DNA of 38,578 nucleotides from IMG/VR virus record IMGVR_UViG_3300038682_000122. The stretch is one strand, 5' to 3'. Shown piece by piece: positions 1 to 38,578 of the stretch (positions are counted from its first letter, which is position 1; the number at the start of each line of letters is the position of its first letter). The stretch comes from a virus. The translations under genes were made by a program, and so were the position numbers. The notes below the pieces were generated by a model. The model was not told the origin of the DNA and did not search any database. It worked only from the letters and a program-made list of their open reading frames with translations.

Positions 1-77
1 TGTGGCGATTGTGGCGGCTCTGGTAGGCGCGTTTATTATATGGAAGGTGAGAAAATGAAAACCGAAGTGAACAAACC
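1..77. repeat. Terminal direct repeat, copy 1 (identical to 38502..38578). Closure overlap of a circular or circularly permuted genome.
   Basis: Bases 1-77 (tgtggcgattgtggcggctctggtagg...gaagtgaacaaacc) match 38502-38578 base for base. Confidence 0.9.
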
Positions 78-249
78 GACAAAATCAAAGATCAACTATA
101 CCGCGTTGCTGATTTCGCTGGTCACGCTTGGCTTGCTGCTTGGCGGTGCATCGCCCGAGGTTAAATCGGAAGTGCTGACCATTACCACGCTTGTTGGTCC
201 GGCGCTGATTATGACCTTGCGCACTTGGTTTACGAACGTGAAACCATGA
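55..249 (+). CDS. Holin-like small membrane protein with two predicted TM helices
   Basis: The ATG at 55 overlaps the amidase stop in wrapped coordinates (ATGA), and GGAAGGTGAG lies upstream. Hydrophobic segments are ALLISLVTLGLLLGG and LTITTLVGPALIMTL. It sits immediately after the endolysin. Confidence 0.55.
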   Translation: MKTEVNKPTKSKINYTALLISLVTLGLLLGGASPEVKSEVLTITTLVGPALIMTLRTWFTNVKP

Positions 250-261
250 GAGGAAATCACC

Positions 262-375
262 ATGACTAAGGAACTACGGAAAATATTAGCTGATCTTCTA
301 CGCCGACAAGTTAGGTTGGGGGAGCCTTTTGAGGACGCTATATATAGCAACCTTGATAGCCTTTATGAATCATGA
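262..375 (+). CDS. 37-aa hypothetical protein in the lysis cassette (below the ORF-track cutoff)
   Basis: The ATG at 262 is preceded by GAGAGGAAA. The stop TGA at 373-375 overlaps the next ATG at 372 (ATGA). Translation: MTKELRKILADLLRRQVRLGEPFEDAIYSNLDSLYES. Confidence 0.4.
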   Translation: MTKELRKILADLLRRQVRLGEPFEDAIYSNLDSLYES

Positions 376-608
376 TTTGGGCCTTCATCAAATCCGGTGC
401 GGGAAAGATTGTCGGCATTGCCGTGCTGGTGCTGGCCGCGCTTGGGTTGGCTCGGCAATCCGGCAAGAAGGCGGCAGAGAATAAGCGCAAGGTTGCTGAT
501 CTTGAAGCCGAAAAGAAAACACGCGAAAGGATGGATAATGCAAAACCTGCTGAAAATGTTGATGATGCTCGGGACAATCTTAACGATTGGTTGCACCCAG
601 ACGATTAG
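372..608 (+). CDS. Putative i-spanin (Rz-like): N-terminal TM anchor plus a charged coiled-coil periplasmic domain
   Basis: N-terminal TM segment IVGIAVLVLAALGLA followed by a K/E-rich helix (KKAAENKRKVADLEAEKKTRE). A lipoprotein ORF overlaps its 3' end, which is the classic spanin architecture. Confidence 0.55.
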   Translation: MIWAFIKSGAGKIVGIAVLVLAALGLARQSGKKAAENKRKVADLEAEKKTRERMDNAKPAENVDDARDNLNDWLHPDD

Positions 609-741
609 TGAGCAAGCCGTTTGCGATGGGATACGTGATAGCCTTATGGCGCTGACTGACGTTGTGCTGCAAGAAGGCTCGGACGCCATTGTGGTAGCGA
701 CCGAGATTGTGGTTGTTAAGTATCGGGCTGGGTGTGGTTAG
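538..741 (+). CDS. Putative o-spanin (Rz1-like outer-membrane lipoprotein), overlapped with the i-spanin gene
   Basis: An internal ATG at 538 in the +1 frame gives MQNLLKMLMMLGTILTIGC, a signal peptide ending in the lipobox-like LTIGC. The mature part is about 49 aa. It overlaps 372..608 by 71 nt. Confidence 0.5.
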   Translation: MQNLLKMLMMLGTILTIGCTQTISEQAVCDGIRDSLMALTDVVLQEGSDAIVVATEIVVVKYRAGCG

Positions 742-1040
742 GCCCTACGGTGAAAAACTTTATCAGCGGTTTTTTGACCAACAAGATATTCGTATGCTTC
801 ATATAGTTCACCGAAGTTGACGCATACGGAAGCCTCCACTGATGTTCTTAAATCAGCGCAGGTTTCGCACGTTTTATAAGTTTGCCAAAAATCATCCCAT
901 AAGCCTGTAACATTTTCGTAAGTGCTTCCTTTAGTTATATCACGCCCGCACTCGCAACAAGTGTGCTGCTTGCGCGCCACAACTTCAACCGACCTAAATA
1001 CTTTCGGCAGATCAGCACTATAATAGCAACAACTCATCAC
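738..1040 (-). CDS. Cys-rich hypothetical protein (CxxC...CxxC zinc-ribbon-like), last gene of the leftward arm
   Basis: 100-aa ORF containing CCECG and CETC pairs. Its start overlaps the upstream gene. Confidence 0.5.
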   Translation of the reverse strand: MMSCCYYSADLPKVFRSVEVVARKQHTCCECGRDITKGSTYENVTGLWDDFWQTYKTCETCADLRTSVEASVCVNFGELYEAYEYLVGQKTADKVFHRRA

Positions 1041-1318
1041 TCACCCCCTTCGGTTTTCATGGCGCGGATGCGCTTTGCTGAATCCACTTTTGCCGCGCCC
1101 CATATACCCATTTTGGATGGGCGGCGCTGTGGGTTTGGCGGCTCGGCTTTGAGCGCAGCCTCCTCCAACACCGCATCCCTAATGGCTTTCTCCGCAACGT
1201 ATAGGACTATACGCATAGCGCTTTCCGGCCCGCCACGGTGTTCCTCCCTGCGGCTTTCGTAGGCGGCAATCATATCCTCAATCAGTTTGGCTTCGGTTTT
1301 TTTGGGTAGGTTCATCAT
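1037..1318 (-). CDS. Hypothetical protein
   Basis: ORF 1037..1363 trimmed to the ATG at 1318, which is preceded by AAAGGA on the minus strand. Confidence 0.45.
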   Translation of the reverse strand: MMNLPKKTEAKLIEDMIAAYESRREEHRGGPESAMRIVLYVAEKAIRDAVLEEAALKAEPPNPQRRPSKMGIWGAAKVDSAKRIRAMKTEGGE

Positions 1319-1475
1319 TCTGTCCTTTCGCAAATACTTTGGAGATGCTTCTTTTTGATCCACTTATTAGTTCATCTAATGAATCCACGTCTGCCTTGTT
1401 GATTTCTGGATGCCGAGCGCATGTCCGGTAAGGGCATGTGCATAGAAATCCATCATACTTGCAAATTGTCATCAC
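1278..1475 (-). CDS. Hypothetical small Cys-containing protein
   Basis: 65-aa ORF. Its start overlaps the stop of 1472..1846, and its 3' end overlaps the next gene by about 41 nt. Confidence 0.35.
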   Translation of the reverse strand: MMTICKYDGFLCTCPYRTCARHPEINKADVDSLDELISGSKRSISKVFAKGQNDEPTQKNRSQTD

Positions 1476-1846
1476 TCACCACTTTCACAAACGGGCATAG
1501 CTGGCCCGTATACAGCATAAGTCAGCCCGCAAGCAGCGAACCCAAGCACAATGCCCACAAACAAGGCGAGGCGGCAGGTTTCATCGTTCTTCCACTCCAA
1601 CTCCTTAGCTTTCGGCTTGACCATATCTTTCTTAGCGTCGAGCACCCCCTGCTGATAAGAGATCAGTAGCAAGTCGTCATCCATTGGTATGCCAAACCTG
1701 GCTGGGTCGGCACGGACTGCATTGAGGCGGACATATTCTTCCGCACCGCCATCAGCCCACGTTGCAAGGTATTCGTTAATGATATACCACTTACCGTAGT
1801 TGTCCCCTTCTTTACGTGCGAATATTATTTCAGGTGCTTTAGTCAT
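1472..1846 (-). CDS. Hypothetical protein with a C-terminal TM segment
   Basis: 124-aa ORF with C-terminal LALFVGIVLGFAACGLTYAVYG. Tightly packed in the operon. Confidence 0.5.
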   Translation of the reverse strand: MTKAPEIIFARKEGDNYGKWYIINEYLATWADGGAEEYVRLNAVRADPARFGIPMDDDLLLISYQQGVLDAKKDMVKPKAKELEWKNDETCRLALFVGIVLGFAACGLTYAVYGPAMPVCESGE

Positions 1847-2109
1847 TATACTTTCCCCGCGAAATAATACCCAACTTTGTCTGGTATCTCACGATACCTT
1901 TTTTCCCACGCATCCTTAGCTTTTCTAGGGGTGGTATAATAATCATCAGCGTCTGCTTCGATGAGAAATGCTAGATATTCATCTGGCAGGACTTTCTCAC
2001 CGTCCACCAACGCGCCAGTAATTATGTATTTATGAAACATGTTATCCTCCAAAGTATGCCCGCCACCGTAGCAGCGGGCGGTTGGGTTAAAAGCGTATAG
2101 TTTTTTCAT
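1846..2109 (-). CDS. Hypothetical protein
   Basis: 87-aa ORF, packed in the operon. Confidence 0.45.
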   Translation of the reverse strand: MKKLYAFNPTARCYGGGHTLEDNMFHKYIITGALVDGEKVLPDEYLAFLIEADADDYYTTPRKAKDAWEKRYREIPDKVGYYFAGKV

Positions 2110-2284
2110 CTATGCGCTCGCCAATACTCTCACTAAGTAAATTTACCATTTGATCGTCTGGTGTGTCTGCATCTATCAGGTTAAAGATATTTTGCTGCAC
2201 GTCCAAAAGTGCCCGCACATATGCGTCATCCTCAAGTTGATCAACTTCTGCCAAAAGCTTTCTGGCCTGTTTTATTGTTAACAT
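2087..2284 (-). CDS. Hypothetical small acidic protein
   Basis: ORF 2087..2359 trimmed to the ATG at 2284, which lies 6 nt after AAGGAGA on the minus strand. Confidence 0.45.
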   Translation of the reverse strand: MLTIKQARKLLAEVDQLEDDAYVRALLDVQQNIFNLIDADTPDDQMVNLLSESIGERIDEKTIRF

Positions 2285-2300
2285 GTTCATTCTCCTTTGG

Positions 2301-3047
2301 TTAAAAGCTATACGAAACCCGCAGCACCGCCGCGTCATGCGCATAGTCGGCAAAGGCATAGTGGGTATATTCAGCGCCGAGGATGATGCGGCTATTCAAT
2401 GCCCAATCAAGCCCGGCACCATAGCTCATGCCCTCGTCAGCCACGCCAGAGGCCCAGGAATAGCCAACGTGGGCATAGGGGCTGACGCGCCCCATATCGA
2501 GGCCAGCGCGAGCTTTCACGGTGGCCACGCCAGTAATCGGGAATGTTTCGCTATCGTATACCGAATAGCTGACTTCCCCGCCAACAAGCACACTGCCCCA
2601 ATCCCACAGGTAACCGGCTTGCGCACCGTAGATCAGGAATGTTTCCTTTTCTTCCTCGGTCCACGTTTCGGTATGGTCAAAATATTCCTCGGTGCCGACC
2701 ACACGCTCGCGGGCGTTGTCAAAATAATGCTGGTTCATACCAGGGAAGCCACCATTGCAATAGCGTTCATCGAGTTGGCGGTTCCAATCGTTTTGCCACC
2801 ACTTCCAGCACTCGGTCACGTCACGGGTTTTGTAAATATCCTCGCTGTATTCCGTGATTTTCCGCATTGCTGCCGCGCCAGCATGAATGCCGATGTAAGC
2901 GCCGGAGAATGGGCTGATAGGCACAAATGGCGCGGGCGGTGCAGGCGGCACAACTTCCTGAGTTTCGCCGGTGGCGTAAACATAGTTACCTGCATAAGCG
3001 GGCATGGCGAGGCTGATAAGGGCGGTTGTGAGTAAGATTTTCTTCAT
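2301..3047 (-). CDS. Outer-membrane beta-barrel protein, Omp25/Omp31 (porin-family, RopB-like) type; moron
   Basis: - Signal peptide MKKILLTTALISLAMPAYA.
- Pro-rich linker PPAPPAPF, then FSGAYIGIHAG as in Omp31-type N-termini.
- Alternating aromatic/Gly beta strands.
- C-terminal RVSYSF with a terminal Phe.
- AAGGA ribosome-binding site, and 138 nt of non-coding DNA upstream. Confidence 0.75.
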   Translation of the reverse strand: MKKILLTTALISLAMPAYAGNYVYATGETQEVVPPAPPAPFVPISPFSGAYIGIHAGAAAMRKITEYSEDIYKTRDVTECWKWWQNDWNRQLDERYCNGGFPGMNQHYFDNARERVVGTEEYFDHTETWTEEEKETFLIYGAQAGYLWDWGSVLVGGEVSYSVYDSETFPITGVATVKARAGLDMGRVSPYAHVGYSWASGVADEGMSYGAGLDWALNSRIILGAEYTHYAFADYAHDAAVLRVSYSF

Positions 3048-3185
3048 AGTTTTATCCTTTCAGGGACATATAGGTTGCTACCAAGATAGGCAGCGGGGAT
3101 AGGACTGACACAGCACAAACTAGGTCAATCAAGGTCAGGAGAATAATCTCCCACCATTTCAGTTCGGGCGGGTGGTAGTCGGGGG

Positions 3186-3785
3186 TCATGCTTCAATCTC
3201 CAATATGTTCCGGCGCTCAACGGTGAACGTGTAAGCCGCCACCCATGGGTTGCTGGCCCATGTGTCAAGGCCATTGATCTTGTCAATAATTTCGGCAAAA
3301 CCCAACCGATAGCTTTCGGACGGATTCCGCGCAGTGCCAAACTCATGCGGATTGGAGCCTTCGGCCCTTGCCTCCGCCTCGCTAATATCCTGCAATCGCT
3401 GGACGCGAACATCTGTCACGGTCAGAGTCATGCGGCTGGACCATTTGGGCATTTCATCTGCAAACTGCCATTCTATGCCGGGCTGCGTGTCATCAATGAA
3501 AGCCTCGTGGCCTTTGTAAATTGTCGCAGTTTCGGGGAAGTATGTTGTCGCCCACATTTCTTGAACCCAAAGGCGGTCTCCAACTTTGTAGGGAACGTGC
3601 AATGGTTCGTCGCTGCTTTCAGACCGTGGGTAAGAATGCGGGTTATATTCCCATTCATCCTCATTCATAAAAACTGATGACGATGGTGGAATCTGTTGCT
3701 TCAAAATGCGTCGCGTCTGCGTTTTCCGGCCTTCCCACGCAGCAAGGGCCATATCGGGCTGGAATAGTATCGGGTGGTCAATCAT
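3186..3785 (-). CDS. ASCH (PUA-like) domain protein
   Basis: The N-terminus has AAWEGRKTQTRR, matching the GxKTxTRR signature of ASCH domains. 199 aa. Confidence 0.6.
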   Translation of the reverse strand: MIDHPILFQPDMALAAWEGRKTQTRRILKQQIPPSSSVFMNEDEWEYNPHSYPRSESSDEPLHVPYKVGDRLWVQEMWATTYFPETATIYKGHEAFIDDTQPGIEWQFADEMPKWSSRMTLTVTDVRVQRLQDISEAEARAEGSNPHEFGTARNPSESYRLGFAEIIDKINGLDTWASNPWVAAYTFTVERRNILEIEA

Positions 3786-4018
3786 GGCTTGCCTACCAAT
3801 CCGCAGTAGCCGCTTGTTGATGGGCGAACAGCATCTTGTTGTTCCATCTCGGACATTGCCAAGCCATCCGGTTCATCCCACCGCCAAGCCATGCACTCTG
3901 AGCCTCGGCATCTTATACCCCCTGCAAAGTAAACTGCTTCCCGCCCGTTAATTTCATCCGGGCAGTCGCTTGCCAATGTTTGCGGACACCATTTGTTTTT
4001 TGCTTCTTCCTCAGTCAT
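3782..4018 (-). CDS. Small Cys-rich protein, CMAWRW...GYCGL family, paralog 1
   Basis: Pattern MTEEEAKNKWCPQ...CRGSECMAWRW...GYCGLVGKP. It shares three sequence blocks with 6897..7166 at both protein and DNA level. Confidence 0.65.
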   Translation of the reverse strand: MTEEEAKNKWCPQTLASDCPDEINGREAVYFAGGIRCRGSECMAWRWDEPDGLAMSEMEQQDAVRPSTSGYCGLVGKP

Positions 4019-4422
4019 ACCGTATCCCCCAATTCTTCAAGCCGCTCAATTACGGCGCGCGGCATTTTGCAACCGAAATATTCGGCGCGAATACGCTCGA
4101 TCTCGGCGATATCCTCAACGCGCTTGGCAAGACTTTTATATGACAACGTCAGCGGGTGAACATCACGGCCCTTGGTAGCCATATCCCAACTTTCCTCAGC
4201 AACACATTCCGCAACAAAATCTGTAATATCTCCCATCGAGGATATTTTGTCACCCTTCATGTCTAAGCTAAGCACTTGGATGGTCCAATAGTTATCCTCG
4301 CCAGTTGCTAAGTCATTCACCATTTTGGCAAAGTCAGAATAAAGATGTTCATAAACATGGCTCTTGTGAGCACCGTCATTCTGGACTAGCATGTATTGCA
4401 TTATTTCCATTGTGTCAGTCAT
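4015..4422 (-). CDS. Hypothetical acidic protein
   Basis: 135-aa ORF whose stop overlaps the next gene's start. Confidence 0.5.
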   Translation of the reverse strand: MTDTMEIMQYMLVQNDGAHKSHVYEHLYSDFAKMVNDLATGEDNYWTIQVLSLDMKGDKISSMGDITDFVAECVAEESWDMATKGRDVHPLTLSYKSLAKRVEDIAEIERIRAEYFGCKMPRAVIERLEELGDTV

Positions 4423-4447
4423 ATCAATTTTCTCCTAGTGTGGGGGC

Positions 4448-4735
4448 TCATAGCTTGCCCTTCGCTTTGGCGATGGCATTAAGCAAATCCCTTCGGTTTT
4501 CTGTTCCGTTTGGTATCTTTAATGCTTCCTCCATTATGCCTGCCAAAGCCTCCAGCAATTCCGCATTGGTGGCTTGCAGGGCTTCACGCTCGGCGGCTAG
4601 GGCTTCGTCAATCTGCCCCGCTAATGTTCTGGTGCTTGAGGCCAAAGCCCATGACCAATGTGAAGCTATCCCCCACGCGACTTCACTGTGGATTTTTACT
4701 GGGACACCTTCAGGTGCTACGCTCGGTTTCCTCAT
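4448..4735 (-). CDS. Hypothetical protein
   Basis: 95-aa ORF. Its start lies 1 nt after the upstream stop. Confidence 0.45.
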   Translation of the reverse strand: MRKPSVAPEGVPVKIHSEVAWGIASHWSWALASSTRTLAGQIDEALAAEREALQATNAELLEALAGIMEEALKIPNGTENRRDLLNAIAKAKGKL

Positions 4736-4736
4736 A

Positions 4737-5312
4737 TCAATTCCCTCCTATCGGAATACTCACGGAGAGCGTGAATACCCCCGAGGTTTTGCTGGTATAG
4801 AGCGGGATAAAACCCACATTTAAATCAACGCCGTTGTTGAACCGCGCCTTAACGTGCGGGCCGATGACAAGCACAAAATCGCCCATTGTTGGCCAGCCGT
4901 GCGCCGCTGCTTTCGGGGCAAACTCGGCATATTCAAACATGCCAGCAAAGCCCCCGCCGCGAATTTCAATCTGTCCAATGTCAAACAGGCGCGTGTCAGC
5001 AAATCCGAGTCCATAGATCGTGCGGTTTCCGTAACTGTTGGAATATGCACCAGCCTGAAAGCCATACTGAAAAACCTTGTCGGCACGGAATGTCACGCTG
5101 GCATTAAGGCCGGGGTTGAATTGTTCATACTCATTGGCATGGCCAGGGTGATAACTGCCCAAGGTCGCGCCGAGGCGGAATTGCGTTTCAGCCTGAGATG
5201 GTCGCCCAAAGGCCAGCATCATAATAACCACGAGGCCGATAATGGCGGCAATGTAGGCAATGTCGCGCAACATTTCGCGGATTTGGCCGTGGTTTCTATC
5301 TCGGTATTTCAT
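4737..5312 (-). CDS. Secreted or membrane beta-rich protein (possible small outer-membrane barrel); moron with its own promoter
   Basis: Long hydrophobic segment IAYIAAIIGLVVIMMLAF followed by SQA-E. The mature region of about 150 aa is rich in G/Y/F alternating strands. A consensus promoter sits immediately upstream. Confidence 0.5.
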   Translation of the reverse strand: MKYRDRNHGQIREMLRDIAYIAAIIGLVVIMMLAFGRPSQAETQFRLGATLGSYHPGHANEYEQFNPGLNASVTFRADKVFQYGFQAGAYSNSYGNRTIYGLGFADTRLFDIGQIEIRGGGFAGMFEYAEFAPKAAAHGWPTMGDFVLVIGPHVKARFNNGVDLNVGFIPLYTSKTSGVFTLSVSIPIGGN

Positions 5313-5344
5313 ATCAATTCCCCTAGTTGCCTCGATAAAACCAT

Positions 5345-5371
5345 ACTATACGCACAATTATTGGGTGTCAA
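5345..5371 (-). promoter_or_regulatory. Sigma70-type promoter for 4737..5312
   Basis: Minus strand reads CTTGACA-N15-TATAGT. On the plus strand, TGTCAA is at 5366-5371 and ACTATA at 5345-5350. Confidence 0.55.
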
Positions 5372-5403
5372 GCGCAATGTTTGCCTATAGGGGAAATTAT
5401 TTA

Positions 5404-5778
5404 TCAATGGTCTATTGAGTAATCATCGCCGTAAATCTTAATTAGCGTGTCAATAATCCCGAATGAATCATGCCCTTTAGCTTCAATGAAGGCCGTTGGG
5501 TTGCGGTGAAAGCTACCAGCGAAATCCCGGCTATGGCACTTCACCAGCATTGGCATACAGGAAAACATGTTCTTTTTATGGCTTCCTTTCCTATCGTGAT
5601 ATTGATGGTGCAGATCAAGCGGCCCGTATCTGCCGCAGCACCAACAAGGAAGGTGAGTCATTTCATTTGCATACCAATTCTCTGCTGTGGTTTTTTCAGG
5701 CTTGCGGCTATTCGGCCTAAACGGCTTGCGAACCTTAGGTTTCTTTTTTGGCTTTGGGCATGGCCTGAAATCAGTCAT
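5404..5778 (-). CDS. Small Zn-binding HNH-like (beta-beta-alpha-Me) nuclease, in a NinG/DUF968-like position
   Basis: Basic N-terminus (PKPKKKPKVRKP), then CWCCG...LDLHH...KKN...KCH. It is ATGA-coupled downstream of the NinB-like gene. Confidence 0.4.
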   Translation of the reverse strand: MTDFRPCPKPKKKPKVRKPFRPNSRKPEKTTAENWYANEMTHLPCWCCGRYGPLDLHHQYHDRKGSHKKNMFSCMPMLVKCHSRDFAGSFHRNPTAFIEAKGHDSFGIIDTLIKIYGDDYSIDH

Positions 5779-6242
5779 GCGGCCACCTTTTGGCTTTTCA
5801 AATAATCAACCATTTCCGGGTCCGGGTTGCTCAACTCAATTCCTAGCGCCGTGTATTTCTGCCAAACATGATCAAGGAATTGGTTCATTTGCTTGATCGT
5901 CATTTCACTGGTCACGGAAAACCCGAAATCGCGCATACATATTATTTTCTGCTCGTATGTCATCGGTTTAATAATCTCGTCATATTTTTGCCTGAATGAC
6001 TCGCTTGCTGCCCTCATAATCGGAACACCTATTTCAAGCTTCATTGTGGCTTGAATTGTTGCAGCATCGGTATCGCCGAGGTATTTTTCAATATCTGCTA
6101 CCCATAACCACATCAGATTATTTTGCTTTGTGCTTCTATCATCGCCAAGAACCCAGCTAATCCGCATCGGTAGCTTTTGAGTGCTTATGAACGTAAACAG
6201 GTTGCGAAGCTGTGCGATTGATTTGATGGAGCGGCTGGGCAT
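5775..6242 (-). CDS. ninB: NinB/Orf-family recombination mediator-like protein
   Basis: RSTKQNNLMWLWVADI resembles the lambda NinB RSLDQNRKLWACLGDV block. TSEMTIKQMNQFLDHV resembles TSRMRVGEFAELLELI. Confidence 0.5.
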   Translation of the reverse strand: MPSRSIKSIAQLRNLFTFISTQKLPMRISWVLGDDRSTKQNNLMWLWVADIEKYLGDTDAATIQATMKLEIGVPIMRAASESFRQKYDEIIKPMTYEQKIICMRDFGFSVTSEMTIKQMNQFLDHVWQKYTALGIELSNPDPEMVDYLKSQKVAA

Positions 6243-6257
6243 CGGTCTTTCCTTTCT

Positions 6258-6293
6258 GCCACCACCGCTAGCAACAAGGGGCGCGGTGGTGGC
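6258..6293 (-). other. Perfect 11-bp stem-loop between the C2H2 gene and ninB
   Basis: GCCACCACCGC (6258-6268) pairs with GCGGTGGTGGC (6283-6293) around a 14-nt loop. No U tract follows. Confidence 0.7.
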
Positions 6294-6304
6294 TTCCCCG
6301 TGGG

Positions 6305-6314
6305 GAACTGGTTA
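6305..6314. repeat. 10-bp direct repeat GAACTGGTTA, copy 1 (partner at 6839..6848)
   Basis: Exact 10-mer preceded by a CCCC run in both copies. This copy includes the stop codon of 6312..6806. Confidence 0.7.
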
Positions 6315-6806
6315 ATCGCTGTCTATTACGTCAAAATCGCATTCTTCATGATCCCTGTCTTTCGTAGACACATTTTTCAGGGCTGAAACAACAGCGGAAG
6401 AATCCTTGAAATACAGCATGTTAAGATTGTCATAAAAGCCCAAAACAGACGGGTGAAGCTCGACACAAAACCCGTCCTTGAATTTTACTGTCCAGTGATA
6501 GGCGCTGCGCACGACAACTTCCGAAAAAGATTCTATTTGCGACTTTACTCCTTCCATTTCCGCAATGTTTTCGGCTTTTTCGAATTTTTTGTATTTGGGC
6601 TTTTCCCCACATTCCAACCTGTGCTTTGCCGCCTTGTGGGCAGCAACGCCTTCAACGTTTTTGCATTTTTTACCGCAGATGTCGCACTTGTGCTTCTGCG
6701 ATTTCTTAACATCATATCGACCATACAAGACATTGTAGGCGTCTTCTGGACTGTCAAGCCAGCTTGAGTTTTCTTCGTAAAATGCCATTGCGGCTCCAAT
6801 GCCCAT
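6312..6806 (-). CDS. Hypothetical protein with a C2H2-type zinc finger; visibly AT-richer than its neighbours
   Basis: Contains CDICGKKCKNVEGVAAHKAAKH (C-x2-C-x12-H-x4-H). AAGGAAAG ribosome-binding site. Flanked by hairpins and direct repeats. Confidence 0.55.
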   Translation of the reverse strand: MGIGAAMAFYEENSSWLDSPEDAYNVLYGRYDVKKSQKHKCDICGKKCKNVEGVAAHKAAKHRLECGEKPKYKKFEKAENIAEMEGVKSQIESFSEVVVRSAYHWTVKFKDGFCVELHPSVLGFYDNLNMLYFKDSSAVVSALKNVSTKDRDHEECDFDVIDSD

Positions 6807-6828
6807 TTTCTTTCCTTTTATAAAAAGC

Positions 6829-6870
6829 CCCCACCGCGAACTGGTTACTTAGGTAAAATGCGGTGAGGGA
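6829..6870 (-). other. 10-bp stem-loop (one mismatch) upstream of the C2H2 gene, related to the 6258..6293 hairpin
   Basis: CCCCCACCGC (6829-6838) pairs with GCGGTGAGGG (6861-6870). It has the same CACCGC/GCGGTG core as the other hairpin. Confidence 0.55.
6839..6848. repeat. 10-bp direct repeat GAACTGGTTA, copy 2
   Basis: Exact match to 6305-6314. Confidence 0.7.
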
Positions 6871-6896
6871 GTTGCCCCGAGAGGTTGGGGATTCGG

Positions 6897-7166
6897 TTAT
6901 GGCTTGCCTGCTAGACCGCAATATCCTTCAAAGGGTTTCGTTGGCAGGGCAAATTCAGCCTTATTTTCCAGCACATATTTTGCTGCACCTTTAGCCGTCA
7001 TGCCGCGCTCTTTTTCGCACTCCTTAAGCGCCGCGATATATTCAGGCGTATTGGCGTTGAGCGGGATCCACCGCCAAGCCATGCAGTCTGAGCCATGGCA
7101 ATTCTCGCGTGTTTCATATTCAATCGCTTGCGGACACAATTTGGTTTTTGCTTCTTCTTCGGTCAT
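6897..7166 (-). CDS. Small Cys-rich protein, CMAWRW...GYCGL family, paralog 2
   Basis: Pattern MTEEEAKTKLCPQ...CHGSDCMAWRW...GYCGLAGKP. Its GGAGGG ribosome-binding site lies within the last codons of ssb. Confidence 0.65.
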   Translation of the reverse strand: MTEEEAKTKLCPQAIEYETRENCHGSDCMAWRWIPLNANTPEYIAALKECEKERGMTAKGAAKYVLENKAEFALPTKPFEGYCGLAGKP

Positions 7167-7167
7167 G

Positions 7168-7632
7168 TTAAGCCCTCCACTCTGGGGCGAAGGGAATGGA
7201 GTCCCCGTCTAGGTCAACACCACCAGCAGGCGCTCCACCTTGGGAAGGTGCCTGATACCCTTGCGCGCCGTTGCCGTGGCCTTGGCTTTCACCTTTAGGC
7301 CCGTCCAGCATCACCAGTTTGGCATCAAAGCCATGCAACACAACTTCGGTTGAATACCGATCATTACCAGATTGGTCCTGCCACTTGCGGGTTTGCAACT
7401 TGCCTTCAATGTAAATCTTAGAGCCTTTCTTCAGAAACCGCTCTGCAATGCCAACAAGTCCCTCTGTGAAAATGGCAATTGTTACCCACTCTGTGCGCTC
7501 GTGCTGCTGCCCGTCTTTCTTCCACTTCTCAGTGCAAGCTAGCCGCAGGTTAGCCACACGGCCACCGTTCCCGAACGTCCTGATTTCAACGTCGGCACCT
7601 AAATTGCCTATTCCAACCCATTTATTTAGCAT
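7168..7632 (-). CDS. ssb: Single-stranded DNA-binding protein
   Basis: OB-fold N-terminus (NKWVGIGNLGADVEIR...RTEWVTIAIF...KGSKIYIEGKLQTRKW), a Gly/Gln-rich linker, and an acidic DLDGDSIPF motif followed by 6 extra residues. Confidence 0.9.
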   Translation of the reverse strand: MLNKWVGIGNLGADVEIRTFGNGGRVANLRLACTEKWKKDGQQHERTEWVTIAIFTEGLVGIAERFLKKGSKIYIEGKLQTRKWQDQSGNDRYSTEVVLHGFDAKLVMLDGPKGESQGHGNGAQGYQAPSQGGAPAGGVDLDGDSIPFAPEWRA

Positions 7633-8125
7633 TTTTATGTTTCCCTTTTTTCAATATTACCGCTTTTTCAGGGCGGTTTTTTATCCAATATCGGACAGTG
7701 CCACTTCCAAGGCCTAATGCCCTTTCAGCTTCTTTTTGACTGGCATAATCTACACCAAGAACTTTTACCGCGTTTGCTTGCTCTGGGCGGGGGTTTTTTT
7801 TGCCGTGCATATGGTGCCCTTTCCCGCTTTTCATAAGCCCACGAGCGGCAGCGTCTTTCATATTTTGAGCATGAGAACCAAGGGACAAATGGTCAGGATT
7901 TATGCACAGCTTATTATCACACGAATGCATAACCTCTAAACCAGTTGGGATTGGCCCTTTATGAAGCTCGTAAGAAAGCCTATGAACCGAAACCGTTTTA
8001 CCAAATGCCTTTATGCACCCGTAGCCATTTTTATATGTGTGACCGTCCCAGTTCCAGCACATAGTTAGCCCATCAAGGACATACCCATCTAAGAGGCGGA
8101 CGAACGGCGGTGCGGCTGATGGCAT
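7622..8125 (-). CDS. HNH homing endonuclease (HNH_3 type) with a C-terminal HTH
   Basis: CWNW...NGYG...VHRLSYELHKGPIP...VMHSCDNKLCINPDHL...HAQN, followed by the HTH-like SQKEAERALGLGSGTVRYWIKN. Confidence 0.85.
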   Translation of the reverse strand: MPSAAPPFVRLLDGYVLDGLTMCWNWDGHTYKNGYGCIKAFGKTVSVHRLSYELHKGPIPTGLEVMHSCDNKLCINPDHLSLGSHAQNMKDAAARGLMKSGKGHHMHGKKNPRPEQANAVKVLGVDYASQKEAERALGLGSGTVRYWIKNRPEKAVILKKGKHKNAK

Positions 8126-8143
8126 TTACAATCTCCTTTTCAG

Positions 8144-8171
8144 TAGTATACTCGGCTAACCAGAAATCGCA
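8144..8171 (-). promoter_or_regulatory. Sigma70-type promoter for the HNH endonuclease gene
   Basis: Minus strand reads TTGCGA-N16-TATACT. On the plus strand, TCGCAA is at 8166-8171 and AGTATA at 8144-8149. It lies about 20 nt upstream of the AAGGAG site and the ATG. Confidence 0.55.
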
Positions 8172-8199
8172 AGAATTGTTTTGTTAACTGACCCGGCCA

Positions 8200-8409
8200 T
8201 TAGTAAGCCTCCTTTTGTTTCTTTTTAATATCTGAGCGAATGCTTTCGCTTAACTCGTCAGTCAATCCGGCATCCACTGCTCGTTGCGCCAAATGCGTTA
8301 ATATTGATATGTCATCGTCTATGAATGCGCAGTTCCCGCCTGTGATATGTTTCGCTGCATCTCGAACAAATCCGCACACAGCACTATCTAGCATTTCTGT
8401 ATCGTCCAT
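8200..8409 (-). CDS. Hypothetical protein
   Basis: 69-aa ORF whose start overlaps the upstream stop. Confidence 0.45.
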   Translation of the reverse strand: MDDTEMLDSAVCGFVRDAAKHITGGNCAFIDDDISILTHLAQRAVDAGLTDELSESIRSDIKKKQKEAY

Positions 8410-9098
8410 TAAAAAGCCTCCTTTTCGATTGTTTGATTCACACCGTCTATGTCAGAAACCTTGTGGTTTTTTGACACATAGGTTTCTATAAATGAGGTTA
8501 CAGCCTCACGGTCGTTTTTCGCGATCCAGTGCAGCGCGGCGCGGTGGTCGGTGATTTCATACTTGTGAACCTTGCGCATACCTTTGACTTTATCCTTGGA
8601 AGCGGCGCGCGCGGCCTTGTCAGCCTCTAGCGCTGCCTCTTTAGCGGCCTGTGCTGCACGTTGTCCCTCAAGGTCACTGGCTGCGGCTTCACGCGCTACA
8701 CGCTCAGCCTCTAGCCGGGCGGCGTTGGCTTCTTCCCATGCCTTGCGCTCGGCGGCTTTCTTTTCCGCTGCAAGTTTGGCTTTGAATGGGGCGCAGGTTG
8801 CGACAAGAGCGTCACGAATGCGGGTCAGGTCATCAAGCGTTGGCTTCCATCGTGCTTTCTCAGCCTTCCATTCATCATAGAGAGGGGCAGCGGCTGATTT
8901 CTCTGCCAGCCCAACCTCTTTTAGCGCTTCCTTGATACTTTTGGTTAGGCCATCCACAACCTCCAACTGTTCGGCGGTTTCAATTACCTCGCCATCGGTC
9001 CAGTTTTCAGCTTCGGTGATAACCGCATCAAATGGCGCTAAAGCCTCGGTGATGGGGTCAGGCGGGTTGTTGTGGCCTATGGTGGTTATCTTGTTCAT
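8409..9098 (-). CDS. Hypothetical Ala/Glu/Lys-rich coiled-coil protein (N-terminus IGHNNPPDP)
   Basis: ORF trimmed to the ATG at 9098, which lies 7 nt after an AGGAGAG site that overlaps the erf stop. Confidence 0.55.
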   Translation of the reverse strand: MNKITTIGHNNPPDPITEALAPFDAVITEAENWTDGEVIETAEQLEVVDGLTKSIKEALKEVGLAEKSAAAPLYDEWKAEKARWKPTLDDLTRIRDALVATCAPFKAKLAAEKKAAERKAWEEANAARLEAERVAREAAASDLEGQRAAQAAKEAALEADKAARAASKDKVKGMRKVHKYEITDHRAALHWIAKNDREAVTSFIETYVSKNHKVSDIDGVNQTIEKEAF

Positions 9099-9108
9099 AT
9101 CAACTCTC

Positions 9109-9717
9109 CTAATATGGAATTTCGTCACCATCAGGCAACGTGTCAGCCGCAAAGCTGGCTTTTTTCTTTGCGCAAGCGTCAATGATTTGTTGATTTGCCG
9201 CAGATTGTGGCTCAAGTGATTTTAGCTGTTTGTAATAATCTGTCAGTTCATCAACACTTTCAACCTTGCTGATTTCCTCTAGGATTTTCGGAATAGGTTT
9301 CGGTTTCATCTTTGGTTTCGGTTCTGGCTCGGGTTTCTTTGAATCAGGGTCTTGAGTTCCATCATCTATAGCCAGCAATCCACCAAGCGCATACTTGTGT
9401 GCGTAGCTTGATGCAGACCCGGAGATTTGCGCCTCATCCATGCCCTTACGAGTAAAAGCATGTAGTGCAAAGCTAGTTGTGGAAACAGTTTCGCCCAAAT
9501 AATAAAGCGTTGCCGTTGCCTTGAGAACCAGCTTCCCGCACAATTCCAAAGGCTCATCCCTGCAAGTTAAGTGCGACCCTTTCGGCAAGTGTGGCTTTGC
9601 AGCGGACAGCATGCCCTCTGCCGTGCGGTAGTTATACCCACCAAAGCTATTCGTCTTATTTTTTGGGGCGTTAACCTCCATTTGCAGCATATGCAAAAGT
9701 TCGTGAACATTTTCCAT
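9109..9717 (-). CDS. erf: ERF-family single-strand annealing protein (P22 Erf-like)
   Basis: Three blocks align with P22 Erf as I recall it:
- VNAPKNKTNSFGGYNYRTAEGMLSAAKPHL
- LKATATL
- RKGMDEAQISGSASSYAHKYALGGLLAIDD. Confidence 0.9.
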   Translation of the reverse strand: MENVHELLHMLQMEVNAPKNKTNSFGGYNYRTAEGMLSAAKPHLPKGSHLTCRDEPLELCGKLVLKATATLYYLGETVSTTSFALHAFTRKGMDEAQISGSASSYAHKYALGGLLAIDDGTQDPDSKKPEPEPKPKMKPKPIPKILEEISKVESVDELTDYYKQLKSLEPQSAANQQIIDACAKKKASFAADTLPDGDEIPY

Positions 9718-9908
9718 TATTCCAACTCCTTTGCTTGTTCAATTTTTTCGCGCAGCAGCCAGTAAGCCTCGCTAAAGGCGGATGACCTGCCTTGGTGGTA
9801 AGTCTCTGTCGTCTTTGTTCTGGCTTCCTTCGCGGCCTTGTCAGCAGCTTCTCGGCGGTCGCTCAACTCGCGCTCAAGCTGGAATTGCAGATCACGGCGA
9901 TTGCTCAT
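9717..9908 (-). CDS. Hypothetical small coiled-coil protein
   Basis: 63-aa charged helical ORF, coupled to the flanking genes. Confidence 0.45.
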   Translation of the reverse strand: MSNRRDLQFQLERELSDRREAADKAAKEARTKTTETYHQGRSSAFSEAYWLLREKIEQAKELE

Positions 9909-10309
9909 TGGATTGCCTCCGCTTTGGCTATGGCGGCTTCTGCCCGTTCAACCGTGCGGTCAATACGATCCTGCTGCATTTCTCCGCCAAAAGGAGAGGT
10001 GGTTTCGCTCAAGCCCAAAATAGCCTTTAAAGCCCCCAAAGCCTCCAACATTGCCGCATGGCTTTCCACAAACGCTTGCGGGTCTTCTATGCCTGCCATA
10101 GCGTTTACACAGGTGACAATGCGGTTGGCGTTGGCAGCGGATTCTTCATGGCCAATACCAGATATACATACCGCGCTCTGTATCCGGCAAACATCGCCTC
10201 TAAATGTGGCGCAAGGTGCAGGTTCGATCTCCGCTACATATTCATCTGGACCATCCTCAAGATGCTCCACTCCGCCACGGACGCTCCAAGGCTCTTTCGT
10301 ATGTTTCAT
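9905..10309 (-). CDS. Hypothetical protein (N-terminus MKHTKEPW)
   Basis: Trimmed to the ATG at 10309, which lies 7 nt after GGAGG and overlaps the upstream stop (ATGA). Confidence 0.5.
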   Translation of the reverse strand: MKHTKEPWSVRGGVEHLEDGPDEYVAEIEPAPCATFRGDVCRIQSAVCISGIGHEESAANANRIVTCVNAMAGIEDPQAFVESHAAMLEALGALKAILGLSETTSPFGGEMQQDRIDRTVERAEAAIAKAEAIQ

Positions 10310-10500
10310 TGCACTGCCTCCATAATCATACCCACAAGCGCCTGTGCGCCCTGTGAAGCCCCGTAGAGAGCCAAGAAAGCCACTGCAAAGCCTGCACCAG
10401 TCCAGAACCACCGATTGCGGTTAGACACGCGGCTGGATTTGCCAGCTTTGCCCTGGTAGGTTTCAAAGGAATCACGTTGTTTTTGAGGTTGCATTTGCAT
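10306..10500 (-). CDS. Small membrane protein, first gene of the leftward operon
   Basis: The ATG at 10500 is preceded by AAGGAA. TM segment WFWTGAGFAVAFLALYGA. Confidence 0.45.
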   Translation of the reverse strand: MQMQPQKQRDSFETYQGKAGKSSRVSNRNRWFWTGAGFAVAFLALYGASQGAQALVGMIMEAVQ

Positions 10501-10568
10501 TGTTTCATTCCTTGTTGCTATGCCCTCAGTATGCACACATAAAATACATACGCAAGCAAAAAAATCGG

Positions 10569-10595
10569 GCTATACGCAAAACTATTGCTTGACCA
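10569..10595 (-). promoter_or_regulatory. Candidate leftward early promoter
   Basis: Minus strand reads TGGTCA-N15-TATAGC. The -10 context GCGTATAG is the same as in the promoter at 5345-5371. The -35 overlaps that of the rightward promoter. Confidence 0.4.
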
Positions 10596-10617
10596 GCACG
10601 GCAACCGCCAATATTAT
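10589..10617 (+). promoter_or_regulatory. Candidate rightward early promoter
   Basis: CTTGACC (-35 at 10589-10594), a 17-nt spacer, then TATTAT (10612-10617). It lies 22 nt upstream of the Cro-like ATG. Confidence 0.5.
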
Positions 10618-10639
10618 TGGCTTATAAAAGGAGGCGTAT

Positions 10640-10819
10640 ATGCTAAAGGAAATTCAGGAAGCTATGGAGGATCGCAGCGTAAAGAAGATGGCGAAGAAGT
10701 CACTTCTTTGTGAGGAAACATGGTATAAAATCAAAAACGGCAAGCCTGTGAATAAAACATCACTTAAGCGCGCCGCACAATATTTGGGCCTTGAATGGCA
10801 AGAAGCCCATAGCGAATAG
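10640..10819 (+). CDS. Cro-like small HTH regulator (59 aa, absent from the ORF track)
   Basis: AAAGGAGG lies 5 nt before the ATG at 10640. Translation: MLKEIQEAMEDRSVKKMAKKSLLCEETWYKIKNGKPVNKTSLKRAAQYLGLEWQEAHSE. It is the first rightward gene. Confidence 0.6.
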   Translation: MLKEIQEAMEDRSVKKMAKKSLLCEETWYKIKNGKPVNKTSLKRAAQYLGLEWQEAHSE

Positions 10820-10979
10820 GGGGGTATCTTCCTCTGGCGTTTCGTGTGCGTCGGTTAACCCAAATCCAATGCAAGCGAGTCCCCCCACTGATTTCATTAT
10901 TCGCACTAATTGGTAAACGCAGCGCTGCCGGAGCGATAGAAGGCACACAAATTCAAGAGATACTCGAAGGGATGATAGA

Positions 10980-11318
10980 ATGAGCAACCGAGATTTAATT
11001 GAACGGCTAACCGGCCCTTTGACCATGAGTATGTGCATCAACAAGGAGCACATGATTGAGCAACAAAGAGCGCTGCTGAAAGAAGCCGCCGCAGCCCTAG
11101 AGGCAATGGAGTGGCAACCGATTGAAACCGCGCCGAAGGATGGAACGGAATTTACGATTTGGGATGGCCGTGACATTGAGTGGCGCAATCGCTTCGATGG
11201 GTATGGGAATTTAGAATATTATGGCCGTGTTGATTACGACATGGACGGTTGGGAGTATTGGCCAGAACTGAGCGCGGATTTCAAGTGGAAGCGCATCACC
11301 CCACCAGAGGCCGAATAG
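10980..11318 (+). CDS. DUF551-domain protein
   Basis: WQPIETAPKDGTEF is the typical DUF551 signature. Confidence 0.65.
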   Translation: MSNRDLIERLTGPLTMSMCINKEHMIEQQRALLKEAAAALEAMEWQPIETAPKDGTEFTIWDGRDIEWRNRFDGYGNLEYYGRVDYDMDGWEYWPELSADFKWKRITPPEAE

Positions 11319-11349
11319 CCAGCAACCAAAATTCAAACGGAGATATATA

Positions 11350-11979
11350 ATGGCAATTATTGAAGCAAACGGCGTGAAAATAAATTCATCGGAAATATTC
11401 ATGAAGTCTGGCTGGTTTCCTGAAATGGAGGAGGCGGTTGGCGAATGGATGCGCGGCGGCATACGGCTCCCCAAGGTTTCAAGTGACGGGGTTCAGTCAA
11501 AAGCATATTACGGGATGAAAACAACACGCCGGGAGCGTGTCTTGGCGGTGTTTGATGAAGACGAAGGTCTAACCCTAACTGATCTGGCTGAGATTTTGGG
11601 CGAGTCACGAGATTTGCTTAGTGCCAGTATTTCCGAAATGGCTCGGCAGGGATTGCTTCAGGTATACGGCACCAACGGCAAAGACAAAAAAGGCGCGCGG
11701 GTTTACGGCCTTCCAAACCAAAATATCAAAGTGCGCATCCCGATTAAAAATAACGGTATCAACACGAGCAAAGGCACCAACGCCGCAAGGATTATTGCCG
11801 CGCTTGAGGACAAAGATTTAGCTAGCCGCGAATTAGCCGATATTATTGGCACTTCCACCGTCACAGCATCACGACTTTGCAGCGCAATGTCACGGATTGG
11901 CCTTATCTATCGACACAGTAACCGGCGCGGACGTGAGGGCGGCGGTGCTGAATACATTTACAGCAGTGCTAAGAAATGA
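11350..11979 (+). CDS. DNA-binding protein with two MarR-like winged-helix domains
   Basis: Two wHTH-like segments: LTLTDLAEILGESRDLLSASISEMARQGLL and LASRELADIIGTSTVTASRLCSAMSRIGLI. Confidence 0.5.
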   Translation: MAIIEANGVKINSSEIFMKSGWFPEMEEAVGEWMRGGIRLPKVSSDGVQSKAYYGMKTTRRERVLAVFDEDEGLTLTDLAEILGESRDLLSASISEMARQGLLQVYGTNGKDKKGARVYGLPNQNIKVRIPIKNNGINTSKGTNAARIIAALEDKDLASRELADIIGTSTVTASRLCSAMSRIGLIYRHSNRRGREGGGAEYIYSSAKK

Positions 11980-12263
11980 AGCGGCCCCCACTTAAAGCCA
12001 AGCGCGATATGAATGAGCAAACGCTATTCAAAATTCTGCGCGATTACAAAATTCAGGTCCACCCAATGGATCAGCCTGTTGATGCAATCTGCGCCTTCAA
12101 GGGCGTGAATTATCTTGTTGAAATCAAGAACGGCAAGGCTGGCAGGCTAACCGAGCCACAAATCAAATTCATTTATGAATGGTGCGGTCAGGTTGTTGTT
12201 TTGAGCAATGAAGATGACACGCATAGATGGGCTGGATCAATCGTAAATGCAAAGAGGAGTTAG
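11976..12263 (+). CDS. VRR-NUC / PD-(D/E)xK nuclease
   Basis: VDAICAF...YLVEIKNGKAGRLTEPQIKF fits the D...E-x-K...Q pattern of VRR-NUC domains. The start is ATGA-coupled. Confidence 0.55.
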   Translation: MKRPPLKAKRDMNEQTLFKILRDYKIQVHPMDQPVDAICAFKGVNYLVEIKNGKAGRLTEPQIKFIYEWCGQVVVLSNEDDTHRWAGSIVNAKRS

Positions 12264-12267
12264 AGGT

Positions 12268-12468
12268 ATGAACAAAATGGAACAAGCCTATTACAAGGCG
12301 CTGGACGCAAAGCGCAAGCTACTTATGGCCAAGGTTGCCGAAGCTGTGGCGCGTCACGATCCGGTGGCGGTGCTGCGCGCCGAATTGCTGGAATACACCC
12401 ACGGGCTAATGCGTATGGAAGTGGCAGATATGAATCGGCTGAAGCTAACGCCGGGAATGCGGGTATAA
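12268..12468 (+). CDS. Hypothetical small helical protein
   Basis: The ATG at 12268 follows AGAGG. 66 aa. Confidence 0.45.
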   Translation: MNKMEQAYYKALDAKRKLLMAKVAEAVARHDPVAVLRAELLEYTHGLMRMEVADMNRLKLTPGMRV

Positions 12469-12474
12469 ACCAAA

Positions 12475-12502
12475 AACCCCGCCACAACTAAGCGACGGGG
12501 TT
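12475..12502 (+). terminator. Weak candidate terminator or stem-loop
   Basis: AACCCCG (12475-12481) pairs with CGGGGTT (12496-12502) around a 14-nt loop. The downstream T tract is poor (GATGTTTG). Confidence 0.3.
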
Positions 12503-12607
12503 GATGTTTGCCTTGGGTTAGGCTAGGGTGCGGTTACCAACTGCAAAGCAAGTATTACATGATGGGGATCGTGTTTGCAAGTGCTTTGCCCACACAAAAG
12601 GGCAGTA

Positions 12608-13111
12608 ATGACTAATTATAAAGATAGCACGGAATACGCCTACAGGCGATTAGTGCGCGCAGCAATCCGAAAATCAAACATGACAAAGAGCGACAGAGAT
12701 ATAACTCTAGCGATTGTCAATTTATGGTTTCACCACAGAAACGGGCCAAAGGGCTACATTCATCCCGGCAGAAAGCATTTAGCTAAAAAAGCAAATGTAT
12801 CAATCATAACAGTTGCTAGATGTTTGACTCGGCTGAGAGATTCCCACGTTATACTAGCCATTAAAAACCCCAAAGGTGAGGGGCAAAAACCAACTCAATA
12901 CGTGGTAAATATCCACGCTCTTATGCTCCATTGTGGGCAGTATTGGCTAGACGAATTTATGGCATTGTCATCGCCAAAATGCTACACTACTTTTCCCGAA
13001 AATGATACACCACTAGCGTATCAAAATGATACACAGTATAAGTATACGTCAAACGTGTTGTTATTTGAAAATAACTTAGCGAAAAAATCAAACGGTGGCA
13101 AACATGAATGA
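12608..13111 (+). CDS. Winged-helix DNA-binding protein, putative replication initiator / origin binder
   Basis: HLAKKANVSIITVARCLTRLRDSHVIL looks like a wHTH. It sits directly upstream of the helicase, and its 3' end carries iteron-like repeats. The region looks AT-rich. Confidence 0.4.
   Translation: MTNYKDSTEYAYRRLVRAAIRKSNMTKSDRDITLAIVNLWFHHRNGPKGYIHPGRKHLAKKANVSIITVARCLTRLRDSHVILAIKNPKGEGQKPTQYVVNIHALMLHCGQYWLDEFMALSSPKCYTTFPENDTPLAYQNDTQYKYTSNVLLFENNLAKKSNGGKHE
12976..13034 (+). repeat. Three iteron-like direct repeats AAAATG[C/A]TACAC
   Basis: Copies at 12976-12987, 12999-13010 and 13023-13034, spaced 23 and 24 nt apart. A tandem AGTATAAGTATA follows at 13035-13046. Confidence 0.7.
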
Positions 13112-14591
13112 TATGTTTTCACCAAGAGGAACCGAAGCAAGCCCTAGCCAGAAGAAAGAACTTCGAGGCTATCAGCAAAACGCTCTCAACCTATTGCGTC
13201 AATCATTTGGGAAAGGAAATAAGCGCACAGTTATCCAAGGGGCAACAGGTTTCGGCAAAACGCTGCTATCAGCCAAAATAATCGAAGGCGCTTTGACTAA
13301 AGGTAACAGCGTGATGTTCACAGCCCCAGCCATAAGCCTGATTGACCAGACGGTATCTGCATTTGAGGACGAGGGGATTTATGACATTGGCGTCATGCAG
13401 GCAAGCCACCCGCGCACGAATAGCTTTGCCAAGGTTCAAATCGCATCTGTTCAAACACTGGCTAGGCGCGAGGTTCCAGAGGTAAGCTTGGTGATTGTGG
13501 ATGAGGCGCATATACGGTCAAAGGCAGTTGAGAAAATGATGAAGGAACGCGAGGACGTGTTTTTTGTTGGGTTATCAGCTACACCGTGGGCCAAGGGAAT
13601 GGGAAACTTGTGGCAAGATTTGGTTATTCCAACAACGCTGCAAGAATTGATTGATGATGGCTATCTTTCAAAATTCACGGCATACGCGCCAAGCATACCA
13701 GATTTAACAAAGGTAAAAACGCGCGCCGGGGAATATGTCGAGGCTGATTTAGAGGAAATCATGTCGGAAGGTATTCTGGTAGGCGGCATTGTTGAAACAT
13801 GGCTGGAAAAGGCCACAGGACGCCCAACGCTGGCCTTCGGGGTTAATTGCGCCCATGCCCACACAATGTTTGAGGCTTTCCAGTCTGCGGGCGTTGCAGC
13901 GGCTTATGTTGACGCCTATACGGATGTTGTTGAGCGCCAATTGATTGAGCGCAGGTTTAGGGCGGGCGAGGTTCAAGTCGCTTGCTCGGTTCGAACATTG
14001 ACCACTGGCATTGATTGGCCAGTGAGTTGCATCATTGATGCAGCCCCTACAAAATCAGAAATGCTTCATGTTCAAAAGATTGGCCGAGGCTTGCGGGTAA
14101 ATGAAGGCACAGAGGATTTAATGATTCTCGATCATGCTGGTAATTCTTTACGTCTTGGCCTTGTAACTGACATTCTGCACGATACGCTGGATAAATCAAT
14201 CAAGGGTGAAAAGCAGAAGAAAACCACGGCAGAAAAACTACCGAAAGAGTGCGCAAACTGTGGCGGGCTTCATACCGGGCTTACTTGCCCATTTTGCGGG
14301 CATGAGCGAAAGCCTATTGCTGGTGTTGAAACTGCGGATGGCGTCCTTGTGGAAATTAATGGAAAGAAACCACCTAAACCAACAATGGCAGAAAAACAGC
14401 TTTGGTTTTCGGCTTTCTTATTCATAGCGAGAAAGAGGGGGTATAAAGATGGTTGGGCTTCGCAAAAATATCGGCAGAAATATGATGTTTGGCCAAAAGG
14501 CATTGAAAGAATGCCGACCGAACCAACTCAAGAAATATATAATTGGGTCAAGGCAAAACAGATAGCGTATGCAAAGCGTAGTAATGCTTGA
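13104..14591 (+). CDS. SF2 DEAD/DEAH-box DNA helicase with a C-terminal zinc ribbon
   Basis: Motif I GATGFGKT, motif II VDEAH, motif III SATP, motif VI QKIGRGLR, and the zinc ribbon CANCGG...CPFCGH. Confidence 0.85.
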   Translation: MNDMFSPRGTEASPSQKKELRGYQQNALNLLRQSFGKGNKRTVIQGATGFGKTLLSAKIIEGALTKGNSVMFTAPAISLIDQTVSAFEDEGIYDIGVMQASHPRTNSFAKVQIASVQTLARREVPEVSLVIVDEAHIRSKAVEKMMKEREDVFFVGLSATPWAKGMGNLWQDLVIPTTLQELIDDGYLSKFTAYAPSIPDLTKVKTRAGEYVEADLEEIMSEGILVGGIVETWLEKATGRPTLAFGVNCAHAHTMFEAFQSAGVAAAYVDAYTDVVERQLIERRFRAGEVQVACSVRTLTTGIDWPVSCIIDAAPTKSEMLHVQKIGRGLRVNEGTEDLMILDHAGNSLRLGLVTDILHDTLDKSIKGEKQKKTTAEKLPKECANCGGLHTGLTCPFCGHERKPIAGVETADGVLVEINGKKPPKPTMAEKQLWFSAFLFIARKRGYKDGWASQKYRQKYDVWPKGIERMPTEPTQEIYNWVKAKQIAYAKRSNA

Positions 14592-14674
14592 TTTTATTGC
14601 GGCATAGGGCTAAAAAGAAAGGGAGCCGCGATGCGTCAACATCCGGCCCCACGATCAGCTAATGGAGATAGCCA

Positions 14675-15238
14675 ATGACTAGAGATTTACCAACAATTGA
14701 AACATTACGCAAGCTTTTACGCTATGAACCGGACACGGGGAAGTTATATTGGCGTGAGCGCAGTTTAGATATGTTCCAAAACAATGGGGGCAGGTATACT
14801 GCTGAACGTAATGCGAAAATATGGAACACGAGGTTTTCTGGTAAAGAGGCATTTACAGCCTTCAATGCCGGTTACCGTCATGGGCAAGTATTTAGGATTA
14901 AGCTTCGTGCGCATCGTGTAATATGGATGATGGTGCACGGGGAATGGCCAGAAGAAATAGACCACATAAACCATAACAGGGGCGATAACCGGATAGTTAA
15001 TCTTAGAAACGTTTCAAGGGCTGTGAATATGAAAAACAAGCCTATGCAGGTTAATAATACAAGCGGGTGCGTAGGTGTAACGTGGGATAAGTCGCGGAAT
15101 AAATGGAAGGTTCGAGTCCACGTAAAAGGCAAGTCAAAATTCATAGGTGATTTTTCAGAAATTGAAGATGCGATAAGCGCCCGTAAAGATGCGGAACCTA
15201 TAAGCAATTATCACGAAAATCATGGAGCGAAACCTTGA
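14675..15238 (+). CDS. HNH homing endonuclease with an AP2 DNA-binding domain
   Basis: AHRVIWMMVHGEWPEEIDHINHNRGDNRIVNLR (HNH) plus SGCVGVTWDKSRNKWKVRVHVKGKSKFIGDFSEIEDA (AP2). It is inserted between the helicase and primase genes. Confidence 0.85.
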   Translation: MTRDLPTIETLRKLLRYEPDTGKLYWRERSLDMFQNNGGRYTAERNAKIWNTRFSGKEAFTAFNAGYRHGQVFRIKLRAHRVIWMMVHGEWPEEIDHINHNRGDNRIVNLRNVSRAVNMKNKPMQVNNTSGCVGVTWDKSRNKWKVRVHVKGKSKFIGDFSEIEDAISARKDAEPISNYHENHGAKP

Positions 15239-16164
15239 TAAGCCAAAATACAGCGGATGCAGCAAAAGGAAAATGGCGCGGGATTCTAATGGCTCTAGGA
15301 TTGCCCGAGTCCTCATTGAAAGATAAGCATGGTTCCTGTCCTCTTTGTGGCGGGAAAGACCGATTCCGTTGGGATAACAAAGAAGGCAGAGGCACATACA
15401 TTTGCGGACAGTGTGGTGCTGGTAACGGCATGGAACTCGCAATCAATTACACTGGCCGAGAATTTAAGGAAGTCGCAGCGGATATTGATGGCTTGCTCGG
15501 CAATATAAAATTCAACCACGATAAGATAAAACCCGAATTAACAGACCAACAGCGCAAAAACGCTTTGCGTGATGTATGGGCAGCAACCAAGCCTATTGAG
15601 CAAGATGACTTGGCGCATAAATACCTTTCGAGCCGAAAGATTGATGAATTGATCTACCCGCCTGCACTGCGATTCGCAGAGGCTTTGCGGGATGGTGACG
15701 GTGGAATAAGGCCGTGCATGGTTGCAATGGTTGGTGTTTATGGGCAAGAGAAGTTCTGCACAATGCACCGCACGTTTCTTTCATCGTCAGGAGGAAAGGC
15801 TGAAATGCCAAGTCCTCGAAAGCTAATGCCCGGCAGCTTGCCGGATGGTGCTTGCGTGATGCTTTCTGATTATCATGGCGGGCCTTTGGGAATTGCCGAG
15901 GGGATAGAAACAGCCATGAGCGCCAGTGCGTTGTATAGCTTGCCAGTATGGGCGGCTATCAATTCAACAATGCTTGAAAAGTGGTTTCCGCCTGAAAGCT
16001 GCGATGAGATTGTGATTTTTGGCGATAACGATGCAAAATTCGGCGGGCAGAAATCGGCTTACACGCTGGCGCATAAGCTGGCGGTGAAGGGGTTTAATGT
16101 TTCCGTAAAGATACCAGATCAAGCAGGATTCGATTGGGCTGATATTTATTGCGCTAAAACATAA
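15235..16164 (+). CDS. DNA primase: P4-alpha-type Zn-binding domain plus Toprim
   Basis: CPLCGGKDRFRWDNKEGRGTYICGQCGAGNGMEL, then IAEGIETAMS and FGDNDAKFGGQ of the Toprim domain. The only start that keeps the conserved N-terminus is the TTG at 15235, which overlaps the HNH stop (TTGA). Confidence 0.8.
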   Translation: MISQNTADAAKGKWRGILMALGLPESSLKDKHGSCPLCGGKDRFRWDNKEGRGTYICGQCGAGNGMELAINYTGREFKEVAADIDGLLGNIKFNHDKIKPELTDQQRKNALRDVWAATKPIEQDDLAHKYLSSRKIDELIYPPALRFAEALRDGDGGIRPCMVAMVGVYGQEKFCTMHRTFLSSSGGKAEMPSPRKLMPGSLPDGACVMLSDYHGGPLGIAEGIETAMSASALYSLPVWAAINSTMLEKWFPPESCDEIVIFGDNDAKFGGQKSAYTLAHKLAVKGFNVSVKIPDQAGFDWADIYCAKT

Positions 16165-16172
16165 AATAACCC

Positions 16173-16212
16173 TTGCAATCCCTAGGCCATTAGCCTATAT
16201 TGAGGGTATAGA
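16173..16212 (+). promoter_or_regulatory. Promoter with a conserved 19-nt core, copy 1
   Basis: TTGCAA (16173-16178), 16-nt spacer, CTATAT (16195-16200). The core CCTATATTGAGGGTATAGA at 16194-16212 is identical to 18196-18214. Confidence 0.6.
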
Positions 16213-16231
16213 GAAACAAAGGAGAGACAAG

Positions 16232-16414
16232 ATGAAACTAGCACAGGCTCGCAAGATAGCTAAAACCGTAAAAGACGACCCAAAATGGGCGCGAGATTAC
16301 TTATCAACAGATGATTTGGCTGACGCTTTTGGCAGGTTGGATTACAACGCCAATCGCAATTGGAATGATGGCGACAAAGAATTGGCACGCACCATTTGGG
16401 ATTTTCATGCGTGA
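16232..16414 (+). CDS. Hypothetical protein
   Basis: 60-aa ORF preceded by AAGGAGAGACAAG. Confidence 0.5.
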   Translation: MKLAQARKIAKTVKDDPKWARDYLSTDDLADAFGRLDYNANRNWNDGDKELARTIWDFHA

Positions 16415-16459
16415 TATTCTGGTTAGGCCAGTTTCGGCTGGCCCTTCCTGAAGACCAAC
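16412..16459 (+). other. Stop-codon-anchored conserved hairpin element, copy A
   Basis: The element begins at the TGA (16412). The stem GGCCAG (16426-16431) pairs with CTGGCC (16438-16443) around the loop TTTCGG. It is 38/48 identical to copy B, with compensatory stem changes. Confidence 0.65.
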
Positions 16460-16619
16460 CACACAGCAACAAAAGGACTTATCTAACGCTTTATATTGTA
16501 TCAATAAATTCCGGTGCTAACCGGTTGGCGCGTCTACTTTGTGACGAATGCCAGCTTGTAGCCGCAGAACGCGCTTGTAAGGCCGCAGGCTTGGCTTGTG
16601 ACGTGCAGGAGGTTGAGCA

Positions 16620-16730
16620 ATGAACCTTCCCCAGATCACAGCGGACACGGCCCCAGAGCCTACCGTTCTAGCGGCATTGGCCATTGGCGCCGCGCTTGCT
16701 TTCATCATTGCAACAATTGCCACGAAATAA
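16620..16730 (+). CDS. 36-aa single-TM peptide (below the ORF-track cutoff)
   Basis: GCAGGAGG lies 7 nt before the ATG at 16620. Translation: MNLPQITADTAPEPTVLAALAIGAALAFIIATIATK. Confidence 0.4.
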   Translation: MNLPQITADTAPEPTVLAALAIGAALAFIIATIATK

Positions 16731-16742
16731 AGGATTTAGACT

Positions 16743-16985
16743 ATGACAACAATAAAACAAGCGGCACACATAGAATTGCGTCTGCACGTTCACAGCCAAC
16801 TGATGGAGGTATTCATGCTGCAGTGCGGGGTTGATCGTGATGAAGCCAGTGTGTTGGCCTATGGGCGCATGAAGGATTGGAGCGCGGCCAGAAGCCGCAA
16901 GGTCAAAAGCTACATCAACAACGGCTTTTTTGATCACTGCCATAATCCGCAAAATGTTGCGCACGTGCTGGATGAAATCGCCTGA
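16743..16985 (+). CDS. Hypothetical protein
   Basis: 80-aa ORF with AAGGA upstream. Confidence 0.5.
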   Translation: MTTIKQAAHIELRLHVHSQLMEVFMLQCGVDRDEASVLAYGRMKDWSAARSRKVKSYINNGFFDHCHNPQNVAHVLDEIA

Positions 16986-17030
16986 TCTTTTGGCTAGGCG
17001 CGTTGCGGCGCGCCCTTCCTGAATATCAAC
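16983..17030 (+). other. Stop-codon-anchored conserved hairpin element, copy B
   Basis: The element begins at the TGA (16983). The stem GGCGCG (16997-17002) pairs with CGCGCC (17009-17014) around the loop TTGCGG. Confidence 0.65.
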
Positions 17031-17045
17031 ATTGAAAGAAATGAA

Positions 17046-17219
17046 ATGACCCCGCAACAATTCAAAGAGATACGTGAGCAGCTTGGCCTTTCACAACCAG
17101 AACTGGCCAAGATATTGCACAAGGATAAAGGCACAATCAGCCGCTATGAGCGAGGCTTGCGAGGGGTTAGCTTTGAGCTGGCGTTTTACATGCGAAATCT
17201 TTTGGAGGAAACACAATGA
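17046..17219 (+). CDS. XRE-type HTH regulator (57 aa, absent from the ORF track)
   Basis: Translation: MTPQQFKEIREQLGLSQPELAKILHKDKGTISRYERGLRGVSFELAFYMRNLLEETQ. This is a classic HTH_3 pattern. The stop overlaps the next ATG (ATGA). Confidence 0.65.
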   Translation: MTPQQFKEIREQLGLSQPELAKILHKDKGTISRYERGLRGVSFELAFYMRNLLEETQ

Positions 17220-17671
17220 CCAAACCAACAAAACAAGAAGTGACGAAGTGGCTCGCGTCATTATCGGCGTGTGAAGGGAGCTATCCCCCAAGCGAAGAGC
17301 GCGTTTTGGCTCAAGCCGCCATTGACCTGCTCAAAGCCATTCCAGAGCCGGAGCCTGAATGGGGACCGTGGATTGGCTGGAACGGTGGTGATTGCCCTGT
17401 TGAGCATGGCGTGATTGTTGAGGTTGTTGACGTGCCTACAGGCAGTCTAACAACGTCACAGCCGGAGAGCTTGGATTGGGCTGCTGCAGAAAATTACCCA
17501 ATCATCGCCTACCGCGTCAAGAACACACCACAAAAGCTGGAGTTTTTCTGGCGTCCGAAGGATGACCATATGATGCTCTATGCCAGTAAGAAATATGCGG
17601 TAAATGAGATGAAAGGCGCAGGTTTCGACGCTGATCATGTCGAAAAAGTCGAAGTGCGGGTGATTAAATGA
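17216..17671 (+). CDS. Hypothetical protein
   Basis: 151-aa ORF, ATGA-coupled at both ends. Confidence 0.55.
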   Translation: MTKPTKQEVTKWLASLSACEGSYPPSEERVLAQAAIDLLKAIPEPEPEWGPWIGWNGGDCPVEHGVIVEVVDVPTGSLTTSQPESLDWAAAENYPIIAYRVKNTPQKLEFFWRPKDDHMMLYASKKYAVNEMKGAGFDADHVEKVEVRVIK

Positions 17672-18195
17672 CACCAGAAACCATAGCCCGCATATCCCGC
17701 AGCTTGAGCATTATTCCCCGGTGGGCTGGCAACGTAACCCGCGAGTTTTACGTTTCGGATCATTTGTTGATTGGCCTAGCATGGCTGCAATATCAGGGGG
17801 CACCCGTTGAGGTTCAACGCGCCTGGTTGATGCACGACGCGGTAGAGGCTTGGACCAGTGACGTGCCAACGCCATGCAAAACGGATGATTTCAAATCGCA
17901 GGAAAATGATCTCCTCTTAGATATGGCCATGAAAATTGGCGTGAGTTTTGATGCACTATACAGCCCAACCGTCAAGCAATGCGATTTAGAAATGGCAGCA
18001 GCCGAGGATTCAGTTATCCATTATTCCCCGTGTGGCACTTATGGCCGCGCCCCTGATCACCTGGTTTACATGATTGAAAACCGCCCTCAGCAAACATGGG
18101 CAGAACGGCAAGCTGAATTTAGCCGGGTGTGGGGAGAAATGTTTAGCGAGGCGAAAATAAATGAAAATAGGGGGTTTACATTTGGTTACGCGTAA
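17668..18195 (+). CDS. HD-domain phosphohydrolase-like protein (YfbR-type 5'-nucleotidase-like)
   Basis: RW...VSDHLLIGLAWL...LMHDAVEAWTSDVPTPCK fits the H...HD...D pattern. Confidence 0.45.
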   Translation: MTPETIARISRSLSIIPRWAGNVTREFYVSDHLLIGLAWLQYQGAPVEVQRAWLMHDAVEAWTSDVPTPCKTDDFKSQENDLLLDMAMKIGVSFDALYSPTVKQCDLEMAAAEDSVIHYSPCGTYGRAPDHLVYMIENRPQQTWAERQAEFSRVWGEMFSEAKINENRGFTFGYA

Positions 18196-18214
18196 CCTAT
18201 ATTGAGGGTATAGA
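18175..18214 (+). promoter_or_regulatory. Promoter with a conserved 19-nt core, copy 2
   Basis: TTTACA (18175-18180), 16-nt spacer, CTATAT (18197-18202). The core at 18196-18214 is identical to 16194-16212. Confidence 0.6.
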
Positions 18215-18252
18215 CAGACGGCACAGGGCCGCTGCACTCAAGGAGAGACAAA

Positions 18253-18483
18253 ATGACCAAATACAAAGCCACAGTCATGCACCACAGCATCAGCCAGGGC
18301 GAGCACATTGACGTAGGAGATAACTTGCTGACTGCAAAGCGCCGCGCCACGGCCCGGTTTGGTGCCGGATTTACCGACCATATGATTGTAATTTGGGATA
18401 CAAGCATCTCCGAATACCCAACCGACCGTGATGCTTGGGTATGCACCAAGCTGGTCAACGGCAAGTGGCGGGCATATAAATGA
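18253..18483 (+). CDS. Hypothetical protein (first gene of the small cassette)
   Basis: 76-aa ORF preceded by AAGGAGAGACAAA. Confidence 0.5.
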   Translation: MTKYKATVMHHSISQGEHIDVGDNLLTAKRRATARFGAGFTDHMIVIWDTSISEYPTDRDAWVCTKLVNGKWRAYK

Positions 18484-18632
18484 CCAACGCGGAAAAACAG
18501 AAAGCCTTCAGGCTCCGCCAAAAAGAGGCGGGGCTTAAGCTTGTGCGCATATGGGTAAAGCCAGAACACGAGCAAGCGGTGAAAGAATATGCCGAGGACT
18601 TGAAAGACGGCAAAGATTGCCAAAGCCTCTAA
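18480..18632 (+). CDS. 50-aa basic protein (below the ORF-track cutoff), possibly RHH-like
   Basis: ATGA-coupled start at 18480. Translation: MTNAEKQKAFRLRQKEAGLKLVRIWVKPEHEQAVKEYAEDLKDGKDCQSL. Confidence 0.45.
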   Translation: MTNAEKQKAFRLRQKEAGLKLVRIWVKPEHEQAVKEYAEDLKDGKDCQSL

Positions 18633-18656
18633 GCCATTCCTTCGGGGGTGGCTTTT
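18633..18656 (+). terminator. Rho-independent terminator
   Basis: GCCATTCC-TTCG-GGGGTGGC forms an 8-bp stem (including 2 G-U pairs) with a TTCG tetraloop, followed by TTTT. It lies directly after the stop at 18632. Confidence 0.7.
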
Positions 18657-18661
18657 CCCTA

Positions 18662-18689
18662 TTGCTTTTTGGCTAGGCCGTGGTAATAT
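18662..18689 (+). promoter_or_regulatory. Candidate promoter of the late/structural operon
   Basis: TTGCTT (18662-18667), 16-nt spacer, TAATAT (18684-18689). It lies about 130 nt upstream of terS. Confidence 0.45.
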
Positions 18690-18817
18690 GCTGGTGAGGG
18701 TTTTGGACCGCCACAAGCGAGGTGCTATGATATGGCAGCACGACACCCCTCAACAAATCGAAAGGACGGTGATCTTTTGTATCTATTAGGTGAAACTTTA
18801 ACGGAGGAGTTTACATA

Positions 18818-19189
18818 ATGCCCGGAGGACGCCCGACAAAATATAAACCAGAGTTCTGCCAGACCGTTATTGAGGTAGGAACCTATGGCGGGTGGCTTGC
18901 GGAAATGGCTGAGGCGTGTGACGTCGTAAGGTCGCAAATGGATGTTTGGGCAGATGCACACCCTGAGTTTTCGGAAGCGTTAACGCGCGCAAAGCAAAAA
19001 GCGCAAGCATGGTTTGAGGCTCAGGGCCGCGTAGGTCTTACCGCTGACAGGTTCAACGCCCCATTGTGGCAAAAGCAAATGAGTGCCCGCCACCGCGAAG
19101 AATACACAGAGCGCCACGACCACACAACAAACGGCAAAGACATAGCGCCAGTATTCAACACAATCTATGAAAGCAAGCCTGATGATTGA
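18818..19189 (+). CDS. terS: Terminase small subunit
   Basis: N-terminal MPGGRPTKYKPEF, an HTH typical of TerS. It sits directly upstream of TerL, with a GGAGGAG ribosome-binding site. Confidence 0.75.
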   Translation: MPGGRPTKYKPEFCQTVIEVGTYGGWLAEMAEACDVVRSQMDVWADAHPEFSEALTRAKQKAQAWFEAQGRVGLTADRFNAPLWQKQMSARHREEYTERHDHTTNGKDIAPVFNTIYESKPDD

Positions 19190-19250
19190 TTCACAAAATG
19201 CTTTAATTGCTTTCGTTCTGGCTTTTTCCGTAACTGTTCTGTTATCGTAA

Positions 19251-20639
19251 GTGAACGAACACACCTTCAGAGTAAGATGGTATCAGCGAAACTTTCACAA
19301 GGCATTAGTAGAAAGAACGCATGACAGGCTTATGGCGGTATGGCATCGACGTGCTGGCAAGGATGAAATAGTCCTAGACGCGATGCGGCAGAACGCGCTA
19401 ACAAACCCCGGCACATATTGGCACTGCTTCCCTGAACAAGCGCAAGCCCGCAAAGCTATCTGGAACGGTGTTAACGGCCATACGGGCATAAGGCGGATAT
19501 TAGAGGCATTCCCTGAAAGCATCATCAAGCGGATGCATGACGCTGATATGTTTATTGAGTTAAAGAACGGCGCAACATTTCAGCTTATCGGTTCTGATCG
19601 CTATGACAGCACGGTTGGTTCTGGCCCCAAGGGCATAGCCTATTCAGAGTGGGCATTGAGCAATCCGGCTGCATGGGCTTACCATTCCCCAATGATACGG
19701 GAATCAAAAGGATTTGCGGCTTTCATTACCACGCCACGCGGCAACAATCACGCCAAGAGAATGTTTGACCGGGCGAAATCAAGCCCGCTTTGGTTTAGCG
19801 AGTTGTTAAGCATTAATGACACAAAAACCCTGTCGCAAGACGTGCTTGACGAAGCCCTCGAGGAATATCAGGACCTGCACGGCATTGATCTGGGGTTGGC
19901 GCTATTTGAGCAAGAATACATGTGCAGTTTCTCGGGTGCACTGGTGGGCGCTTACTTTGGTGCTGAAATGAACAAGGCCGAGCGCAACGGCCAGTTTGCC
20001 GATGTCGAAATTGATGAAGCCAACCCGGTGCATTGCGTTATGGATTTGGGCAAAGCGGTCAATAACCCCGTGTGGCTGTTTCAGGTTATCGAAGGGGAGC
20101 TGCGTATTGTTGATTTTTATCAGCCGCCAACGGATGACCTAGACGATTGGTGTGCTGATTTACGTGAGCGCGGGTTTAACGGCAATACCTACGTGCCGCA
20201 TGATATTATGGTGACGGAGTGGGGCAGTAACAAAACACGCATTGAACGGCTACGCGAAAGAAAGATGAATCCAAAGCGGATCGCGCGGGTTTCTGTGGCT
20301 GATGGTTTGCAAGCCGGGCGCATGGCAATCAATGCGGCTATCTTTGACCAAAGAAAGTGCGAGATCGGCATTGAGGGCTTGAAGAATTACCGCAGGGAAT
20401 GGGATGCAGAAATGAAAACCTTTCGCGAAAACCCCGTAAAAGACTGGTCCGAGCATATCGGGTCGGCATGGCGTTATCTTGGGCTATGCTGGCGTGATGT
20501 TCCGAAGGCGGGCGCATTAGTTGCAAAACCAAAAGAATTAGAGTATGTTGTTGGCCAAGGTGGCATTATCCAAGGCAATATGTCTGTCAAGGACGCCGTT
20601 GAAGCGATGGTGAAACGCAGGAAGGCCCGCAATGAGTGA
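19251..20639 (+). CDS. terL: Terminase large subunit
   Basis: Walker A-like WHRRAGKD after WYQRNFHKAL. 462 aa, followed by the portal gene with an overlapping start. The start is a GTG at 19251; there is no in-frame ATG before the Walker A motif. Confidence 0.8.
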   Translation: MNEHTFRVRWYQRNFHKALVERTHDRLMAVWHRRAGKDEIVLDAMRQNALTNPGTYWHCFPEQAQARKAIWNGVNGHTGIRRILEAFPESIIKRMHDADMFIELKNGATFQLIGSDRYDSTVGSGPKGIAYSEWALSNPAAWAYHSPMIRESKGFAAFITTPRGNNHAKRMFDRAKSSPLWFSELLSINDTKTLSQDVLDEALEEYQDLHGIDLGLALFEQEYMCSFSGALVGAYFGAEMNKAERNGQFADVEIDEANPVHCVMDLGKAVNNPVWLFQVIEGELRIVDFYQPPTDDLDDWCADLRERGFNGNTYVPHDIMVTEWGSNKTRIERLRERKMNPKRIARVSVADGLQAGRMAINAAIFDQRKCEIGIEGLKNYRREWDAEMKTFRENPVKDWSEHIGSAWRYLGLCWRDVPKAGALVAKPKELEYVVGQGGIIQGNMSVKDAVEAMVKRRKARNE

Positions 20640-22779
20640 CGAACTAAGCCGCCAGGGAAGCGAACTCCGCGAAATAGGCGGCAAGTGGATGGATAAAATC
20701 CGCGCGGCAGAAAAACGTGAGGAGCGCTGGCTTAAAGATGCGGCAGAAGCCGAGGCCACGTATTCAATGGACACGACTTCGGAGTATGGCAGCGCGCCGG
20801 AATTTAATATCCTGTTTTCGAATGTTGAAACGATTGTCCCCGCGATTTACAATTCTACGCCTGTGCCTGACATTCGATCACGGTATAACAGGCCAAAGCA
20901 ACAGCAGCCTATGCCCCCGCAAATGGGCGGCATGCCTCCGCAGATGCAACAGCCACAGATGCAACAGCCGCCACAAATGCAGCAGCCACAGCAAGAAGAA
21001 CAACCAGACGCCGCGCGACAAGTCGCACAGATGCTTGAGCAGGTTATTGGCATACAGTTGGATGACAACGCGCTGGACGTTGAAATAGAGGCATCATCTC
21101 AAGACGCTTTCATGGCTGGCCGTGGCATTGTTCGCATTAAGTTTGATGCTGATGAGGTCAAGGAAACAGCACAAGAAATATCTTTTAACGAGGAAACAGG
21201 CGAACAGATAATTGAGGAGGTCGAATACACCACGGTTACAAATGAGCGCGTTAAGTATGAAGCGGTCCCGTGGCGTGATTATCGTGAGGGGCCAGCGTCA
21301 AGATTCGAAGATGTCCCCTGGGCCGCGTTTCGGCATTACATATCGGATGAGACGCTAGAGGAAATGGATGGCGATATGATTGCCAGCCAAACGCTAGACG
21401 AATTACCGACCGACCAGAAAGAAGATACCGACACCGAGATTTGGGAAGTGTGGTGTAAGCTAACCAAAAAGGTTTATTTTATTCGCGCAAATGATGGCGT
21501 TGTTCTAAAGCAGTCAGATGATCCGCTTTCATTGTCCGGGTTTTTCCCCCACGCCAAACCTGTGCAGCCTATTGGTGTTACGGGCAAGCGGTTGCCAGTT
21601 AACCCCTACGTCATTTACCGCAAGCAGGCAGAAGAACTTGACAGCATAACCAAGCGCATCAGGGCGATTACATCGGGCCTTAAGGTGCGCGGCGCTGTTG
21701 TTGGGGACGCGGAAAGCATCGCCAAGGTTTCAGAAGCTGGCGATAACGAGCTTATTCCAATCGCCAATGTTGAGGGCTTGGCCCAGACAGGCGGGCTTGA
21801 CAAGGCGATAATCTGGTGGCCGGTCGACAAGGCCATTCAGGTTTTGCGTGAACTTTATATCAACCGCGACCAAATCAAGCAGTTGATTTATGAAATCACG
21901 GGTATTTCGGATATTGTGCGCGGGGCCAGTCAAACGGCTGAAACAGCCACGGCGCAGCAGATCAAAACCCAATGGGGTTCTTTGCGCATCAAAAAGATGC
22001 AGCGCATGGTGGAGCGGCAGGTCCGTGATTTGTTTGTTCTGACTGCGGAGGCAATCAGCAACAATTTCACCATTGAGACGCTGGAAGAAATCACCGGCGA
22101 TGTGATAGCGCCTGAAATGGAAGAAATCCTTCAAGGCGGATTGCAGCAATATCTGATTGACGTTGAGAGCGATTCAACTGTGCGGGCTGACCTAACGCGG
22201 GCCAAGGGCGAAATGTCGGAGTTTCTTAACGGCACGGCGCAATTCTTTAGCACGATGGACCCGGTTGTTCAGCAGTCTCCGAAAATGGCTGGGCCTGTTG
22301 TTGACCTGTATTCTAGTTTTGCACGCCAGTTTAACCTAGGCAAGCAGGCAGAAGACGCCATCGAGCAAATGGGCGTTGTGGCACAACAGGCGGCAACCAA
22401 CCCGCCACCTAATCCAGCGGCTGAAGCGCAAAAGGCGCAAATGGAGTTTGAACAACAAAAAGCGCAGGCTGAAACACAGGCCAAACAGGCTGAAATGCAA
22501 ATCAAGGCGCAGGCGGAAATGGCCAAGGCAAAAACCGAGCAAGCCAAACTGCAACTTGAGCAGCAGAAATTGCAGGCCGATGTGGCGCTTAAGCGTGAGC
22601 AGTTGGCGGTTACGCAGCAAGGCAAGGCGGCCGATCTGGAGATCAAGCAAGCGGAATTGCAGCTTAAGGGAATTGATAGGCAGATTGCAGAGGCGCGGCT
22701 TAATTTTGAAAAAGCCAAGGCCGTTGCCGAAATCGAAATAGAGCGCGAGCAAGAGCGCGCCGCAAAGGTTGGTGATTAA
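20632..22779 (+). CDS. Portal protein with a P/Q/M-rich insert and a long C-terminal coiled coil
   Basis: 715 aa, directly after TerL. The C-terminal ~125 aa are an A/Q/K/E heptad-like helix, comparable to the P22 portal barrel. Confidence 0.75.
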   Translation: MSDELSRQGSELREIGGKWMDKIRAAEKREERWLKDAAEAEATYSMDTTSEYGSAPEFNILFSNVETIVPAIYNSTPVPDIRSRYNRPKQQQPMPPQMGGMPPQMQQPQMQQPPQMQQPQQEEQPDAARQVAQMLEQVIGIQLDDNALDVEIEASSQDAFMAGRGIVRIKFDADEVKETAQEISFNEETGEQIIEEVEYTTVTNERVKYEAVPWRDYREGPASRFEDVPWAAFRHYISDETLEEMDGDMIASQTLDELPTDQKEDTDTEIWEVWCKLTKKVYFIRANDGVVLKQSDDPLSLSGFFPHAKPVQPIGVTGKRLPVNPYVIYRKQAEELDSITKRIRAITSGLKVRGAVVGDAESIAKVSEAGDNELIPIANVEGLAQTGGLDKAIIWWPVDKAIQVLRELYINRDQIKQLIYEITGISDIVRGASQTAETATAQQIKTQWGSLRIKKMQRMVERQVRDLFVLTAEAISNNFTIETLEEITGDVIAPEMEEILQGGLQQYLIDVESDSTVRADLTRAKGEMSEFLNGTAQFFSTMDPVVQQSPKMAGPVVDLYSSFARQFNLGKQAEDAIEQMGVVAQQAATNPPPNPAAEAQKAQMEFEQQKAQAETQAKQAEMQIKAQAEMAKAKTEQAKLQLEQQKLQADVALKREQLAVTQQGKAADLEIKQAELQLKGIDRQIAEARLNFEKAKAVAEIEIEREQERAAKVGD
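20941..20970 (+). repeat. 15-nt tandem repeat CAGATGCAACAGCC[A/G] x2 inside the portal low-complexity insert
   Basis: Read directly. Degenerate copies flank it across 20899-21006. Confidence 0.7.
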
Positions 22780-23936
22780 TGGGGAGCCTAGCAGACGAAC
22801 TTGCGGCGCAGGCAGAGGAAAAACAATATTACCAAAGCCAACGGCCAACGCTCGCAAATTGGCTTTCTCAGATAATGGGACCGCCAAGCACAAGCGATGT
22901 TTTGCCAGTCACTCGTGACCCTGACTTTGAAAAGCTAGTGACCACCACGGACGCACAGGGCAGGGCATCGCACAACCGCGTGCCAACGCAAGGCGGGCTT
23001 TCATTCGCTTGGCCTAATATGGCGCGTGAAATGGTGAATAATGGGGCTGGATTGGTGGATATGCCACGGGCAGCGCTTGCTGGCGAGATTGACCCTGAAT
23101 CGCAAAACTCCATTGATCGGATTGTTGCGGGTTTGGTTGATACACAGGGCGCAGCGGCAATGTTTGGCAAGTATGACCCTAGCATGGTGCGTATGGCGGC
23201 AGGGTCGGCTGATAATCTAAGCCCCGCACAGCAACAGGCGGATGATATTCTAAGGATGCTCAAGGCGGGCCGTGGCTCTGAAGTAACTGATGACATGTTG
23301 GCCGCTGCTGATGATGCTTATTTATTTAACAACTATGATTTACCTATGGACGAAGCTTCGCGCATGGCGAGAGCGCAGGAAATGGGGTTCGATTATGTAA
23401 GACGGTCTCAATCGCAATCTAGTCCATTTAACGATACAGATTATGCTATGTTTGTGGAAAGTGGCGGAGACGCTATGGGAAAGTTAGATGATATTGAAAG
23501 TTATGGGCCTGCCATGTGGATGGGTAGGCCTGATTCAGATGTTACGGATTTTCAAAAAGATATTGTAAGGTCAATACGCAGCCGCGACCTGCAAGAAGAA
23601 TATAACGTGACTGCATCATCGCTAGCGCGCGAAGCTAACCCGGATGATATTGTTGACAGTGCTGGAATGTGGGATGATCCGGAATTGGCAGGGCCGGTGA
23701 TTGATGATTTGGATCGTATGGGCATTGGCGGGTTGGCCACCACGGACGGTTTAATAGCGTGGAGACCAGAAAACATCCGCAGCAAATTTGCCCGCTTTGA
23801 TCCACGCCTATCACATTCTGCGAATCTATCGGCAATTACAGGCTCACCATTAGCAGCAATGGGGTTGAACCTGCCCTACACGCAAGAGCAAGACGACCAA
23901 AGCCTTGCGGCGTATCTGCGGAGGGTTCAGCAGTAA
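22779..23936 (+). CDS. Hypothetical virion-module protein
   Basis: 385-aa acidic ORF whose start overlaps the portal stop. Confidence 0.55.
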   Translation: MGSLADELAAQAEEKQYYQSQRPTLANWLSQIMGPPSTSDVLPVTRDPDFEKLVTTTDAQGRASHNRVPTQGGLSFAWPNMAREMVNNGAGLVDMPRAALAGEIDPESQNSIDRIVAGLVDTQGAAAMFGKYDPSMVRMAAGSADNLSPAQQQADDILRMLKAGRGSEVTDDMLAAADDAYLFNNYDLPMDEASRMARAQEMGFDYVRRSQSQSSPFNDTDYAMFVESGGDAMGKLDDIESYGPAMWMGRPDSDVTDFQKDIVRSIRSRDLQEEYNVTASSLAREANPDDIVDSAGMWDDPELAGPVIDDLDRMGIGGLATTDGLIAWRPENIRSKFARFDPRLSHSANLSAITGSPLAAMGLNLPYTQEQDDQSLAAYLRRVQQ

Positions 23937-24268
23937 TGACAACGCGGGTTTACAAAGGCGACAAGATTTTTGACAAAGAAACGGGTGAGGAATTATCGCC
24001 GCTTAAAGGTCCTGTTTCTATGCCGCAAATCATGGGTTTTAAGGAATACGCCTGCCCAATTACAGGCAAGCCCATTTCCACGCTTGAGCAACACAAAGCC
24101 AATCTAAAAAAGCATAACTGTGTAGAGGCGTTGGAGGTTAACCCGAAAGGGGCGACCGGTGGTGAGATACGCAACGAAAAGTTTGCCAAAAAGCACGGCT
24201 TGGAAGTTTCCGAGCGATATAAAGATGAACCATTTGTCAGACCTGAAAGGACAACCAATGCAGATTGA
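23936..24268 (+). CDS. Hypothetical protein
   Basis: 110-aa ORF, coupled to the upstream gene. Confidence 0.5.
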   Translation: MTTRVYKGDKIFDKETGEELSPLKGPVSMPQIMGFKEYACPITGKPISTLEQHKANLKKHNCVEALEVNPKGATGGEIRNEKFAKKHGLEVSERYKDEPFVRPERTTNAD

Positions 24269-25340
24269 CGAAACCGTGGAGGCAGTAGCCGAAACGCCGG
24301 AAGTTGACGAAGATTCTCAGCTAGGCGATATTTATGATAAGCTAAACGCTGAGCCATTGGAGCGTGAACGCGACGAAACCGGGCGCTTTGTGTCGAAAAA
24401 CCAAGAGGAGCCTGCTGTTGAGCCAGAGCCAGAAACTGCCGAAGCTGAAGCGCAGGAATCCGATGTGGAGGAAGTGGCCGAGGAGGAACCTGAAGAAAGT
24501 GCTGTTGAGAATACAGAAGCACCGTCCTACCTGCCCCAAGAGATAAAGGCCAAGTGGAAAGATATCCCAGCGGAGGCGCAATCGTCTATTTCAAAGCTGG
24601 TTCAGGACCAGAACGTCAAAAACGCCAACTTGGGGCGGCAGGTGGCGGCATTTCAGCCTATCGCAGAATCAGTTACACGGGCGGCGCAGCAATTCCCGGA
24701 CTTGAACATGACGCCGCAACAATTGGCATCTGAAGTCGTGGAACTCGCCCACACGCGGGCTAACTTGCAGCGCGATCCTTTGGGGACCATTTTGATGGTT
24801 GCGCAGCAGACAGGGCAGTTAGAGGCGCTGGCGGCAAAGTTAGGCGGCAAGCAGGTCAGTGGGTATCAGGGACAGCCGCAACAGAACATTGAAACGATTA
24901 AAACACAGCAAGAAATCGCCCAAATGCGACAACAGTTGCAACAGGCAAACAATCCTGCTAATGTGCAGGAGATTGTGACGCAGGCGCTTGCAGATCAGGC
25001 TTTGCAAAATGAAGTGCGGAGTTTTGGGGCAAGTAGGGAGCATTGGGGTTCTGTCGAGGCAGATATTCCGGTTTACATCCCAGCAGCGCAATACAACCTT
25101 GGCGAAGGGGCCTCCAACACGGATATCCTTGACGCCGCTTATAATATGGCTATCACCGCCAAAGGACTAAAGGCTACGACTCCAAACCCTACGACACAGG
25201 CAGCGGAATCATCTCCTAAACGGACGAAAGCAGCGATAAAAGCTAAATCTGTTAATGTATCATCCCGGACGGGAACCCCTAAGCCAATATCGGAAATGGA
25301 CGCTTTGGGTTCCGCATACGACCGGTTGATGTCAAATTAG
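24258..25340 (+). CDS. Putative scaffolding protein
   Basis: Trimmed to the ATG at 24258 (GAAAGGA ribosome-binding site). Acidic N-terminus and Q-rich helical body. It lies immediately upstream of the major capsid gene. Confidence 0.5.
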   Translation: MQIDETVEAVAETPEVDEDSQLGDIYDKLNAEPLERERDETGRFVSKNQEEPAVEPEPETAEAEAQESDVEEVAEEEPEESAVENTEAPSYLPQEIKAKWKDIPAEAQSSISKLVQDQNVKNANLGRQVAAFQPIAESVTRAAQQFPDLNMTPQQLASEVVELAHTRANLQRDPLGTILMVAQQTGQLEALAAKLGGKQVSGYQGQPQQNIETIKTQQEIAQMRQQLQQANNPANVQEIVTQALADQALQNEVRSFGASREHWGSVEADIPVYIPAAQYNLGEGASNTDILDAAYNMAITAKGLKATTPNPTTQAAESSPKRTKAAIKAKSVNVSSRTGTPKPISEMDALGSAYDRLMSN

Positions 25341-25351
25341 GAGCATAAAAG

Positions 25352-26320
25352 ATGGCAACTCCATCGAGCGTGTTCACTGAAATGGTAACCACCACAGATC
25401 GAAACTGGGGAAAGAAGGTTACTGATAACGTGAGCGAACACAACGCCCTTATTAATCGCATGAAGAAAAAGGGCAATATTAAGACGGTATCCGGCGGCTA
25501 CGAAATCGCCGAGCCAATCGAATACGCAGAGAACGGCACGTATCAGCGTTACAGCGGGTATGAGCAGTTGAACACTGAAGCGTCTGACGTTTTGACCTCG
25601 GTCAAATACGAATGGCAGCAGGTGGCCCTGCATGTTACCTCGTCCGGGCGTGAAGTCCGTATGAATATGGGCAATAAAGAGCGCATGATTAACCTTGTGA
25701 AGACGCGTAAAGACAACGCGCTCCGCACGGCGGCTAATCAGTTCTCGATCGACCTTTATTCAGATGGCGCATTGACCAACCAAATTGGTGGCCTTGCACA
25801 CGTCATTCAATCGGATGGCAACGGCACTGTGGGCGGCATCAACGCCGCAACCTTTACCTTCTGGGCTAACCAATATCGTGAAATGACTGGCACGGACGCT
25901 TATACGTCCAGCACGTTGAAGAACGAAATGGGCAAACTTTGGCTACCGCTTAATCGCGGCGCTGATAAGCCTGACCTTATCGTTAGTTCGCATGACCTTT
26001 ATTCTGTCTTTGAGGCAGGCATCGAGGACCGCGCGCGCTATACCGACAAGGATTCCGCTGGCGAGGGCTTTACTTCGCTGAAATACAAATCCGCCGATGT
26101 TATCTTTGATGATAACACCAACTTCACCACAACCGCTGAAAAGATGTATTTCTTGAATACTGATTATTTGCGCCTTGTTCAGCACAAGGAAGCGCAGTGG
26201 ACGCCGGATGAAGAAAAACGGCCAACCAATCAGGATGCAATCGTGGTTCCTATCTACTGGATGGGTAATCTTGTTTGCACGCAGCGCTCCTTGCAGGGCG
26301 TTCTGATCGACGCAGCATAA
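25352..26320 (+). CDS. Major capsid protein
   Basis: 322 aa, positioned between the scaffold and decoration-like genes, with a strong terminator after that pair. No motif proof. Confidence 0.65.
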   Translation: MATPSSVFTEMVTTTDRNWGKKVTDNVSEHNALINRMKKKGNIKTVSGGYEIAEPIEYAENGTYQRYSGYEQLNTEASDVLTSVKYEWQQVALHVTSSGREVRMNMGNKERMINLVKTRKDNALRTAANQFSIDLYSDGALTNQIGGLAHVIQSDGNGTVGGINAATFTFWANQYREMTGTDAYTSSTLKNEMGKLWLPLNRGADKPDLIVSSHDLYSVFEAGIEDRARYTDKDSAGEGFTSLKYKSADVIFDDNTNFTTTAEKMYFLNTDYLRLVQHKEAQWTPDEEKRPTNQDAIVVPIYWMGNLVCTQRSLQGVLIDAA

Positions 26321-26331
26321 GGAGATTTGAT

Positions 26332-26796
26332 ATGATTGGACTCGGTGCAAAACTGGATGCTGTTTATACTTCGCTTGATGAGGGCAACACGCCCGCACTA
26401 GGTGACGTTGTAACGTTGAATGGGAATAAATCCTATAAATTCATCCAATACAAAGAAGCTACAGCGGCAACCGCTGGTGTGGCTGGTGAGGTTGCGTATT
26501 ATTACACGCTTGATGGCTACAAAAACAATCAAGTCACTTCGGACCTTTCCGACAGTGTCGAGATTGGCGCAGGCGTCTTGCAAGTTGATATGAGCGACGG
26601 TGAATACGGTTGGGTGCAAATCTCTGGTGCGGCAACGCTGACCATTGCTTTGACAGCGGGTGCTGATGGCGACCCTCTCACCCCAACAGGCTCGGCCGAT
26701 GGGACGCTAGACGTTTCTGCGGCTGTGACAGACAATGTGTGCGCGATTGCTGGCGATATTTCCGACAAGGAAATTATCTGCTGCTTCCCACAATAA
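26332..26796 (+). CDS. Putative head decoration / DUF2190-like protein
   Basis: The ATG at 26332 follows AAGGAGA. Gly/Ala/Val-rich beta protein directly after the capsid gene. Confidence 0.4.
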   Translation: MIGLGAKLDAVYTSLDEGNTPALGDVVTLNGNKSYKFIQYKEATAATAGVAGEVAYYYTLDGYKNNQVTSDLSDSVEIGAGVLQVDMSDGEYGWVQISGAATLTIALTAGADGDPLTPTGSADGTLDVSAAVTDNVCAIAGDISDKEIICCFPQ

Positions 26797-26803
26797 AACA
26801 ATT

Positions 26804-26830
26804 AGCGGGGCTGTAATGGCCCCGCTTTTA
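26804..26830 (+). terminator. Rho-independent terminator after the capsid genes
   Basis: AGCGGGGC (26804-26811) pairs with GCCCCGCT (26819-26826) around the 7-nt loop TGTAATG, followed by TTTTA. Confidence 0.8.
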
Positions 26831-26854
26831 CCTTAAACTAAAAGAGGCTCCACA

Positions 26855-27439
26855 ATGGACATCCGCGTTTTAGAATTTAAAACCAAATACACAAACGGTA
26901 AAGAACACGATTGGGTTCTTTACGCCCCCGCCAGCAATATCAAAGATGCACAAACTTGGGAACGTGTGGACCGGCTAAAGCCGCTTGATGACGATGACGA
27001 CAAGCACAAGCGCGACCCTATGGGAACCAAGAAAATGCACATGAAAGCGGTTTGGTCATTTATTGAGCCTGCCTATAAAGCGTGGAAAAGCGGAAACGAA
27101 TTGCCTGAAACCGGCACGCCTCTGGTGGCTTGGGGTGCGGTTAATGCCGCGCAGGTTTCCGAGTTTAAAAAAGCTGGCATTAAGACGGTCGAGGATGTTG
27201 CTGGAATTACAGACGGGGCGATTCAAAAAATCAATTTGCCGCAGGTGGCGCGGTTGCGTGGCCTAGCCGCTGATTACCTAGCTAGTGCCGACAGCGTTGG
27301 GCTTGCGCAAGAAGTGGCCGACACCAAAGAACAACTTGCCGCTGCTATGGACCTTATGGAACAAATGAAAGCAGAAATGAACAAGCCTAAACGAACCCGC
27401 CGGACCAAAGCCGAAATGCAATCCGAGGAAGCGGCCTAA
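26855..27439 (+). CDS. Hypothetical virion-module protein
   Basis: 194-aa ORF with an AAGAGG ribosome-binding site. First gene after the terminator. Confidence 0.5.
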   Translation: MDIRVLEFKTKYTNGKEHDWVLYAPASNIKDAQTWERVDRLKPLDDDDDKHKRDPMGTKKMHMKAVWSFIEPAYKAWKSGNELPETGTPLVAWGAVNAAQVSEFKKAGIKTVEDVAGITDGAIQKINLPQVARLRGLAADYLASADSVGLAQEVADTKEQLAAAMDLMEQMKAEMNKPKRTRRTKAEMQSEEAA

Positions 27440-28164
27440 TGACTAAAATCACCGAAATACTTGACCGTGCTGCGCGACAGTGCTCGGTGACAATTCCAGA
27501 TTCTTGGGTGACAGCAACAAGCCTAACCGCAGTTGAATTACGGGATGATTTCTTGCTGGAAACCGTTGACGAACTTCACAAGCGCGTTGACTGGGCTTCG
27601 CCTATTTCCAAGCAAACCGTTATAACGGGTGATGGCAGCGAGGATTATTCGCTGCCCACCAACTTTATTCGATTGGCCGATGACAAGTTAGCTGTTTATG
27701 AAACAAGCAGCACACGCCGCGCCGGGATACCTATTACGACAGACGGCGAATGGACGCACTTGAAAGAAATAGGCACGGCTGGCGGAGCGCGATATTTTCG
27801 CGTTCAGGGCTATGAAGGTAATCACACGATTGGCTTTTACCGCGAACCGGCGGTTGGTGATAGCATCACAGTCAGTTATATGTCTAATGTGTGGATGGCA
27901 AATAGCGGTGGAACCGAGGGCAATATGCTAACCGACCCCGATGACGTGGCCTTGTTTCCGCGCAGGATTCTTGAACTTGGTATTGTTTGGCGGTTTAGAA
28001 AACGCAAGGGGCTTCCGTATCAAGATATTCTTGCCGAATACGAGGCATGGATTGCAACAAATGCGAACAGAAACCGGCGCAGGCTTTCAATCGGCTTTGG
28101 TGATGTTAGCCCAGATAGGCACCCTATGCGACAACCAGTTCCTGATTTCATCCCGTCCAGTTAA
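27439..28164 (+). CDS. Putative tail adaptor / tubular protein A-like
   Basis: 241 aa. The call rests on position in a T7-like gene order only. TAATG coupling. Confidence 0.35.
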   Translation: MTKITEILDRAARQCSVTIPDSWVTATSLTAVELRDDFLLETVDELHKRVDWASPISKQTVITGDGSEDYSLPTNFIRLADDKLAVYETSSTRRAGIPITTDGEWTHLKEIGTAGGARYFRVQGYEGNHTIGFYREPAVGDSITVSYMSNVWMANSGGTEGNMLTDPDDVALFPRRILELGIVWRFRKRKGLPYQDILAEYEAWIATNANRNRRRLSIGFGDVSPDRHPMRQPVPDFIPSS

Positions 28165-28173
28165 GGACTTATT

Positions 28174-29727
28174 ATGCTTTTTGACCGCTTTAATGCCCCC
28201 GCGCTGAAATCAAAAACAAAGACTTTCCCAGCGCCTAAACGCGGCTGGATAAAGAACGAAACCCTGATTCAAGCCATGCCAGACGGGGCTGAAGCGCTGG
28301 ACAATTTCTTTCCAACGGCGCAGGGTGCAAGACTTCGCAAAGGTAATTCGTTGCATGCAACCATAGGCGATGCTGTCAAGCAGTTGATGACGTGGAAGTC
28401 AGGCGGGACGGAGATATTACTAGCGGCATCGGCCACAGCCATTTACGACATTACAACGCCAGCGGACCCTGCCGTATCGCCCACAGCAAGCGTCACAGGC
28501 CTAACGAATGGCGATTGGTCCTATACGCAGTTTGCCAATTCGGGCGGTGATTATCTAATGGCGGTTAATGGTGCGGACGCTTGCCAGACGTTTGACGGGA
28601 CCACGTGGACAACCCAAACCTTTACCGGCATTTCATCGGCGCTGTTGTCGCAAGTGTTCACGTTCAAATCACGGCTTTTCTTTATCGAGAAAGACACCCT
28701 TTCCTTTTGGTATTTTGCGGTAAATGCAATCGCCGGAACAATCACTGAATTTCCGCTAAAGGGCGTTTTTCACCTTGGCGGGTCTTTGCTATTCGGTGCC
28801 ACTTGGTCACTTGATTCCGGTTCCGGCCTTGACGATGTGGCCATATTTGTTACGACAGAAGGCGAAATAGCCGTTTACGTTGGTGATGATCCATCCAGCG
28901 CGTCCACCTGGGCCTTGAAGGGCGTTTATCGCATTGGCAGGCCGTTGAGCAAGAACGGCACGTTTAAGGCGGGTGGGGACTTGGCTATTCTAACCGAAGA
29001 CGGGATTATACCCGTTTCCGAGGCCTTGCAGAAGGACCGCGCCGCATTGCAGTCGGTCGCTATCACATACCCTATTGAAGACGCATGGCAGGCGGCGATT
29101 GCTAACCGTTCATCGGTCTATCCTTTCTCGGTAACTCTATGGCACACGCAAACCATGCTGATGATTGGCACGCCCTCAATAGACGGTTCAAACAAGGTGG
29201 CATTTGTTGCTAATTCCCGCACAGGCGCTTGGTGCCGATTTACAGGCTGGGACGTGCAATGCTCCGTCGTGTCAGACGACAATTTGTATTTTGGATCGGA
29301 AAGCGCGGAGATATTCCAAGCTGAAGTGACCGGGGCGGATAACGAGGTTGAATATTCCGGCATATGGGTGCCTAAGATGGCCGAAGGCAATATCTCGCAA
29401 AAGATGGCCGTGCACGCTAGGTTTAGGGGCAGGGCTTCGGAAACCTATTCACTTGGCCTTTCCGCGTTTAGCGATTACGAATTAGGCACCATTGATACGG
29501 TAGCGGCGGCAACTGAGGAATCGTCAAGTGTTTGGGGAACCGCTATTTGGGGGACCGCTATTTGGGGCGCAGGCGAAGATAAGACGTATATTTCGGATTG
29601 GCAGTCTGTATCATCCATCGGCACGGCTATTTCGCCAGCGGTTAAAATATCATCCAACCGTTTGACAGCACCTTCATTGGAATGCATCGCGCTTGATTTG
29701 GTTTTTCAGGAAGGCCAAATTCTTTGA
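28174..29727 (+). CDS. Putative tail tubular (nozzle) protein B-like
   Basis: 517-aa beta-rich protein. The call rests on position only. Confidence 0.35.
   Translation: MLFDRFNAPALKSKTKTFPAPKRGWIKNETLIQAMPDGAEALDNFFPTAQGARLRKGNSLHATIGDAVKQLMTWKSGGTEILLAASATAIYDITTPADPAVSPTASVTGLTNGDWSYTQFANSGGDYLMAVNGADACQTFDGTTWTTQTFTGISSALLSQVFTFKSRLFFIEKDTLSFWYFAVNAIAGTITEFPLKGVFHLGGSLLFGATWSLDSGSGLDDVAIFVTTEGEIAVYVGDDPSSASTWALKGVYRIGRPLSKNGTFKAGGDLAILTEDGIIPVSEALQKDRAALQSVAITYPIEDAWQAAIANRSSVYPFSVTLWHTQTMLMIGTPSIDGSNKVAFVANSRTGAWCRFTGWDVQCSVVSDDNLYFGSESAEIFQAEVTGADNEVEYSGIWVPKMAEGNISQKMAVHARFRGRASETYSLGLSAFSDYELGTIDTVAAATEESSSVWGTAIWGTAIWGAGEDKTYISDWQSVSSIGTAISPAVKISSNRLTAPSLECIALDLVFQEGQIL
29531..29568 (+). 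repeat. 15-nt tandem repeat, about 2.5 copies (TTTGGGGAACCGCTA / TTTGGGGGACCGCTA / TTTGGGGC)
   Basis: Encodes WGTAIWGTAIWG in 28174..29727. Confidence 0.75.
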
Positions 29728-30173
29728 GGTATGAATTTGCCCGCGACAACCTTCTTAATAAAAAACACGGGTTATGGCTGCAAAGGCAATTAGGCTTCAC
29801 TAGACCTTTTGAAAACTTTGTGACCCTTGGCGTGTATGACGGTGATTTGATCGCCGTTGTGCTTTACCACGATTGGAACCCGGATGCCGAAACCATTTGC
29901 ATGTCATCGGCGGCAACGTCAAAAAAATGGCTAACGGGCGAAACACTTTACAGGATGCACGCTTATTGCTTTGATTTTTGCCAATTGGCGGTTTTGCAAG
30001 TGTCGGAAAACAACGAAAACATGCTAGGAATTGCGGACCGTTTTGGATATGACCTGCACAAAATTCCACGGTTGCGCGGTAGGAATGAAGCCGAAATGAT
30101 ATGCACACTTACTAAAGAGGCATGGCAGGCCCAGCCGCTAACGCGCAGGCACTTGCGCCGAATGAATAAATAG
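29724..30173 (+). CDS. GNAT-like N-acetyltransferase
   Basis: The C-terminal half LAVLQVSENNENMLGIADRFGYDLHKIPRLRGRNEAEMICTLTKEAW resembles the GNAT beta-alpha-beta core. The start is a TTG that overlaps the upstream stop (TTGA). Confidence 0.45.
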   Translation: MRYEFARDNLLNKKHGLWLQRQLGFTRPFENFVTLGVYDGDLIAVVLYHDWNPDAETICMSSAATSKKWLTGETLYRMHAYCFDFCQLAVLQVSENNENMLGIADRFGYDLHKIPRLRGRNEAEMICTLTKEAWQAQPLTRRHLRRMNK

Positions 30174-30231
30174 GCTATGGTGTGGCAATCTTCTGCTGCC
30201 GCATGGATTTATCACAACGCAAGGTAAAGAC

Positions 30232-31014
30232 ATGGGCAAGCCACAAGCACCAACACCCCCAGACCCGTATGAAACCGCAGGCGCGGCAACTGGCACAAAT
30301 ATTGGCACAGCTATTGCGAATACCGCGATGGGCAATGTCAACCAAGTTGGCCCGAATGGAAGCCTGACCTACGAACAAACCGGAACTTATGACTGGACAG
30401 ACCCCAATTCTGGGCAGGTTTATCAACTTCCACAATACACGGCCACACAATCGCTTTCCGATGCAGGGCAAGGCATATTTGACCAAAGTCAAGGCGCGCA
30501 AATGGGCCTGGCAACGGCGGCGAACAACTTGGCCGGAAACATTGATTCAAGCCCTATGAATTTCGATACAAGCGCCGTTGAGGGTCATTTGTTTGACCTA
30601 GCCAGCAATAGGCTTGATCCAATGATGGAGCAGCGCCGCAGTCAGCTTGAAACCCGTTTAGCTAATCAAGGTTTAACGCCTGGGTCCGCAGCTTGGCAGG
30701 CGGAAATGGGCCAGTTTGGCCAGCAGCAAAACGACATGTATAATCAGTTGGCATTGACCGGGCGCGGGCAGGCGCTTAACGAAATGTATCAGCAGCGCAG
30801 CCAGCCGCTTAATGAAATTATGGCGCTGCTTGGCGGGTCGCAGGTCCAGCAACCTAACTTTGGTGTTAACCAGCCCACACAATCGGCAACTACTGACGTA
30901 GGGGCGCTGATTAACAACAATTACAATCAACAATACCAGAATTATCAATCTGATATGTCTAACAGGCAGTCTCTTATGGGTGGTTTATTCGGATTAGCTG
31001 CGGAGGCCATCTAA
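30232..31014 (+). CDS. Putative internal virion / ejection protein (N/Q-rich)
   Basis: 260 aa. The call rests on position before the LT-domain protein, and on its low-complexity Q/N-rich sequence. Confidence 0.4.
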   Translation: MGKPQAPTPPDPYETAGAATGTNIGTAIANTAMGNVNQVGPNGSLTYEQTGTYDWTDPNSGQVYQLPQYTATQSLSDAGQGIFDQSQGAQMGLATAANNLAGNIDSSPMNFDTSAVEGHLFDLASNRLDPMMEQRRSQLETRLANQGLTPGSAAWQAEMGQFGQQQNDMYNQLALTGRGQALNEMYQQRSQPLNEIMALLGGSQVQQPNFGVNQPTQSATTDVGALINNNYNQQYQNYQSDMSNRQSLMGGLFGLAAEAI

Positions 31015-32738
31015 TGGCAGTTGATTTGAGCGGTGCAGGGCAGTTTATCTTTGGCGGCAGCACGCCTTGGACCTATGAGCAAGTGCAACGGCAGCGCGCC
31101 ATTGCTGACCGCCTTCGGGCGGCCAACGCAGAAACCCCGCGCAACGTTGGTGAGGGCCTTTCGGCTATTGGCAGGGCTTTAGGTGCTAGGCGCAGGGAGA
31201 ACCGCGCAGAACGGCGCACAGGCGAGTTGCGAGCCGAATACGAGGCAAGCCCGGCTTATCAAGCTATCTTCGGCGCGCTAGGCGGTGGACAGCCACAAGG
31301 CGGCTCGGAGCCATATATCGCGCCACAACCTAACGCACCCATCACGGAAGGGCCGTTGCCCCTTGATAACCCGCAGGGGCTACCACAAAGCATTGTTGAT
31401 GCGGTGAACGGCGCTGATAGTGTTTCTCGATTTAATGACGGCCTTTCCGTCACTGAAAGCGGTGGCAATTATGGCGTGGTGAATAGCGAGGGCTACACGG
31501 GTAAATATCAATTCGGTCCTGCGCGACTTCAGGACTATAACACCGCGAATAATGCCAACGTTACAATGGAGGAGTTTAGGGCAAATCCACAATTGCAAGA
31601 GCAGGTTCAGCGGTGGCATGTTGGTGATATTGATAACTTTGTTGCTCAAAATGGCTTGGATCAATACATCGGACAAACCATTGGCGGCGTTTTGATTACA
31701 CAGGACGGCTTGCGGGCGATGGCGCACCTTGGCGGCAACGCTGGAATGAAGCGGTTTCTTGAAAGCGGCGGGCAGTATAACCCATCTGATAGCAACGGCA
31801 CGTCATTGGCTGATTACGCGGCAACACATGCGGGCGGTGGTCAGCCTGCCACAATGTCAGCGGACAATCGCCCGCCACAAGGGCAGCAGGGACAAATTGA
31901 CCCGCGCGCGATCATGCAGCTTATGGCTAACCCAATGGCCACGCCTGAACAAAAGCAATATCTCGGCATGTTGTTGCAGCAGCAAATGGCCACGCAACAA
32001 CCTGATTATGACCGTTATCGCGTAGTAGATGGGCAGCTTGTTGATTTGGGTGCTCCGGGAGGTCCACGGCCCGTTGAGGGCATTTCCGCACCCGTTGACA
32101 CCTCAGCACCTACGGTCAAACAGATCACCCGCGCTGATGGCTCAGAGGTCGCGGTGCAATGGCAACCTGATTCATCAAGCCCAAGCGGCGGATCGTGGAT
32201 TCCGATTGATGCGCCAGAGGGCGGGGGTGTTGTTGAATCTAAAACAGACCTTACAGAGGGTCAGGCTAAACTAACGCTATTTCAAAACCAAATGGAAGAA
32301 ACTGCGCCAGTTCTGCTTGATATCGAGAAGCAGTGGGATCCTTCCAACCTTGCTGATGCGGCGGCAAGAAGCACGCCAATCGCTGGTAATTTCTTCCAAT
32401 CATCCGCAGGTCAAGCATACCAAGCAACAGCAGCGGTATGGGCCGAAGGCGCTTTGCGCGTTGCCACGGGCGCAGCGGCGACACAAGATGAAATTGACAG
32501 GAATGTTGCCACATATTTCGCGCAGCCGGGCGACACGCCGACAACGATAGCCCACAAAGCACAATTGCGTGCGCTTTATCAGCGGTCAATCAAGCTAGCG
32601 CTTGGCGCTGGAAGCGTTGCTGGAAGCCTGCCAACGCCGATAGAGTTCCTTGAGGGCAATGGCGGTGGAAATGACATATCAAGCATGACTGATGAGCAAG
32701 CTCGGGAAGCAGCGCGGAGGCTTTTAGATGGCCAATAA
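31014..32738 (+). CDS. Internal virion / ejection protein with a lytic transglycosylase (lysozyme-like) domain
   Basis: VTESGGNYGVVNSEGYTGKYQFGPARL is a catalytic-Glu motif typical of phage SLT-like domains. 574 aa. Confidence 0.6.
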   Translation: MAVDLSGAGQFIFGGSTPWTYEQVQRQRAIADRLRAANAETPRNVGEGLSAIGRALGARRRENRAERRTGELRAEYEASPAYQAIFGALGGGQPQGGSEPYIAPQPNAPITEGPLPLDNPQGLPQSIVDAVNGADSVSRFNDGLSVTESGGNYGVVNSEGYTGKYQFGPARLQDYNTANNANVTMEEFRANPQLQEQVQRWHVGDIDNFVAQNGLDQYIGQTIGGVLITQDGLRAMAHLGGNAGMKRFLESGGQYNPSDSNGTSLADYAATHAGGGQPATMSADNRPPQGQQGQIDPRAIMQLMANPMATPEQKQYLGMLLQQQMATQQPDYDRYRVVDGQLVDLGAPGGPRPVEGISAPVDTSAPTVKQITRADGSEVAVQWQPDSSSPSGGSWIPIDAPEGGGVVESKTDLTEGQAKLTLFQNQMEETAPVLLDIEKQWDPSNLADAAARSTPIAGNFFQSSAGQAYQATAAVWAEGALRVATGAAATQDEIDRNVATYFAQPGDTPTTIAHKAQLRALYQRSIKLALGAGSVAGSLPTPIEFLEGNGGGNDISSMTDEQAREAARRLLDGQ

Positions 32739-34641
32739 TTCCGGCGATATTACCGAAGGACCAGTTGGTGGCAGAGGGGAAGCGACCCAAATTCTCGAGC
32801 TAATTAACCGGCTTGAGGCTATGGAAAACATAACCCCAATGGACCAAGAGCTTTTGGACGGGTTAAGGACAAAGCAACAAGCTGCGCAGCGTGAGATGGG
32901 CGTTTATCCAGCTATGGGGCGCGGTCTACAACAGGCGGCAACATTCGGATTTGCTGATGAAATTGGCGGATTGATTGGCGGGCCAGAGAAGCGCGATGCG
33001 ATGCGACTTGATGATGTAATTGCTGAAACACAATACCCGGAACCGTATGCTGCGGGCCAAGTTGGCGGCACTGCCTTGACATCAGTCCTCCCTATGGGAT
33101 GGGTTGGTAGGGCAAAAACGGCGTCACAGGCTGCGATGCGCGGCATGGGGGCTGGTGCTGTTGAGGGCGGGCTTCAAGGGTTTGGCGAGGGCGAGGGCGG
33201 GGCTTCTCAACGCCTATGGAATGCAATGCCGGGCGCGGCAATAGGTGCGGCTGTTGGCGGTGTTGTTCCAGCACTTGCCAGCGGTGGTGGCCGTGTTGCG
33301 CGACTGCTATCAGGTGGCGGGGACGCTATCGAGGGATTTAGTAACTTAGCAGCACGCAAGGCGACATCGGCCATGCGCCAAAGTATGCGGATATCACCGC
33401 CGGGCGAGATTGAAGACTATCTCGCCAGAATCGGAAATGAAGGAACATTGGCTGACGTGCCGGGGGCATTGCAATCGCGTGGCATGGGCCTAGTATCCAT
33501 GCCTGGCGAAGGTGGCGAGACTATTGCTCGGATGCTTAGAGGCAGGGCAGATGGCGCAGGCCAGCGGATTGCCGACGATGTTGATGAAGTTCTAGGCGGG
33601 GCTGGCGCAGCAGGTGCAAATCGCGCCGCTCAAAGCGACCTTAGGCAAAATGTTGGCAGCCCACTATACGAGGCAGCACTAGCAAGCACTGACCAGATTA
33701 ACACGTCAAACCTTGCCGCATCATTGCAAGCTAGAATCGACGTAGCAGGGCCGGATACGAGGGCCGTGCTTCAAAAATTCCGAGGCGACCTTGGCGAGGA
33801 TATGAGTGCAGTTCAACTGCACAATCTGCGGTCTGATTTAAGCGATGCAGTTGCTGCCGCAAATAGGGCTGGTAATTCTAAGCAATCTCTTGCATTAGGT
33901 GAAGCGCTTGACGAAATAACGCAGGAACTTGACCACATCCCGGGCTATGCTGACGCGCGCGCGATTTGGGCTGATACCTATGAGGTTGAGGACGCAATTC
34001 AACGTGGCCGTGAAGCACTATCAGGCGGCGCAATCAATGCCCAATCTCCGCAAGCCCTAAGAGAGATGCTTGCGGGAATGAAGGAAAACGAGCGTGAAGC
34101 CTTTGTGCAGGGTGTCCGTGAATATGTTTACGCAAGAATGGGAACCGCACGAAATGCGCCAGCCACAGCAAGGGCAGATTTAACTAAAGAATGGAACATT
34201 GAAAAGTTGAATGAAATCCTCGGTCCAGAGGAAGCGTCGCAGCTTTTCAACAGGCTTGAGGCAGAGCAAGTATTTAGTGACACAAGGGGGCGTTTAGACG
34301 CTGGCTCTATGACACAGCTAAGGCAAGAGTCTGCCGCTGACCTTGGCGATTTGCGCGCGCCGGATACGCTACGCAGGCCGGGTCCATTGCGCCGAATGAA
34401 AATGGGCGCTGATGAAGCTGGCAATGCTATTTTAGACGCGCTCACATCAGGCAGAACCGCTAATGCAAATATGGATATGGGCCGAATACTTTCAGCACAG
34501 GGTCCAGAACGCGACGCTATTGTTCAGCAATTATTGCGGAATGTGCAGAATGGTCCACAAACTAAAGCAGAACAAAGAACAATTGCAGCATTGCGCCCAT
34601 TGCTTATGGGCGTAGGGCTAAACGCAACAGGAGATATGTAA
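32728..34641 (+). CDS. Large internal virion / ejection protein
   Basis: 637 aa, Gly/Ala-rich N-terminus. The call rests on position (analogue of T7 gp16). Confidence 0.4.
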   Translation: MANNSGDITEGPVGGRGEATQILELINRLEAMENITPMDQELLDGLRTKQQAAQREMGVYPAMGRGLQQAATFGFADEIGGLIGGPEKRDAMRLDDVIAETQYPEPYAAGQVGGTALTSVLPMGWVGRAKTASQAAMRGMGAGAVEGGLQGFGEGEGGASQRLWNAMPGAAIGAAVGGVVPALASGGGRVARLLSGGGDAIEGFSNLAARKATSAMRQSMRISPPGEIEDYLARIGNEGTLADVPGALQSRGMGLVSMPGEGGETIARMLRGRADGAGQRIADDVDEVLGGAGAAGANRAAQSDLRQNVGSPLYEAALASTDQINTSNLAASLQARIDVAGPDTRAVLQKFRGDLGEDMSAVQLHNLRSDLSDAVAAANRAGNSKQSLALGEALDEITQELDHIPGYADARAIWADTYEVEDAIQRGREALSGGAINAQSPQALREMLAGMKENEREAFVQGVREYVYARMGTARNAPATARADLTKEWNIEKLNEILGPEEASQLFNRLEAEQVFSDTRGRLDAGSMTQLRQESAADLGDLRAPDTLRRPGPLRRMKMGADEAGNAILDALTSGRTANANMDMGRILSAQGPERDAIVQQLLRNVQNGPQTKAEQRTIAALRPLLMGVGLNATGDM

Positions 34642-35828
34642 TGTCCCGAAACGGATCAGGTGTTTACAGTTTGCCAGCGGGATCAATCGCAACGGATGGC
34701 ACGACAGTTCTAGCCACCACACACAACACCCCGCTGGCTGACCTTGAAGCGGATATGAATACCCCGCGGCCAATTGTTGCGGGCGGCACAGGCGCGGTTA
34801 CGGCCACGCTGGCGCGTCATAACCTTGATATGGATGCAATGATTTTGGACAAGTCGGGGGACTATACAGTGGTAGCCTGGGATAGGTCTAAACTTATTCG
34901 ATCAACGGCCACAATGACGCTATCGTTAACGGCGGCAGCAACGTGTGGTAATGGTTGGTTTATTGATGTTTTGGCTACTACGGGAACGCTAACCATTGAT
35001 CCTGATGGCTCGGAAACAATTGACGGTGCTTCAACGCTTGAAGTCACAGTAGGTCAATCTTGCCGCATTCGGTGCAATGGCACGGCATTTTATTCACAGT
35101 TCAAAACAACCACTATTGGCACAAATGTTCAGGCATGGGATGCGCAGCTCGACGATATAGCCGCTTTGGCGGTCACAGATGGCAATATCATTGTCGGTGA
35201 TGGTGCGAATTGGGTTGCTGAAAGCGGCGCTACGGCGCGGGCTTCCTTGGGCGTTAACACGGCAACGGACACGGCAGAGGGGCTAGTTGAAAAGTCAACC
35301 AGTGCGGAAAATGTAGCAGGAACGGCAACAGATGTTTTCCCTGACGTTGCTGGCGTTAAAGAAATGGTGGATACATTCTCGCCGCCACAATTGGAAATGT
35401 ATTACCAAACAACAGGGAATGGGGCTGTTGCTACATTTAGCACATCATTTGCTGATTTAACGATCAACGCAACCGGGCGAAACATTCTCGGCGCAACATT
35501 AACGTCAAACCAAATCACGGGCTTGGTTGCTGGGGATTATTATGCGCAGTGGGTTGTAACGGCATATGCTGGCTCTGTGGTGGGGTTCCCCCATGTTGAT
35601 ACGATGCTCTATGATGTTACGGGTGCGGCATACCTTGCGGCTTCAGCCTCTGGTCGGCTCAACGATAATACCTCGGTAAGCATAACGGGCGCTGGATTCT
35701 TTACCCTTGGGGCAACGTCCACAATATCATTGCGGGGGGTTGGTGAGGTTTCATCCCTTGATAATGGCGTTGCCGCCAATACTGGCAAGGTTCACAACAA
35801 TTCTATAATTCGTCTTTGGAAAATTTAG
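34641..35828 (+). CDS. Tail fibre protein
   Basis: The N-terminus SGVYSLPAGSIATDGTTVLATTHNTPLADLEADMN...VAGGTGAVTATLARHNL is typical of phage fibre N-termini. Confidence 0.6.
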   Translation: MSRNGSGVYSLPAGSIATDGTTVLATTHNTPLADLEADMNTPRPIVAGGTGAVTATLARHNLDMDAMILDKSGDYTVVAWDRSKLIRSTATMTLSLTAAATCGNGWFIDVLATTGTLTIDPDGSETIDGASTLEVTVGQSCRIRCNGTAFYSQFKTTTIGTNVQAWDAQLDDIAALAVTDGNIIVGDGANWVAESGATARASLGVNTATDTAEGLVEKSTSAENVAGTATDVFPDVAGVKEMVDTFSPPQLEMYYQTTGNGAVATFSTSFADLTINATGRNILGATLTSNQITGLVAGDYYAQWVVTAYAGSVVGFPHVDTMLYDVTGAAYLAASASGRLNDNTSVSITGAGFFTLGATSTISLRGVGEVSSLDNGVAANTGKVHNNSIIRLWKI

Positions 35829-35838
35829 GAGGCCTATC

Positions 35839-36201
35839 ATGGCAGAAATAGCATACACAACCAGCATTGAACAGCCGGGGATTAAGCACACATACACATG
35901 GAGCAATGTCACGGAAAATGACACATGCGCTCCGTTTGAATTCCAAGACTTGGCGCAAGATATTTCCATCGAGGCTGACGATACATCGGCATGGGGCGGG
36001 GCTTCGCTTACGCTAGTTGGCAGCAACGGCGGATCAAGCGGGGCGGTTTGCACGGCAATGGACGGATCAACGGCGGCATGGACCGCTAACGCGCTGTTTT
36101 CTGTTTTGCAGCGCCCCGGGTCGATTACGCCAACCTTTGCTGGTGGTTCCTCTCAGTCAGTCAGTATTGCTATGACTGTTTGGTATCAGCCAGTAGGATG
36201 A
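35839..36201 (+). CDS. Hypothetical tail-associated protein
   Basis: 120-aa ORF with an AGGAGG ribosome-binding site. Confidence 0.5.
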   Translation: MAEIAYTTSIEQPGIKHTYTWSNVTENDTCAPFEFQDLAQDISIEADDTSAWGGASLTLVGSNGGSSGAVCTAMDGSTAAWTANALFSVLQRPGSITPTFAGGSSQSVSIAMTVWYQPVG

Positions 36202-37250
36202 GTTATTTATTAAACATGCGTAGGCGCAATGGTGGCAACCCCTTTGCTGACTACATCCTTGAAGGCAATGCGCCCTCACTGGTCATGGATACCGAGGCTG
36301 GCTTGTATGGCCTAGACGGGGCAAGCAAGGCCATTGCTGATGTGGTGACGTTAACGCGGGCATCCACGGCCACCTACGTTAATTCTAGCGGTGTGCTGGC
36401 ATCTGCCGCTGTTGATGAAATACGGGTTGACCATGATGGAAGTGGTAACGTCTTAGGCATGTTGGTTGAGCCTGCGGCTACTAATTTGCTGCTGAATACA
36501 GCCACCCTTTCCACTCAAAATGTAACAGTAACGGCGGTTGAACATACCCTTCACTTCACAGGCACGGGAACAATCACACTGTCAGGGGCTTCCACGGCTG
36601 GACCTCTTGTTGGCACTGGAACGGGCGAAAGCAACCGTGTTAGCCTGACATTTACGCCCAATGCTGGAACTTTGATTTGTATTGTCACCGGTTCGGTCAC
36701 GGTTGCGCAATTGGAGGTTGGACCGCAATCTTCTTACTATCCGAGCACAGGAACGCAGGGCACACGGGCTAAAGACGTTCCCCTCACCTTGCTAAGTGCA
36801 TTTGATTTCAACACTACGGTAGGGACTGTTTTGATTGAGTATGAATCTCCTAAGATTAATAGCCAGCATTTTGTGAATATATCTGACGGAACCGCTAACA
36901 ATAGAATTTACTATCAAAGATCAGGCGGGGGGCAAGACCAGCATCGTTCATTTGTTAAGGATGGAGGCGTAGGAACTGCAGACGTAGTAGGGCTGGCCGC
37001 TGAAACCGTTGGCGGGAATTTCAGGGGGGCTTTTTCTTGGGAAACCACTGTGTCATTCGGGTTGTCTGTAGATGGCGCGGCGGTTGTCGAAGATACTGGC
37101 GTTGGCGTGACCATCCCTACTGGGTTAACCAGCCTAGATTATGGCATGAGTTATTTGCAGAATTCCCAACTCGGTGGGCACATTAAAAAACTAATCTACT
37201 ACCATGCCCGCCTATCAAACAGCGCACTTGAAACGTGGTCAGGAGCATAG
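36198..37250 (+). CDS. Putative second fibre / receptor-binding protein
   Basis: ATGA-coupled ATG at 36198. 350 aa, rich in T/S/G/V beta sequence. Confidence 0.4.
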   Translation: MSYLLNMRRRNGGNPFADYILEGNAPSLVMDTEAGLYGLDGASKAIADVVTLTRASTATYVNSSGVLASAAVDEIRVDHDGSGNVLGMLVEPAATNLLLNTATLSTQNVTVTAVEHTLHFTGTGTITLSGASTAGPLVGTGTGESNRVSLTFTPNAGTLICIVTGSVTVAQLEVGPQSSYYPSTGTQGTRAKDVPLTLLSAFDFNTTVGTVLIEYESPKINSQHFVNISDGTANNRIYYQRSGGGQDQHRSFVKDGGVGTADVVGLAAETVGGNFRGAFSWETTVSFGLSVDGAAVVEDTGVGVTIPTGLTSLDYGMSYLQNSQLGGHIKKLIYYHARLSNSALETWSGA

Positions 37251-37277
37251 CGCAGGGCGGCGCGTGAAAGGAAGAAC

Positions 37278-37502
37278 ATGACACCAGAGGAACACCAAAT
37301 GCTCAAAGAAACGAACGAGCGCACTGAACGCTTTGATCGTTTTTGGTTTGAGCCAGTGATTGAGGGAGGCAAGAGCCGGGCATGGGAACACGACCAAATG
37401 GCCAAGCATTGGAAACTGGGCAAGTTTTCGTTCAAGGCAATAATGTGGCTCGGCGGGATGATTGCCGCCGTGTCGGCGTTTCTGGTGAAATGGTGGGGTT
37501 GA
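37278..37502 (+). CDS. Small protein with a C-terminal TM helix
   Basis: AAAGGAAG ribosome-binding site. C-terminal FKAIMWLGGMIAAVSAFLVKWW. Confidence 0.5.
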   Translation: MTPEEHQMLKETNERTERFDRFWFEPVIEGGKSRAWEHDQMAKHWKLGKFSFKAIMWLGGMIAAVSAFLVKWWG

Positions 37503-37504
37503 AA

Positions 37505-37957
37505 ATGGCCATACGGAAAACCATAGGGGTTTCGCATGTTCTGGCAACTGCTGCTTGTTTGTGGGGTGTGTTGTGGGCGGTAGCATCGCCGTCATACTGG
37601 TTCGAGGTTCGAAGTGTCTTCATTCCAGATGCGGCGCGGGGCAATTTTATCCCTATGGTGGTTGACCGTGAAATCCACCTACCGTTCACGGGGGAATACC
37701 GCGTCGAGGCCCGCAACATAATCGGCAACACCATTGAGTGTGAGGCGCATGGTAAGGTTGACTACCGACCTGATGCAGAATTGCCCGAACCGCTTGTGCT
37801 GAGCTGGTGGGCCTATTCAGACACACGCTGCCACGATCTTCCAAATGGAACATACAGTGTGAAAACCACATGGGAGGTTGAACGGCTATGGGGATTCATC
37901 CCGGATGGGAAGGTCGTGGCGGTATCAAATTATTTCACAGTAGGAGAACCGGAATGA
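37505..37957 (+). CDS. N-terminally anchored or secreted protein of unknown function
   Basis: The ATG at 37505 lies 2 nt after the upstream stop. N-terminal VSHVLATAACLWGVLWAVA. About 120 aa are predicted to be periplasmic. Confidence 0.5.
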   Translation: MAIRKTIGVSHVLATAACLWGVLWAVASPSYWFEVRSVFIPDAARGNFIPMVVDREIHLPFTGEYRVEARNIIGNTIECEAHGKVDYRPDAELPEPLVLSWWAYSDTRCHDLPNGTYSVKTTWEVERLWGFIPDGKVVAVSNYFTVGEPE

Positions 37958-38559
37958 CCAAGAAAGCACTCTTTATTCACTGCCTTGCAACGCCAGCGGA
38001 CTTTATGGAAGGTCGGCCAGTTGAGGAAGTGGTTGCCACGGTTAAGCGTTGGCACCTTGAGCGGGGATGGTCCGACATCGGGTATGCTAAGATTGGGCAC
38101 CGCGATGGCACTTCGGCAGATGGTCGCGACAAAGACAATGACGGTGATGTTTATGAAGAAACCGGCGCACACGCCAAAGGCTACAATGTCAGCGGAATTG
38201 GTATCGCGCTGGTTGGTGGCAAGGGAAGCAAGCGCACTGACAAATTCAGTGACCATTACACCGAGGCGCAGCGCCAGTGGCTTTGGGATGAAATCGACGC
38301 AGTGCGCGCCCGCTACGGTGACGATATTGAGATTCGGGGCCACAATGAAGTGAGCAGTAAGGCGTGCCCTGGCTTTAATGTGCAGGAGTTCTTGGCCGAA
38401 GGTCGCCCGCGCAAATCAACCAAATCAACCACACTAGCCGCTACAGGCAGCGCTGCTGCCATTGTCGGGGCCGTTGCCGCTGATCTGCCTTCATGGGCGT
38501 ATGTGGCGATTGTGGCGGCTCTGGTAGGCGCGTTTATTATATGGAAGGTGAGAAAATGA
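37954..38559 (+). CDS. Endolysin: N-acetylmuramoyl-L-alanine amidase (T7 lysozyme / PGRP type) with a C-terminal TM anchor
   Basis: The ATG at 37954 follows AGGAGA and overlaps the upstream stop (ATGA). Zn-ligand context IHCLATP...GHNEVSSKACPGF. C-terminal WAYVAIVAALVGAFIIWKVRK. Confidence 0.8.
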   Translation: MTKKALFIHCLATPADFMEGRPVEEVVATVKRWHLERGWSDIGYAKIGHRDGTSADGRDKDNDGDVYEETGAHAKGYNVSGIGIALVGGKGSKRTDKFSDHYTEAQRQWLWDEIDAVRARYGDDIEIRGHNEVSSKACPGFNVQEFLAEGRPRKSTKSTTLAATGSAAAIVGAVAADLPSWAYVAIVAALVGAFIIWKVRK

Positions 38560-38578
38560 AAACCGAAGTGAACAAACC
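38502..38578. repeat. Terminal direct repeat, copy 2 (identical to 1..77)
   Basis: Exact 77-nt match to the window start. Confidence 0.9.

Follow-up and report, generated by a model that had tools for sequence, protein, structure and literature searches.

Gene content of the locus and extent of the repeated unit

The window analyzed here (the whole stretch of 38,578 nt) represents an uncultured phage with a circular genome of 38.5 kb, which codes for Erf, an exonuclease, SSB, and NinB. ARAGORN found no tRNA and no tmRNA in it. The interval between primase and terminase holds a hypervariable segment that differs among relatives. Within this segment, a rightward accessory-gene operon lies under promoter P1 (16173..16211, + strand; TTGCAA-17-TATATT), whose spacer contains the palindrome TAGGCCATTAGCCTA and which is followed by the family-specific GAGGGTATAG. 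The first gene 3' of P1 is the orphan ORF60 (16232..16414). It is followed on the same strand by a small conserved coding region missing from the annotation of every gene caller (16486..16623), by ORF36 (16620..16730), which encodes a hydrophobic peptide, by the orphan ORF80 (16743..16985), present in this phage only, and by HTH57 (17046..17219), a gene of the XRE helix-turn-helix family. ORF60 and ORF80 had no relatives in IMG/VR, and ORF80 and HTH57 had none in a set of 5.8 billion proteins. In the other assemblies of this phage, every contig was 100% identical.

The operon contains two copies of a short repeat in direct orientation, 571 nt apart and both on the + strand. The preliminary description had placed two 48-nt units exactly at the TGA stops of the ORFs 16232..16414 and 16743..16985 and had counted 38 identical positions by eye; the anchoring was borne out and the recomputed count was the same. 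The repeat extends a further 3 nt 5' of the TGA (GCN), which gives 40 identities in 51 positions between copy A (16409..16459; GCG-TGA ... CAAC) and copy B (16980..17030; GCC-TGA ... CAAC). The final codon (Ala) and the UGA stop of each orphan ORF thereby belong to the cassette, and an in-frame TAG follows 9 nt 3' of the TGA in both copies. ORF60 and ORF80 themselves proved to be unrelated on comparison, and their interpretation as paralogues was rejected.

The homology between the two cassettes is real and sharply bounded. Identity per 12-nt block, counted in register, drops from 9–10 inside the unit to 2–5 in the adjoining outside blocks. The match of 40/51 is the best direct ungapped 51-nt match in the genome (about 1.5e-6 such pairs expected by chance), and only two other 51-nt pairs reached at least 36/51, both of them paralogous gene starts. 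A degenerate pattern of 33 nt matched these two sites only and none of 100 shuffled sequences. The identical 3' flank of 12 nt was not significantly more conserved than the remainder of the unit (p ~0.06).

Hairpin structure and divergence between the copies

The sense transcript of each copy is predicted to form an interrupted hairpin (~46 nt) with 15 pairs, all of them standard in both copies. The perfect 6-bp stems described initially (GGCCAG/CTGGCC in copy A and GGCGCG/CGCGCC in copy B) are present, with the two inner pairs altered on both arms; the full hairpin is larger. Its basal pairs include the U and G of the stop codon, that of ORF60 in copy A and that of ORF80 in the basal stem UGAU/AUCA of copy B. 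The lower stem comprises five pairs around a U.U mismatch and is followed by a 3x3 internal loop and a GC-rich upper stem of 7 bp with a UNCG tetraloop (UUCG or UGCG). The upper stem-loop of copy A (16426..16443, + strand; GGCCAGU / UUCG / GCUGGCC), with seven pairs including the closing U.G, has an in-context pairing probability of at least 0.9. That of copy B (16997..17014, + strand; GGCGCGU / UGCG / GCGCGCC) reaches only 0.2–0.47 in contexts of 60–150 nt because of competing GC-rich partners. The upper stems have predicted energies of about -12 to -13 kcal/mol, the fold z-scores are modest (-1.0 and -1.7), and the basal pairs of copy A have a predicted probability of at most 0.02.

The two copies have diverged without losing the shape of the hairpin. 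All pairs survive the 10 differences; two pairs are changed in a compensatory manner and one C-G pair became U-G. When 10 random substitutions were simulated, all 15 pairs survived in 0.16% of the runs. The sense strand forms 15/15 pairs in both copies, compared to 14/15 and 13/15 on the antisense strand, and folds better owing to G.U pairs. The earlier proposal that covariation reflects selection on the structure stands insofar as the divergence preserves the fold; on the other hand, there are just two sequences, and the shuffle control was uninformative (129/500). The compensatory changes could also have come from templated mutation within the quasi-palindrome, without selection.

The cassette is not a terminator, as had been argued from the missing U tract. 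The hairpin is GC-rich, with stems of 6–7 bp and the energies given above, as in intrinsic terminators, but CUUCCUGAA directly follows the stem in place of a U run, and both sites were absent from a terminator scan that listed canonical ones elsewhere. Canonical terminators with U tracts are found at 18633-18670 and 26804-26826. The former (+ strand) ends the next operon, that of promoter P2, and consists of an 8-bp stem, a UUCG loop, and U runs; next to it, at 18670, stands TGGCTAGGC, the motif seen in the 5' flank of copy B.

Rfam gave no matches at gathering thresholds in the whole window. With E values up to 10, the best sub-threshold hits were DUF2815 RNA (18.5 bits vs. 41.2) and CRISPR-DR27 (21 bits vs. 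35), both at E = 1.8. Two further classes were rejected. For a sigma-54 promoter, the TGGC-N8-TTGC of copy B is one base too long and copy A has no GC element. Integron attC sites have the core sites 5'-RYYYAAC ... GTTRRRY-3', which pair as the R box, and are accompanied by an integron integrase. In the cassette, GTTAGGC agrees with GTTRRRY, albeit at the 5' side, and the 3' ends GACCAAC and TATCAAC fit the inverse core only partly, so that the order is reversed; among the ORFs scanned, there was no integrase.

The position of a hairpin behind a UGA codon recalls recoding signals, in which the structure would direct selenocysteine insertion or read-through. Both stops are UGA, the upper stem begins 11 nt past the UGA in both copies, and the geometry is comparable to the SECIS element of E. 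coli fdhF, where a UGA is followed by a hairpin at a spacing of 11 nt. However, the conserved in-frame UAG would confine the extension to Sec or Trp plus three residues, which are unlike between the copies (YSG vs. SFG), no SECIS-like Rfam match appeared even at E = 10, and UGA and UAG simply belong to the duplicated unit. We therefore give recoding next to no weight.

Search for relatives of the cassette and the module boundary at copy A

A covariance-model search, as had been suggested earlier, returned no match beyond the two copies (model R1; 51 loci of ~540 kb, consisting of the window and 50 related loci gathered through the primase, 10 loci, and the terminase, 40 loci). These relatives have the promoter type in common with the phage; the cassette is absent from them, and they showed no repeated hairpin family of their own. 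An exact-pattern scan of IMG/VR with TAGGC-N12-GCCCTTCCTGAA gave one chance match, inside a structural gene. The pattern GGYTAGGC-N12-GCCCTTCCTGAA gave one chance match each in JGI metagenomes and GTDB genomes, both in coding sequence and without a hairpin; the GTDB scan covered 185,579 genomes with a sensitivity limited to near-identical copies. The 3' half and the 5' half alone matched 35 and 107 loci in IMG/VR, respectively, none with an identity above 30/48 and none with a hairpin. Searching GenBank phages with copy B (blastn) yielded short chance matches only. The preliminary description had regarded missing conservation in relatives as grounds against the structure. Formally the structure is indeed not conserved there, but no degraded copies were seen either, and the cassette is missing from the related loci because those relatives lack the whole variable segment.

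Contig L056 has counterparts of two genes: the small coding region at 16486..16623 matches its 43-aa protein P0003 with 67% identity, and ORF36 matches its ORF38 with 75% identity. L056 carries this gene module without the cassette. The homology to L056 starts at ~16457, directly 3' of copy A; on L056, this point lies just 3' of the -10 hexamer of a predicted promoter, approximately where transcription of the same module would be expected to start. As copy A ends exactly where the L056 module homology begins, the cassette is a junction element. We infer that the repeat marks joints where unrelated gene modules were recombined, and it could support further shuffling by the Erf-type recombination system of the phage.

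These observations would also fit a recombination joint without present function, in which the 51-nt repeat is the leftover boundary of a module swap and the hairpin was kept by chance or by templated mutation. The sharp edges of the homology, the unrelated upstream ORFs, the adjoining module that occurs elsewhere without the cassette, and the variation of the segment among relatives all agree with it, as does the finding that the conserved flanks show no statistical excess of conservation over the remaining positions. A length of about 50 nt suffices for repeats to be recombined by an annealing protein of the Erf type, which this phage encodes. Nevertheless, we consider such a scar unlikely. 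At a divergence of 22%, none of the 10 changes breaks a pair, the outcome seen in 0.16% of the simulations; a neutral pair of direct repeats at a distance of 571 nt would easily be lost through deletion; and the same register with two stop codons suggests use together with translation termination.

PeSL cassettes of T4-type phages offer a parallel for module shuffling mediated by promoter/stem-loop elements (PMC4122927). They are composites of a terminator stem-loop and a strong sigma-70 early promoter (PMC2839356, PMC4122927). Like the cassette, they are short conserved regulatory elements with a stem-loop, located in hyperplastic regions beside ORFans at the joints of shuffled modules (PMC2839356, PMC4122927). 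The setting is the same here, with orphan flanking ORFs, a variable segment, and, next to copy A, a module found elsewhere without the element. In contrast to PeSL, neither unit contains a U tract or a promoter-like hexamer pair, and the phage is not T4-like.

The ATG of the L056 gene reads ACG in this phage, so the ORF43-like gene needs an upstream start. The frame is open back to a GTG at 16411, which overlaps the ORF60 stop (GUGA) and defines the candidate ORF70 (16411-16623, + strand; 70 codons), ending in an ATGA overlap with ORF36. Copy A might thus act as a translational gate: the hairpin would hide the GUG, only ribosomes terminating on ORF60 would reinitiate to produce the ORF43-like domain, and copy B would be a truncated paralogue of the gene start. 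The -1 frame encodes similar peptides in both units (VIFWLGQFRLALPEDQ vs. LIFWLGALRRALPEYQ), with three synonymous differences. The codon-usage score of the candidate is +0.17, compared to -0.22 ± 0.18 for spurious open frames on the same strand. Its C-terminal 43 codons are a real conserved gene, whose differences to L056 are mostly synonymous, and the GUG takes part in the base of the hairpin through its U and G. Still, we judge a gate very unlikely. The L056 gene has no hairpin-encoded N-terminus, and the basal pairs of copy A are the improbable ones noted above. By our own arithmetic, the 25 extra open codons have a chance probability of ~0.3, and three synonymous changes among four single-base changes correspond to p ~0.05 per frame. 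In copy B, the frame has a stop three codons upstream, CTG in place of GTG, and only 20 codons between stops. Since this frame is interrupted and without GTG, at least one copy is non-coding; coding as the sole cause of the repeat was rejected, as copy B cannot be translated. Programmed -1 frameshifting was likewise rejected: there is no slippery heptamer, copy A offering only U UUU and copy B nothing of the kind, in addition to its -1-frame stop.

Possible roles and comparison with known elements

Tentatively, and with less than even confidence, we favor a stem-loop cassette of the sense-strand mRNA that sits at module junctions and acts as a decay or processing barrier and as an insulator. 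An endonuclease would cut the A/U-rich or A/C-rich leader 3' of each copy, the hairpin would then halt 3'-to-5' exonucleases, and the upstream cistron would retain its stop codon intact and be protected at its 3' end. The structure may also keep the two flanking modules from pairing together. The sharply bounded homology behind unrelated upstream ORFs, the position of copy A at the start of the L056 module, the 15 standard pairs in both copies, and the better folding of the sense strand are consistent with such a barrier, as are the missing U tract, the location in a variable segment, and the Erf, exonuclease, SSB, and NinB genes of the phage. Several points weaken it. There are two copies in one genome, represented by identical assemblies, and no homologue was found in IMG/VR, JGI metagenomes, GTDB, GenBank phages, or the 51 related loci. 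In equilibrium folding with wider context, the copy B hairpin is 20–47% populated, and the z-scores are modest. A simple exonuclease barrier needs no anchoring to a stop codon in constant register, and templated mutation could account for the compensatory changes.

This mode of action is common among the intercistronic C(UUCG)G hairpins of T4, the RNase III sites of T7, and REP elements. The T4 hairpins and the RNase III sites of the T7 early region resemble the cassette in being GC-rich, with UNCG-type loops, and in lying between cistrons of polycistronic phage mRNA; as with the cassette, several copies have sequence in common, and termination is not their role. In T7 sites, an internal loop separates the upper from the lower stem, over a total length of about two helical turns; the cassette hairpin has 21 rungs. 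The cassette differs from both in its two copies, its weak lower stem, a U.G closing pair in place of C-G, and the stop codon in its base. REP elements are likewise imperfect palindromes within ~15 nt of a stop codon, and they can stabilize upstream mRNA and interfere with translation termination. However, they form families of hundreds of copies in host genomes, with a GTAG head and a cognate RAYT transposase, whereas the cassette is phage-borne, has two copies and no GTAG head, and gave the one chance coding match in the GTDB scan. Should it function on the mRNA, the cassette would represent a portable intercistronic stem-loop outside the T4 and T7 groups that insulates and joins shuffled accessory genes, with a bearing on how phages build and regulate variable, often anti-defense, gene islands. 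At present, one orphan pair in one uncultured phage is a lead and not a finding.

A different possibility, which we regard as somewhat doubtful, is a cis-regulatory site whose hairpin RNA or DNA would be bound by HTH57, by the RHH-like ORF50 of the next operon, or by an unrecognized antiterminator. The bound regulator would tune translation, stability, or read-through of the accessory operon, and the N protein binding nut sites provides a precedent. As the preliminary description had stated, copy B lies upstream of the HTH gene at 17046; the gap is 16 nt and the encoded protein is of the XRE type. HTH57 is a candidate for regulating P1 and might, speculatively, also bind the hairpins. The layout resembles that of acr-aca operons, with a strong promoter carrying a palindrome in its spacer, followed by small orphan ORFs and a small HTH gene. 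Sequence resemblances to operators point in the same direction: the half-site TAGGC/GCCTA of the P1 palindrome recurs in the conserved hairpin base (UAGGC...GCC), the 5' flank TGGTTAGGC has one mismatch to the left half of the P2 palindrome, TGGTTACGC, and the 5'-flank motif recurs 3' of the terminator of the P2 operon, at 18670. These resemblances are post hoc and concern 5- to 9-mers; the genome shows no enrichment of TAGGC (36 on the + strand, 42 on the - strand), and 9-mers seen at least three times are common in it. HTH57 is a generic XRE protein without homologues outside this phage. Its Pfam matches are HTH_3 and HTH_31 only, and in the PDB it comes closest to unrelated regulators, with Aca3 reached only at E = 0.52 among many generic XRE proteins. 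Furthermore, the hairpins have no Rfam match, both are carried by a single transcript, and no copy is present in the leftward operon.

Aca1 and Aca2, HTH proteins of anti-CRISPR operons, bind RNA hairpins in 5' UTRs, and RNA motifs are also known between genes within anti-defense operons (PMC13551039). The cassettes share with these motifs the setting on the mRNA of an operon with small ORFs, an HTH gene, and a palindromic promoter, the possible intergenic position, and a partial mimicry of the operator (PMC13551039). They differ in that HTH57 could not be placed in an Aca family by its Pfam and PDB matches, no known Acr is among the upstream ORFs, and the hairpins follow stop codons and do not cover an RBS in a 5' UTR. 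The more specific proposal, namely that the stem base copies the half-site of the P1 palindrome and that the downstream XRE protein would bind both promoter DNA and hairpin RNA, appears distinctly unlikely. If true, such operator mimicry would extend the dual DNA/RNA control of Aca1 and Aca2 to an unrelated HTH protein and to stop-codon-anchored sites inside an accessory, possibly anti-defense, operon. Should HTH57 bind the hairpin, the recently described HTH proteins that recognize both DNA and RNA hairpins would become a broader class.

The cis-regulatory site could alternatively be of the nut type known from lambda. There, a linear element (boxA) is followed by a short hairpin (boxB), two copies occur per genome, each after a small promoter-proximal gene, and the loop and flanks are kept while the stem varies. 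Both cassettes follow this order, with a U-rich linear element (UGAUCUUUU in copy B), a spacer, and the hairpin, each after a promoter-proximal small gene. In contrast to boxB, with its 5-bp stem and GNRA-like pentaloop, the cassettes have stems of 6–7 bp and UUCG/UGCG loops (or hexaloops UUUCGG/UUGCGG), and both are located on the same transcript. No antiterminator family was matched among the ORFs scanned, although N proteins are not recognizable by sequence. Compared to the boxA consensus (CGCUCUUA / UGCUCUUUA), the linear element of copy B agrees at 7/9 positions and that of copy A, UGAUAUUCU, at 5/9.

The duplicated cassette and its structure

Upon recomputation, 38 of 48 positions were identical between the two units, in agreement with the by-eye count of the preliminary description, and each unit begins on the TGA stop codon of a small orphan ORF, as reported there: ORF60 (16232..16414) for copy A and ORF80 (16743..16985) for copy B. 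These two ORFs showed no similarity to each other. The homology extends one codon further upstream (GCG/GCC, Ala) and reaches its 3' limit at CAAC, which gives a 51-nt cassette with 40/51 identical positions (copy A, 16409-16459; copy B, 16980-17030; both on the plus strand). In register, 12-nt blocks of the unit had 9-10 identical positions each, and the directly adjoining blocks 2-5. The two copies form the top direct 51-nt match of the genome (chance expectation ~1.5e-6 such pairs), and a degenerate 33-nt pattern was found at these two sites only, and in 0/100 shuffles. The cassette is real and well defined, and its first description was accurate as far as it went. An in-frame TAG follows 9 nt past the TGA in both copies; recoding at UGA, which would extend the protein by only four residues, is most improbable.

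The 6-bp stems proved perfect as described, with the two inner pairs changed in both arms, and folding of the sense-strand RNA lengthened both hairpins beyond these stems. Numbered from the T of TGA, the predicted structure comprises basal pairs (U1-A46, G2-C45, U4-A43), a lower stem (U6-A41, U7-A40, C8-G39 or, in copy B, U8.G39, G10-C37, G11-C36), a 3x3 internal loop (UUA or CUA facing CUU), and an upper stem from G15-C32 through U21.G26, capped by UUCG in copy A and UGCG in copy B. Each of the 15 pairs is standard in copy A as well as in copy B. Two of them are altered on both sides and one C-G becomes U-G, and the 10 differences leave every pair intact. With 10 random substitutions simulated in copy A, all pairs were kept in 0.16% of trials, and together with at least two double changes in 0.05%, both figures being inflated because the structure was derived from the same two sequences. 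The shuffle control of the tool, run on two rows, did not discriminate (129/500). A functionless recombination scar, with compensatory changes introduced by templated mutation, was ranked third among the explanations and is rather unlikely.

On the antisense strand, G.U pairs turn into A.C mismatches and 14/15 and 13/15 pairs are left; this asymmetry mildly favors a sense-strand RNA. In contexts of 60-150 nt, the upper stem was predicted to be at least 90% paired in copy A and only 20-47% in copy B.

In line with the preliminary description, the units are not canonical intrinsic terminators: no U run follows either stem, and the terminator scan lists neither site, although it does list canonical terminators elsewhere in the genome, at 18633-18670 (8-bp stem, UUCG loop, U runs) and 26804-26826. 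Rfam gave zero matches at gathering thresholds, with only sub-threshold noise in the cassette region, and no tRNA-like genes were found by ARAGORN.

Read in the -1 frame, the two units give similar peptides (VIFWLGQFRLALPEDQ and LIFWLGALRRALPEYQ), and three of the differences are synonymous. In copy A this frame (candidate ORF70) is open from a GTG at 16411, overlapping the stop of ORF60 as GTGA, to a TGA at 16621-23, overlapping the start of ORF36 (16620..16730) as ATGA. Its codon-usage score was +0.17, compared to -0.22 +/- 0.18 for spurious same-strand open frames and 0.37 +/- 0.13 for long genes. Copy B has this frame closed three codons upstream, with a CTG start and an end after 17 codons. 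By our own arithmetic, neither the 25 extra open codons of copy A (p about 0.3) nor the synonymous substitutions (per-frame p about 0.05) were significant. Given the closed frame in copy B and these p values, coding cannot account for both copies. The copy A frame may be relevant as a gate on termination-reinitiation; a translational gate was ranked fourth and is improbable.

Operon context and module joints

Downstream of the predicted promoter P1 (16173-16201; TTGCAA-17-TATATT, spacer palindrome TAGGCCATTAGCCTA) come ORF60, copy A, 205 nt in which no gene was called, ORF36, ORF80, copy B, the gene of the XRE-type HTH57 (17046..17219), ORF151, and ORF175, which is similar to a dNMP phosphatase. 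The second promoter, P2 (18175-18203), has CTATATTGAGGGTATAG identical to that of P1 and a similar RBS, while its palindrome differs (GGTTACGCGTAACC); its operon comprises ORF76 and the RHH-like ORF50, followed by a canonical terminator. This promoter type (16173-16211 and 18175-18213 on the plus strand) is shared with a leftward promoter near 10.5 kb (~10518-10565, minus strand) and with related contigs (L002 7053-7101, L022 5434-5482, L038 527-575, L041 4841-4889). The layout consists of a -35 hexamer, a 17-nt spacer, (T/C)ATA(T/C)T, and GAGG(G/A)(T/C)ATAG. A second -10-like element lies 11 nt past the first, the Y co-varying between both, and each promoter has a separate spacer palindrome. 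This arrangement could represent a regulator site or a sigma-dependent pause element.

Despite the common promoter type, the downstream gene content differs among relatives. In the closest one, L002, the segment from P1 to the ORF151 homologue is swapped for another 52-aa ORF and ~300 nt without ORFs (7285-7593), in the place taken by copy A through HTH57 in the window. A long imperfect stem (CTGCACTCTGGCGGCGCGCC ... GGCGCGCCTCCAGAGCGCAG) lies in this ORF-free stretch, which had zero matches in Rfam and may be a non-coding RNA.

An exhaustive HMMER search, for which the frame spanning the uncalled stretch was the query, yielded one protein, P0003 of contig L056 (E = 8e-7). The L056 homologues of window 16486-16727, ORF43 and ORF38, lie immediately after a sigma-70-like promoter. 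ORF43 corresponds to a conserved 43-codon gene (window 16486-16623, L056 1480-1611; 67% identity to P0003). As the differences between the two are mostly synonymous, the region is a real gene overlooked by the gene callers. The ATG of L056 is ACG in the window, so an upstream start would be needed; the sole in-frame NTG upstream is the GTG at 16411.

Nucleotide homology to L056 starts at ~16457, in the last bases of copy A. The corresponding point in L056 comes shortly after the predicted promoter's -10 hexamer, roughly where transcription would be expected to start. Since copy A ends where this homology starts, the cassette fills the joint between ORF60 and a module present elsewhere without it.

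Relatives of the element and its possible role

No relative of the cassette came up with exact patterns in IMG/VR, in JGI metagenomes or in GTDB genomes, with blastn against GenBank phages, or in protein-guided searches; other assemblies of the same phage were identical. Conservation in related phages, for which the preliminary description had suggested a covariance-model search, was not borne out by such a model (R1) over ~540 kb of primase and terminase relatives. A repeated hairpin family of their own was present in 0/50 related loci. The cassette belongs to a known kind of element, the intercistronic stem-loop cassettes of phage operons, and to no known family.

HTH Aca proteins bind RNA hairpins, some of them between genes (PMC13551039), and the operon is acr-aca-like in appearance. 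A protein-binding site was ranked second, as a doubtful option. The P1 half-site TAGGC recurs in the conserved stem base, and the 5' flank of the cassette differs from the P2 half-palindrome at one position. The flank motif TGGYTAGGC occurs six times on the plus strand (735, 8942, 13459, 16420, 16991 and 18670, the last of which was counted in favor of this reading) and never on the minus strand, with 0.3-0.5 expected; 18660-18680 and 8932-8951 resemble the entire 5' half of the cassette. However, these resemblances are short and were noticed post hoc, HTH57 is an XRE protein of generic type, and the significance of the motif excess is modest because 9-mers with at least three occurrences are common in this genome. 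No enrichment of the motif was found in relatives.

Ranked first, if tentatively, is a role of the cassette in the sense-strand mRNA. The analysis shows the homology and its limits, a divergence that spares the structure, the missing terminator features and the position at a joint; effects on RNA ends, stability and insulation are what we infer, for an element with two copies in a single orphan genome. A stable stem-loop would be so placed as to leave the upstream cistron with its stop codon. In that position it would block 3' exonucleases or serve for processing, would isolate neighboring modules from each other, and could double as a recombination joint.

Genome layout and further observations

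The exact 77-nt terminal repeat (1-77 = 38502-38578) indicates that the window is a complete genome, 38,501 bp long and assembled as a circle (or terminally redundant). A leftward recombination operon (Erf, exonuclease, HNH endonuclease, SSB, NinB) and a rightward replication module (initiator-like protein, helicase, HNH endonuclease, primase) come first, in this order; a stretch of small ORFs separates the latter from the genes of the small and large terminase subunits, and the large rightward ORFs beyond we take to be putative structural genes. The terminase shares no more than 45% identity with those of Rhizobium and Bradyrhizobium phages, and no close cultured phage was found.

A possible promoter (18655-18690, TTGCTT-16-TAATAT, with TGGCTAGGCC within its spacer) overlaps the terminator of the P2 operon at its U tract, a short distance before the terminase genes; it was read by eye and is not listed by the consensus scan. 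The two HNH endonuclease genes (14675-15238, plus strand; 7622-8125, minus strand), one with an AP2-like domain and wedged between helicase and primase, look like homing endonucleases that have inserted into the replication and recombination modules. Window 3878-4018 and 7068-7166 (minus strand), which rank next to the cassette among the direct repeats of the genome, are ~90% identical, have an ATG at their minus-strand start (MTEEEAK...), and appear to be paralogous starts of small leftward-operon genes. Finally, ~160 nt without an ORF (10821-10979) follow the cro-like gene (10641-10820), the first of the rightward early operon; framed by GGGGGG ... CCCCCC, they could form a long-range structure or regulatory leader.

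What the first reader, a model, noticed from the sequence alone, without database searches (positions are those of the whole stretch)
37954..38559. Amidase endolysin with a C-terminal transmembrane anchor
**Catalytic part.** The catalytic region is an ordinary T7-lysozyme/PGRP-type amidase (His...His...Cys context IHCLATP and GHNEVSSKACPGF). I see no N-terminal signal or SAR sequence.

**Tail.** The last ~45 residues form a Ser/Thr/Ala linker, a clear hydrophobic helix WAYVAIVAALVGAFIIW, and a basic end KVRK.

**Why it is unusual.** Known membrane-tethered endolysins use N-terminal SAR domains. A C-terminal anchor implies a different topology and release logic: either tethering on the cytoplasmic face until the holin acts, or N-out export.

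The gene is ATGA-coupled to a 2-TM holin-like gene across the circular junction.
Basis: partly seen in the sequence, partly recalled or inferred. Interest (0 to 1): 0.6.

Follow-up and report, generated by a model that had tools for sequence, protein, structure and literature searches.

The report
Phage amidase endolysin with C-terminal membrane hairpin
This phage's cell-wall-cutting lysis enzyme really does end in a membrane anchor, but enzymes anchored this way are already published and common in marine phages; here the anchor looks like a two-helix hairpin rather than a single helix.

Summary
ORF 37954-38559 encodes a 201-aa T7-lysozyme-type zinc amidase. It has all catalytic residues, no N-terminal signal, and a hydrophobic C-terminus ending in KVRK. 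It overlaps the genes on both sides by ATGA and sits in a full lysis cassette: small membrane proteins, amidase, a 2-TM holin-like gene, and an i-/o-spanin pair. The tail is not a junction artefact, because relatives at 45-81% identity carry it.

Two corrections:
- C-terminal-TMD endolysins are already published (Siskin 2019, M4Lys 2020, Enc34 and LysAP 2022), though with other catalytic folds.
The tail is therefore basic linker, weak helix, acidic turn, strong helix, basic end, which predicts an N-in/C-in hairpin.

Among related marine-phage amidases, 43 of 79 carry such tails. A well-conserved version (QSxTVQAS...LDGTAQ...RERIKKW) sits at the C-terminus of at least nine unrelated peptidoglycan-hydrolase folds, with tails 56-85% identical. 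I found no paper describing it. The window's shorter tail shares the architecture but is not demonstrably homologous to that module.

Verdict: a new variant of a known kind. Topology and release mechanism remain inferred.

The parts
37954..38559 (+). Endolysin gene, 201 aa plus stop: N-acetylmuramoyl-L-alanine amidase with a C-terminal membrane module
   Evidence: ORF listing and translation. Pfam Amidase_2 and phrog_822. T7 lysozyme match by sequence and fold.
37954..38394 (+). Catalytic domain, aa 1-147. Zn ligands His9, His130, Cys138; catalytic Tyr44 and Lys136.
   Evidence: Alignment to 1LBA. These residues are invariant in 29 relatives. AF2 pLDDT is above 90.
38395..38433 (+). Basic, polar linker, aa 148-160 (AEGRPRKSTKSTT, net +3)
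   Evidence: Read directly from the sequence. AF2 shows residues 156-168 disordered. The matching stretch before helix 1 averages +1.3 net charge over 89 tailed proteins.
38434..38478 (+). Helix 1, aa 161-175 (LAATGSAAAIVGAVA): weakly hydrophobic and Gly/Ala/Ser/Thr-rich, with SAR-like composition
   Evidence: AF2 helix 161-175 at low confidence. KD 1.8. The equivalent helix is 63% G/A/S/T across the family.
38479..38490 (+). Short turn, aa 176-179 (ADLP) with one acidic residue
   Evidence: AF2 shows a break at 176-179. The family loop averages -0.9 net charge.
38491..38544 (+). Helix 2, aa 180-197 (SWAYVAIVAALVGAFIIW): the strong transmembrane helix
   Evidence: KD maximum 2.25. AF2 helix 180-200 with pLDDT 83-86.
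38545..38556 (+). Basic C-terminal end, KVRK (+3)
   Evidence: Read directly from the sequence. The family's C-terminal end averages +3.1.
38556..38578 (+). Start of the 64-aa two-TM holin-like gene. Its ATG overlaps the amidase stop (ATGA). It continues across the circular junction.
   Evidence: A gene in the same position (69 aa, 2 TM, ATGA overlap) is present in L084.
55..249 (+). The same 64-aa holin-like gene, read in full from the duplicated start of the window. TM1 is about aa 15-33 and TM2 about aa 40-59. The N-terminus is basic.
   Evidence: No Pfam, PHROG or NCBIfam match.
262..375 (+). 37-aa ORF with no TM helix, lying between the holin-like gene and the spanins. Function unknown.
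   Evidence: No family match.
372..608 (+). i-spanin, 78 aa: N-terminal TM helix followed by a charged periplasmic part
   Evidence: phrog_1026 'Rz-like spanin', E = 5.2e-6. Sequence.
538..741 (+). o-spanin, 67 aa, overlapping the i-spanin in another frame. Lipobox LTIGC.
   Evidence: Similar in sequence, by eye, to the lipoprotein in L084 (lipobox LASC).
37505..37957 (+). 150-aa protein with an N-terminal membrane anchor. Its stop overlaps the amidase start (ATGA). Function unknown.
   Evidence: No Pfam or PHROG match.
37278..37502 (+). 74-aa protein with a C-terminal TM helix; a candidate holin or antiholin
   Evidence: A 72-aa counterpart sits at the same position in L084.
38502..38578 (.). 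77-nt terminal overlap, identical to 1-77, marking a circular contig
   Evidence: Exact match.

Best explanation
**What it is (shown).** The gene encodes the phage's endolysin, a T7-lysozyme-type zinc amidase that cuts the MurNAc-L-Ala bond of peptidoglycan. It has no export signal and carries a conserved C-terminal membrane-binding extension.

**How the tail is built (inferred from sequence).** The extension is not a single anchor. It runs:
- a basic linker;
- a weakly hydrophobic Gly/Ala-rich helix;
- a 4-residue turn with an Asp;
- a strongly hydrophobic helix;
- a basic end (KVRK).

Positive charge on both flanks and an acidic turn predict a helical hairpin with both ends in the cytoplasm (N-in/C-in). 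Only the short acidic turn would have to cross the membrane, which I take to be within reach of YidC-type or unassisted insertion.

**How it most likely works (inferred).**
- The folded amidase accumulates on the cytoplasmic face of the inner membrane and is kept away from the wall.
- The adjacent small membrane proteins then open the membrane. The ATGA-coupled 64-aa two-TM holin-like protein is the prime candidate.
- The amidase degrades the wall, and the i-/o-spanin pair disrupts the outer membrane.

**Wider setting.** It belongs functionally with the published C-terminal-TMD endolysins. It is one of many marine alphaproteobacterial-phage endolysins built this way.
For: **Enzyme identity.** Supported by Pfam, PHROG, PDB sequence match and fold search.

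**Role as endolysin.**
- The cassette order is small TM proteins, amidase, 2-TM gene, then i-/o-spanin.
- The same order occurs in a 58%-identical relative.
- In 33 related IMG/VR loci, an i-spanin-like gene follows the amidase directly in 26, and an o-spanin-like lipoprotein follows in 30.

**The tail is real and under selection.**
- 40 of the 83 protein-search hits plus two isolate-phage proteins carry a C-terminal TM tail, as do 43 of 79 IMG/VR loci.
- So do the isolated Roseobacter phages CRP-811 and CRP-406.

**Hairpin reading.**
- AF2 predicts two helices separated by a short break, both in the window protein (161-175, 180-200) and in a canonical relative (155-177, 180-209).
- Over 89 tailed proteins the mean net charges are +1.3 before helix 1, -0.9 in the turn and +3.1 at the C-terminal end.
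- Siskin's authors predicted the same N-in/C-in topology for its two-helix tail.

**Argument from modularity.** The conserved form of the tail is fused to at least nine unrelated hydrolase folds. Restraint before lysis therefore cannot rest on a trick specific to one fold. Keeping the enzyme in the cytoplasm is the simplest restraint that works for any fold. This step is inference.
Against: - No topology predictor or experiment was available here.
- Helix 1 is weak. AF2 confidence is 48-61 in the window protein. A rough Hessa-scale sum, using values recalled from memory, is positive. It may not span the membrane on its own.
- In the canonical relative the two helices are separated by only two residues. 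AF2 therefore cannot tell a hairpin from one long kinked helix.
- M4Lys and LysAP lyse E. coli without a holin when overexpressed, and their authors predict or argue for an N-out, periplasmic catalytic domain.
- How an enzyme tethered to the cytoplasmic face reaches the wall after the holin fires is not explained by any data.
- About 13 of 33 related cassettes show no small TM gene beside the endolysin other than the spanins.
Confidence: 0.55

Rival explanations
1. **N-out/C-in single span (SAR-like logic from the other end).** Only helix 2 spans the membrane, with the basic end in the cytoplasm. The catalytic domain and helix 1 are exported and held on the periplasmic face. The enzyme is released or activated when the membrane is depolarised by a pinholin-type partner.
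For: - The positive-inside rule puts KVRK (or RERIKKW in the canonical tail) in the cytoplasm.
- Helix 1 is too weak to be a confident TM segment.
- Phobius and Phyre2 predicted this topology for M4Lys, and M4Lys and LysAP lyse cells on their own only when the TMD is present.
- The Enc34 authors raise a SAR-like release.
Against: - The Enc34 authors state that no mechanism is known for moving a roughly 150-residue N-terminal hydrophilic domain across the membrane by a C-terminal signal.
- The stretch before helix 1 is also basic (+3 here).
- A periplasmic enzyme on a flexible linker should reach the wall too early. Nine unrelated folds cannot all share one fold-specific way of being held inactive (inference).
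Confidence: 0.25
2. **Built-in holin.** The two-helix tail oligomerises and itself makes or nucleates the membrane lesion. The protein is then a holin-endolysin fusion, and the neighbouring small membrane proteins only tune the timing.
For: - About 13 of 33 related cassettes have no adjacent small TM gene apart from the spanins.
- Helix 1 is rich in small-residue repeats (GAGAG, AxxxA) of the kind used for tight helix packing.
- The M4Lys TMD expressed alone is bacteriostatic, and full-length M4Lys and LysAP lyse cells without a holin.
- Weak hits to holin PHROGs: phrog_4237 in 6 of 26 tails (best E = 0.0038) and phrog_920 in one tail (6e-4).
Against: - This window has a translationally coupled 2-TM holin-like gene and further small TM genes, conserved in its closest relative.
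- The holin matches are not significant and may reflect composition alone.
- Several of the short stand-alone hits I inspected look like fragments of fused genes.
- Holins may lie elsewhere in the genomes that lack an adjacent one.
Confidence: 0.15
3. **Artefact.** The tail is produced by a frameshift or mis-assembly at the circular junction, and the real protein is a soluble amidase of about 150 aa.
For: The last 19 codons lie inside the 77-nt terminal overlap.
Against: - The overlap is exact.
- The identical protein is recorded on three contigs.
- Relatives at 81%, 58% and 45% identity carry the same kind of tail away from contig ends.
- 43 of 79 IMG/VR relatives have TM tails.
Confidence: 0.02

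Closest known systems
Enc34-type endolysins: Hafnia phage Enc34 ORF39, Salmonella phage BSPM4 M4Lys, Salmonella phage Siskin / chi-like phages
   Same: - N-terminal catalytic domain with no signal sequence, then a flexible linker, then a C-terminal two-helix membrane domain with a charged end.
- The helix nearer the catalytic domain is described as having amphipathic character.
- The gene sits in a cassette with a small holin-like gene and overlapping spanins.
- Siskin's tail was predicted to be N-in/C-in.
   Different: - The catalytic fold is PHA02564 (lysozyme-like, glycosidase), not a T7-type zinc amidase.
- The hosts are enterobacteria.
- Sequence similarity between the tails was not tested here.
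LysAP of Acidovorax oryzae phage AP1
   Same: Protein of about 227 aa with an N-terminal catalytic domain, one C-terminal TMD followed by a cluster of basic residues, and no signal peptide. The TMD is needed for membrane localisation and for lysis.
   Different: - The catalytic domain is a GH24 lysozyme.
- The authors argue for Sec-dependent export.
- A BLAST search with the canonical tail did not pick it up among phage records.
SAR endolysins (P1 Lyz, phage 21 R21) and the pinholin S21 68
   Same: They use a weakly hydrophobic Gly/Ala/Ser/Thr-rich helix, like helix 1 here, whose residence in the membrane depends on the proton-motive force. Pinholin pairs such a helix with a second, stable TM helix and a basic C-terminus. 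This comparison rests on general knowledge of these proteins.
   Different: - The SAR helix is N-terminal and engages Sec while the protein is being made, so the catalytic domain is periplasmic.
- Here the helices are C-terminal and follow a complete catalytic domain.
- No sequence relationship was shown.
T7 lysozyme (gp3.5; PDB 1LBA)
   Same: Same fold and the same Zn ligands and catalytic Tyr and Lys. About 40% identity over 140 residues.
   Different: T7 lysozyme is soluble, about 150 aa, has no tail, and also regulates T7 RNA polymerase. The gene here lies in a late lysis cassette, not among early or middle genes.
Canonical marine 'QSxTVQAS - LDGTAQ - RERIKKWAxGxR' C-terminal module, defined here. 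Isolates carrying it: Roseobacter phages CRP-811, CRP-406, CRP-403, CRP-118.
   Same: The same five-part layout at the extreme C-terminus of an endolysin. The catalytic domains of the amidase members are 45-52% identical to the window's.
   Different: - The window's tail is shorter (KVRK instead of the 12-13-residue basic end).
- It scores only 14.8 bits against a profile of canonical tails.
- Its closest relatives P0003 and P0018 score no better than shuffled sequences.
- No match was found in the relative's genome.
SpmX of Caulobacterales
   Same: A phage-derived wall hydrolase domain followed by two C-terminal TM segments in an alphaproteobacterium. [quoted passage not shown]
   Different: It has a GH24 domain and a long intermediate domain, and it is a domesticated polarity factor, not a lysis enzyme.

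Membership tests
Amidase_2 / T7-lysozyme-PGRP zinc amidases (PF01510) | Profile match above the curated threshold | tested here: met
   31.9 bits against a gathering score of 26. phrog_822 gives 5.8e-40.
Amidase_2 / T7-lysozyme-PGRP zinc amidases (PF01510) | Zn ligands His-His-Cys plus the catalytic Tyr and Lys of T7 lysozyme | tested here: met
   His9, His130, Cys138, Tyr44 and Lys136 align with 1LBA. All are invariant in 29 relatives.
Amidase_2 / T7-lysozyme-PGRP zinc amidases (PF01510) | The alpha/beta amidase fold | tested here: met
   AF2 pLDDT is above 90 over residues 1-150. Foldseek top hit is 1LBA, E = 2e-11, TM 0.79.
Amidase_2 / T7-lysozyme-PGRP zinc amidases (PF01510) | Cleaves the MurNAc-L-Ala bond | not testable with these tools
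   Needs an assay on purified sacculi or muropeptides.
Endolysins with a C-terminal transmembrane domain (functional class: M4Lys, Enc34 ORF39, Siskin, LysAP) | N-terminal catalytic domain without a signal or SAR sequence | tested here: met
   No hydrophobic window in the N-terminal 160 residues.
Endolysins with a C-terminal transmembrane domain (functional class: M4Lys, Enc34 ORF39, Siskin, LysAP) | One or two predicted TM helices at the extreme C-terminus, followed by basic residues | tested here: met
   KD 2.25 at residues 180-196, then KVRK. A second, weaker helix lies at 161-175.
Endolysins with a C-terminal transmembrane domain (functional class: M4Lys, Enc34 ORF39, Siskin, LysAP) | The gene lies in a lysis cassette with a holin-like gene and spanins | tested here: met
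Endolysins with a C-terminal transmembrane domain (functional class: M4Lys, Enc34 ORF39, Siskin, LysAP) | The TMD is required for membrane localisation and for lysis | not testable with these tools
   Shown for M4Lys and LysAP only.
Canonical marine endolysin C-terminal module (QSxTVQAS - LDGTAQ - RERIKKW) | Significant match to a profile built from canonical tails | tested here: inconclusive
   - The window tail scores 14.8 bits; none of 500 shuffles reach it (maximum 13.7).
- P0002 scores 7.6 bits (7 of 500 shuffles reach it).
- P0003 and P0018 score at random level.
- P0001 is not among the 150 listed of 153 library hits.
- No hit in G001.
Canonical marine endolysin C-terminal module (QSxTVQAS - LDGTAQ - RERIKKW) | A 12-13-residue basic amphipathic end (RERIKKWAxGxR) | tested here: not met
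   The window protein ends in WKVRK.
SAR endolysins | An N-terminal weakly hydrophobic signal-anchor-release domain | tested here: not met
   The N-terminus, MTKKALFIHCLATPADF, is part of the catalytic core.

The most novel reading that the evidence does not exclude
The C-terminal two-helix unit could be a self-contained device that works with any catalytic fold and gives a cytoplasmic wall hydrolase access to the wall. It might do this by sensing the membrane potential and oligomerising into a lesion (a built-in holin), or by carrying the enzyme across. In that case many marine phages would lyse with only an endolysin-with-tail plus spanins. The highly conserved canonical module, found on at least nine hydrolase folds, would then be a new class of lysis-timing element.
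Probability: 0.2. Interest if true: 0.8.

Novelty: new variant of a known kind. Interest (0 to 1): 0.5.

Why it matters
How endolysins with C-terminal membrane domains reach the cell wall is an open question. The Enc34 authors state that no known translocation mechanism fits. The M4Lys and LysAP studies disagree on whether Sec is involved.

This case adds three things:
- The architecture is not confined to chi-like enterobacterial phages. It also occurs on a T7-type amidase.
- It is common in marine phages: about half of the amidase relatives sampled carry it.
- A single, strongly conserved tail has been moved between at least nine unrelated wall-hydrolase folds.

A module that works with any catalytic domain points to a general, fold-independent mechanism. 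It also gives a compact, portable unit for experiments, for example fused to a reporter.

For annotation, it explains why some roseophage endolysins are labelled 'hypothetical' (CRP-403 gp39). It may also explain why some lysis cassettes appear to lack a holin.

Tried and rejected
Genomic context came from the search for related loci and the fetch of an annotated region instead.
- **Junction artefact:** rejected on conservation.
- **Tail as a stand-alone holin gene:** a search for proteins of 28-137 aa gave 15 hits. Several of those I inspected begin inside a catalytic domain or with non-Met residues on short contigs, so I read them as mostly fragments. In the library-wide search the module lies at the extreme C-terminus of nearly every listed hit.
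- **Homology of the tail to known holin families:** only weak PHROG hits (phrog_4237, best 0.0038; phrog_920, 6e-4 in one member). There was no meaningful Pfam family, and NCBIfam gave nothing for the whole proteins. Not accepted as evidence.
- **Window tail as a member of the canonical module:** not supported.
- **Using AF2 to decide hairpin versus straight helix:** the tool returns no coordinates or PAE, and the break between the helices is only 2-4 residues. Undecided.
- **Genome-collection scan for close relatives:** returned a single locus.
- **Other 'lysis' proteins in the window:** two large virion-region proteins are labelled 'amidase' or 'endolysin' by PHROGs (28174-29727, 31014-32738). 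Neither has a Pfam hydrolase domain, so I do not treat them as the lysis endolysin.
- **BaGTA BgtA lead:** the NCBIfam BgtA profile aligns along nearly the whole length of a GH24-plus-module protein, tail region included. I could not fetch a Bartonella sequence, so this was not followed further. The papers read do not mention a TM segment.
- **Hessa-scale sums** use values recalled from memory and no position weighting. They are only a rough guide.
Full report
**1. The observation**

The window is a circular 38,501-bp phage contig with an exact 77-nt terminal overlap. It encodes a helicase, terminase, portal and major head protein.

ORF 37954-38559 (+) encodes 201 aa. The evidence that it is a T7-lysozyme-type amidase:
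- Pfam Amidase_2 scores 31.9 bits against a cut-off of 26. phrog_822 'amidase' gives 5.8e-40.
- T7 lysozyme 1LBA matches at E = 8e-23. His9, His130, Cys138, Tyr44 and Lys136 align with its Zn ligands and catalytic residues. These positions are invariant in 29 relatives.
- AF2 gives pLDDT above 90 for residues 1-150, and Foldseek ranks 1LBA first with TM 0.79.

There is no N-terminal hydrophobic segment. All the best Kyte-Doolittle windows lie at residues 170-200, with a maximum of 2.25 for SWAYVAIVAALVGAFII, followed by WKVRK. The stop codon overlaps the ATG of a 64-aa two-TM ORF (ATGA, good Shine-Dalgarno sequence) that continues across the junction.

The tail is not a junction artefact:
- P0002 (81% identity), P0003 (58%) and P0018 (45%) have equivalent tails.
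- P0003 lies in the middle of a 35.7-kb Rhodobacteraceae MAG contig with the same gene order.

**2. Surroundings**

The gene order is:
- a 74-aa protein with a C-terminal TM helix (37278-37502);
- a 150-aa protein with an N-terminal anchor (37505-37957), whose stop overlaps the amidase start;
- the amidase;
- the 64-aa 2-TM protein;
- a 37-aa ORF;
- an i-spanin (372-608; phrog_1026, 5.2e-6);
- an overlapping o-spanin (538-741; lipobox LTIGC).

This is a complete lysis cassette for a Gram-negative host, so the amidase is the endolysin. The MAG relative has the same cassette: 72-aa, 63-aa, amidase, 69-aa 2-TM (ATGA overlap), 50-aa 2-TM, i-spanin, then an o-spanin with lipobox LASC.

**3. Anatomy of the tail**

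The tail reads:
- AEGRPRKSTKSTT (net +3);
- LAATGSAAAIVGAVA, which AF2 predicts as helix 161-175 and is weakly hydrophobic;
- ADLP;
- SWAYVAIVAALVGAFIIW, AF2 helix 180-200 with pLDDT 83-86;
- KVRK.

The same five-part pattern holds across the family. Over 89 tailed proteins, mean net charge is +1.3 before helix 1, -0.9 in the turn and +3.1 at the C-terminal end. Helix 1 is 63% Gly/Ala/Ser/Thr against 32% for helix 2. A canonical relative (P0024) is predicted as helix 155-177, a two-residue break, then helix 180-209.

**4. How common it is**
- Of the 83 hits to the whole protein plus two isolate-phage proteins, 40 have a strong C-terminal TM helix. Another 16 have a shorter hydrophobic or amphipathic C-terminal helix (for example ...LLMGLLRKLIGG), and 28 have neither.
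- Of 79 IMG/VR loci, 43 have the TM tail, 20 a short hydrophobic helix and 16 nothing.
- Isolated Roseobacter phages CRP-811 and CRP-406 have the full architecture. In both, the gene directly after the amidase encodes an i-spanin-like protein of 73 aa.
- In 33 distinct IMG/VR loci with enough flanking sequence, an i-spanin-like gene starts within about 50 nt of the amidase stop in 26, and an o-spanin-like lipoprotein follows in 30.
- A small TM protein ends at the amidase start in roughly half of them. In about 13, the upstream neighbour is a tail fibre or a soluble protein, and no adjacent holin candidate is seen.

**5. A mobile module**

I built a profile from tails alone (A2) and searched with it.
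- It found the same tail on proteins of 205-235 aa with different Pfam domains.
- In a search of the whole 1.84-billion-protein representative library, 153 clusters match at E <= 1e-3 and 84 at E <= 1e-10. Almost always the match runs to the last residue.
- Pfam scanning of 90 full-length hits gave: Amidase_2 25, Phage_lysozyme (GH24) 16, CHAP 15, GH108 with PG_binding_3 9, Peptidase_M15_3/M15_2 5, Peptidase_M15_4 4, NlpC/P60 2, GH19 2, Amidase_3 1, Hydrolase_2 1.
- Tails are 56-85% identical across these folds. The catalytic parts are unrelated, giving 22-37% in forced global alignment.
- phrog_17373 'peptidase' carries the same C-terminus.
- CRP-403 gp39 is a CHAP domain plus the module but is annotated 'hypothetical protein'. 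CRP-118 also matches the tail under 'hypothetical protein' features.
- 5 of 301 genomes sampled from the family of the Rhodobacteraceae MAG carry the module.
- Several of the short 'stand-alone' hits I inspected look like gene fragments.

An important caveat applies to the window itself. Its tail, and those of its three closest relatives, is a shorter variant that I cannot show to be homologous to this module:
- It scores 14.8 bits against a profile of canonical tails, which none of 500 shuffles reach (maximum 13.7).
- P0002 scores 7.6 bits, and P0003 and P0018 score at random level.
- P0001 is absent from the listed library hits, and the relative's genome gives no match.

The architecture is shared. 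Common descent of the tail is unproven.

**6. What is already known**

Endolysins with C-terminal TMDs are in the literature:
- **M4Lys:** the TMD is indispensable for lysis on overexpression; azide does not block lysis; no holin is needed; the TMD alone is bacteriostatic; Phobius predicts N-out (PMC7143992).
- **LysAP:** a GH24 domain with a C-terminal TMD and a basic cluster; the authors argue for Sec-dependent export (PMC8879335).
- **SpmX:** a domesticated GH24 lysin with two C-terminal TM segments.

I found no paper describing an Amidase_2 endolysin with this tail, nor the shared module. The two roseophage papers I checked, one of which describes CRP-403, do not mention transmembrane endolysins. 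Nor does the survey of endolysins in uncultured phage genomes, nor the GTA and Rhodobacter phage papers. The library does not hold most subscription journals, so this absence is weak evidence.

An earlier first-stage note of this scan recorded the same amidase-plus-tail architecture in another genome.

**7. Mechanism**

*Shown:* the identity of the enzyme, the cassette context, conservation of the tail, and its charge and hydrophobicity pattern.

*Inferred:* an N-in/C-in helical hairpin that holds the folded amidase on the cytoplasmic face of the membrane until the small membrane proteins open it. The ATGA-coupled 64-aa 2-TM protein is the prime candidate. The spanins then finish lysis.

I favour this reading (about 0.55) for three reasons:
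- Both flanks are basic and the turn is acidic and very short. Only the turn would need to cross the membrane, which I take to be within reach of YidC-type or unassisted hairpin insertion (my own knowledge, not tested here).
- Exporting a 150-residue folded N-terminal domain through a C-terminal signal has no known route.
- The conserved module works with at least nine unrelated folds. That argues for a fold-independent restraint, meaning compartmental separation.

Rival readings:
- N-out/C-in tethering with SAR-like release (about 0.25).
- A built-in holin function of the tail (about 0.15). This is suggested by cassettes with no adjacent holin candidate and by the M4Lys and LysAP overexpression phenotypes.
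- Artefact (about 0.02).

AF2 cannot separate a hairpin from a kinked helix here.

**8. Verdict**

The finding is real. It is a new variant of a known kind: a T7-type amidase joined to a C-terminal membrane hairpin. It is common in marine phages. The most interesting by-product is the promiscuous, highly conserved endolysin tail module, which deserves its own experimental test.

Noticed in passing
Related loci and proteins, e.g. L022:4430-4633, L083:1572-2201, P0100, P0105, P0115, P0120, P0141: A conserved tail of about 68 aa (QSxTVQAS, Gly/Ala helix, LDGTAQ, TM helix, RERIKKWAxGxR) sits at the extreme C-terminus of endolysins with at least nine unrelated catalytic folds. These are Amidase_2, GH24, CHAP, NlpC/P60, GH108, M15_3, M15_4, GH19, Amidase_3 and Hydrolase_2. 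The tails are 56-85% identical. 153 clusters match in a 1.84-billion-protein library.
   Followed up: yes
window 37505-37957 (+): A 150-aa protein with an N-terminal membrane anchor and a likely beta-rich outer part. Its stop overlaps the amidase start (ATGA). It has no Pfam or PHROG family. A protein of similar layout sits upstream of the amidase in L036. Its role in lysis timing or exclusion is unknown.
   Followed up: partly
window 38541-38558 (= 40-57): The 64-aa holin-like gene has a second in-frame ATG five codons upstream (MEGEKMKTEV...), which resembles a dual-start motif. Only the downstream ATG has a Shine-Dalgarno sequence, and the extension is net acidic, unlike lambda S107.
   Followed up: partly
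window 372-608 and 538-741 (+): An overlapping spanin pair. The i-spanin matches phrog_1026. The o-spanin has lipobox LTIGC and two further Cys residues, and looks similar by eye to the one in the MAG relative L084 (6115-6342).
   Followed up: partly
window 28174-29727 and 31014-32738 (+): Two large proteins in the virion region match PHROGs labelled 'amidase' (phrog_5107, 1.4e-137) and 'endolysin' (phrog_26675, 8e-22). Neither has a Pfam peptidoglycan-hydrolase domain. The labels may be wrong, or these may be virion-associated lysins of an unrecognised fold.
   Followed up: partly
IMG/VR loci such as L011, L014, L032, L047, L065; proteins P0033-P0043: Many related T7-type amidases (about 178-182 aa) end not in a TM hairpin but in an acidic Ser-rich linker followed by a short amphipathic helix (...PTLVDLLMGLLRKLIGG). 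This is another way of binding the membrane on the same catalytic domain.
   Followed up: no
L008, L010, L021, L037, L059, L061, L063, L070, L071, L072: In these loci the tailed amidase directly follows a tail-fibre, structural or soluble protein gene and is followed only by the i-/o-spanin pair. No small membrane protein that could be a holin is adjacent.
   Followed up: partly
P0100 (GH24 plus module) against NCBIfam: The NCBIfam model for the Bartonella gene transfer agent endolysin BgtA (NF058676) aligns with P0100 over model positions 4-215 of 220, tail region included. BgtA may therefore carry a similar C-terminal membrane segment. The score is well below the model's cut-off.
   Followed up: no
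L083:1572-2204 (Roseobacter phage CRP-403 gp39); CRP-118 at OR420741.1 32766-32963: CRP-403 gp39 is annotated 'hypothetical protein' in GenBank but is a CHAP domain plus the canonical membrane module, followed by a small overlapping gene, so it is probably the endolysin. CRP-118 has a matching tail under 'hypothetical protein' features, but its catalytic domain was not checked.
   Followed up: partly
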